From contig OX597821.1 in the NCBI GenBank assembly GCA_951406725.2, positions 28,830,001 through 28,894,000 on the forward strand: 64,000 nt of DNA. The letters run 5' to 3'. Both the position numbers and the translations under genes were made by a program. Below are positions 1 to 64,000 of the stretch, piece after piece; within the stretch, counting starts at the first letter, position 1, and every line of letters begins with the position of its first letter. Under the pieces are notes generated by a model, which had not been told where the DNA came from, searched no databases, and saw only the letters and a program-made list of their open reading frames with translations. This stretch comes from Octopus vulgaris (Eukaryota).

Positions 1-52
1 CACCGTTTTCCTCATCTACGATGAAAGGATATTATCAATTAATAATCTAGAA

Positions 53-435
53 GGAAGCACTCCGTCGGTTATGACGACGAGGGTTCTGGTTGATCCGATC
101 AACGGAACAACCTGCTCGTGAAATTAACGTGTAAGTGGTTGAGCACTCCACAGACACGTGTACCCTTAACGTAGTTCTCGGGGATATTCAGCGTGACACA
201 GAGAGTGACAAGGCCGGCCCTTTGAAATACAGGTACAACAGAAACAGGAAGTAAGAGTTAGAGAAAGTTGTGGTGAAAGAGTACAGAAGGGATCACCACC
301 ATCCCCTGCCGGAGCCTCGTGGAGCTTTAGGTGTTTTCGCTCAATAAACACTCACAACGCCCGGTCTGGGAATCGAAACCGCGATCCTACGACCGCGAGT
401 CCACTGCCCTAACCACTGGGCCATTGCGTCTCCAC
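53..435 (-). mobile_element. tRNA-derived SINE (family C, tail type 1), full length
   Basis: Minus-strand head GTGGAGACGCAATGGCCCAGTGGTTAGGGC (A box) ... GGTTTCGATTCCC (B box). 12-bp TSD AATAATCTAGAA at 41-52 and 436-447. Head shared with 55090-55459. Confidence 0.85.
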
Positions 436-677
436 AATAATCTAGAAACAGCTGTAAGACCTTCTATGTATAAATGCTCTAATATCTATACAGCCTTGGT
501 TTTTTATCTCATTACGCAAAAATTCGTATATATATATATATATATATGCATACACCAGCACAAATAAAAATACATATATGCACACATAGACTTACATCGC
601 GCATGCGTGCGTGCACACACCCACAAACTAATACACTCATGCACAAGCATATTCATACATATATGTACGCATACATG

Positions 678-907
678 TTTCTTTATTACCCACAAGGGGC
701 TAAACATAGAGGGGACAAACAAGGACGGACAAACGGATTAAGTCCATTACATCGCCCCCAGTGCGTTACTGGTACTTAATTTATCGACCCCGAAAGGATG
801 AAAGGCAAAGTCGACCTCGGTGGAATTTGAACTCAGAACGTAACGGCAGGCGAAATACGGCTACGCATTTCGCCCGGTGTGCTAACGTTTCTGCCAGCTC
901 GCCGCCT
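678..907 (-). mobile_element. tRNA-derived SINE (family A) with Meta-domain-like core
   Basis: Minus strand AGGCGGCGAGCTGGCAGAAACGTTAGC...GAGTTCAAATTCC, then GAGGTCGACTTTGCCTTTCATCCTTTCGGGGTCGATAAATTAAGTACC (resembles the MetaSINE core, from recall). Ends ...CCCCTTGTGGGTAATAAAGAAA. TSD-like TATATGTACGCATA at 660-673 and 908-921. Confidence 0.85.
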
Positions 908-976
908 TATATGTACGCATATAACTGTGTGTGTATGAATGTGCAAATGTCATAAATGAGTGCCTTCGTGATTGTT

Positions 977-980
<4 letters not shown>

Positions 981-1036
<56 letters not shown>
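981..1036. repeat. (TG)n microsatellite
   Basis: Direct reading. Confidence 0.95.
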
Positions 1037-1039
<3 letters not shown>

Positions 1040-1312
1040 TTCTATGCGTTTTAACACATTATGTTTAATGTATATGCGATTTTAATGCACGTTTTTTTTC
1101 TTTTTTCGTTTGTGTTTTTCGGTGTGTGTAATGTATACACTGAAACATAAATACGTCGCAAAGAAACGTATCCATATGAAACGATATCTTCAAGGAAAGG
1201 AACACATGAGGGAAGAACAGACGGTAGTACAAAGAAGAAATAAAGAAAGAAAAGGACGAGACTATTAAATTCTCCATTACATATGTTTTATCACATACAG
1301 CTCGCCAATCCT

Positions 1313-1334
1313 ACGATGATGATCATCATCATCA

Positions 1335-1409
<75 letters not shown>

Positions 1410-1422
1410 TAATAATAACATA
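1313..1422. repeat. compound (GAT/CAT)n(TAC)n(TAA)n microsatellite
   Basis: Direct reading. Confidence 0.9.
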
Positions 1423-2229
1423 ACCTTCTCGTCTACATTTATGACGATATTAAGTTACGCATGGCGTTACCCAATCGCCTTGATTTCGTTTAAGCTGACA
1501 GCGTGTTAATGTGTCTTTCAAACCATATGTACCAGATGTTATTTCGTATAAAGTATTTCGTTTGGTAACTTTAGACTCGATACACATGGAAAGAACCAAA
1601 GGGTTTGCGTGAGTCGGTAAATATAGTAAAGAACCCGGCTAGATGTTTCGAGGCAAGGGTGGAGACTATTTTAATACTAGTGGTATATTACAAATATATA
1701 AGAACCTGCAGGAATATATATCAATGATGAGAAAAATCATGAATCCTTTATCTTATTTTTAAAACTTGTATTGTTTATTCTTAAGGAGACTGGAGCTGGT
1801 TTATTTCATTCATTTCTTTACATTTATATTTTCTTGGATGTGTATTTAATAAAATGCTGTATTTGAACAAGGAACCGTAGCTTTTTTATAGTCATAAAGA
1901 AAACGACTCACAATATTATATTTGAAACACTAATGTAACACTGATGTGAAAATCCGTTATCTATTTTAATATACATACATATATATATATATATATATAT
2001 GGGGGGGGGTGCGTGTACATATAAAACTGGGAAAGGCCGGTTTATAGACTTACGTTAGGTTTCCCGTCCTTAAAGGGTTTAGGTTTATGGCGCATCATCC
2101 ATATTGGTCCAAGACCTCTTTAAAACATGGAGGATGACATGCCTCACTACTCAAAGGTAACGATGGGGATTATCTCCCTTGCCTATCGGCTATCGACCTC
2201 CGGCTGTGCCGCCATCTTTTGGGCTTCAA

Positions 2230-2720
2230 AAGGCTAGCAGGAACCTCCGTAAATGTAGGTATCGCCCGAAAATTTTCGCTCTGGTGTTAAGGATGTTCCC
2301 TTGTTCTTGGGAGTGTATTGTTTTGTCCCCTTGATGTAGGGATATTGGTTCTCGAGGATTTTCCATGAGATCGAGTATGGAATCCCATAGTCTCTCAATT
2401 GTTTTACATAGACCATGTCGTTTATGTTTAATAAATGACCAGATGACCGGGCTTGTATATACTTAGGGAGAAGACCACAGGTCTCTCATAAATATGGAAC
2501 GCTTTGCCTCGGCTACTCCACTAAGAATATATCTACGCCATCCAACGAGCTGTGCACTCGAATACTACTGGAAAAGATAATGGACGTATTTAGGCGTATG
2601 AGGTGGAAAGCATCCTACTACGACCTAGCCACACCATCCCCGGAGAGCAACGCCTATGGAATCAAATCGAAGAAATACCCACCCAACATGAAGTTCCGTA
2701 AGTCCTCTTGCTCCTTCTAA
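2230..2720. pseudogene. degraded, rearranged Penelope-like element relic
   Basis: Plus strand 2518-2683 translates [56 protein letters not shown], homologous to the N-terminus of the 8899 PLE ORF (SLKNITIPP...FIKRIRWRSFFFD...YGFKSNKAPP). Minus strand 2234-2416 (YVKQLRDYGIPYSISWKIL) resembles its GIY-YIG C-terminus. Confidence 0.7.
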
Positions 2721-2732
2721 CACATCAATAAC

Positions 2733-3437
<705 letters not shown>

Positions 3438-3520
3438 GGTCCCGGGTTGATTCGGGGTTAACCACAGTAAGTAAGGTACTCAATACATAGCAGAGTAAAA
3501 TTAATTTATTATATAGAAGG

Positions 3521-3571
3521 AGCTTCTACAGGACTAGTACTGTTTCATTCAAGAGAAATCTTCAGGAAGCT
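3521..3571 (-). ncRNA. type I minimal hammerhead ribozyme (3' pLTR copy)
   Basis: Minus strand AGCTTC-CTGAAGA-TTTCTCTTGAAT-GAAA-CAGTACTAGTCCTG-TA-GAAGCT: CUGANGA/GAAA core, stem I AGCTTC/GAAGCT, stem III ACAG/CTGT, GUA cleavage triplet. Confidence 0.8.
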
Positions 3572-3844
3572 ATTTAACAAGAATTGTATTAGCATTTATA
3601 CATTTAGGCAGGTTTAAAGGAGTGGTGGTGGGGGACTTTTTGGGGGTAGGCATAGCGCAAAATATCATGCTTGGGGGAGTGGTCAAGGAGTCAGTGGTAA
3701 GTTAGATGAAAGAATAGATAAATAAAAAAATAAAAAAATAAAAAAATAAAAAATATATATAAAAAAGAATATATATATAAAAAAATATATATATAAAAAA
3801 AGGGGGGATAGAGTTATAGGTAAATAAGGAGATTCTCACTTATA

Positions 3845-3908
3845 CCTATACACACATGTATACGTCTCTACACACACATATATATATACACATATATATA
3901 TATACACA

Positions 3909-3944
<36 letters not shown>

Positions 3945-4257
3945 CATATACATATACACACACATACATACATATCTACATACACACATACATACACCCG
4001 CCCACATATACAAATTTATACACATGCACATGCCTATACCTGTCTACACATACACACACGTATATATGCATACACTCACTCCCATGCATGCACGCATACA
4101 CACATGTATATATATATATATATACCCACGACCACACATACATATATACACATAAAAATATATATTCATACGCACATACACTCATGCACACACAACACAC
4201 CTAGTTCCCTATATACACATATTTACACCTATATATACATACACCCACATACACCTA

Positions 4258-4295
<38 letters not shown>

Positions 4296-4836
4296 CACGC
4301 ATACATATATATACATGTGTGCACATACATACATACACACATATATACATACACATACACATACACATGTGTACCTATACATACCTACACATACACACAT
4401 ACATACATACAAATATATATATATATATATATATATACAATCCAATACAGGCCCATTCCCTAATTTTAATTTTATTATCTTCATTTATTACTTTTGTTAT
4501 CTTTGATCGCTAGAGCTAAGAATCCTGGCAATGGCTGCATGTCCATTTGTCTGTCTACTAGAAGGCAAGTACTCATTCCCGCACGCACACTCATTAGCAC
4601 GTACATTCACCCATTCGTACACTCATACACATACACGTACGCACGCGTTATATTCATACATACAAACATCTACATACGTTCACGTATATACACATACGTA
4701 CTCGTACCTACAGATTCGTGTCTACACTTTAGGAGGCTAGTCTATACATATACACCAATAAATATACATATATATATATATACACACATATACATACACA
4801 CACACACATATATACTCCTACATACAGATACATACC

Positions 4837-4892
<56 letters not shown>

Positions 4893-5392
4893 CATACACA
4901 TACACACATACATATACACACACACATACATACACATATATATACATACACAAACATATATACACACATATATATATACATACACACATACACACATACA
5001 TACGTATACATACATACATACATCCATACATCCATACTTACATGCATTTATACGCATACACACACCCATCTATATATATGTATATATATATATATATATA
5101 TACACACTCACACATACATATACAAATCTACGCACACACATACATACATACACGTATACACATACACGCACATACACATATACATGCGTACCCATACACG
5201 TGCACACACGCACGCGCATCCATATATATACACACACACACATATATATACACGTGTGCAAGCATACATACATACTCATACGCGCACACATACTTACATA
5301 TACATATATGCACACACTTACACACATATATATACATACACATATACATGCATACATACATATATGCATACATACACACACGCACTCATATA

Positions 5393-5446
<54 letters not shown>

Positions 5447-6452
5447 CACATACATACACATACACATACATATACACACATACACACACATATATATATA
5501 TATACATATACACATATACACATACATATATACACATATACATACATATACATACACACACACATACATATATACATATACACTGATACACATACCCATA
5601 CATATATATATATATATACACACACACATATACACATGCATATACTTATATCACTACATACTCACATATATAAACATATATACATATACACACATACATA
5701 TATACATGTACATACACATACGTATGCATATACATATATATACACATATATATACCCATATATATATATATATATATATACATACACACACACACACACA
5801 TACATATACACATATACATGTATACATACGCAAAAATGATACACATATATACACATACACACACACAGACAGATGCATATACATACATATATATATATAA
5901 ACTACATATCTATATAAATACATACAAAATACACATATACACACACATATATATACATTCATGCATATACATATACAAGTATACATACACATACATACAC
6001 ACACACGCGCACACATACATATACACACACACATATACAAATACATACATACACACATACACACACACATATATATATATATACATACATGTACACATAT
6101 ACATATATATATATATATCAACAAGGGAGGGTAAAGTTAATTAGTTATTAATCAATTTCATCAAGTGTTCAGTATGTAAAGGGACCATTATTATTTTGAG
6201 TAAACAATGTTAGAGGGAAAAAAATTCTCTAAGTAGTGGAAGAGGCTAAAAAACTTATTTGGCTGCTATTTCTAGAAAGTTTAGTATGTGGCAAAGTAAT
6301 TTATTTTATTTTACTAAGCCCTAATTATATAATATTTTATACATACATACACATACATAAGCACACACACCTACACATACATATGCATATACATATATAC
6401 ACATATACATACAAACACATATACACATATACACACACACACACATACAAGC

Positions 6453-6517
<65 letters not shown>

Positions 6518-6652
6518 AATACATATACATATATATTTTTACATGCATACATACACACACACACACATAATACATGCGTATATTCCTACTGTACCCATGC
6601 ATTTCTATACATATATACATACATACGATACACATATACAAGCGTGCACATA
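3845..6652. repeat. degenerate (TA/CA)n arrays inside the PLE 3' region
   Basis: Low-complexity TATACA mosaics interrupted by unique blocks at ~4440-4740 and ~6120-6335. Confidence 0.85.
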
Positions 6653-6760
6653 TAAAATGTGAAAGGTCTTAGGAGAAAAGGTAATCGGGGGTGCTAGGGG
6701 AACAGTGGGGTTGGGGGGGTTGTAGGGGGGGTTGTAGGGGGGTTGTAGGGGGGGTTGTCA

Positions 6761-8899
6761 TCAATCAGGTTGCCGGGTAGGTCTATAGTTCTTGTAGTTC
6801 GCATACTTCTTATGCATGCAATTTGGGGAGTGTTCTGAAAATTTGTTAAGGAGAGGGCCTTTGGCGAACAAGATCTCTAGGCTCTCTGATATGCATAGGT
6901 CACAGCAGGTATGTCCTCCTGTGTACGAGCGCGCCTTCTGTAGTAGTTTCCACTTGGTCTTGAAGGGGATTGAGTTCCTTTTAAGGTACCAGATGTGGGC
7001 GGCGAGGGTAGTTTGGTTGGATTTATCCTGTCGCCGGAACGAGTGTGTATGTGCGTACCAGCGGGTCTTAAAGCTGTTTGACGTCATTCCAATGTAGGAT
7101 TTACTTTTATCGTCAAGGCCTGATCTTACCTCGCATTTATATACTAGGTCCCTCTGTAGGCAGTTGTTGTTGAGGGGGCAGGTGGTTTTATCATGGCAGT
7201 TGCAATTGCTATCGGACGTTGGATGGGCCCCGGAGAAAGTAGATATGTTAAGTTTTTTCACATTGTTGTTGGCTAGGTTCCTGGCTAGGTTGGGCGTGGT
7301 AGAGTAGGAGAGTCTAATAGTGTTCTTATTTAGGATAGTGTAGTACTTATGTTGGGTGGGGAAGTGTTTCTGTAGGAGAGTGAAAAAGATCTTAGCTACA
7401 GGTGTAGCGACCTCACGGTTGAAGGGGGGTTGTACCAGCTAATGTGTCTTCGTCTATTTTTCCTGGGTTGGCGTGGGGCTATACTAGTGTAGGTAATCTT
7501 ATCTTTAAAACCACTGCGGGCCAGGGCCTCGTTGTAATAGGGGGCTGCGGCCTTAAAGATATCTTCCGTGGCGGACAGGCTAGAGATTCTAATTGAGACA
7601 CTTTTTACTAGGTTATCTAATATATTTCTGGGGTGGTTGGAATTGATATCTATATATCTAAGGGATTCATTTGGTTTGTGGTACGGGTAATAAAGTGAGG
7701 TTTTTAAGTCGAGGGTGACATCTAGGAAGTTAGCCTTTGTTAAGTTGGATTCTAGGGTAATCCTAAGGCCTAAGTTTTTAAAGAAGGTGTGAAGATTTTT
7801 CCGGAACCCATCCGTGGTCCTGGGGTTTATATTGTGGAGGGCGAAAAGGCCGTCATCTCGGTAAAGACCACCGGAGAGGCCTGTGAATAGGGTTTTCAGC
7901 CTATGGAGGATGAAAAGGCCCACTAGGTCACTTATTTCAGCAGAGTCGTTAGCACCCATGCTGACGTCGAAGGGGGTCACAGATTTTTTGTTGATCCAGT
8001 GGGATCCGTCATAGAAAAAAAAGTCTTACGTGCGTGGAGGATCACATCTTGCTCGGCCTCGGTGATGGTGGAGGACCTCCTGGCGAAGTTAATCGCATCG
8101 ATCAGCAAGCTCTCCGATATAGAGGCGTAGTAATCCTCGATATCCAGTTGTAGGAATCGGGTGTTGCTTTTATCTGGTAAATCCCGGAACCAAGTTATTG
8201 CCTCGGAGGTCCTATTCCAGAGTGGAAGGGTGAAGCTTCACGCATTTTTGGTAAAATCCTGTCCAGGATCTTCTTGCTGACGGATCCGATGTCAGACTTG
8301 GTTGGGTTAATCAAACGGACCGACTGTTTATTTTCGAAATGGTCTTTGTGGTCTTTCAGGATGAAGTGTGGGGACTTCACCCTCAGGGGTTCTGTTCGGT
8401 CGTCGATTTTAAGGGAGGTGGCAATCTCTTTCCCGGCCAAGTTGGTTTCAGTTAGCGCTGCGTCGTCTACTTTCTTGTATTTAGCTGTGATGGCGTTATC
8501 GGCTAGTCTATTATAGGTATCCGGAGTCACCGCGTAAATATTTTTTGTCTTGTCCGAAGGGACATGGAGGTTCTGGGAGCTTTTCATTTTCGAAAGCTTC
8601 GCATTCAGTTCCGTTTGGAAAGGTAAGTTGATTCTCCTGAATTTGATGTTTTTTATCATGAGGAAGAGGTCTTCTTCAAACGGTTCAAGTAGGCTGTTGG
8701 TAGGAGGGGCCTTATTTGATTTGAAGCCGTACTTATCATTACTGGTAGATGCTACATCAGGGTTGTCGAAGAAGAAAGATCTCCATCGAATTCTTTTGAT
8801 GAACTCATCAGTCCGTCTAATGAGGGCTTTTTGGTACTGTTTCCTTGGTGGGATAGTAATGTTCTTCAGGGAAGTGTCGAGGTCGATTCTTGTCAGCAT
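6761..8899 (-). CDS. PLE polyprotein: reverse transcriptase + C-terminal GIY-YIG endonuclease (~712 aa; three apparent -1 frameshifts)
   Basis: RT motifs LKDHK..F, RLINP, MGANDSAEISDLVG, LYRDDG, FLDVTLDL, SNHP. Linker CNC..CPL..C. Endonuclease VYKCEV...YIGMT...FKTRW..H..SF and CDLCISE. Fragments 8195-8899, 7396-7980 and 6761-7261 join by single-base shifts near 8224, 8015-8022 and 7424-7429. Confidence 0.9.
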
Positions 8900-9030
8900 T
8901 TTTCTTGGTGATGGTTATAAGGGCACTAGGGTGTGCTAAGATATGTAGGTCCCGGGTTGAATCGGGGTTAACCACAGTAAGTAAGGTACTCAATACATAG
9001 CAGAGTAAAATTAATTTATTATATAGAAGG

Positions 9031-9081
9031 AGCTTCTACAGGACTAGTACTGTTTCATTCAAGAGAAATCTTCAGGAAGCT
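9031..9081 (-). ncRNA. type I minimal hammerhead ribozyme (5' pLTR copy)
   Basis: Identical to 3521-3571. Confidence 0.8.
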
Positions 9082-9238
9082 ATTTAACAAGAATTGTATT
9101 AGCATTTATACATTTAGGCAGGTTTAAAGGAGTGGTGGTGGGGGACTTTTTGGGGGTAGGCATAGCGCAAAATATCATACTTGGGGGAGTGGTCAAGGAG
9201 TCAGTGGTAAGTTAGATGAAAGAATAGATAAATTAAAT

Positions 9239-9289
9239 AGCTTCCTGAAGATTTCTCTTGAATGAAACAGTACTAGTCCTGTAGAAGCT
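9239..9289 (+). ncRNA. hammerhead ribozyme in the inverted pLTR segment
   Basis: AGCTTCCTGAAGATTTCTCTTGAATGAAACAGTACTAGTCCTGTAGAAGCT read directly on the plus strand. Confidence 0.8.
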
Positions 9290-9300
9290 CCTTCTATATA

Positions 9301-9360
<60 letters not shown>

Positions 9361-9364
<4 letters not shown>

Positions 9365-9572
9365 TTTATTTTAAGCAGCAGACAATTCAACAAAATCTGT
9401 TACTCTGAGTTTCTCGTTGCCGCTCATCAGACTGTCTGATGAACGGCAACGAGAAACTCAGAGTAACAGATTTTGTTGAATTTTCTGCTGCTTAAAATAA
9501 AGCATATTACTCTACCACTGGTATTTGAGTACTCTTTTTTCCACCTTGTTTCACATTTATGTGTTTACTCCG

Positions 9573-9573
<1 letters not shown>
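9361..9573 (+). mobile_element. short non-autonomous HHR-bearing element with a fold-back palindrome
   Basis: 9361-9505 is a near-perfect palindrome centred on TCATCAGAC-T-GTCTGATGA. HHR CTGT-CTGATGA-ACGGCAACGA-GAAA-CTCAGAG-TA-ACAG at 9432-9469. Non-palindromic sibling at 22805-22953. (TA)n flanks. Confidence 0.8.
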
Positions 9574-9615
<42 letters not shown>

Positions 9616-10216
9616 CTCAAGTTTCACTGTTACCACTTCCGACCTATACGGCCGTTATATTGAAGAAGAAGAAGAAGAAGAAGAAGAAGAAGCCCTAATG
9701 TTATCAATGAATCGTATGCTCTCGTTTAGTTCAAGGACGACTCTGATGAAAAAAAAAACATTTAATGAACCTTAACGGTTTTTTACTGAATTATTTTCAT
9801 ATTCAGTATTAGGGGCATCAACCTTAAGCAGTTTCATATTTTTCTGTGGGTGAAATTTCATCTGCATACGAATGGTTATGCACAACAGCTTTAAAACAGA
9901 TAAATTCATACTCTATGTTTAAATTATTTAATCCTCTCCTGGTCGATAAAACTTCGTACGAAATCTAGCACTCGATCGTTATGCATTTGTAGATACAAAT
10001 CTTATGCATTAAAACAAATAATGTATTGCCTAATAAACACATCCATACACACAGACGCACACACATACACACATATTCTCACACACACAAACGCACGCAT
10101 ATGCGCACACAGACATCCACACACACTCACACACTTACCACAACAACTCATTTGTACACGCATATTTACTTGCATTGGCAACATATATGTCTGTGTGTGT
10201 GTGACTGAATGTATGA

Positions 10217-10218
<2 letters not shown>

Positions 10219-10261
<43 letters not shown>

Positions 10262-10322
10262 CATACATACATATATATACATATATATATACATACATAT
10301 ATATATATATACATATATATAT

Positions 10323-10361
<39 letters not shown>

Positions 10362-10404
10362 TATATACATATATATATACATATATATATATACATATAT
10401 ATAT

Positions 10405-10445
<41 letters not shown>

Positions 10446-10450
10446 TATAC

Positions 10451-10541
<91 letters not shown>
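10219..10541. repeat. (TA)n/(TACA)n microsatellite
   Basis: Direct reading. Confidence 0.9.
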
Positions 10542-10547
<6 letters not shown>

Positions 10548-11556
10548 TATATACACCTATAATCGGAAAAGCGATAGCTATTTTGCAATTGGTGAATGGT
10601 AATATAATAAAGGAAATTACTTCGACGTAATGACACGTAAAAAATAATGCAAGGTATATGTATTTTCAATACATTTTCTACGGCATGTATATGCGTAGTT
10701 TTCACTCATATAAACAAACACTCAGACACTCATACTTTTTCATATTTGTTTTTGTTAATTTCTCTGCACAATGAACTGTTTTAGAAAAACTGAAACGAAT
10801 CGATTTCAAAATATTTCATGTAGGGTGACAAATCACAGTGTTTTTCGATAAAGTGATAAATTAAATACCAACCCGCATTCCTTAGTTTTAAGTTCAAATA
10901 ATGCGGTTGTTTTATACTTGTCTAATAATTTGTGTCGGTGAAAATGTTGCTCAATCACAAAAATGGCCGCCATTTCTTGGTATCAGTGCAGTTCTGATTT
11001 ATTTTAACAGAATGTACGCAAATAGGTATTGCCAACAGTCAGTGGGTAAACAACTGGTTTTGACCGAAGATACATTTATTTATTGAGAGAAGGTTGTTTT
11101 GCCTAATAATATGTGTATTGGCTTAACACCCCTTAATATTTGTCTTCATCGATTGCTTACTCTGTACGTCCACACTGTTGCTGTTAGTTCGTTCGTTCGA
11201 AGCCCTAACTCTCCACAAATTTTATATTTTTAAAATATCTAGATGCTGCTGTCTTATGAAGTTTTCCAATCTTGTCGTTGAAACCTCGAGGTAGGGAGTT
11301 TTAAATAGTCGACAACTGAGGAGGAGTTATACTTCTTTTGGTATTTTGTCCCATACTTGTCTCTAGTTATGTGTTTACGTATTTTTACTCGTTGTTGATG
11401 TTCTGTTCTTATTGTGCATTTTTTTGTATTTCGTCCTTTACTTATCTCTCGTGTGTTTACTGGTTTTTCGCTCGTTGCTGATGTCCTGTACTTAATGTGT
11501 ATTTTTTATTCATAATCGAACGCCATGCACCCTTGTCCACAATAAGTTCTCGCATT

Positions 11557-11597
<41 letters not shown>

Positions 11598-11639
11598 CTG
11601 TGTCTGTGTGTGTGTGTGTATATATGTATGTATATAACA

Positions 11640-11921
<282 letters not shown>

Positions 11922-11999
11922 TAAATACTGTTGTGCGTGCATGTCCAAATATTATGTCAGCTAAAAGTTGAGTTACGATAACAGCTGAGTTGATAGCGG

Positions 12000-12603
12000 C
12001 TATTGAGTCAAAATACTTGACTACAGCTGCCTCTCCTCTCTAAACAAATCAGACTGTTTATTCCTTCAAAATATTCAAAATATTCAAAACGCTCTAAACG
12101 TCACTGGGGAAAGGTAACGAGGCATGCTTGAACATTTGTACATTCTGTACTTGAGAACATACCGGATGTATGCTGACAGTAAGATGGGGCTACTATTAAT
12201 AAAATTCGCCCAACGATATATCTCTTAAGGCACATTTTTGGAAGGAAGATACTTTTGAGAAATTCTGAATTCAATTGGCCTTCAGGCTTACCTGATGTAA
12301 CGGCCCCAGAATTTTCTTTTTAGTAATATCTGAAAGACAGAGTACTTCGGACCATCCAGCAACTCAAAGCCAACATCTGTGAAAAAAATTGAAGGAATGC
12401 GCCAAGAAATATCATGAACAGTGATGGAAAACTGTTTAAAAAGGGTCCGCTCTTCTCTAGGAGAAAATTGTGGCCTTACTTTCAAAAGTAATTAAAATAT
12501 GTTTTCCAAGAAGTGTACTCAATGTTTATAAAAGAGCATATGTGGATGTTAAAGAAGAGGATTATATTGTGAAATAGTCTAGCGGCTATTGGGTTACCCT
12601 GTA
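12000..12603 (+). pseudogene. degraded Tc1/mariner-superfamily transposase relic
   Basis: DG at ~12183 and WPSGLPDVTAPEFSF at ~12276-12320 (cf. QQDGA / WPPRSPDLTPLDFF). Ends ...TTGGGTTACCCTG-TA like a CAG-type TIR. Left boundary approximate. Confidence 0.5.
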
Positions 12604-12793
12604 AAATACGTGGGAAGATGATCAAGCATTGATCGATACGTATTAGTGGGATAGTGTGAACTTTGTTGGTTACAAAATCTTCACCAAGTGTATATCAGAG
12701 AAAAGCTGATGTACATTCAGATAGATAGTTTGATAGAAAGATAGGTATTAGATATATTAATATAGAGACAATATGATAGACTACCAGCCAGCC

Positions 12794-12804
12794 AGATAGT
12801 TAGG

Positions 12805-12896
<92 letters not shown>

Positions 12897-12922
12897 CATA
12901 TTAGATAGATTGATAGGTATAT

Positions 12923-13003
<81 letters not shown>
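12794..13003. repeat. (GATA)n
   Basis: Direct reading. Confidence 0.9.
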
Positions 13004-13005
<2 letters not shown>

Positions 13006-14094
13006 GCAGGTTTTTAGCTGTGTAAATTGAAAATATTTTAATCAACATAATGTTTAGCTGTAAATATATTTCTTACCTGACTTTACGGTTATTGCGCAAA
13101 CTATAGATATAGAAGCGCAGCGAAATGATCTACATTGAAGATGTTAGTTTGTTATATTCTTGACTATATGTAATATATTGTTAAGCTGGAGTGTTAAATT
13201 GGGTTAAAAATACTTTTATAAATTCATAAACCAATAACTTCGTGTACGCTTGCATAATATCAATTTAGCTTTGTAGCTAACTCATTCTATACATTTGCCA
13301 GTAAAAGGTTCATGGTTACATTGTTTATTGGGTGTAATTAAATTCATAAACCGATTCGTTCAGACTAGTTAAAGGCTTTCCATCTTATGTCTGTAGTATA
13401 CTTAAAACGTCGAAAACGTTGGCTGCTTTAAATCGGTTTTTCTTTTCATTTTTTTCCCTTCTTCTTAGATTGAATTTCAATTTCAGCTTCTGAGATGAAT
13501 TTTCCGTATAGTTATAAAATTTTAACGTTCCTTTGATCTCGCTTTGAGTTTGGAATGTTTAATCTATAACGCTGTATTTATTTGTTTCTTTTTCTGCTGG
13601 AAAATATCCAAGTTCTGAAGAAAAGCTAAATGCAATAACTTCCTTATAAAAATGTTGTAATTTTGGCATCATATTGTGTAGTTTATGTTCATGGAATATA
13701 CTAGGAAGAATCATTACCCTTAGGCAATATTTATGACGTCAAAATATGTGTGAAGGAGACGTTTAGCTATGTACGATAATTGAAATGTATAGACCTGTTA
13801 GAGGTATCTCTCTTACCTTCTGGTAATTGGTTTAAGCTCGTGGGTGTGGCTGAACGTCGAACTAACTACTTTACAATATTTCTTACCTTTTTTTTCACTT
13901 CTTTCCCTTTTCATTCCGAGTAAAAAAAAGTCGCCCACAATCGATGTTGCTTTTAAACACCTAGAGAAAAAGGAGTGTTTGCGCAAAACATCCGATTAAA
14001 TAACATTTGTCCCAGTGTTCTGATATTCCTCCCAAGCGCATGAATGCCTTTTTGCGTCACTTTTACTAATATATATATATTCCTTATTGTCATG

Positions 14095-14335
14095 TAAACG
14101 CGCGTGTCTTAGCGGTTAATGTGTCAGCACTACCATCGTAAGATTGTGGTTTCGATTCCTGGACCGGGCGACGCGTTGTGTTCTTGAACAAAACACTTCA
14201 TTTTACGTTGCTCCAGTCCACTCAGCTGGCTAAAAGAAAGATCCAGCTGGGGAACACATACACCATAGAAACCGGGAAACCGGGCCCATGAATCTGGCTA
14301 GGCTTTAACAGGGTGCATTTATTATTATTATTATT
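14095..14335 (+). mobile_element. tRNA-derived SINE (C-related head)
   Basis: B box GGTTTCGATTCC, core TTGAACAAAACACTTCATTTTACGTTGCTCCAGTCCACTCAGCTG shared with 35797-36137, (ATT)n tail. Confidence 0.7.
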
Positions 14336-14429
14336 TTTTTTTTTGATGTCATAATTTCTATCTTTTTAAAATGTCTATCTACGCATAACATCAGTCACAA
14401 TATCACTTTATCTTTTATTTGTCTGAAGC

Positions 14430-14785
14430 AATGCACTGCGGCCATGTTGGAGCACTATCGTGAAGGATTTTGTCGAACAAGTTGACCCCAGTACATTTTT
14501 GTTTTCAAGAACTGATACTTATCCTATCGATTTCTTTTGCAGAACCGTAAGGCTACAGATGCATAAACAAACCACCACAGATTGTCAAGCGTTGGTGGGG
14601 GCCTAACACGAACACAGAGGTACGAACGCACACACAAACACGCAGTCAGACATATACGAAAGTCTTCTGTCAGTTCTCGTCGACTGAATCATCACACAAG
14701 GTTATGGTTTGCAGTGGAGTACTGTAGACAACAGTTGCTCAAGTTGCCACGCAAGAGGACTGTGTTGTAAGAAGCTTGCTTCTCG
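14430..14785 (-). mobile_element. SINE family B, degraded
   Basis: CACTGCGGCCATGTTGGAGCAC, GACCCCAG and TGCCACGCA blocks match the reverse complement of 48111-48571. Confidence 0.6.
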
Positions 14786-15762
14786 CTTGTACTAATTCCA
14801 TTAGTTTATTAGTTTAATAAAGAGAAATTTCCAAACCAGTATCCAAAAGAAAATGTTGATCAAATTTCTTTCAGCATAATGCAAATAATCCTAATATGAA
14901 GGAAGCAAGCTTGGATGAATGTTTCCTAGCATTTGATTGGCCATTGAATCTTATGAAGACTAACTTCTCCGTTTGTAGACTCAATGCAATTAGTGTCAGT
15001 TCGACAGAAAATTTTCCTGTGCGAAATCTTAAGTCACTAGATATTTGAAAGGATTTGTTGGTGGCTTGGGGCTGTACATTTAAGGTTTTGGCCAAATGGT
15101 AAGAGTGTTGGAAAGATTGCCTTGCAAGGATTGTTCTAGCTGACTACGTCTTGAGTTCAAATATCACCGACATCAAATTCGCTTTTACCTCTTACCCTGA
15201 TTGATATATAAGGTACCGGTTCTGTAATGTAATGGACTCTTCTGTGTTTGTCTGCCCGCCTGTGGTAAGCCCGGAAGGGATCGGCTCTGTCTGGTTTCAA
15301 AATATCGAAAATAAACCTTATGTTAGGAGAGAGCTCCTACGGCTACAGGAAGACTTCAACGTCCAAGGCAACACCTATTTCAACAGAGACATGCCACTAA
15401 AAAAGAATATATAAATGCTAATAATTTGTTAATTAAATCAGATATTTAAGCAGACAGATATTTCATAACTGTGGGTGTCTATGGGAGAGTTAATTTAAAT
15501 TTCATGTATTATTAGTGAGGAAAAGCTGGATGTAACAGCTCTAAGGCTAGATTTGCTAGAAATGGCAGTAAATTCTGTATCATACTTAATTTAACTCTTT
15601 TACTTAGTCATTTGTTTCAGGCATTAGATTTTGGCCATACTGGAGTACAGCTTTAAGGTATTTTATTAATTTATATCGACTGCAGTAATTACTTTCAAAC
15701 CTTGCACTGTTACGCCACGGGACTTGAACAGCTGACACCATTTTATTATTAAGATAGAGAAG

Positions 15763-15985
15763 TACGGCGGTTAGATGGTAGAAGGTTAACATGCCGGACA
15801 AAATGCTCACCGATATTTCTTCTGGGTTTAAGTTCTGAGTTCAATTACCCCGAGGCCGGCTTTGCTTTTCATCCTTTCTGGGTCTGTAATATAAGTACCA
15901 GTTGAGAATTTGTGGGGTTGATGTAAGTGACTACCCCACTTCATCAAAGATTTCAGGCTTTGAGCCTATAGTAGAAAACCTTATT
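15763..15985 (+). mobile_element. SINE family A (Meta-like), diverged
   Basis: GTTCTGAGTTCAATT...GGCTTTGCTTTTCATCCTTTCTGGGTCTGTAATATAAGTACCAG. Confidence 0.7.
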
Positions 15986-17302
15986 AAGAGACACAAACAT
16001 ACTCAGACAGAGACACACACTCACGTACACACACGCAAACAAACACACACACACACATGCACGCACGCAACACCCTAACAAATATAAATCACACACCTAC
16101 ATACACACACAAACGTGCACACATATACACACACCATCCTACCGAATATAAATCAGACACAGACCCATATACACATGCCACAATAAACTCTGGGACCAAT
16201 CAAAAACGGCCCCCACACACAAACACATGTATATATACCCACACACATAGAGAGGTGCTCAGACACACATACACTCACAACATTCTGACCTCTAAGACCA
16301 GTCCTAAAATCCACTGAGCCATGACAGACTAACCCAGAAACAAAAAAAATCCTTTTAATTCCCCATTGCTCCTCATTCCCCCACTCCAACGAACCTCCTA
16401 CACTGTCCGTTAAAATAGCAAACATTCCTTAGCTACACAAAAAACAGAAGAAAATCCCTAAAAGACAGGTTGGTTCCTCACCAATGTTTTGTAAATTCTT
16501 GAATATATCTCCTTCTGTGTGTGTATATATATATATACTACCAAACAAACATAATTTATATTGAACTCCTAATACTTTTTGTTGAATATTATCTTAAATA
16601 CTTTCTTGTATATTGCTTTTAACATTTTCTTATTATTATCAAAGGGTGTATATATGTATTTTAATACTTTTGTGACAACCATTACTAAACACAACAAAGC
16701 TTATACAAAGCTTTACATTTTACTTTTGACAATCATTTTTCTAAAAAAGTGAAACCGGTGAAGTGAATAAACACCTTAAAAATTGCCTTTTCAAACCTTC
16801 TTTCATATATATATATATACATACACTCACGCAAGCGTACGTGCACAAAGACAGGCACACACACCCAGGCGTACTTCGGTGTGTGTAGTGGATACTGCAG
16901 AAGATATATATTAAATTTTCTAAGAATTTCTACAACCTTTATAGTATGACATTATGCAGTACGATGACTTTTTAACATTATAGTAGTTTTAACTCATATT
17001 CAACTTTTGAATGAAGATTATATTTCGAAAACTAATAGTTAAAGAATGGAATATAGGAATGGAATTTGTTATAAAGTAGCTTTAGTACGGTTGTGCTATG
17101 TTACTAAATATAGCGTACGCTTAAGTTAACTTTTGTTTCAAATATTAGACGTTTTCAATGCGGTAAGTTGAGTAATGTCGGATAAAGATCAGTTGTAATT
17201 TTTCTCCTGGTCTGTGTTGTATATATGGGATTATGGTTGCTGATATGCGCTACACACTCATAAATATATGCAAGTGCATGTGTATCTATCCTTATATATA
17301 CA

Positions 17303-17710
17303 TTGCTTCCCAACCACATGGTTATGGTTCAGTCCCACTGCGTGGCAACTTGGGCAAGTGTTTTTCTATTTATAACCTCAGGGCTACCAAAGCCGCGTGA
17401 GTGAATTTGGTAGATGGAAACTGAAAGGTGCTTTTCGTATTTATATATAAATATTTATTTGTGTGTTTGTGTTTGTGTTTCCCTACCCTCATCAGCGATT
17501 GACTGCCAATCTTGGTGTGTTTACGTCTCAGTAAATTAGCTGTTCGGCAAAAGAGACTGATAAAATATGTATTAGGCCTAAAAGTACAATCATGGGCTCG
17601 AATTGTTCGTCGGGTAGGGTTGGCGGTGCTCGTCGTTGACCGGCGGCAGAGGGCGGCTTTTCAGTGGTGTCCAACATGGCCGCAGTCAAATGACTGGAAC
17701 AAGTAAAATA
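17303..17710 (+). mobile_element. SINE family B
   Basis: CCAACCACATGG..GGTTCAGTCCCACTGCGTGGC ... CATGGCCGCAGTCAAATGACTGGAACAAGTAAAA, colinear with 48111-48571. Confidence 0.8.
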
Positions 17711-17856
17711 GAGAGAGAGAGAGAGACAGAGAGAGAGAGAGATAGATAGATAGATAGATATGCACATATATATGTATATGAATATATAAATATACATGCA
17801 ATAACGTTTATGTGCGTGTACATAATGTATATATATAAATATATATATATATATAT

Positions 17857-18558
17857 AATCAAAAATAAGGGTGAAAAAATTGGATATTAATTTAATAATA
17901 CCATCAATTTAACACCAAGTGGTTTAGCGCATAAAAACAAGGGATACAATAAAAATTTATACACAAATATAAGAGAGTGTCCGTTATGTGGTCGACTCTA
18001 GCGCTAAAAATAGATCCGCTATGGTCTCAACCACCAAAAATTGTTTCCAAGGAGAATTAGCACAACTATTAACGTAAACGAGCAAGGCAAATGGAAAATA
18101 ACAAAAATGTACATTAATTCTAGACAATTGCTTCGCTATTAATGTATTATGCAATTTTACTTACATAACACATCCATAGTTCATCAGTAGAATTTGTCTT
18201 GAATACAATTTACTAAACCGCACGCAAAATTAACACAGCGTCAAACACACGTGTGGTTTAGTCGATTATATTCGCAGTTATGATTCGAATGCCTTCGTTA
18301 AAGCACGCCAAGATATCCGAAAACAAATACTGCATAAAAAATTTACTGCAGTATAATTAAAATCAAAAATAAGGGTGACAAAATTGGATATTAATTTAAT
18401 AATACTATCAATTTAACACCAAGTGGTTTAGCGCATAAAAACCAGGGATACAATTAAAATGTTGATTTTAATTATACTGCAGTAAATTTTTGATGCAGTA
18501 TTTGTTTCCGGATCTATTTTTAGCGCTAGAGTCGACCACATAGTGGACACTCTCTTCT
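17857..18558 (-). mobile_element. non-autonomous PLE-like element: partial tandem plus inverted segments, with HHR
   Basis: ~100-bp direct repeat 17857-17960 / 18361-18460. 18463-18510 inverts ~18317-18365, and ~18509-18557 inverts ~17971-18019. (TA)n flanks. No ORF. Confidence 0.75.
18116..18194 (-). ncRNA. type I hammerhead ribozyme with extended stem II
   Basis: Minus strand AATTCTA-CTGATGA-ACTAT...ATAGC-GAAG-CAATTG-TC-TAGAATT: 7-bp stem I, palindromic stem III, GUC triplet. GAAG instead of GAAA. Confidence 0.7.
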
Positions 18559-18599
18559 ATATATATATATATATCGAAAATATTGTTTTTCTTTTCTGG

Positions 18600-19163
18600 T
18601 GTGGTGAATCTCTTTCAATTTATGAAAAACCCAAATATCGAGTTTCTTAGGGAGTTCAAGACATTTTAAATGATTTTCAATTGTTGTGTGTCATACATTT
18701 AATCTCTCTGCTTTCTCTCGCACAGTTGTATGACAATCAGATTCAATTATGGCTTTGATTCGGTTATCATCATCTTCGGTAGGTCGACCAGAACATTGGT
18801 CATCTTTGAGTGAAATATCTCCAGAACTGAAAGTTTAAAACCATTTCTGACATGTACGTTCTGCTAAGCAACCAGCGCCATAAACTTCAAATATTTCTTT
18901 GTGAGCCTCAGCAGCTTTCTTACCTTTAAAGAAATACAAAAAGCAAAACATTGCGAAAATGTTCGTTTTTGCATTCCATGTTCAAATTGATACTGAACTT
19001 AGAATGGTAAACAAAATTACGCACATTATGCTTCTAAAGTAAGCGAAAAGAAACGGCTATCAAATGTCAAAAGCAAAATAATCATAATATTGAGAAAAGT
19101 CATTAAAAAATCGTAATTCTATGTATGTGCGAAAAATGCCATTACTCTCTTGCAAACTCAGTA
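18600..19163 (-). pseudogene. mariner transposon 5' half (degraded)
   Basis: Minus-strand translation YFFKGKKAAEAHKEIFEVYGAGCLAERTCQKWF*TFSSGD.SLKD...SGRP...KKLDIWVFHKL (HTH region plus WVPHEL-like motif). TIR-like end ~19131-19163. Confidence 0.75.
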
Positions 19164-19167
19164 TATA

Positions 19168-19740
19168 GGAAGGCGCATAGCCTTGTGCTTAGGCTGTTGC
19201 TCGCGAGATCTTGGTTTCGATTTCCCGACGGTCAGTGTTCTGGATCTTTTCGGTTAGAACGGCAGTTTTTAACATAATTTCTAGGTAACTAAAAAATTTT
19301 AAACTTCGCATACTTGTAGAATGTGTTTATAAAACATATTCATACGACACAGAATGTTGTTTACGTCAATGGACGTAATTGATTGGTTGAAATTGCCGAA
19401 ATGCAAGAAATTAAAGACGAAATATGTTACAAACTACAGAATTTTTCTCAAGAAAGCCAAGAGAAAATGATGGTTTATAAACACATTCTACCAGTATACG
19501 AATTTTAAAATTTTTAAGTTACCTAGAAATTATGTTAAAAACTGCCGTTCAAATCGAAATAATCCAGTGTTCTTTAGAAAAATATTTCATGTTTCGTTCC
19601 TCGAATCTACTCACCTATAAATGATAAACCTACACCAGACTAGCGCCCTATTCTGTCGAAATGTTGACCTGTTCACATAGCTAGTGCGGGTGGCATCATT
19701 CAAATGTCACAACAAACGGTGTACAATGACGTCCGATAGT
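19168..19740 (+). mobile_element. degraded tRNA-SINE split by a MITE
   Basis: Head GGCGCATAGCC...GGTTTCGATTTCC at 19168-19241, and the core resumes after 19573. Confidence 0.5.
19242..19565. mobile_element. MITE, GG...CC termini, ~95-bp TIRs, 8-bp TSD (Merlin/Mutator/hAT-type)
   Basis: GGATCTTTTCGGTTAGAACGGCAGTTTTTAACATAATTTCTAGG... inverted at the right end. TSD AGTGTTCT at 19234-19241 and 19566-19573. Confidence 0.85.
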
Positions 19741-19840
19741 TTTTTCTTTCCAAGTAGGCGTGTCTGTATAGTAAGAAGTTAACGTTATAATATTTTGAGA
19801 GAATATTTTCGCTCAAAGACTTAAGATTGAAAAAAGAACC

Positions 19841-20062
19841 TTTTTCATAGATGTGCAAGATCATTTATATTAAGAAATAATATCATTATAATCGTTTTCT
19901 GAATCACTTTCACCCACACTAAACTTGCGCACATTGAGTGCTTGTGAATCGGTGATCGCATCTACACGTTTGCGCAAGTCTAGCGCGAGTCAAAGTGATT
20001 CAGAAAATGATAATAATAATAATAATATTTCTCATTATAAATGATCTTGCACATCTATAAAA
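19841..20062. mobile_element. fully palindromic MITE
   Basis: TAGATGTGCAAGATCATTTATA...TTTTCTGAATCACTTT...ACTTGCGCA mirrored by TGCGCAAGT...AAAGTGATTCAGAAAA...TATAAATGATCTTGCACATCTA. TSD unclear. Confidence 0.75.
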
Positions 20063-20149
20063 GCAAAGACCAGACACATTTTGTGAAATCTTTTCCCAAA
20101 TGTTGGTGCATTTCGACTTTCTAAAAAGGTAAATTTCTCAATACTTTTT

Positions 20150-20526
20150 TCTTACTTTTTACTTGTTTCCGTCATTTGACTGTCGCCATGCTGGAGCACC
20201 GCCTTTGACGAACAAATCGACCCCAGGACTTATTCTTTGTAAACCTAGTGCTTGTTCTATCGGTCTCTTTTTGCCGAACCGCTATGTTACGGGGACGTAA
20301 ACACACCAATATTCGGTTGTCAAACGATGGTGGGTGGGGACAAACACAGACACAAATAACAAGCACACACATACATATATATATACGACGGGCTTCTTTC
20401 AGTATCCGTCTACCAAATTCACTCACAAGGATTTAGTCGGCCCGAGGCTATACTAGCAGACACTTACCCCAGGTGCCACGGAGTGGGACTGAACCCGGAA
20501 CATTGGGGTTGGGAAGCAAGCTTCTT
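20150..20526 (-). mobile_element. SINE family B (body; the head continues at 22747-22786 beyond an insertion)
   Basis: Reverse complement of 48111-48571. The head is interrupted at GGGAAGCAAGCTTCTT. Confidence 0.85.
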
Positions 20527-22746
20527 TATTTCATTAGATTTGCCATAAAGTCATTAAAACGACAGAAGCAAGTGCTGGCTTGACAATAACACAAATGAGA
20601 TGATATGATGAACGACATAATGATATTAATGAGAGAGGCAAATCGACGCCCGCCGTTCAACGCCCCTCGATAACACTGTTCTTTTTTCCTTTTTTTTTTA
20701 AAGCAAAAAACAACAACACAAATGAGGTAATGAACCTCTAACACTAACATAAATTGAGGCGATAACCCTCTTATCGATCTATATTATTCTCTACACTTTT
20801 CATAATATGCAATAATAATTCAATGACAAAATGAGGCGCTAAACCTTCTACCTTTCTTTCCAAACTTGGAACTTTCAATAATACTGAGGATTTTCAACCT
20901 CTTATCACTATTCCTCCTCAACATCGCTTGTGCCCGCATACTCCGCCATCACCCAAGCCTCATTCAAGATCAAAGAGGATGCCACAAGCGATATTTCTCA
21001 GCCTATTCATCACGAGCACCGTTATGACCTCCACAGCTATCTGCGGAGGCCACTCGGGATCCTGTGTGCACGCTAAAGGTATTCCCTTAAGGTGCTTTTC
21101 CACCACCGTTTCTACCTCTCCGCCTCTATAGAAGAAGACCAATAATTCGTCTTCCTCCGGCGGCGGGATATCCAATTCTACCGTTGGCGGCACCATTCCC
21201 GCCAACGATGTCTCTTCCCCCAGCCGGTAGCACAACCCCTACCGACGAGGTTCCGGGACATTCCGAGACTATGTCACCGACTGCCGGCAATGTCTCGTTT
21301 CTCTTCCTCTTCCCCTTTTTTTCTTTTCAACTGACGGAGGGTGCGTCCTCTCCGTGACCGGGAGATTCGTCTCCTTTTCTTCATCCCTAGCATCCTTCGG
21401 TGAGCACCCATTGTTGCTGACCTTCTTCCTCTTGCGGCCCTTCTTTGAAGAGTCTTCCGCCTCCTCGGCCACCATTCCCTCTTCTACTGAGGTCTCAATC
21501 AACTGCTCCAAGACCTTACTTTGTTCCTGGGGGCCGTTTTTCTTTATAAGGCCACGCTCTAGGCACCAATGACACCTGGGTGGGTGGCGACCTTCAAGAA
21601 TCACCGGGTACCTGCACCCGGCTATTTTCAAAAAATCTGGAAAAACCATATTGGCTGATTGGGTCCAAAGGGTCAAAACAGCTTTTGACCCAACTCAATC
21701 AGCCGCAGGAAAAACTTTCGCATTAAGGAGCTTGGCTCCGCTGCCACCAAAATCCCAACAGATAGTCTCCTCTATCCATCCGGATTTTATCCCGGGTGGC
21801 AGACCGCAGACCCAAGCTTTTGTCAACCTCTTCCCACAAACAAAATTTCTTTGCCCGCTAAGGGCTGCCTTGCAAATTTGCGAGCCTCTTCAGGGGTGTC
21901 ACATAGAAACCACATCGTTGCGTATTTGACACCCTGGAAATGAATTCAATAGTTAACAGATACTCTGCCAACTTTTCAATTACAGTCTTTTCGAATAGGG
22001 CGATGGTGTCGAACGACTTGGAGTACGTCCTCAACACAACCGTCCTCTCTTCACAGTCTTTCAACCACTGTTTGGGTGGCATAATTTCCTACTCCAAAAC
22101 ATTGTCTTTTTCAGTGCCGTATTTTTTCTTTTTTTTATAATAACAGTTCGAAAATAGTTCAAAATAAAATTTAAAAAGAGAGAAGAAAAAGAAAGAAATC
22201 AAAAGAAATTCTCAATAAAATGGAAGGAAGGAATGGAAAACAATTCACGAAAAAAGAAAGTAAAAAAAAATTAGAAGAAAGAAAGTCAATAGTTCAAAAA
22301 CAACAAAAATAATCTACCGGCCACTAGGTACTCCCGGCCAAGTTTGAACCCAGAACGCCACAACTGGAAAACAACTTCCACAAAAGCTGGTATACAAGAC
22401 GTTCAATCTTCGGAGGCAAAAATACTCTCCCAAAACAGCAATTCACAATTAATTTTAAAATTCACAAAAAAATGAACAAATTTTTAGGAGGCACGATACG
22501 CCCCCAAGCAACAATTCTCACAATTAAGTGAGAAAAAATATTCATATAATGTGAACCACTAACTTGGAAATGGGATACGCCCCCAAAGAAAAATGATTAC
22601 CGCAAACAACAAACCCCCACTAGACCCAAAAAACAAGAGTTTTACCTTACAGCGGAGCTTCAAAATTCTTCAATTTAAGACGGCTTTAAAAGCACGTCTT
22701 GACAGCTTCAGTGCCAAACACTACACTCACTCGCACATGTGCAGTG
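20527..22746 (-). mobile_element. ORF1-only Tx1/L1-like non-autonomous retroelement (HAL1-like)
   Basis: 16-bp TSD GGGAAGCAAGCTTCTT at 20511-20526 and 22747-22762. ~660-nt 5' UTR, disrupted ORF1, 3' end ...AATGAAATAAAGAA (last bases overlap the TSD). No RT or endonuclease motif seen. Confidence 0.75.
20960..22082 (-). pseudogene. Tx1/L1-type ORF1 (gag-like, zinc knuckle), frameshifted
   Basis: Starts MPPKQWLKDCEERTVVLR. FPDFLKIAGCRYPVILEGRHPPRCHWCLERGLIKKNGP resembles the Tx1 ORF1 pattern P..I.I.G...V..G.PP.C..C...GH....CP, with a degenerate knuckle followed by acidic/basic low-complexity sequence. Confidence 0.65.
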
Positions 22747-22804
22747 GGGAAGCAAGCTTCTTACTTCATAACCACTACAGCGCCTATAATATATATATAT
22801 ATAT

Positions 22805-22951
22805 TCACAAACTGTCCGACGAACGGGAACGTAAAACTCCGAGTAACAGGTTTTGTTGAATTTCTGCAGCTTTTAAATAAAGCATATTACTCTACCCCTG
22901 GTATTTGAGTACTCTTTTTTCTACCTTGTTTCACATTTATGTGTTTACTCC

Positions 22952-22953
<2 letters not shown>
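22805..22953 (+). mobile_element. short HHR-bearing element (sibling of 9361-9573)
   Basis: CTGT-CCGACGA-ACGGGAACGT-AAAA-CTCCGAG-TA-ACAG at 22812-22849 (mutated core), then a near-identical 3' part ending TGTGTTTACTCCGG-(TA)n. Confidence 0.75.
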
Positions 22954-23025
<72 letters not shown>

Positions 23026-23095
23026 CATGTATGTAGTGGATTTGGGAGACAGAAACTGAAAGAATACAGTTGTGTGAGTGTGTATATATATATAT

Positions 23096-23310
23096 ATATG
23101 GTTGAAATTTACAAAATACGAAAGACGAAGACAGGTGTATAAACAACAAACAGGTGTATAAACAACAAACAGGTGTATTGGATCAACGCTCGGGAAAATG
23201 AGAAAGTCTTTTATATTTCGATCCTACGCTCTTCAGCAGTAAGGAAGACGAAAAAATAAACAGAAAGAGAATAATAAAAAAAGCTTTAGTAGCTAGCGGC
23301 CGATCATGGC
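23096..23310 (-). mobile_element. short element, GAAGAGC..CGAAA HHR family
   Basis: Minus strand CTGAAGAGCGTAGGATCGAAA at ~23216-23236. Colinear with 57541-57705. Confidence 0.55.
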
Positions 23311-23387
23311 GATTTATTGTGTTTTGATATTTAGGGCTATGTTTTGAGTCTTACACTCACAGAGAAACCTGATACTGTTCCACCCAC

Positions 23388-23433
<46 letters not shown>

Positions 23434-23439
23434 CGGGTA

Positions 23440-23665
23440 TCGTGTAAGTGTCTTTGTGTTTGTCCTCTACCACCGCTTGCTAACGATTGTTGATTTGTTT
23501 ACGTGCCCATGATCGAGTGGTTCTACAGAGAGACCGACAGAGTATATATCAAGCTTTAGAAAAAAAACTATAAGTATTGGGATCGATTTGTTCTACTAAA
23601 CCCTTCATGGCAGTGCGACAGCATGTTCGTAGACCCATGACAGAAGCAAGTAAAAATTAAAAGAT
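23440..23665 (+). mobile_element. SINE family B 3' half, degraded
   Basis: GAGACCGACAGAG...ATAAGTATTGGGATCGATTTGTTC...CAGCATG...ATGACAGAAGCAAGTAAAA. Confidence 0.55.
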
Positions 23666-24479
23666 TACAAAAAAGAAAAATAAATATCACCATGGAAACG
23701 AAGACGGTGGATCGTTAAAACATCAGTCATAAAAGAACTTGGAATATTTAGTTCCTACGCTTTACGTCCTAGCCTCTAATCCCACTGAGGCGAATTTAGC
23801 CTTGTCTTCTTCGTGGATCGATTAGATAAAAGAACTATTAAGTAGTAAAGTAGTTTCAATCGATTATATTCACCCTACAGCATGCTTGGCCTTGTGCCAG
23901 TATGTGAGATATCACTATTACCAAGGAAGCATCCAGTTATATATTGTCTATGATATTTCAATATATCCATGGCATGGCGACACATTTATATGGTATGTAC
24001 TTTATTTTCTTCGTTTGCTTCATTTTACTACTGTCGTTACTGTAGCGGTTTCTTTTAGTTTTATTACATTTTATCTTATTTTATTTCATTTGCCACAATA
24101 TAGGATATTTGCCAGATAATTCTCTTTCCAGAACAGAAGCATCGTGAAATGCAAGTATTATGCTGGTTGTAAAAGTGAATCGTCTTCGAACGCTTATATG
24201 GACGACGTCAAGTCTCTGCTGATACGAAAATTGTGAGATTTTGACAGTTGGTTTATGGGTTATATGCCAATAATGCAGATTTTTATCGAGTGTCAAATCA
24301 TATTTTCTAAATGGAATGTCCCATCACTGATTCTGTAAATGCATTTTTCAATACGCATTGGGCTACAACATCGACACGAATTTCTCCGGTTATTCTAAGA
24401 ATACAACTCAAAAATTATTCTTCAGACACTTTGTTCCAAGCAACTTTACGTATTTCTATAACTAAGTGAGAAAATATCT

Positions 24480-24523
24480 ATAAATCTGTGTGTTTGTGTG
24501 TGTGTGTGCGTGCGTGAATTTCC

Positions 24524-24557
<34 letters not shown>

Positions 24558-24669
24558 TCACATACAAATACGTAACACACATACACACACGCACATATGC
24601 AAGCATATACATATCAACATATATACAAATGCATATACACACAGCCCACAGAGACACACATACCCATAC

Positions 24670-24700
<31 letters not shown>

Positions 24701-24737
24701 TGTATGTATGTATGTATGTATGTATGCTTTATGTATG

Positions 24738-24775
<38 letters not shown>

Positions 24776-25127
24776 GTGAAAGAGACATGAAATAACCTAA
24801 GTCCACCTTCATTTTATCTGAACGAGATATTTAATTACTGGGAGTGCATATGGACCAAAGAAGTTACCGGCACTATAATATTATGCATTTGATGTCCTCG
24901 CTCGATGCAATAGATATAGGGAAATTCAGATAACTACATATGAGTTCCCAGCTCCATAACCATGAATAGCTCTCTCTCCCTTGGTACTGGATAATGTTTT
25001 TAACATCACACCTGTACCTATGTACACTACATATAGAGAATTCAAAACAGCAATATTGAACCTCAAATATACATCATGAAAGAATATTGGATACAAACCA
25101 CTAGTGACACCTCACTTTACATATATA

Positions 25128-25172
<45 letters not shown>

Positions 25173-25259
25173 AGTGTGTGTTTGTGTGTGTGTGCACATG
25201 TGTATATATCTATGTAGGTATGCATATATATATATATATACATATTTATATTTATATTC

Positions 25260-25316
<57 letters not shown>

Positions 25317-25723
25317 TTATATATACATATATATATATGTACAAACTCATCTATGTACATATATATATATATATATATATATAACATACATACAGATATA
25401 TACATGCATGCATGCACACATACGTACGTATATATATACTTTTATTTTTTTGTAAATATATATGTATACAGCTGTGTATTTATTTCAAACACAAATACAC
25501 AAGCCCGCTCACACACCTGACTATATATCTTTCATGGTTATATATATCTATTAACAACCTATCCACACACATATATATATATAAATATATATACATATAT
25601 ATATGTATATACTTGCATAAATGTAGGTTTGTATGTATGCATATATGTATGTATATATGTATATATATATATGTGTGTGTATGTGTATGTGTGTATTATA
25701 TATATATATATGTGTGCGTGTGT

Positions 25724-25781
<58 letters not shown>

Positions 25782-25830
25782 ATGTATGTATGTATGTATG
25801 TATGTATGTATGTATGTATGTATGTATAAA
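24480..25830. repeat. compound (TA)n/(TG)n/(TATG)n arrays with short unique spacers
   Basis: Direct reading. Confidence 0.8.
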
Positions 25831-26568
25831 TGCATTTCTAATGTTCTAATGTTTTCTCTATTTCGGCAAGCATATAATGTATATTATCCATTGAGATCGG
25901 AATTTTGTGTCTGGTTTATAATTTTCCGACAGTCTCCTCTCGTCTGAGACATAACATTAACCTTGGCTATTTTCCATCCATATAAACTGCCAGAAGATGG
26001 TAATTATATCAAGGGAGGTTACTAGCATTTAGTTTGAGGTCATCAACAAAGATGTTATGAGTTATTTTTGGTATTTCTGTTTATAGCAGGTCATATTCTA
26101 TCATATTTGGATGTCCGTAAAATAGATAATAATGGTGCATTTTTTTTTTAATATACTTAGGAAAGTTTTTCTAAGTTTTTATTACTTTACAGATGATCAA
26201 TATGCTTTCCGTAAATACATACATACACACATACATGTAAACGTGCATATATATATATAAGTATATACATGTGCGTATATATGTATAAAGAGATTTATAT
26301 GTTTACACACAAACACACATATTCATGTATATATGTATAACCGTAACTACTATTGTTTTACGTGTCTCTGACGAAATCAGGTCGTCCTATAGAATCTTTT
26401 AGAACGGCCTTCACGTTTCTTTGAGCGTGATCTCGTATATGTCCGTGGATATTTTTAAAAAGTGCCATTTGATTAATACGACCTTATCTATGGGCATACT
26501 GGGTCTACGAGAGTCTAATGAAACATATCAAAATTGACTTCTTGTTTTCTTTTACAAAAAGTACATTT

Positions 26569-27019
26569 GGATCTTTTCTGTTTCAACGGCAGTTTTTTTC
26601 TAGCGGTGTCATATGAAATTGTCACCAATAATTATGTCCCTAGAATCGATCTATTGCATTTCAATCTCTTTTAGGGTTAGGGTTAGTTAGGGTTAGGGTT
26701 AGAGTTAGGGTTAGGTTTAAGGGTGGAGGACGGGTATCTTTTTTTCTTCACAAATGTAAATAAACCCAATCCGTTTCTTAAATGAGGGACATATTCATAC
26801 GGCACAGAATGATTTTTAACTCAATAGACGTCACTGATTGGTTGCAATTGCAGAAATTGAAGAAAAAAAACAACAAATATCTTACAAACCATAGAATTTT
26901 CTCAATGAAGTCAAGAGAAAAAGATGTTTTATAAACACATTCTACCAGTATACGAAGTTTAAAATTTTTTAATTACCTAGAAATTATGTTAAAAACTGCC
27001 GTTCAAACCGAAAAGATCC
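26569..27019. mobile_element. MITE (same family as 19242-19565) carrying internal (TTAGGG)n
   Basis: TIRs GGATCTTTTCTGTTTCAACGGCAGTTTT / AAAACTGCCGTTCAAACCGAAAAGATCC. 8-bp TSD GTACATTT at 26561-26568 and 27020-27027. TTAGGG repeats at ~26671-26723. Confidence 0.85.
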
Positions 27020-27247
27020 GTACATTTTTTTAGAACATTTGTAGAAGTCCAGTTTATGAGACAGAGCATGTTATACGCAGAAAATGCGATATTTGCCTCT
27101 ACCTTGTCGGTACACTTTGATTTGTCATTGATTCAAGTGAAGAACCATTTTCTTTTCAATAATTATTGTTATATATCTCCTCTACTTCGGTCACGTCATT
27201 TAAAAGTTGCTATTAGAACATTCGGACATTAAATATGATTTGGTTTA

Positions 27248-27272
27248 TAGCCCCTTGTGGGTAGTAAAGAAA
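27248..27272 (+). mobile_element. 25-nt 5'-truncated retro-insertion (SINE A / partner LINE 3' terminus)
   Basis: TAGCCCCTTGTGGGTAGTAAAGAAA is a 24/25 match to the family A tail. 18-bp TSD TAAATATGATTTGGTTTA at 27230-27247 and 27273-27290. Confidence 0.85.
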
Positions 27273-28676
27273 TAAATATGATTTGGTTTAATGTTATTAA
27301 TCATAACACTGATCAATGAATGCAGATTTCTTTTATTGTGGAACAGGTGATGGAGGCACATTTGCGGTGTCTTTTTTTAAAAATTCTGTTTAGACGGCCC
27401 TGATATTAACTTCATTTTTCGTACTTTTGGGTACGATAAAATAAAGCGCTAGTCATGTACAGGAGTCAATGTCATTGACAAAGACCCCAAAATTGCTGAC
27501 TTTGTAACACTATTTGAAACTATTATCATCATGATCATGATCATCATCATCATCATCATCATTGAGAAAGCAATATACGCCACGAAATATACGAAGCTCC
27601 ACATACCGTAAGAGTACATCTGGCATATGTATCACTATCATGTGTGCGAGACATAGTGACTTCATATCAACATAAAGAGCAAATGACCTTGCAGGTGGGG
27701 TCACTTAGAATTTTCTTCAGGTCGAGTAGCCCATCCAGCTCAAAATTATATATGGAAAAAGCAAATATTTTTTATATTTTCAAAACATTTTTTAAAAAAA
27801 CGGAAAATGAATTAATTATAATGTTCAATGATGACACTCGTTATCGAGAAAATATTAACGTAGCATTGACTACAGAAAATGACATCACTGCCATGCAAAC
27901 GAAAACAGGCACCGAAGGTAATACAATTTTGTCTGTTAGCAGCTTCAAAACATTAGAGAGTTTGACAAATTTGCAATTCGACAACACACTCGACAATTCC
28001 ATACCATCAACCACGACAACAGCATTAGCAATACCGATACGAGTCTAAAGAAGTAAAGAAAAACAAAGAAAATTTTGTAAGAAACGCGAACACAAATCGC
28101 AGCAGCAACATCATTGCCACCGCCACAGCTTTCGCTGCAACCGCTACGGTTGTACAGCTGAAGAGGGGTATATATGCATAAATAAAAACTAAAATTTTTC
28201 TAACAAACTGTTAGAAAAAATGGGAGACATGTAACACACAACCTTCCATCCGATGTGTTAGAAAACATTTTAAGATGCATTGTTACATGCCGCTGCATCG
28301 GAGCACAGTCGCGCTAGGTGGAAATTAAATTTGTCTTGGTAGCGTGTGGGAACAGAAAACCTACATTAATTGAGGAAAGAAGTTTGGCTCAAACAAAATG
28401 CGATTTGGAGCTGGAGAAGTAGCTATGTTTCATTCTGCAGTGACATAGAGAAATGAAGAACTCTTCTTAATCCCCAGTTATCGTAGTCAACGCCATGTAA
28501 AAGATGGGGTGATAATTGTGCCGCGAGAATTATACATCACCTAAGCTGATGGTGGCCCTCTTCTTATTATTATTATAACCGTGTATATAGGTCTTTATTG
28601 TATATTTGTGTTTTTATAGAGAGGTGATAATTTTGCAGCTTTAATAAGCGCATATTACTCTACACACACGCACATA

Positions 28677-28749
<73 letters not shown>

Positions 28750-28754
28750 ATATA

Positions 28755-28987
28755 TACAAATATGAGAGAGAATCCACTATGTGGACGCTCTTACGCTAGA
28801 GATAGATCCGCAAGGGTTTCAACCTTGCGGATCTATCTCTAGCGTAAGAGTGTCCACATAGTGGATTCTCTCTCATATTTGTGTATTAATAATATTTACT
28901 GAATCTCAGTCTTTTATGCGCTAGACCGCTGGTGTTTAAATTCATGTTATTAAATTAATATCCAATTTTTTCACCCTCATTTTGACT
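28755..28987 (+). mobile_element. fold-back short element related to 17857-18558
   Basis: ~58-bp arms around GCAAGG-GTTTCAA-CCTTGC. The 3' part TTAATATCCAATTTTTTCACCCTCATTTTGA matches the reverse complement of 17859-17890. (TA)n flanks. Confidence 0.75.
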
Positions 28988-29651
28988 TTATATATATATA
29001 TATATTTGCGTATGTGTGATGTGTGTAAGTATTCTGTGCGCTTGAGTAGATCCGAAATGACCGAATGATGAATATATAAACAAGAACACCGGTAGATGTG
29101 ATGACTTGTTGACTTGATCCTAAATACTGCAGGCGGCATCGCACTTCCTCTGAGTGGAACACATTATTTTACATTTTAACATTCTAGAATTCTCCTATGA
29201 CTACGAAATATTCTTTCTTTCTCCAGTAGTGGGCACATATTATCCTTAATAGAGCAATATGCTAACAAGTAAGCCGATTCATCTCACTAATGCGCTTAAC
29301 ACACCTGAATTCTGACCCATGCATCGGTTTTTATGCAACACAGATGCACCTTGGAGACATTATTTTCTGTTTATGTGTGTTCGTGTGTGTCTGCGTGCGT
29401 GACTGAAAAGATTGCGTATGGGAATGTGCGTAGGGGTGTATGAAAAATCATGCCCATTATCTTTTTTTGTTGTTGTTATATATTTCTCTGAGTATTTGTG
29501 CATTTAAGAACCGAAGCATTTCAGTCCATTAATCACCAGCAAGTAAAATCACACCCAGCTCCATTAAATACTGTTAAAATCCTGATCGGAATACATTGGG
29601 ATTTCAATAATTGCTCAAATAAACGTTGAAAAGTTTATATGTGAGCGGTAC

Positions 29652-29810
29652 CAAGTTACCGGCTCAACAGCTACGACTAAAATGAAGGATAGTAGAGTAT
29701 ATAAGTGATCGAAAATATAATCATTTATAAGGCTAGCAAGTTACTGGCTCAACAACTACGGCTAAAATGAACAATGGTAGAGGACATAAATAATCAAGAA
29801 TATAATCATA
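29652..29810. repeat. diverged 2-copy tandem duplication (~85 bp)
   Basis: CAAGTTACCGGCTCAACAGCTACGACTAAAATGAA...AATATAATCAT repeated as CAAGTTACTGGCTCAACAACTACGGCTAAAATGAA...AATATAATCAT. Confidence 0.75.
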
Positions 29811-29984
29811 CAATTTTACTATTGATACGTGCACTGTAATAGATAGAGACGGCAAAGTCTTACTGTCTGATTTACTATAGTCTCAAGATATTTCGCTATA
29901 ATTCTTATTCACTGCATACGCGACAGAATCCGGGAAATCAAACTTGTAAGACAATAATTCGGTATTTTCGATACTTTTTTTAAA

Positions 29985-30720
29985 ACATATATGTGGTCTG
30001 GCATTGCCTTGCAATACAATAGGTGTGGATCTGTTGATTAATCTAGGCTGGGGTTTTTTTGTAAGTTTCTGCTTCATTTGGTCCAGTTGGCTGCAGTATA
30101 CTTCGGCCGTGACTGATGAGCCAGGTTTAATGAAATCATAATGGATCACACCTACGCCAGACCACCAAACATACACCATGCGCTTCTTTTGATGAATGTT
30201 GCTTTTTGGACTGTGGTTTGTTGGCTTGTCTTTGTCCAATCATTGCACTGAACGTTTACGGTTGTTGTGATGGATCCATTTCTCATCACATGTTACAATC
30301 CGATTCAAAACTGATTCGTTTTTGTGACGACAAAGTAGCATAATGCAGGCTTCCAATCGTTGCTGTTTCTGATTATCATTGAGTTCATGTGGAATTCACT
30401 TATCCAACTTTTTTCACTTTACCGATTTGAACTAGGTGAGTCAATATTGTTTGCTTGCTAACATCCCACAACAACGGTAATTCACGAGCACATTGAGATG
30501 GACCAGACTCGACGGTGGCTTTCAGTTCGTCATTATCCACCTTTGTTTCTGGTCGACCGCGTTGTTCATTTGTGAGGACAAATTTACCAGAAGGAAATTT
30601 TGCAAACCAATTTGATATGGTCCCCTGTGTAATAGCATTAGAATGAACTACTCCATTAATTTTCCGAGCAGTCTGTGATGCAGTTTTCCAAGAAAGTACT
30701 CATATTTCAAAACAACGAAT
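29985..30720 (-). pseudogene. mariner transposase fragment
   Basis: IVTCDEKWIHHNN, MVYVWWSGVGVIHYDFIKPG, LQGNARPH. The 5' end is cut at the (TA)n next to the PLE palindrome. Confidence 0.85.
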
Positions 30721-30875
30721 TATATATATATATATATATATATTAATAAAAAGAATTCCAACCTTGTCTGATTTTCACGTTTTATTTACAATCTTATAAT
30801 GATATATTATAAGATAATATATTATAATTGAATAAAATAAAATGAAATAGTAGAATGTTAAATATTCATTCTGAT

Positions 30876-30920
30876 TGAACTAGTACTTTCATGCATTGAA
30901 TTCTGCAATCTTCGGGTTCA
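30876..30920 (-). ncRNA. minimal hammerhead ribozyme (mirror copy)
   Basis: Reverse complement of 34840-34884. Confidence 0.65.
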
Positions 30921-31414
30921 TGTAGTAGTGTTGACAGTCATGCTTCACAATTTTTGACTGTAGCAAGATGAGTGATTCTGTGCTATAAATACAGCTGGGT
31001 AGGCTCCAGAGTGCTAGGTTTTGCAAACTGTATTCTGACCAATCAGTGTGTAGTATCACCAATTACTTAAGCTGATTGGTTGGTTGAGCTGATTGGTTTA
31101 GGCATCACGCTTTGTTGGACAGGTCAAGAGTCCTGTATCTTGACCCTGGCCGAAGCAGCAATTGTTGGGTTATTTTTAGAAATGTTGTAAATATCCTTTG
31201 TCAGAGATTTTTATATTTTTATATTTCAATTGTCATCATCATCATTGTCAGCACCTTAATTATTGTTGCTAGTGGTGATGGTGGTGGCAATAGAACTTTT
31301 AACCCTAAATAAGATAATTTTCCTGCTATCTTCGTCTTGATCACCTTTAGTATTGTTGTTGTTGTTAGTGGTCATGGTCGTAGCAGTGGAAGTAATACCT
31401 CTAAGTATTATTAT

Positions 31415-32519
31415 TATTGCTTATTTAGCTTGGGTTCGAATTTATCAATAAAATTCTTTTCTCTGATTTTCCTCTCGATTTCACTTGGGCTGTGTAATTT
31501 GTAGAATGGAAATATTATATATATTTTCCGACCACATGTTGCTAGGTGGTTACTCAAAGGTATCTGACGGACCTCTGGGTCTCTAATCTGTTGCCGGTGT
31601 ACACGTGAGCGTTCTAATAGTGCGTTTCCCGTCTGACCTACATATATTTCTTCACAATTTGGGCATTTGATGGCAGTAAATTAAATTTCTGCTTTTGCAG
31701 TTCATATTCGCGTTTGTGAATATTTTCCCGGTTTTTGTGTTTATATATTGACCGGTATGTATGAATTGGCATGTGCCACATCGGCTATCATTGCATTTAG
31801 ATACCGTGAATGTTTGGTCTTTGTTGCTGAGGTCAAATTTTGCCTTTGTTAGTAATGTTTTCAAGTTTTTAGGCTGTCTTTTACTAAGCACCATAGCTCG
31901 ATCCTTGATTATGTCTTTTAATTCATTACTTTGGGCAATGATTGGAAGGTTTGCTTTGGCAATGTTGAAGATATTCTGGTGACATGGGTTGTGTGTCACT
32001 ATGAATGGTATGACTTGTTCTTGTTTTCCTCTTCCTTGGGTTGTCCTAAGTTGTTGTATAGGTATTTTTATAGCCCGCTGTATGCCATTTTCTATAAGTA
32101 GAGATGGGTATTTTTGTTTGAGCAAAAATTTCTTAGTTCTATTAGGCGTTTGTTCCTGATATTTGCATCTTCTACAATAGTACAAATTCTTCTGGCTAGG
32201 CAGTATGGGATGTTACGTTTTGTATGTGGTGGATGGCACGACTTAAAATTTAGGTATTGATGTGTGTCTGTGTGTTTATAGTATATATCTGTGGTGATGG
32301 TGGTGTCTTTTTTAATTACCATTATATCCAGGAATGGTAATTTGGTACTACTCATCTCCTTTGTAAATTTGAGAGATGGGTGTAGGTTGTTCAGGAGGAT
32401 ATTGAACTCTTCCAGAGTATTTAGAGATTCTGTCCAGATTATGAAACAGTCGTCTAGGTATCTCTTCCATGCCTTTTCAATATACTTTCTAAATCCAGTG
32501 CCATAGTTTACCTCCACCT
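31415..32519 (-). pseudogene. inverted 5'-truncated copy of the PLE ORF with indels
   Basis: ORFs 32092-32607 and 31652-32185 reproduce the same protein, with frameshifts near 32130 and 31670. Confidence 0.9.
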
Positions 32520-32869
32520 GATGAATTTTGCGTTTTGGTTGTGGTACTTTACTTGGTTTCGTTATGTTTTCTGTCTTGTTTTTGGTATTATGTATGCTAC
32601 TTTTCAATTTCTTGTTAGCCTACCACAACCTCCTTGGATGTCAGAAATAAACGAAAGAAATCTGGAAAAAGAGGCACACCGAAAAAGAGAAGAGATACAG
32701 AAGACATGGAAAAAACTCCTTAACATAAGAAAACAAAACTTCTGGAAGGCATATAAATGCGAAAAATATGCTGAAATACATTCGAAATGGATATCTTTAG
32801 CGGCACCCATACTTCCTCGGAAGTACCTAATTAAAGAAATTAGGTCTAAGCAATTTTATTGACATTGTT

Positions 32870-34345
32870 TTGAAACCACTATGTACTTACATACCAAGTT
32901 TCATCAGGGATGACATCGACTTCCTGTCCCATCTTCCCAAAACAACAGAAACAAATTCAGTTTTGCTAAGTTTTGATGTGGTAAGCTTCTACACCAATAT
33001 TCCACACGATTTAGGAATAAAGGCGATTAAATACTGGTTAGAAAAACATAGAGAAGTGATTCCCAGCAGATTCACAGTGCCATTTATATTAGACACAGTC
33101 AAACTTATTCTAGAAAATAACACATTCTTCTTCAATGGAAAGAATTACATCCAAATTAGAGGCACGGCGATGGGAACGAGGTTTGCTCCCGTTTACGCCA
33201 ACTCTGTAATGGGATACTTAGAAGAACAACTCTACCAAGAGGTGGAGGTAAACTATGGCACTGGATTTAGAAAGTATATTGAAAAGGCATGGAAGAGATA
33301 CCTAGACGACTGTTTCATAATCTGGACAGAATCTCTAAATACTCTGGAAGAGTTCAATATCCTCCTGAACAACCTACACCCATCTCTCAAATTTACAAAG
33401 GAGATGAGTAGTACCAAATTACCATTCCTGGATATAATGGTAATTAAAAAAGACACCACCATCACCACAGATATATACTATAAACACACAGACACACATC
33501 AATACCTAAATTTTAAGTCGTGCCATCCACCACATACAAAACGTAACATCCCATACTGCCTAGCCAGAAGAATTTGTACTATTGTAGAAGATGCAAATAT
33601 CAGGAACAAACGCCTAATAGAACTAAGAGAATTTTTGCTCAAACAAAAATACCCATCTCTACTTATAGAAAATGGCATACAGCGGGCTATAAAAATACCT
33701 ATACAACAACTTAGGACAACCCAAGGAAGAGGAAAACAAGAACAAGTCATACCATTCATAGTGACACACAACCCATGTCACCAGAATATCTTCAACATTG
33801 CCAAAGCAAACCTTCCAATCATTGCCCAAAGTAATGAATTAAAAGACATAATCAAGGATCGAGCTATGGTGCTTAGTAAAAGACAGCCTAAAAACTTGAA
33901 AACATTACTAACAAAGGCAAAATTTGACCTCAGCAACAAAGACCAAACATTCACGGTATCTAAATGCAATGATAGCCGATGTGGCACATGCCAATTCATA
34001 CATACCGGTCAATATATAAACACAAAAACCGGGAAAATATTCACAAACGCGAATATGAACTGCAAAAGCAGAAATTTAATTTACTGCATCAAATGCCCAA
34101 ATTGTGAAGAAATATATGTAGGTCAGACGGGAAACGCACTATTAGAACGCTCACGTGTACACCGGCAACAGATTAGAGACCCAGAGGTCCGTCAGATACC
34201 TTTGAGTAACCACCTAGCAACATGTGGTCGGAAAATATATATAATATTTCCATTCTACAAATTACACAGCCCAAGTGAAATCGAGAGGAAAATCAGAGAA
34301 AAGAATTTTATTGATAAATTCGAACCCAAGCTAAATAAGCAATAA
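32870..34345 (+). CDS. PLE reverse transcriptase + GIY-YIG endonuclease (N-terminally truncated, 491 aa open)
   Basis: SFDVVSFYTNIPH, QIRGTAMGTRFAPVYAN, RYLDDCF, LPFLDI, YLNFKSCHP. Cys linker KCNDSRCGTC...NCKSRNLIYCIKCPNC. YVGQTG..L.ER...HR endonuclease. Confidence 0.92.
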   Translation: MKPLCTYIPSFIRDDIDFLSHLPKTTETNSVLLSFDVVSFYTNIPHDLGIKAIKYWLEKHREVIPSRFTVPFILDTVKLILENNTFFFNGKNYIQIRGTAMGTRFAPVYANSVMGYLEEQLYQEVEVNYGTGFRKYIEKAWKRYLDDCFIIWTESLNTLEEFNILLNNLHPSLKFTKEMSSTKLPFLDIMVIKKDTTITTDIYYKHTDTHQYLNFKSCHPPHTKRNIPYCLARRICTIVEDANIRNKRLIELREFLLKQKYPSLLIENGIQRAIKIPIQQLRTTQGRGKQEQVIPFIVTHNPCHQNIFNIAKANLPIIAQSNELKDIIKDRAMVLSKRQPKNLKTLLTKAKFDLSNKDQTFTVSKCNDSRCGTCQFIHTGQYINTKTGKIFTNANMNCKSRNLIYCIKCPNCEEIYVGQTGNALLERSRVHRQQIRDPEVRQIPLSNHLATCGRKIYIIFPFYKLHSPSEIERKIREKNFIDKFEPKLNKQ

Positions 34346-34660
34346 TAATAATACTTAGAGGTATTACTTCCACTGCTACGACCATGACCACTAACAACAA
34401 CAACAATACTAAAGGTGATCAAGACGAAGATAGCAGGAAAATTATCTTATTTAGGGTTAAAAGTTCTATTGCCACCACCATCACCACTAGCAACAATAAT
34501 TAAGGTGCTGACAATGATGATGATGACAATTGAAATATAAAAATATAAAAATCTCTGACAAAGGATATTTACAACATTTCTAAAAATAACCCAACAATTG
34601 CTGCTTCGGCCAGGGTCAAGATACAGGACTCTTGACCTGTCCAACAAAGCGTGATGCCTA

Positions 34661-34776
34661 AACCAATCAGCTCAACCAACCAATCAGCTTAAGTAATTGA
34701 GTGATACTACACACTGATTGGTCAGAATACAGTTTGCAAAACCTAGCACTCTGGAGCCTACCCAGCTGTATTTATA
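34661..34776 (+). promoter_or_regulatory. putative PLE pLTR promoter (CCAAT boxes + TATA-like)
   Basis: AACCAATCAG twice (34661, 34678), CTGATTGG (34714-34721), TATTTATA (34769-34776), ~65 nt upstream of the HHR. Confidence 0.4.
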
Positions 34777-34839
34777 GCACAGAATCACTCATCTTGCTAC
34801 AGTCAAAAATTGTGAAGCATGACTGTCAACACTACTACA

Positions 34840-34884
34840 TGAACCCGAAGATTGCAGAATTCAATGCATGAAAGTACTAGTTCA
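34840..34884 (+). ncRNA. minimal type I hammerhead ribozyme (U4C variant, palindromic stem III)
   Basis: TGAAC-CCGAAGA-TTGCAGAATTCAATGCAT-GAA-AGTACT-A-GTTCA: stem I TGAAC/GTTCA, stem II TGCA/TGCA, AGTACT palindrome. Confidence 0.65.
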
Positions 34885-35046
34885 ATCAGAATGAATATTT
34901 AACATTCTACTATTTCATTTTATTTTATTCAATTATAATATATTATCTTATAATATATCATTATAAGATTGTAAATAAAACGTGAAAATCAGACAAGGTT
35001 GGAATTCTTTTTATTAATATATTCTTCTATACACAATCACACACAC

Positions 35047-35125
<79 letters not shown>

Positions 35126-35752
35126 TGTCTGTCTGTGTGTGTGTGTGTGTATGTGTGTGTGTGCGTGTGTGTGCATGCACGTGTTTGTGTGTTATTTAAT
35201 AAACACACTATATCATTTTATGTGCTACCATTAGTTTAATGTGCTTAGAACATGCCAAATACTGTTTTCAACACGTCTGGTACCCTAGCGTAATTATCAG
35301 ACCCTGTTACATGTCATAATGAACTAAAAATGGAACGACAGAAAAGGCGAGCAAGTGCAAGAAGGAAATATATATAAAAGATAGAAGGTTGAAAAACAGG
35401 AAAACGTATAAGAATGCTTTCTTATAAGAAGCAAAAGGGGGAATTGGAGTTGTTCCCCTTAGACCGAAATTTATAAGGCTTGAAAGATAGTGGCTTAGTG
35501 TCAATGGAGAGGGGAGCACTTTCTAATTCTACGGTAACTTAGTCATATGCTTACAAGCACTGAAGATTTCGGATCTACAGTTCAGCAGGGGTTAGACGTC
35601 TTAGATTTGAAAGGTATCTGAGTTCTTTCAAGAAAGCATAGTTTGTATTTGATCCGTTAACACCCAGTGTAGAATTTTCGATTATTTTCCAATTTATCGT
35701 ATATGGTGTGGTGTTTCATTTCAAACTTCATGCATGGCTAGCCAGCATGTGG

Positions 35753-35796
<44 letters not shown>

Positions 35797-35798
<2 letters not shown>

Positions 35799-36137
35799 TG
35801 AGACCACTTTCAGTCATGACACTAACCATGGGATTGCACCTAGAAAGTCATCCGCCCAGGCACAAGTCCGGGCAAGTTTGTTCATGGAAGGCCAGCAGTC
35901 GCCCAAGCTAACCGGCCTCCCCTCTCCACGCAACCAGTGTTATCAAAGGGAAAGGCAAAGGCCGATACAGCTTGGCACCTGTGACGTCGCAACTCATTTC
36001 TACAGCTGAGTGAACTGGAGCAACGTGAAATAAAGTGTCTTGCTCAGGAACACAAAACGCAGCGCGGTCCGGGATTCGAATTCACAACCTCACGATCGTG
36101 TGCTCGACGCTCTAATCCCTGAGCCATGCACCTTCAC
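35797..36137 (-). mobile_element. tRNA-derived SINE (C-related head, third tail type)
   Basis: Minus strand GTGAAGGTGCATGGCTCAGGGATTAGAGCG...GAATTCGAATCCC, core CCTGAGCAAGACACTTTATTTCACGTTGCTCCAGTTCACTCAGCTG. Confidence 0.8.
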
Positions 36138-36159
36138 AATATATATATATATATATATA

Positions 36160-36317
36160 CGTTTATATATTTGTTGTGCAAGATTTTTTATGCGAAATCG
36201 TGTGTTGAAACAGGTATTGTTGTATTTCGGAATGGTCATTTTGACAGTTTAGCCAATAAAATATATAGTGCGTGAGTTTTTATTGGCTAAACTGGCAAAA
36301 TGACCATTCCGAAATAC

Positions 36318-36320
<3 letters not shown>
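36160..36320. repeat. short fold-back element in (TA)n
   Basis: GTATTTCGGAATGGTCATTTTGACAGTTTAGCCAATAAAA (36221-36260) inverted at 36278-36317. Confidence 0.7.
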
Positions 36321-36345
<25 letters not shown>

Positions 36346-36350
<5 letters not shown>

Positions 36351-36714
36351 AAATAAGAAAATGGAGAAATACACCTTAATCAATAATCAACTACCAAATA
36401 ATACCCAATCACATAATTTATTAACCCATATGAACATCAAGGTCACCTTGATGTTCATATGTAGTGGATTAATAAATTATTTTATAGGGTATTATTTGGT
36501 AGTTGATTATTGATTAAGGTGTATTTCTCCATTTTCTTATTTTGTATTATTAATTTGTGGTAAAACATTTTACCTTCGCCCATATAATACAATAACTGAA
36601 TTAATTACATCGCAATTCTTAACATTTATGCATTAACTTTGTTGGGTGCTTTACTGGAAGTATATTGGATATATATTATCCCATGGTGGGTTGCACTCAC
36701 AAGCCCTATCTCAA

Positions 36715-36718
<4 letters not shown>
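36346..36718. mobile_element. fold-back element in (TA)n (~95-bp arms plus unique extension)
   Basis: ATACAAAATAAGAAAATGGAGAAATACACC... mirrored to ~36547, centred on CATATGAACATCAAGG-TCA-CCTTGATGTTCATATG. Confidence 0.7.
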
Positions 36719-36787
<69 letters not shown>

Positions 36788-36810
36788 ATATATATATATA
36801 TGTATACCTT

Positions 36811-36867
<57 letters not shown>

Positions 36868-37016
36868 TAAATTAGAGATAAAACCACTATTAGGCAAATC
36901 AAACAGTGAAAAACATAAACCAAAACAGAAATAAAATTAATATAATATACAAAATATACAAAATATAAAATTCAAAATTTAAATCATTTAAATTTAAAGT
37001 TTCAAATTTTAAATTA

Positions 37017-37139
<123 letters not shown>

Positions 37140-37182
37140 AAAATGTATATATATTTGTATATATGTATATAAATATATATGA

Positions 37183-37696
<514 letters not shown>

Positions 37697-38087
37697 TAGT
37701 CCGTTATGCCATGTAGCAGTGTCTTACTGTGGTGCCAGGACACCAGAGGTGTTATGAATTACTGTTTAGCATTTTCTGAGCGCATGAAGCTAATAGTAGC
37801 ATATAAAAACATATATAATGTGTCTATTACATGATATATGTCCCTCACCTGTTAGAGTACATTTTTGTTGATCTTACCATCACGGAACAGTACATTATAT
37901 ATGTACTATTTACTATTTATTGTTTATGCACTCTATTGATTTTTAGAATAATGTTTTCTATAGTATATTTAACTTTTTCTATATGGTGTGAATAACGTCT
38001 ATTGCTACTGAATTGTTTAATAGTGATTTCTCTCTAAATTTTATACACACACACACACACACATACATACATACATACATACATACA

Positions 38088-38123
<36 letters not shown>

Positions 38124-38164
38124 CATATATATATATATATGTATATATGTATATATATGTATAT

Positions 38165-38211
<47 letters not shown>

Positions 38212-38213
38212 TG

Positions 38214-38262
<49 letters not shown>

Positions 38263-38413
38263 AAGCACGATTTATTCGTGTTCGGAGTTGTTCGAAAACC
38301 GAGGTACGACTGTAAATATATATATTTATTACGTATTTATTACGATTGCTATTTTGCAGTAAACATTGGTGTCTTATTGTACCATATATCTACTTATATA
38401 TATATATATATAT

Positions 38414-38607
38414 AGTTAACCCAAACATGAAAACACAACAACGCGCGGACGTGGAACAAGTATAGTGTTATTGGACGCTCAGGAAAGGAAAGAAAGTAGG
38501 AGGATTTAACGTTTCGAGCGGAGCTCTTCGTCAGAAACATGGGAAAAGGAAGGATCCAAGGAAAGGAAGACGAAGGGGAAAAATCGCCAACGATACACAC
38601 GCGGTCA
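38414..38607 (-). mobile_element. short element with minimal HHR
   Basis: Minus strand TTT-CTGACGA-A-GAGCTCCGCTC-GAAACGTT-AAA at 38505-38537. The 3' end abuts (TA)n. Confidence 0.65.
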
Positions 38608-39104
38608 ATCCAAAATGCTTTTCAACACAATATTTATGTGCTGTTATCTATAATTGACATGCACTTCAAAACCCAATCTACATCACATGAGAAATACATA
38701 CTGATACACACACACACAAACACACACACACGCACACAGAGGCACGCACGCGTACACACGCACACATAAGTGCGCACGGAATCGCACGTGTATGTGTGTC
38801 TGTATTTATGTGTTCGCTTGACCACTACTGGAATTTATGATAGTACATTTATATGACTTAATATTACTGCTCGACAAGAAGCAGGAAAATAAATGCAGAA
38901 CTGAAAAAAAAACAGATACAGGAGACAATATATTAAATTCCTTGTAGGAGATACTCCTACATAAAAAAAATCTAGCGAAGAACAGAAGAAATCAAGTGTG
39001 CTTGTGTGCCCATATATGTATACAAATATAAGATTTGTATAAAAACAGACACTTAGACGGATGCGAGGACGAACAGACAGATAGATAGGCAGATAGAGAC
39101 TCAA

Positions 39105-39481
<377 letters not shown>

Positions 39482-40302
39482 AGTTTCTTTATTGGCCACA
39501 CAGGGCTGCACACAGATGGGACAAGTTACAAGGTAGAGCTTTTCTTTTGGGGGATGAAAAAAACAAAAAAACAAAAGAAACAAAAAAAGGGGGCGGCGTG
39601 GCGTAGGTAAAGGGGAAGAAAAGAACAAAAAAATAAAGAAAAATAAAAAAAGTAAAAAAAGAAAAGGAAAAGGAACAAAAGAAAAGAGAAATGAAAAAAG
39701 AAGAAAAAAAGGGGAGAAAAGGGGAAGAGGAAAAAAAACGATCAATAGGGATCGTGTATCACAATGTTATGATATATGTTGTAAAGGGGGAAGCAAGTAA
39801 GGTTTATCCGTGGGAAGAAAAGCCTACGAAAAAGACCACGGTTACCTTGGTCAATATTGTTATATGTTGCCACATTTGTTCGCAAGTGGGTAACCCTCTG
39901 TTTTCAATTTCTGCGTTCATAGGATTATGCTCAAGGTGGCTTCGTCATTCATACGTGCCATCTTTGCTACATTCGCCCATCTTTTTTTAAAACATTCGCT
40001 AGACAAAACTTGCCTCTCTACTCTCACTTTCCTTTTCAAGTGGTACGTGAAGAAGTTGATGAGAGATTGACCAGAGAGGAAAGTGTTTGTCTCCAATCCT
40101 TTCAGACGCGTCCACCAGATACATTCTTTCGCCATAGCCACAAGGATGATGAAAATAGCTCTTCCTTCCCGTTTGAAGGAAGGAGGCGTGACAATATTGA
40201 CGATAGACTCAGCTGATAAACCGACTCGTCCCACACGTGACAGCAGTTGTTCGACACAAGCCCACAGGTCGGAAATTGCGTGCAGAACGGTTTCGTCGCT
40301 CT
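39482..40302 (-). mobile_element. 5'-truncated Tx1/L1-clade LINE (ORF2 C-terminus + 3' UTR)
   Basis: SDETVLHA..LW zinc-knuckle remnant, then ...AKECIWWTR...KKRW (ORF 39917-40234). T-rich UTR ending GCCCTGTGTGGCCAATAAAGAAACT. (GATA)n on both sides. Confidence 0.8.
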
Positions 40303-40384
<82 letters not shown>

Positions 40385-40619
40385 GTATTGATTAGAGAAG
40401 TATCAGTTTCCTATTATCCTGTAATGTACGTGAGTGTGTGTGTGTGTCTGTATGTGTGTGTGTGTGCGCGTATGTGTGTGTGTCTGTGTGTATGTGTGTC
40501 TGTCTGTGTGTCTGTGTGTGTCTGTGTCTGTCTGTGTGTCTGTGTGTCTTTGTGTGTGTGTGTATGTGTGTGTGTCTGTGTGTGTGTGTCTGTGTGTCTG
40601 TGTGTCTTTGTGTGTGTGT

Positions 40620-40688
<69 letters not shown>

Positions 40689-40700
40689 TGTGTGTGTGCG
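40303..40700. repeat. (GATA)n then (TG)n/(TCTG)n
   Basis: Direct reading. Confidence 0.9.
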
Positions 40701-41375
40701 TTTCTTTTCAATCCTTTGAAGTTTTCATTTCAGGAAGTGCAGATTTCCAACGCATCTCTGTCCATCAGTATAATTTAGCTAAGAAAGAATTAAGAACTGT
40801 GTAAGTATATGCATTGGCACTTATGTTTGGCTGTATGGAGGGACATTGGCTAGACAAACGGTTGGTGGATGAATGTCTTTCCTGCTTTTATTTTTCGAAT
40901 TTCTAACCAAAGTAAAATTGGACATCAACAAGGAAGCCGTTTTATGCATGCGAGACCGTATACATATATACATACAAGCATATAAGGATGTATGCAAGTA
41001 AGCATGTATCCATACGCATACACGGGTGCAGATCAGAATGAAATTGCATATATAGATGTATATATTTTCACATATGTAATAGTACGTTGCACTTGATTTC
41101 TTTTCCAGTCCCAGATCACTATGTCTGGTTTGTTAACCTTCTATTTTAATGCAGTCTTGCCCAGAACATATACGAATACACACAAGTGTGTACTCCAGTT
41201 TATGATGTTAATTGAAGGGGAGGGGAGCGTGGTGTAAATGCCAACAAATTTCTAAAGGAGTGGCTTGGTCTAATATAGTTGTCGTGCATCACACACACCC
41301 AGACATACAAGTTATATACACTTACACACGTACACATTCAAGCACGCACAGTCACAGACACACATACTTACATAC

Positions 41376-41433
<58 letters not shown>

Positions 41434-41450
41434 GTATGTATGTATGTATA

Positions 41451-41934
41451 CGAGTGGTACCCAAATGTAACCGGAAACGTTCTCTGTGGAACAAGCCCCT
41501 TGTAGTTCAGGCTTCCGCCGTAAGGAATCACTTAATGCCAACCTCAGGCATCAGTCTGCAGACCTGCGTAGTTCGCATTAGTCATACTGCCAGGTGGTGC
41601 GTCTTCGTTTTGCAGTGCTTCACCCCTTTTCGTCGATTTTTACGATGACTGAAACGAAGGGACATCGTACTTCCGTGAATTTCTGTTTTCTATAGACAGA
41701 AAACGGCAGCCATGACAGTTCTCATGCTTCAGACAGCTTACAAGGACGTTGCGATAAGCAAAACACAGGTTTACGAGTGGTCTCCACGCTTTAGGAATGG
41801 TCAATTGTCGTTCAGGACGGCCGTCGACTTCTTGAACGAATGAAAATCTCATGAAAATTGACAGACGTTTGATACGACCAACGTATCCTGGAGTTCCTGC
41901 CAAAAAGTTCTGAGCAAAGAATTGCGAATGAAAT

Positions 41935-41935
<1 letters not shown>
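41451..41935 (+). pseudogene. mariner 5' portion with internal deletions
   Basis: TA-CGAGTGGTACCCAAATGTAACCGGAA TIR-like start. MLQTAYKDVAISKTQVYEWSPRFRNG HTH and SGRPST. Confidence 0.65.
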
Positions 41936-42208
<273 letters not shown>

Positions 42209-42238
42209 ATGATTTATTGACTGATTGACTGATTCATC

Positions 42239-42452
42239 TAACTGAATTATTGTCAAGATTTCACTGTAATTATCGTCTTCACCCGCCGAAAAACGCCATT
42301 ATTGTTCCGATAAGACCCTTTAAATGACATTGTTGATACAATAAGACTCTCATAATAAAATTGTTGCTTTACATCTGCGAATGTCAATGTAGAGGAAGAG
42401 AACATCATGTCTGTAAAACATTCGAAGTTCTTCGTTTCATTTCTGTCTGTTG
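42239..42452 (+). repeat. ~210-bp dispersed duplication, copy 1 (copy 2 at 47053-47268)
   Basis: TAACTGAATTATTGTCAAGATTT...CCGAAAAACGCCATTATTGTT..GATAAGACCCTTTAAA...CTGTAAAACATT..AAGTTCTTCG colinear in both copies. Confidence 0.8.
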
Positions 42453-43268
42453 TTTGAGAATATGCATCCTTTTATAGGGCTGGATACAAACGTACTGTGA
42501 GAACTGGAATGATTTGAGTTCAAAATTCACTACTGCTTATCATTTTGAATTTATGAAACTTTAACCGAAATCTGATATCGAAGGATGTTTGCTTAGCATC
42601 AATTTCATAATGTTTGGCGAATATTAAATAAATCTCCCCACTGGGTAAGATGTCAGTCTATAATGAAAGCAATGAAGAATATATTTACTTTCCCCGAAAA
42701 TACAAATAAATTTTTGCAATTAAGTTCAATTCAATACTGTGCAAACCTGGCCATTGCACATTTGTCTACATTTTCGTGGCACGTATGTGAAGCTACCTGA
42801 TGCTAAAGCCTTTCTAAATTGCTGTTCTTGAAGTATAAATAAGACGTAATCGCGCAGGCCTATTATTTAAGGGGTTCCAGTGGCAACTATTCCATCTTGT
42901 TTGGTCATATATAACTTATTCAGTTCTATTTTCACAATATGCTCTCTCAACTTTTTAAGAGGAAGGCATGTAACGAGATACATCGAAGATCTTACGAAGT
43001 TTTTCGACCTGCGTGAAATATCAGCCACTCCCCTTTAAATATCTCACCTAGTACCATTTTAAAATCGAGAAGGTTACATTCAATAAAATAATCTAAATCT
43101 GCACTGTTAAAATGCTTTGATCATATATGTTCTCAATCTGAATCCACCAACTTTATTTGATAAAATACCGAATATAACCAAAACAAACACATTTGTTCAC
43201 TTCATTTATATCAGAAATTAGGCTGTTATCCAATAGATTATCCTTAAGACTTACCTTAAATAAATATA

Positions 43269-44557
43269 TTTGGTCATCCCATAAATAATGCAGTTTTTTT
43301 AATACCTTTATTTTTCAAAATGAAGATAAACAAAATTCTTTTTTAATCTAAAATATACTCTACTCTCCTCCACTTTCTACAATTCTTTTGTACTTATCTG
43401 GTCGACTTGCAGCGCCCCTCTTCCAAAATTCATTTGTCCATGACGAAAAATACTCCTCAAGTACTGTTCTAACCGCGTCTGCAGAGTACATATTTTTCCC
43501 AACCAAATGATTTCGAAGTCTTCGAATAAATGATAATCAGATGGGGCAATGTCCGACGAATATGGTGTGTGGGGCATTGGTTCCCATTCAAACTGCTCCA
43601 GCCTTTAGTAATATCATCTTCTCTGTATGTGACCGAACATTAGCCTGATGGTAGAACACCTTTTGTCTAGAAACCAAAGATGGTCGTTTTTCTTCTAGCA
43701 CTGACTTAAGCCGCTTAAGCTTCTTGCAGTAGATCTCCTTTGTTATCGCTTGGAATGGGTTTCAATATTCAAAGTGGACTAAACCTTTCATATCCTACCA
43801 AACAGATAACAAAACCTTACGTGGGTGAAGACCTTCTTTAGCCTGAGGTGCCAGTGTTTTTCCTTTCCCTATCCTTTCCCTACCCACTACTTTCGCTTCT
43901 TGACATTTTTATAGGGAACCCATTTCTCGTCACCAGTCACTATTCGTCCCCCCAAAAAGGTTCATTCGTGAGACGTACCAGCAAAGAAGAACACACATTC
44001 ACTTTCTGCGCGCGATTAGACTCGGAAAGGTTGTGAGGAACCCATTGAACCAATTTGTTGACTTTTCCGATGACCCGCAATTATCGATGGATGGCCGAAT
44101 GACCAAATCCAAGCTTCTCTGTTAGTTCCTCAACAATTACGATGGGATTTTGTTCCACCAGGGTTTGCAAGACGTCCTCATCGATCGCTATAGACTTTCC
44201 AGGATGAGGCTCATCTTCAAGGCTGTGTTTTCCGGCTCGGAATTTCTGGAACTACCGTTGACACTGGTTTACGATCTTGTCCGATCCCCATATACATATA
44301 TATAATATTCTTCGCACTTTCCATTGCGTTGTTGCTTTTATTGAACTCATAAAGCAAAATATGCCGAATACGCTCTTTCGTCACTTCCATTTTAACTTTG
44401 AAAAAATAACTATTAAAATCGAACTGCAATGTTCAAAACTTGCCCTAAGAAGAAGCACAAGGTAAAATTACTACCTGCTTTTAAAACAAGTTGATGCCAG
44501 TAATCTATCCCGAACCCCTGCAACTGAAAAAACCGCATTATTTATGGGATGACCCAA
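43269..44557 (-). mobile_element. full-length mariner transposon, transposase pseudogene
   Basis: TIRs TTTGGTCATCCCATAAATAATGC / GCATTATTTATGGGATGACCCAA flanked by TA. MEVTKERIRHILLYEF and PHTPYSSDIAPSDYHLF. Confidence 0.9.
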
Positions 44558-44729
44558 TAATTCATCAGCTAGAATTATAATAATGCTTAATGTATGGTGA
44601 GGACAATAACTTTAATTAATGAAAACTATCCTGGCCTAACAGGCTTCTTGACTGACGATCGTACGGTTGTGGAATTGATTTCCGGATCACTCGGCGCCTT
44701 TTATCGTGTGGCAATGTATTTTAAAAATT

Positions 44730-45004
44730 CTTTTATTGTTTCAGTTATTCGACTGTAGCCATGCTGGAGCATCTCCTTGAAGGCTTTTAGTCGAACAAAT
44801 GGACCTTAGGACTTATTTTTTTTAGGTTGAGTACTTATTATATCGGTTTCTATTGCCGGACCACCAAGTTATGGGGACGTAATCATACCACACCGTTTGT
44901 CAAGCGATGATAGGGTGAGAGTCACAGAAACAAAGACACACACACTGAGATATACATAATCATACATACACGCATAAATATATACACATATATATCATAT
45001 ATAA

Positions 45005-45038
<34 letters not shown>

Positions 45039-45180
45039 GCGACGAGCTTCTTTTAGTTTCCGTCTACCAAATCCGCCGAAAAGACTTTGGTCGGCCCAAG
45101 ACTACAGTAGAAGACACTTGCCTAAGGTTCCACGTTGAAATAGGAAGCAAGCTTCTCATCGCACAGCCACGCATGCGCCA
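44730..45180 (-). mobile_element. SINE family B
   Basis: TTGTTTCAGT...GCCATGCTGGAGCA...AGTTTCCGTCTACCAAATCC...AGAAGACACTTGCCTAAGG...CACAGCCACGCATGCGCC. Confidence 0.75.
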
Positions 45181-47052
45181 ATGTAGTTTATTATTTTCAC
45201 TTTTTTTATTTGATTCATCATGAAATGAATTGTATTAGCTACACAGGGAAGCCTCATTAACCACTCGTCGCACATTCTGAAAGTGTCAACAGACATTAAT
45301 GGCTGTGCTGCACTGAATAAGAGTACAAATTTCAAGGGCGACCATTCAAAACCAGAAAAATTATTCTGCTTGAAATGGCCTGATGCATTTAAGTCCCAAT
45401 TAATTAAAATTAGAAATATGCAATGAAGTGGTATTAAGTTCATATTTTTGGATTAAAGTTTCTTTGAACATACAAAATGTTTCTCTGATAAAAAGGAATG
45501 ATGAAACAAAAACAAATCAATAAATAAATAAACACACATTTATCCTTATATGAATATAAAATAAAATTGAAAGTTTACAAATCTTAGTTGCTTTAGCGTT
45601 TAGTGAATTAGTATCTACGTATTTAAGAGTAATTAATATAATTAATATTTTTGCAATTAATATAATTGGTATTTTCGTAGTTTTTCAATTAACGTTATTG
45701 CTTTAAGAGGTTGATGAGATGAGGCTGACGTCAGAGACCATAGATCACCATAGTAAATGTCTTTGAGACTTCAGTTTCATTCCTCGATACTGTGAATTCG
45801 CATCCTGCAAAGGTCGACATTTATTTCACTTTTTCCAGATCGATAAAATGATAACATAAAATTAAATTAATTATACCTATACCCTTGCTTATTTAATAGA
45901 AATCGATAATGAACTTCCTGGAATGATGGTATTGACTGCAATATCACGTCGTTAGACTAAACGTTTTATGGTGTTGACAGCCATGCATATAGGTACGATG
46001 GTGTTTTTTACGTCGCTTTGCCTTATTTTTGTCGAGATTGTAAAGATCTGTATCGAAAGGCGGACCAACATAAGATCTGCCATCTTGTTGTTTTCTTCAG
46101 CTATTTAATCTAGTATTACATTATCCAGTGTATCCTTCCTTTTTTATAATAATATTTTGACTTGAGTAAAGCTTGTCTGATATCTGTAATAAGTCGAGCA
46201 ACTATACGGAGGCTTTATAATTCTAAATTGAGATTCTAAATTCAAATAGTATAGTTGAAATTAACAAATGATACCGATGTAATCAATATAATCAATATTC
46301 GTCATTAATATTCTATCTCTGCAATCGACTAAAACCCGTTTTATGATAGTACTAATTATTAGTAAACAGAAACTTATACTCTTTCCTGAGTATGTAGACT
46401 GTTTAAGCAGACTCAACATTGACTAACGAAACGTTAGATCGATGGGGGATAAATATCTCCTTGTTTATTACATCAGTGGGAGCTTTTCTTGAAATAAAAA
46501 TCAAGCATGCCATGTTTGCCAACTGTTTGCTAAATATTTAATATATCCCAGTCGGGTTTTGACAATTTATGTGGCCATGAGGCTATGGTCGAACGATAAG
46601 AGTCTTATTTAACCGTTCTCACTGTCAAAAGAAACGAGAGTAGATAATAAAGTAATGGGTTCCATTGAACCGTTCTTCTCCTTTCTTAATCCATGATTCT
46701 GGACACAAGAAACAAGAAGTAACATATTGTACTCTATAGTGTACACTATAGTAACATATCGTACGCTATAATGCTTTTTCGCATATTTCGTTTTGTATTA
46801 ATAAGAGTGGAAATAGTTTGCAGTTTGAGTCTCTTTCAAGCTCTGTATAACGGAAAGTATTTTTTAGCCAGCTTGCATTTCTGTGTTCAAATATTACCAG
46901 GCTTAGTGAATACATTTCCACCTCACTTTCTCTTTACCTTAGTCAAATACTTGCTTATAAAATTATTCAACCACATAATTGATTATGGAACCGACTAACT
47001 ATTACTTATCTATTTCTCTAAAGTACTACAGTAGAAGTCTCCTTCCGGCATA

Positions 47053-47268
47053 TAACTGAATTATTGTCAAGATTTTACAATAATTATGGTCTTCGCCTCC
47101 GAAAAACGCCATTATTGTTAAGATAAGACCCTTTAAACGACACCGTTAATACAATAAGACTTTCATAATAAAATTGCCTTATTTTACAACTCAGAATAAC
47201 AGTGCAGAGGAAGATAATGTCATGCCTGTAAAACATTGCAAGTTCTTCGCTTCATTCATATCTGTTTG
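47053..47268 (+). repeat. ~210-bp dispersed duplication, copy 2
   Basis: See 42239-42452. Confidence 0.8.
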
Positions 47269-48110
47269 CGAATATATATTCTCTGATGGCGAATACGAAA
47301 CACGTGGACGGTACATGCTAAGACAATACATGTACACCAGTTATAAAGCAGCCAGCAGCATAGGCACTAACTTTGTTCACTGGATGAAAATCGAAGTACC
47401 TGCTTTCTATCACCGTACCTCTAATTATGAGGGTAATTGGTGGTGAAGAAAAAGTTGGTAACGAGTTAGATAATTTAATTCCGGTGTACTGCAAAATTAT
47501 GCCTTGACAGAAAAAAATTAATGAGAAACCTTTTATTTTGCTTTAACTTTACGGCATTTTAGGTTGATACGGCAACAGCCTCTCGTCATCGAGTGGCTTG
47601 CTGTCAGTTTCGACCAATGTCATTCAGCTCATATGTCTTAAATGAATATTCCACAGACAGGAAGATAATTCTCTTACCGAATGAGTGTGATACAATACAT
47701 AAGAAAGCTGGGCTTCAATTGCCCAGTGAGATAAAAACAGAGAGAAAGCAGGCAAGTAAGCAAGAAAGCAATTATCGGTCCTAGTGCTGTATTTACTTCA
47801 TTTATCGACCCCCGTAAGAATAAGTAGTAACTTAGTGGAAGTTGAGCTAAGAGAACAGAGGACCGGAAGAAATGTCGTAAAACATTCTAGTCAACGCTCT
47901 AAGGACTATATTTAGTTGCTAACTTGGCTTCAGATTAAGTGGATGATGACTTTAGCAAGTCGTAAAAGGATTTAAGCTGGTCCTTTATTCTAAGTCATCC
48001 ATTGTCCTTTTCTTTCCCATTGCTCGCGCCATCTCCCAGAAATAAATGTTAAATCTCTTTTATAGCACACCCTATTTGCTTAAAATAACAAAAACAAAAT
48101 ATTTAGATTC

Positions 48111-48265
48111 TGGCTGTGTGGTAAGTAGCTTGCTAACCAACCACATGGATCCGGATTCAGTCCCACTGCGTGGCATCTTAGGCAAGTGTCTTCTGCTATA
48201 GGCCCGGGCCGACCAATGCCTTGTGAGTGGATTTGGTAGACGGAAACTGAAAGAAGCCTGTCGTA

Positions 48266-48344
<79 letters not shown>

Positions 48345-48571
48345 ATGTATGTGTGTGTGTGTTTTTGTGTGTCTGTGTTTGTCATTGCTTGACAACCGAT
48401 GCTGGTGTGTTTACGTCCCCTTCACTTAGCGGTTCGGCAAAAGAGACCGATAGAATAAGTACTGGGCTTACAAATAATAAGTCCCGGGGTCGATTTGCTC
48501 GACTAAAGGCGGTGCTCCAGCATGGCCGCAGTCAAATGACTGAAACAAGTAAAAGAGTAAAAGAGTAAAAG
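48111..48571 (+). mobile_element. SINE family B, near full length, with internal (TA)n(TG)n
   Basis: A box TGGCTGTGTGG, B box GGATTCAGTCCC, internal microsatellite, (GTAAAAGA)n tail. Confidence 0.85.
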
Positions 48572-49137
48572 TATATCCATAGATATACATTATATCTGAA
48601 TAATGATGAGAGTCTCATACATTATACGCCTTGTATAATGGTTTTTCTCAATCATGGTTTACTTTTGACTAATCAACATCAACAAACAATGAAAGCTGTC
48701 TAATTTTGATTTTAGACAATAGACATATCATCAAAACTTTTTATCTTCCCCGATTTGTTGTTGTTGTTGCTGGTGTTGTTGTTGTCTTTGTTGTTTAAAT
48801 TCAGATCAGTCCTGTTCGAACAAAATTATAACATTCCAGTTATGGTCATACCATCGTATGTTCACTTGTCTACTTATATCGTTCTGATTTTAAGATAAGG
48901 TGTGATTTGAGTGGAGGTTTGGTTGCTATATCTGGCTGCTCTAACGACTTCTTAAAGTTTCCCTTACAAAATCGGCTGCCATTTGCTTTTTGTTGCTGTT
49001 GTAGTTGATGTTGTTTACCTGTGAGTAAATCCCCCGATTGATTAGTCAAAATCTCCTATCAAAAACAATCCATTTGTGACTATCCGACTCATCCTTCTAT
49101 AAGGCAGGTACGATAAAATTCGATCGAGAGAGAGAGA

Positions 49138-49169
<32 letters not shown>

Positions 49170-49174
49170 GCTTC

Positions 49175-50767
49175 TGTAGCTATTTCTAGCATGTGGTTGA
49201 CCACATAGAAGCGATTCAACTTGCCCCGTTGTCATCTGGTACAATACTAGAAGACGTTTTCAAGACTGTAGGGTCATGAGAAAATAGTTTCTTCTCTGTC
49301 TTTTTACTAATACTTTCACAGAGAAGGAGGGCTTGTGTAGCTATTTCTAGCATGTGGTTGACCGCATAGAAGCGATTCAACTTGCCCCGTTGTCATCTGG
49401 TACAATACTAGAAGACCTATTCAAGACTGTGGGGTCATGAGAAAATAGTTTCTTCTCTGTCTTTTTACTAATACTTTCACAGAGAAGGAGGGCTTGTGTA
49501 GCTATTTCTAGCATGTGGTTGACCACATAGAAGCGATTCAACTTGCCCCGTTGTCATCTGCTACAATACTAGAAGACCTATTCAAGACTGTGGGGTCATG
49601 ATAAAATAGTTTCTTCTCTGTCTTTTTACTAATACTTTCACAGAAAAGGAGGGCTTGTGTAGCTATTTCTAGCATGTGGTTGACCACATAGAAGCGATTC
49701 AACTTGCCCCGTTGTCATCTGGTACAATACTAGAAGACCTATTCAAGACTGTAGGGTCACGAGAAAATAGTTTCTTCTCTGTCTTTTTACTAATACTTTC
49801 ACAGAGAGGGAGGGCTTGTGTAGCTATTTCTAGCATGTGGTTGACCACATAGAAGCGATTCAACTTGCCCCGATGTCATCTGGTACAATACTAGAAGACG
49901 TATTCAAGAATGTAGGGTCACGAGAAAATAGTTTCTTCTCTGTCTTTTTACTAATACTTTCATAGAGAGGGAGGGCTTGTGTAGCTATTTCTAGCATGTG
50001 GTTGACCACATAGAAGCTATTCAACTTGCCCCGTTGTCATCTGGTACAATACTAGAAGACGTATTCAAGACTGTGGGGTCACGAGAAAATAGTTTCTTCT
50101 GTGTCTTTTTACTAATATTTCACAGAGAAGGAGGGCTTGTGTAGCTATTTCTAGCATGTGGTTGACCACATAGAAGCGATTCAACTTGCTCCGTTGTCAT
50201 CTGGTACAATACTAGAAGACGTATTCAAGACTGTAGGGTCATGAGAAAATAGTTTCTTCTCTGTCTTTTTACTAATACTTTCACAGAGAAGGAGGGCTTG
50301 TGTAGCTATTTCTAGCATGTGGTTGACCACATAGAAGCGATTCAACTTGCTCCGTTGTCATCTGGTACAATACTAGAAGACGTATTCAAGACTGTAGGGT
50401 CATGAGAAAATAGTTTCTTCTGTGTCTTTTTACTAATACTTTCACAGAGAAGGAGGGCTTGTGTAGCTATTTCTAGCATGTGGTTGACCACATAGAAGCG
50501 ATTCAACTTGCCCCGTTGTCATCTGCTACAATACTAGAAGACGTATTTAAGACTGTAGGGTCATGAGAAAATAGTTTCTTCTGTCTTTTTACTAATACTT
50601 TCACAGAGAGGGGAGGGCTTGTGTAGCTATTTCTAGCATGTGGTTGACCACATAGAAGCTATTCAACTTGCCCCGTTGTCATCTGGTACAATACTAGAAG
50701 ACGTATTCAAGACTGTGGGGTCACGAGAAAATAGTTTCTTCTCTGTCTTTTTACTAATACTTTCACA
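49175..50767 (+). repeat. tandem array of ~161-bp units, ~10 copies
   Basis: TGTAGCTATTTCTAGCATGTGGTTGACC starts at 49175, 49336, 49497, 49658, 49819, 49980, 50140, 50301, 50462 and 50622. Confidence 0.95.
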
Positions 50768-51318
50768 AAGCAGGACTGTGTTGTCTTACATTGAAATGTG
50801 TAGAAATATGTTTCGTCCTCCCGTGTATTCCTATTGTTATCATCTTTACCTATTGTAATCTCTGTCTACTAAGAGATATATATTATTGTACTCAATCATG
50901 TTTTCATTTTTTACTGTATTTTAAATTTATTTATTTATTTATTTTACTATTGAAAATAGTATTGTTTGTGTAACATTATACGTTATTGTATGCTACTTTT
51001 CTGTTATTTTGTATAATCGCTGTTTTTGTTATCGCATTATCATGTTTTATGATATTTTATTTATTTAAAAAAAAAAATTAAATATTGTGTTTGAATCAAT
51101 GGAGCAGCTTAGGTTACAATGATATTATCTTTGTAACTACAATGACAATGAATATTATTGATTTGTTTTTCAATTGAATTGAATACTTTTTTTTAATGCA
51201 AAATAAATCAATATTGACTTTTAGACACAAAACTAACCCCTGTATATCAATTATTTTTCTAAACTGGCACGAGGCCACAACTTTTAGAGGCTAGGTGTAA
51301 ACTATTACCTCATACCCG

Positions 51319-51409
<91 letters not shown>

Positions 51410-52797
51410 ATATATACGATCTACTGTTCACCTTATTGATCTTGATTGTGGAGACATGAAAGGCTAAGTCTACCTTGGTGATATATAATTGTCACAAAGC
51501 ATTTAAATCGATGTCATCTTTTGTCAATAATTTCAATACCGAGTTGCCAGCTGAATATGTGTCCACTATCTCGTTTGATACTAAATGAATCTAGAGGCAA
51601 GGACGTTGTTTATGCCTTTTGCTGGTGCCCAGAAACCACTGAGCTTGATGCTGCTAATATACTGAAATTGTTGTTGATCAAAATCTGCAGCAAAGGAATC
51701 GGCGAGGAGTAAACGCCAGATGATCGAAGTTCTAGAGGAAAGGAAGATCCATAATGGTTAGGGTGGGGCCAGGAAGTGGGGGATTAGTGCACCAAGAATG
51801 ACAAATGGTGGGAATACAAGTGGTTTGAGGGTTTCCTAAATGGTAGAGTCAGCTTCATTGAACAGAGTGCATTATAGTGAGACAAATACAGTAGAATGAA
51901 GACCTGTAAGTCAGAGGCTAGACCCTATTATTTAGTGAATGACAAAGAAGGCATGACAAATGTAAGCAAGTGATTGGAAAGTGCCCCTTAGTGACAGCGG
52001 ATAGAAACATTGCGTCTGTGACTTCGAGACTGGAGTGTGTTCCTTAGGGACTGAGAAGGGATAGCACAACTGTGGACAGAAGCTGGAACTTGTCCACTGT
52101 ATGGTTTGGTTAATCTGTTACAAATATACGCTAAGACCTCCTCCTATCACGTTTTATTCTCTGCAGAACGAAAACTGATTGAGAATAATGTAATCCTTGG
52201 CACACTGTGTTGCTGGGGGAAAAACAGGAGGAGTTTGAGGGGAGAGTTTGAACACCAGCTATCATAGGGTTGCTAATACTGAGTTGTGGGCTATATAAAC
52301 AACTAGAAATAATATTGCATTTGGAGTAGACACAAATGTCATATTTTAGAGAAAAGAAAAAGGAACATGTGAAACTCAAACATGTCTGCCGTGTAACACC
52401 AAATCTGTTCAACGTTTTTCTTTTTTAATTTTCTTCACACGACAATCCCAGTAATATAGCCGGGTCGTGTCAGTTGGTTGAATTGATGTGCAGTAGTATA
52501 TTGTGTAAATTTTATCAAGTGAATTCAAAGAGTTATTAAATAATATCTTTTTTTCAAAAAAAAAATCAATAACTCATTTTTCATTTGTTTCATTTCAGAC
52601 AGTGAGAAAAATAATTGTAAAAGTCATGTGCGCACTTAAACAAACTCATTTCTTACCGAATGTATTAGCGAGACATGATATACGAGTGTGCCTGCGTGTG
52701 TGTGTGTGTGTATGTGCGTGTGTATGTTTATGTATTTATATGCATATAGATAGTTTTGATAGACAGATATATGCATATAGACATATATATATATATA

Positions 52798-52847
<50 letters not shown>

Positions 52848-52934
52848 ATATATATATAGTGTATGAGAAAGGAGAGACGCATGGGATGTATGCGTTTGTA
52901 CTTATAATTATCTGCAAGTATACACGCACACACA

Positions 52935-52981
<47 letters not shown>

Positions 52982-53030
52982 AACATACATACATATTATA
53001 TGTATGCATTTATATTATATGTATATATAC

Positions 53031-53095
<65 letters not shown>

Positions 53096-53420
53096 CAAGG
53101 CATGTATGCATGTATGCGTGTGTACATATATATATGCATGTAAATATATATATGTGTGTATGTATGGGAGTGAATGTATGTGTAGTATTATTTGATAGCG
53201 TGGGAACATGAAAACTATAGATAACCATAAATCACCATAACAACGCTTGATAAACATCAGTTAAGATACCACGCACAATACGGCTGCACAACCTGCAAGA
53301 AACACCAGCCAAATGCCACCTAATAAACTCTTTACGTTGTAGCAAAGAGGAATATGTTAAACAATGTGGTTATGTTCAAGAAACGACAAGTTGGTCATGA
53401 CTGAAAGATTCTTGGTTGTA

Positions 53421-54683
53421 CGAGGGGCGTTCAATAAGTAATGCCCCTGACCCACTTGCATTTGTTTGATCTGGCTGAAATTTGCACTTATTGATACTTC
53501 TATAGATTAAGTGGCGAATCACAGCTCTGAACTAATTGTGGTTTCTGACTTACAGGTGTTTGAACTGAGTCAAGTGTGAAATGGAGCCTGTTGAGTGTCG
53601 AGCAGTGATCTGGTTTTTGTATTTGAAAGGACGCACATCACGGGAGACTTTTGATGAAATGAAAGTAACTTATGGTGATGATGCCCCATCATATGACCTT
53701 GTAAAACGCCTGCATTGTGAATTCAAACATGGTCGGAACTCTGTGGAAACAGCTCCCAGATCTGGTCGCCCCCTTCTGCCGTTGATGAGACGTCTGTCCG
53801 TCAAGTTGAGGCTGCCATTTTGGAAGGTCAACGCATAACTATTCGCCAAATAGCCTATGAGGTCAAGATTAGTACCGGGTCTGTGGAAACTATCATTAAT
53901 GACCATTTGCATATGCAAAAGGTGTCTGCCAGATGGATTTCCAGGTTGCTCACACCTTTCCAGAAGCAAGAACGCGTTGAGTGCTCGAGGATGAATTTGG
54001 AGATGTGCCAAGAAGATGAGTCAAAACTTTTCAAAAGACTGATCTCACAGGATAAAACCTGGGTCCATCACTATGATCCATAGACCAAAGCCCAGTCAAT
54101 GCTGTGAAAGCACCGTGACTCACCTCCTCCAAAGAAGGCAAGGGTACAGCCCTCCGCTGACAAGGTTATGCTCACAGTCTTCTGGGACCAGGACGGAGTA
54201 GTGATGACAGATTTCCTGGCAAAGGGTACCACAATCACAGGAGCCTATTATGCTTCACTTTTGAGGAAATTAAGAGAAGCTATCAAAATCAAGAGGCGGG
54301 GCAAGATCAGCAAAGGCATCCTCCTCCTGCAGGACAACGCTCCCGTCCACAACTCGCGTGTCGCCAGATCAGAAGCACAGGCGTGCAGCTATGAACTCCT
54401 CCCCTTGCACCCTCTGATTTTCACCTCTTCCCAGCCATGAAGTTGATTTTGAAAGGAAAGCGTTTCCCAGATGATGCAGCCTTGATTTCTGAAGTCATGT
54501 CGTGGTTGGAGGACCAAGCTGGGGTCTTCTACAAAAACGGTCTCCAAAGCTGTATCAAACGATGGGAGAAATGCATAACTCTGGGTAGTTCCTATGTAGG
54601 AAAAGACTAATAACTATGCCAAGTGTCGTTGCTCTACTGCTATGGGAAGTGGGTTAGGGGCATTACTTATTGAACGCCCCTCG
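53421..54683 (+). mobile_element. full-length mariner transposon (1263 bp)
   Basis: TIRs CGAGGGGCGTTCAATAAGTAATGCCCCTGACCCACTT / AAGTGGGTTAGGGGCATTACTTATTGAACGCCCCTCG. TA TSD at 53419-53420 and 54684-54685. Confidence 0.95.
53581..54610 (+). pseudogene. mariner DD34D-type transposase with frameshift, stops and a small deletion
   Basis: MEPVECRAVI..., RSGRP, KVSARWISRLL, DKTWVHHYDP, KVMLTVFWD, LQDNAPVH, LAPSDFHLF (HPPYSPD deleted). Confidence 0.9.
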
Positions 54684-54896
54684 TAGGTTCACTTAAGGAT
54701 AGGTTTCACTCGACGATATAAGAATAAGTAACAGTGACAAATGACTTAATCATTCGTAGCTTAATACTGGGGTTTAACTTGAAATCTGAATAGAACAAGA
54801 CTAAGTGTATTTCAATGGATGTTGTTTATCGATTAACACCTTATAAAGTATCGCCATTTGCTTGTTGGTTGGAGCTTATAAACACAAATACATACA

Positions 54897-54939
54897 CGTT
54901 GATGATATCTTTGTTGTTGTTGTTGCTGTTGTTGATGAC

Positions 54940-54971
<32 letters not shown>

Positions 54972-55790
54972 CGATGATGGAGGTGGTGGTGGTGGTGGTG
55001 GTTGTTGTTGTTGTGGTGGTGGTGGTGGTGGTGGTGATACTGGTGCTGCTACTGCTGTTGATGCTGATGTTGTTGTTGTTGTTGTTGTTGAGCGAACGGT
55101 CTTCGTCCCAGAGCTCCCAAGATGGGAGAAGTCCGAAACGTGGTCCTTTGCTATTCGTAAAACCTGCAGAAGAGAAAGCAGGTCAACCCCCGACACCGAG
55201 AGCATCGACGGATGGATGAATGCGCATCCAGGATCAGCGGTTGCGTAGGAAGTCGGGGACAAGAAACAAGAAGAAAGAGAGTGAGAGAAAGTTGGAGCGA
55301 AAGAGTAGAACAGGGGTCGCCACCACCCCCCTGCCGGAGCCTCGTGGAGCTTTAGGTGTTTCGTTCAATAAACACACACAACGCCCGGTCTGGGAATCGA
55401 AACCGCGATCCTCCGACCGTGAGTCCGCTGCCCTAACCATTGGGCCATTGCGCCTCCACTGCTGCTGCTGTTGATGCTGGCGGTGCTGTGGTGGTGGTTG
55501 TGCTGCTGTTGATGCTGGCGGTGTTGTGGTGGTGGTTGTGGTGGTGGTGCTGCTGCTGTTGATGCTGGCGGTGTGTGGTGGTGGTGGTGGTGGTGGTAGT
55601 GGTGCTGCTGTTGATGCTGGCGGTGCCGTGGTGGGGGTGCTGCTGCTGGTGCTGGTGGTGGCAGCAGCGGTGGTGGGTTGGTGACATCGTTGACAACATC
55701 GAGACCGACAAGGACGAAGATTAACGGTGGTAGTTAGTGATGAGGTGGAGGTTGATGGTGACAACGATGACGATGTTGATGATCATGTTA
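54897..55790. repeat. compound trinucleotide region (GTT/GAT/GGT/GCT)n around a SINE
   Basis: Direct reading, with recurrent TGCTGCTGTTGATGCTGGCGGTG units. Confidence 0.85.
55090..55459 (-). mobile_element. tRNA-derived SINE (family C, tail type 2) ending in (AAC)n
   Basis: 55259-55459 closely matches 238-435. The remaining ~170 nt is unrelated to 53-237. Confidence 0.85.
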
Positions 55791-56149
55791 CTTATCGATG
55801 GGCCAATACTGATTGAAGCAACGTCTACAATAGTTTTGGCCTGCATCATCATCCCATTGTCTTTTTTTTCTGTTTGATTTTTTTCAAATTTATTATATCC
55901 AATGTTTTTCTCCTTTAGACGTTGTGACTTGAGCTCGATTCGATTACTGCTTCCTGTAGCTCGAATATCAGTGTTGCGAGTTCACATTTGCCTCGTTGAT
56001 CCGTTATTTTTCCGCAATTGCGATGACAACTACGAACGACGGTCACGTGTCAAATCTTAGAAAAGCTTTACATATTTCACCAGTTCCGTTTACGAATTGT
56101 AACGTTCAGAGCACGTGGCAGCTAATCACATTCTTTGTCTGAAAACACT

Positions 56150-56880
56150 AAATTTTTTCAAGATTTCTATTTAGACGTTTGCAAACATAGCCAAATGCGC
56201 CAAGAAGAGAGAAAATGACGTTAGAAAATTTCGAGATCGATGATGATCTCGGGATATTAATGAGAGCCATCACCAAAAACGTCAGACGTCGGTGTGGACC
56301 GAAAGACCTTTGGTACACGAGGATGTTCCATGCAAATGGTAGGTACTGAGGAGAAGACAATTCATGTCCGCAGAGACACAGGAAAAACGTTCGACCAATG
56401 CCAAGCGATTACTTAAAGAGGTTAAAAACCGTCTCGAGCATTACATGCTTTGATTATTATCTGATGAAGAAAATTTGATCAAGACAAAAAGACTAACAGA
56501 ATAAATGACAAATGGTTATGTGTAGATTCAGCTAATGCCCCCAGACTGGTGAACATACCTGTATCTGCGATTGTGTTATAAGTTGAGAGTAACAAATATC
56601 ATGTCATACCAGCTCGCGTGTTTCCAACATGTCTTAGAATTAATGCTGCTGGATACACTGACGAGGCGGAGACAGTTGTTAAGCCCTCGATTAATGAGGT
56701 ACGCATTTAAAGGTCGTATGTGTTTCAACAAAACTCAGCACCCACGTAGCCTGAGGATGGATGTCAGGTAACTTCCGCAATCATATAACACAAAACTTGC
56801 CAAATTTAACTATCATGATTTACAACGCTTGGAATGAAAGAGATTTATATCGACATCCTCCTTGAAAGTTGCCATTGTCC
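56150..56880 (+). pseudogene. degraded Tc1/mariner-superfamily (maT/DD37D-like) transposase relic
   Basis: SDE.(K)FDQDKKTNRINDKWLC at ~56460-56522 and YVFQQNSAP at ~56717-56743. Boundaries approximate. Confidence 0.5.
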
Positions 56881-56904
56881 AGATAATATCCGAAATAATA
56901 CTTT

Positions 56905-57106
56905 CTACTTATAGACACAAGATCTGAATTTTGGGGAAGAGAACTAGTCGATCCCATCGACCCCAGTGTTTCACTTGTACTTAAATTATCAACCCCGAAA
57001 GGATGAAAAGCAGAGTCAACATTGGTGGAATTTGTACTCAGAACGTAGCAACAGACGAAATACTGCTAAGCATTTCGTCCAGCGTGCTAACGATTCTGCC
57101 AGCTCG
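56905..57106 (-). mobile_element. SINE family A, diverged
   Basis: GTACTTAAATTATCAACCCCGAAAGGATGAAAAGCAGAGTCAAC...GTGCTAACGATTCTGCCAGCTCG. Confidence 0.75.
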
Positions 57107-57540
57107 ACACAAACAATTCAGTGCAGGCATGTCAATGATTCTGATCTCACATTGAAACAATCATGGGAAGTTAAAGGCGAACTCGTGGAATAATGTTATA
57201 AGAAACCTTATCGAGAAAACGTGCACCAATTTTTATCAAAGCACATTTCGTTTTTGCTAGATTACAGTTTTATTAAATTATTAAATACCTCCTCAAATAT
57301 TACTCGCACATCTACTCTGATTATGTATTTAAATGTCCATCTTTTATTCTGAAGATGTTTTTGCTTTGTATATTCATCAAGTATATATATATATGGGAAT
57401 GCATTTATGTTTGTATTCAGGTTTGCAGGTATATAATTATGTATGTATATATATGTGTATGTATGCATGTATGTATGTAGGTAGGTATGAATGAATGCCT
57501 ATATCTATGCATGTAAGCATATATGTAAGTATGTATGTGT

Positions 57541-57705
57541 ATGGGGAGAATTCACAAAACAAAACAAAATACGAAGACAACAAACAGATGTATTAGTATA
57601 ACACTCGGGAAGTGAAAAAGTTTTTAACGTTTCGAGCGTACGCTCTTCCACAGAAAGAAACAAGAAGTGAAAATAAAGAATGTGTAGTTGCTAGCGATCT
57701 ATCTG
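57541..57705 (-). mobile_element. short element, GAAGAGC..GCTCGAAACG HHR family
   Basis: Minus strand TTTCTGTGGAAGAGCGTACGCTCGAAACGTTAAA at 57623-57656 (core mutated). Confidence 0.55.
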
Positions 57706-58420
57706 CACGTATGACTATTAATTTACTATTAAATATCAGTAAAACGCTATTGGTGCACAAAATTACCAGCACATCACCAGGAAAAAGTTACTGTTGGACT
57801 TGCCGAATTTCTAAGATGAATATTAATGTCATTTTGACTGTTTTAATATTGAATTATACTACATATACGCGTAATATACAGTGTTGTCTTACCACTGTAC
57901 CATATGTATTAATCATTTGAGAGTTGGTTGATGTGTACTTTTCAATTTTATACGGAAATTTTTCATTTTTCACTGTTTAAATTACAGTGCCGACCAAATT
58001 TATCATTCGTAAAAGTAATGATCTTGCATCTGTCATCATTGATACATTCATATAAATATTGGAACACCTGCACTGAATAAATATTACTGGCATATTTATG
58101 GAAGTGAGAATGCTTAATACATCAAGCTCAAGAATTAGAAGTGGGAAAATAGTGGCATATGATATTTTACAGTGACTAATGTTTCAACTTCTCATTATTC
58201 TTAATCCAAACTCTACTTTCTGTCAAGAATTCGGGTGGTAAATACCATGGTGATTAGAGAAGGGTTTATTAGCTGAATAAGAGTCAACCAAAATATTCAT
58301 ATACATTCGGAAACTTGACTGTTTTTGTTGAAGCAAAGCAATGCATAAACGAATAAAATCGTTTCTTTTTTTCATGGACATAAATTGAGAGTATACATAT
58401 ATATATGTATATACGCGCTT

Positions 58421-58424
58421 CTAT

Positions 58425-58492
<68 letters not shown>

Positions 58493-58545
58493 TTATCTAT
58501 CTATCTATCAATCTATCTATCAATCTATCTGTCTATCTACCTATA
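58421..58545. repeat. (CTAT)n
   Basis: Direct reading. Confidence 0.9.
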
Positions 58546-59399
58546 TATCTCACTCTTTCTCTCTATATATATATATACACACACGCACACATAGACGTAC
58601 ATACATGCATTCATCTATACACATGCATACACACACATATGTGTGTATGTGTATTTGAACGTGTGCGCGCACGTATATGTAAACCTGTTAGTAAGAGATT
58701 TTAAGACTGAGTAGTGAACAACGTATTGGTGGATAACTGTATTTTGCTAATAGTAGACTGCTGCCAATACGATACCAATAGTCGCAGATGAATGATTTTA
58801 CAATTATTCAATCGCAGTTCGAATAAAAGCGACAGCTCTGCCTTCTTTTATGCGAGAGTTCAATACGAGATTTCATCAGATTACAGATGATATAAAACAA
58901 AGGGACTGGCTATGTAAGTGAAGCGAAGCATTCATTAAGAGTCGATGGTATTGGTTGATTTCCCTCATGTAGTATGTTGGCCATAAAAGCGTGTTCGGAG
59001 TGGAAAGTGTCTTATGGAAACAAGAAACGTTCCAACTTGATAATCTATAAATAATAACATGATACATAATTGTACAATTAATATATCACCTGCGTGTTTA
59101 TATTCAATACAGAATAGTGTATATGTAGTAGAAATCATTTGAGGCCTACTATATACTATATTTCAGTATTGGACTTAAAGCGCAATATTTATTGTGCACA
59201 CTTGCTAGAATTTTGCATATGTATGTCACATGTGGGCAACAGTAAGTGAAGAAACACACACACACACAAACAAACAAACACACACACTTAAAAAGAGTCT
59301 CTGTCGTTTGTATTCTGTGTAAGTTGGATCTATTAATATAAATATCAATATATCTATACTGAAATATTCATCGAAATGAAATATTCATATATTCATATA

Positions 59400-59680
<281 letters not shown>

Positions 59681-60329
59681 TTATCTATATTACTATTCAT
59701 TTCAACTACACGTATCCATTTGCAAGTAAGTTTATCTTAACCTTTTTTATGTGACTTTACTCTATACTGTTTTCCCCCTATCCTCTAATTCCCTTTTTTC
59801 TCCCCTTTACCATTTTCCATCTGTGTGTGTCTCTCTCCTCCTTTTTCTCTTTTTCTCTATCTTGTTGTTCACACATGACCATCGTCCATCTTTCTTTTCC
59901 TCGCGTAACCACATCTTTTCCTGCTCGATGTTCTAAGGACTAGACGTATTTTATCTCCCTCTTCTACATTTCTTTTTCGCTCTCCGCTATCTTTTCACTT
60001 TTCAAAGAAAATATTTCTCCTAGCATTCACTATTTTCCTCTCGTTCTGGTCTAACGACTCTCCATGTTTGCTTTCCTTCGGTTTCTTTGTATTTTTCCAC
60101 TGTCCTGTTTTTGCTCCCAAGTTTGACCCTCCATAAATCAAAAATTTTATTTTGGGATTTATGGGAGCAACTGTCTTCGTAGACTCGTATTGTCGCTGAA
60201 TGCTCGAAATGAGGAGAAGATAGACAGCCGACAACTGATGAAGAGTCGTTCCCTGTATTACTTGTCTTGTTTTCCATTTTCCCTCGTTGTGTGCGTATTT
60301 AACTAGTTTGTTTTCGTATCTATCTAAAA

Positions 60330-61444
60330 CTCTCTTGGTTTCAAAGCGAAAAACTCTGAAATGTCAGTTTCGACGTCCTCCTAGCTTGCGAAAGTTATGT
60401 CCAATAAATGATTCTGTAAACTATGAAACGAATGGTTGTCTGAAGGAGTAAGGTCGGGAGAATAAGGTGGATGAAGAATTTTTTCCCAATCAAGCTCTTC
60501 GATCTTTTGCGATGTGATCTTTGCAGTGTGGGGTCGCGCATTGTTCTGATGAAACATCATTCCTTTTCAATTCAATAAAGCGGGTCTGTTTTATTTTTCT
60601 TCAAAGCTTGGTTGAAACGCTCTAACTGCTGGCAGCAGACTTGAGCATTGATTGTTGCATTAGGTGGTAACAATTCAAATTGAATTACTCATTTGCAATT
60701 CCACAATATAGAGAGAACCTTTTCCCCATGAAGTTCCCTTCTCGGTTGTGGTTGAGCTTTTCCCTTTTACCAAGCCACTGTTTACAACGCTTAACATTTC
60801 GATAGAAGATCCATTTTTCGTCACCAGTCACATGTCTATCTAAAAAGGGTGAAATTAATTCGTGAGAATAGAGAGAAGAGCAGCTGTCAACTCGGGATTT
60901 GCGGTTGCTTTCGAACAATTCACGAGGCACCCATTTTCCAAGTTTAGGAACCTTTGTAAGTTGTTGAAGATGACGATGAACAGTTGTATTGCCAATTCAT
61001 CAACTGATAATGCAGGATTTTCTTCAAGTAATGCCTCAAGGAGCTTATCATCAAACTCAACAGGACGTCATGTTCGATTCTCATCTTGAAGGCTGAAATT
61101 TCCACTTCTGAACTTTGCAAACCATCTTCTGCATGTTATTTCATTCAAGTATTCTTTCCCATAAACTGAGTGTATGCTTCGAGTGGCTTAGGCTGCAGAA
61201 TTTCCTTTTTTGTACTCATAAAGCTTTAAGGGTCTCAAATGCTCTTTGGATACTTCCATGTTAGAACGGGTTTTAATCAAAGAAATGTTAAGTCTATTAT
61301 TCTGTAAAATAATATTTAATTAGTTTAAGTGTACACAAATGCATAAAAATAATGCTAAATTCCATTAGACATTCTAAAATACTATTAAATTTCATTCAAT
61401 TTTTAAAAAAAGTAAAATCGGATAGAACTTATGGGATGACCTGA
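60330..61444 (-). pseudogene. mariner transposon, 3'-truncated
   Basis: 5' TIR ...GATAGAACTTATGGGATGACCTGA-TA. MEVSKEHLR start, VTGDEKWIFYRN, HQNNARPH, HPPYSPDLTPSD. Confidence 0.88.
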
Positions 61445-63621
61445 TAATGTATGTACATGTTTATGGAGTATGTTGTCACATACGTCTTTATATGCCTTTG
61501 TATACAAACATATCGATAAATTTGTTACTTCATTTGTTAAAATATAACTTAAGCTCTGCAGTAAAGCATTGTTTCACACTTGGCCTCTGCTCGTGTTTTG
61601 TGACTGAATAACGATTAACAAGTGCAATTCTTCAGTAGCTATTGTGTTATTTCAATTCGGGGATGGTTATGGGCAGCATTTTTATTACAAGAAAACCCTA
61701 AGCAAAGTGAAAACCACTTAGAGTAAGGACTATGAGGAATGAGAAATTAAGGCGTAAGGAATGAATTTACTTTAGTCATGAATGAGTTGCCCATAACAAG
61801 ACTTCCTTATCCGGGAAAGTACAACATCATTTGATGAAGACGCCACTGGAAGTTTCAGATCAGAAGAGATGGCACAAAGTGATCTGGAACTAAGAAAGGA
61901 AGTTCAGCAGAGTACTTCTTGTGGCGGTAACTGAAGGAAAGTCTGTTCTGCATTAGAGAATATATCTATTCGTAAGTTACATCCTGGTACGTTTGTCTCC
62001 CATATCTGATATGAGTATAAGTCCACAAAATATTTTATATAGTAGATATCTATGCACTCAATTTGTATTCATATTATATTCAATGCGCTGCACAAAAACC
62101 AAGGTAAAAAATATAAAATTCCAAGTATTTTCCATATTTCTTGTTTACTAACGCTAAATAAACAGTGATAGTTTCTATGGCTGTGCAATCAAACCTATGC
62201 AATTATACGAGTATGTTTCCCGTATGTGGATAAAAGTTTCAACATTTTCCTTCAATTTCCTTACACCATTTATGTGGCTGTTTCTGACAAGAAATTTCGC
62301 TTTCATGTAAAACAATTATATTTTGTAGTCATTATCTGTAATCTACTCCCCAAACACTTCAGCAGCTCTACTTTACATGGATTGAAAATTTATGTTCTAT
62401 GATCATTAAAAGTGCAATGACCTCTACAATAACCAGCCTTCAATTTGATTTTCCGTTCCTAGCTTAATCGTAAACAGATTGCCATGCTACGTATAAACCT
62501 TCTCGGTAGTTCAATTATTTGGTGAAAAAAATACCACGAAAGCAACTTAAACCGTCCGAAGGACGGGTGCGTTTGCTAGTCATTATATATTTGTGTGAAG
62601 CTTATATGCAGTAGCGTTATTGATGTCTTGTACATGATTTTCTTTTTCATATATGCATATAATTGTTACGATGAGAGTGTTCTGATGGAAGGGGAGTTTA
62701 AGATATATAGTGATGAATATGGTATAAAGGTGTGCTAAATTTCTTGTGCTTTTATGTTGCGGATTGAGTGGTAGGTAGGAAAAAAAGCCGGAGATTGCTG
62801 GGTTGAACTTGAGGTACGATTACGCCTGGAACGTGTTTAAAGTTTCGAAATTCAAAGCGTTTTATATATGGGGTGGTGATAATGTTGGTTCCCTTCTGCG
62901 TTTTACCGCCAAGGTCAATATTTCGTACGTTATATTTACTGATTTTAGCAAAGCTCTCACAATTCATGCGTGGATTATCCATTCTGCATACCTCTTGATT
63001 CCATTAAAATCCAGATAATAATATCGCATTACGCTTGCTTCTAGTACTGAGAGAAGCTACATGTTATGTGAATCTTTACTTGAGAGGCTTTGTCATGCCG
63101 CCAATATCGGGAATGTCATTCATCTGAAGTTAAATAATTGTTGTGAGGAGTTTAAATTATTGTAAAGATCTGTGAACTTATTATAGGGATGTAGCTATAA
63201 CAAATTTTAACAGAATTTTGGTATGATGAACTAAACTCTGGCATCATTCTACGTCGTTGGAATCTATTTTGGCGTACGTTCAGTATGTGCAATATTTTCA
63301 GTAAAGTTGTGATGTATAGAAAGGCTTTAATGCAGGTTTTTTTTAATCCATGGTTAAACTAGAAATACACCAGCTAATAGTAATTGTAAGTGATTTAATG
63401 ATTGATAGTGGGTGGTTTGTGACTGTATTAATGTAGGTAGTTTCTTCGTTTGGGTTATCAAACAGGCTGCATTTACTTGAGGTAAGATTTGCGTCAATAT
63501 TTACACACTTCGTGTTCTCTGTGACTTTTAGGTTAAGTAAATATCAAATTTTTTTATCATTTTAAATAGAAAAAAAAATTAGCTGAAGAATAGTACAGGA
63601 AGAATAATGCATAAAACCACA

Positions 63622-63698
63622 TAGATAGATATTTATATACATATATACATATATAAACAGACAGACATACAGACATGCAGACAGACAGACAGATAGAC

Positions 63699-63747
<49 letters not shown>

Positions 63748-63830
63748 TTTATATACATATATACATATATAAACAGACAGACAGACTGACAGACAGACAT
63801 ACAGACATACAGACAGACAGACAGACAGAC

Positions 63831-63920
<90 letters not shown>

Positions 63921-63925
63921 GTAGA
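63622..63925. repeat. (GATA)n/(GACA)n with a ~120-bp higher-order duplication
   Basis: ATATTTATATACATATATACATATATAAACAGACAGAC occurs at ~63629 and ~63745. Confidence 0.85.
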
Positions 63926-64000
63926 TCCTCTTTCCCTAGGGACATGTTAATACTAGAGTTTGGGAGATTTTTCTTGAGTTTATTTCTTATTTATAGTCGA

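Follow-up and report, generated by a model that had tools for sequence, protein, structure and literature searches.

An ORF1-only LINE family targeted to a single base of an octopus SINE, and a decayed copy in Octopus vulgaris

The window copy and its host SINE

The window, that is, the whole stretch of 64,000 nucleotides of Octopus vulgaris DNA that was analysed, contains a 2,220-bp insert at 20527..22746, read on the minus strand and bounded by exact 16-bp repeats at 20511..20526 and 22747..22762. It splits the head of a tRNA-like SINE on the same strand: excision of the insert restores the SINE, of which the diverged A-box part lies at 22763..22784 and the rest, with B box, body and tail, at 20160..20510, 82% identical to an intact copy from another locus (L163). 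We presume the positions of the A and B boxes from the general box consensus, which puts the target directly after the A box. The SINE head aligns with genomic tRNA-Lys/Glu at a z of about 5, eight anticodon types having been sampled, and an Rfam search of the head gave no tRNA match. An imperfect inverted repeat of about 220 bp, MITE-like, adjoins the SINE at 19843..20062.

All parts of the insert are on the minus strand. In reading order they are a 5' UTR (22121..22746) whose first bases are common to a young intact subfamily (L174/L181), a broken ORF1 (20908..22120) with a degenerate zinc knuckle (21533..21574), the main part of the 3' UTR (20576..20907), and the 3' tail of the family (20527..20575), common to an autonomous LINE described below, which ends in ATGAAATA. 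There is no poly(A): in the window copy the hexamer AATAAA is formed only across the junction, where it is completed by the target at 20511..20526, here the older, A-type variant. At 20564..20571, about 45 nt before the end of the element, the tail holds a short motif that is antisense to the target; its predicted pairing is 0.49 in this copy.

A preliminary description, made from the letters alone, had the borders of the insert and the split SINE head right, as well as the long 5' UTR and short 3' UTR (about 630 and 380 bp as measured here) and the absence of reverse transcriptase and endonuclease: tblastn with the ORF2 of the autonomous LINE finds no match in the insert. The ORF1 that it called complete is broken: the longest ATG ORF has 126 aa, the start codon position reads ACG, and, set against intact relatives, the frame has two in-frame stops and at least five frameshifting indels. 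The knuckle reads CHWCLERGLIKKNG and lacks the His and last Cys ligands of the CX2CX4HX4C pattern that relatives keep intact. The 3' end had been given as AATAAAGAA; the element actually ends in ATGAAATA, and AAGAA belongs to the target. The same description suggested that the family may supply its own RNA chaperone; with its ORF1 broken, the window copy is incapable of this, and only young relatives could do so. The window copy is an old, dead and ordinary fossil of an unusual system.

The family, its partner LINE and the history of ORF1

A search of the 2.8-Gb genome with the window insert returned 2,427 candidates; 40 were scored, the 39 other than the window copy being 74-87% identical to it. 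A protein search with an intact relative returned 12,053 candidates, and many frames longer than 400 aa are found among the best 150 of them. Many dispersed full-length copies exist, which bears out the earlier view of a multi-copy, non-autonomous ORF1-only unit that moved whole. That view also predicted that the copies would have distinct target site duplications (TSDs): instead, one target sequence is common to all of them.

The 3' ends of 30 copies picked by similarity were counted by hand, and 23 of them lie at the same base of the SINE, between its A and B boxes; two others reach the SINE body through small deletions, five have no 3' end, and none lies outside the SINE. Exact junctions between element and target number 108 of an old type and 570 of a young type genome-wide, the two types being those of two SINE variants, with none in reversed controls, and a single tail type accounts for 289 ends at the exact target. 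An off-target probe, which would catch about 70% of random neighbours, retrieved 12 ends, of which 7 lie at an exact target and 5 at a degenerate one. The family is thus target-site specific: its insertions fall at a single position between the A box and the B box of a very common SINE. Empty heads with the exact sequence are far more numerous, 7,529 with AAGAAG and 67,568 with AAGTAG, or 75,097 genome-wide. The comparison of about 680 filled with about 75,000 empty heads is rough, since the patterns differ, and by it the effect of the insertions on the SINE population looks small. The idea that the SINE itself inserts at the target was dropped as unsupported: in a small sample of about 190 SINE 3' ends in the sampled loci, there was one candidate (L090).

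At the protein level, O. sinensis, O. vulgaris, O. bimaculoides and Argonauta all have annotated relatives of ORF1, and the closest named proteins belong to species of Octopus and Argonauta. Most of one young copy is covered by contigs of public sequencing runs that bear the names of three other organisms. A 2,083-nt contig of run X1 spans most of a young copy; the runs are only guessed to be RNA, the contig may be DNA, and it carries no weight here.

The same target is used by a young autonomous LINE of 5.45 kb, with a 467-aa ORF1 and a 1,133-aa ORF2. In 20 loci picked by ORF2, both frames are present, with endonuclease, reverse transcriptase and zf-RVT domains; the 3' end lies at the same target in 19 of the 20 fetched loci, and the 3' tail is similar to that of the ORF1-only family. 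The best PDB match of its ORF2 is human L1 ORF2p (E 4e-67), R2 scoring 1e-19, and the protein has the traits of the L1/Tx1 group: an APE endonuclease, a reverse transcriptase and a C-terminal zinc finger, with L1 closest. We classify the partner, from its sequence, as an L1/Tx1-type LINE; membership of the Tx1 clade proper is probable, from architecture and site specificity. The shared tail and target suggest that the ORF1-only family is likely mobilised in trans by the ORF2 of this partner. The window itself holds a 3' fragment of an L1/Tx1-type ORF2 at 39920-40402 on the minus strand, 56% identical to the partner and interrupted by a GATA microsatellite.

Intact ORF1s of 409-427 aa are found in several ORF1-only subfamilies. 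The predicted model of an intact ORF1 has two RRM-like domains (pLDDT mostly 74-92) and the knuckle, followed by a basic linker, which is disordered, and a small domain at the C terminus; the ORF1 that had been described as gag-like is thus predicted to be a tandem RRM plus CCHC protein rather than a retroviral gag-like one. In Pfam, zf-CCHC stays below cut-off for the ORF1-only proteins and no L1 ORF1 match is found for them. In structure searches with the whole model, the RRMs filled the matches, and the best Z, 8.6-8.9, is modestly above background; the model of the C-terminal domain (pLDDT 47) is too poor for such a search.

Could the ORF1-only copies have arisen from the autonomous LINE by internal deletion, recently or repeatedly, so that ORF1 is a passive relic in them? 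Tail and target are common to the two kinds of element, more than one ORF1-only lineage exists, and internally deleted LINEs are a known class, according to the accessible part of PMC5786205. However, the window-type ORF1 is only 29% identical to that of the partner (E 4e-22), which makes the half-LINEs old lineages and not fresh deletions. In an unrooted tree of 17 ORF1 rows, the window type forms a separate clade (100/100), and the four sampled autonomous ORF1s form their own (99/99), adjoined by further ORF1-only types. The ratio dN/dS, a check that the preliminary description had proposed, also argues against a passive relic: it is 0.09-0.27 over 15 pairs of representatives of six ORF1-only subfamilies, with dS up to about 2. 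The C-terminal domain has higher values (0.16-0.65, the highest being 0.44-0.65), and the youngest subfamily has an internal value of 0.37, on only 23 changes. By these sequence comparisons, the coding capacity of ORF1 is kept in the family by purifying selection, the window copy excepted.

The census of the junctions points the same way. Automatic classes for 100 of the 108 old-type junctions comprise 45 with the window-type ORF1 alone, 3 with another ORF1 type alone, 11 with only the C-terminal part of ORF1, 9 with ORF2 and 32 with no ORF, and the window-type ORF1 occurs in none of the nine that bear ORF2. The preliminary description had considered that the window copy might be a single-copy deletion, other copies having ORF2 between ORF1 and the 3' UTR: there is no such case in 93 partly overlapping loci, which were selected for their resemblance to the element or to its ORF1 and, in the case of L218-L230, partly for their long open frames. 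Internal deletion as the origin of these copies is largely refuted, and we regard it as very improbable. An autonomous element with a window-type ORF1 may exist outside the sample, since the best 150 of 12,053 candidates were scored.

Several loci show mixed arrangements. At L269:482-5499, in minus-strand reading, a window-type ORF1 with most of its 3' UTR is fused to the end of a partner ORF1, followed by ORF2; this chimera was met in 1 of the last 20 loci. At L266, a separate ORF1 of the autonomous type and a piece of ORF2 lie downstream of an ORF1-only element. We read both arrangements as secondary fusions. Five near-identical 1.2-kb copies with an internal deletion (L129-L133, G000:C14:73.4-74.3 Mb) are probably a segmental duplication. 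Other ORF1-only types, of 1.4-2.5 kb and with an ORF1 about 40% identical to that of the partner, are found at L215:6775-7998, L139, L145, L072 and L097; these are nearer to the partner, and the ORF1-only state may have arisen several times. Finally, intact or near-intact ORF1s at L197, L191, L196 and L216 join the N-terminal half and the C-terminal domain of different subfamilies, which suggests recombination between subfamilies.

Junctions, arrays and target variants

The preliminary description spoke of a clean 16-bp TSD. The repeat is indeed exact in the window, but the family data reduce the part of it that is duplicated genome. In one subfamily, all of the 11 solo copies have a left repeat with the same 1-bp deletion, which their right repeats never show; in another, of 8 copies, three have right-repeat variants at positions 11-15, which the left repeat never mirrors. 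By contrast, both sides carry the private variants found at positions 1 and 7 (L019 and L221, the two cases on which the test of mirrored variants relies), and three truncated copies share a repeat of 10 bp. These tests used named subsets, as the 83 solo calls made automatically include about 5 that are false. From such left and right variants it is likely that about 9-10 bp are duplicated genome, and that the element brings the remainder of the 16-bp repeat. By extension, the target-like repeat on the 5' side of the window copy (22747..22762) would comprise a likely true TSD of about 10 bp and about 6 bp carried by the element.

A 2.6-kb dimer has moved as a unit: its internal junction was found in 9 loci, 2 of them at the same place. 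Inserts of 0.49 kb with no ORF, which we do not count as a family of their own, match the second unit of this dimer and begin exactly at its internal copy of the target, in line with target bases being borne by the element. At L211-L217, mixed units are arrayed head to tail, 4-9 of them within a single SINE head, the array sites being G000:C5:78.74 Mb, C1:223.70 Mb, C10:101.18 Mb and C1:29.27 Mb, with only short target between the units. By rebuilding the target at its 5' border, each insertion would allow later copies to stack into arrays; the young arrays could come partly from tandem duplication. An extra T recurs at successive junctions in two arrays, and may record the order of insertion.

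A common site might also be the trace of a single old insertion, with SINE head, insert and SINE body propagating as one composite retroposon. The same SINE flanks are indeed present at every solo copy, the 5' ends of the elements carry target-like bases, and the dimer shows that larger units can move. On the other hand, 7 young copies differ from each other by 0.52% and their flanking SINE halves by 13-15%, that is, the flanks are 25-30 times more divergent: the insertions were independent, into SINE copies that already existed. Moreover, array units are separated by only short target, and the site is common to ORF1-only subfamilies, to copies truncated at the 5' end and to the autonomous LINE. 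We consider the composite very improbable. As for a processed pseudogene of a host RNA-binding gene, it can be dismissed as practically excluded: the predicted tandem RRM fold does recall host hnRNP-type proteins, but the homology to LINE ORF1 is clear (E 4e-22), there are hundreds of copies in subfamilies at a fixed target and with no poly(A), and the match to a host gene that the preliminary description had kept in mind amounts to one relative labelled automatically 'EPM2A-interacting 1-like', the other named relatives being uncharacterised or CCHC octopod models.

The target exists in two variants, and tails are sorted between them. For one tail type, the first 100 ends in the list were counted by hand: 83 of 83 young-type tails abut AAGTAG and 17 of 17 old-type tails abut AAGAAG; genome-wide, one young-type tail abuts AAGAAG, where about 24 would be expected at 10%. 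Young copies avoid the older SINE variant. The antisense motif in the tail varies in a similar way: the A-matching form is found with 29 of 116 A targets and none of 85 T targets, whereas the form that matches T accompanies 69 of 85 T targets and 23 of 116 A targets. In 6 of the 11 junctions that were folded, the motif has a predicted pairing of 0.87 or more with the read-through target; within the last 50 nt of the element, a single conserved hairpin was not consistently predicted. Because the motif counts are not independent of subfamily descent, we take this matching as a hint only that the target is tracked by pairing. In its boldest form, the hint would make the LINE and several ancient ORF1-only riders a guild of hyperparasites that track an evolving SINE promoter by base pairing, through target-like bases at both RNA ends and the antisense tail motif. 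We find this doubtful. If true, specificity would be partly encoded in RNA, and, as the SINE changed, it would have passed from the older variant AAGAAG to the younger AAGTAG.

A mechanism and its relation to known systems

The explanation that we hold with good confidence is the following: the insert is an old copy, now dead, from an ORF1-only family that inserts at a fixed base of the SINE and is likely mobilised in trans by an L1/Tx1-type LINE with the same site and the same tail. An active copy would be transcribed, and its RNA would extend by a few bases into the target, so that AATAAA is completed there. Its own ORF1, with two predicted RRMs and the CCHC knuckle, would coat this RNA in cis. 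The partner ORF2 would then bind the shared tail, nick just before AAG(A/T)AGCTT and reverse-transcribe from the nick; the second strand would be cut about 9-10 bp downstream, where the end of the cDNA, with its target-like bases, could anneal. The target would thereby be rebuilt at the 5' junction. Cis action, transcript ends and cut positions are proposed here on the strength of sequence patterns.

Both ingredients of this system are known separately, as far as the accessible literature goes: elements of the HAL1/HeT-A type, and Tx1 elements that target other transposons. ORF1-only LINEs are a known class, with HAL1 derived from vertebrate L1, HeT-A from Jockey and Ag-Sponge from CR1 (accessible parts of PMC5786205 and PMC3627910). 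Like these, the octopod family encodes ORF1 only, a capacity that was long kept, and would depend on a partner ORF2; it differs from what is described there in its octopod host, its single SINE base as site, its lack of poly(A) and its several coexisting lineages. Site-specific LINEs of the Tx1 clade are described in PMC4494074, the available text of which lists Tx1L in Tx1D, Tx1-Mar in Mariner-N4_AMi, Tx1-8_Crp and Tx1-4_AMi in LTR elements, Tx1-9_AMi in Harbinger and Keno in U2, together with a passenger, SINEU-3, that has the same target as its Tx1 LINE, a 16-bp TSD and tandems. The octopod partner is likewise an APE-type element at a fixed position in another repeat; unlike the cases in that text, among which no SINE target is named, its target is the promoter region of a SINE, and its passengers are protein-coding, ORF1-only elements. 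The targets of Dewa, Mutsu and Dada are spacers between tRNA genes, 5S genes and genes for small RNAs (PMC3706591, in part). The octopod target would be, as theirs, a high-copy, Pol III-type and harmless landing site, yet it is a mobile tRNA-like repeat that changes over time and not a host gene.

Since intact young copies are found alongside dead old ones, and the target has two variants, it becomes possible to test the need for ORF1 in cis, the joining of LINE 5' ends and the shift in specificity. HeT-A forms head-to-tail arrays at telomeres, which the octopod arrays recall, but the latter are interstitial. HAL1 in the strict sense has an L1-type ORF1 with one RRM, and a poly(A) tail: the octopod ORF1, with its CCHC knuckle, two predicted RRMs and no L1 ORF1 match in Pfam, in an element with no poly(A), falls outside that definition.

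A literature search found neither a LINE specific for a SINE head with ORF1-only riders nor a cephalopod ORF1-only Tx1; subscription papers, Repbase, Dfam and supplements may hold them. In the accessible parts of two octopus repeat papers (PMC13282606, PMC8967140), L1-Tx1 appears only as a class, and the repeat libraries in their supplements may hold these families. With the present family, ORF1-only retrotransposons are now seen in a molluscan L1/Tx1-type system that is site-specific, with a three-tier chain of parasites: a SINE as landing pad, a LINE, and ORF1-only riders.

The window has other repeats. Two remnants with a reverse transcriptase, at 6764-8914 on the minus strand and at 31655-34342, resemble Penelope elements in their motifs, judging by eye; the second has frames on both strands. 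A satellite-like array occupies 49159-50775, with 10 copies of a 161-bp unit and 96% matches.
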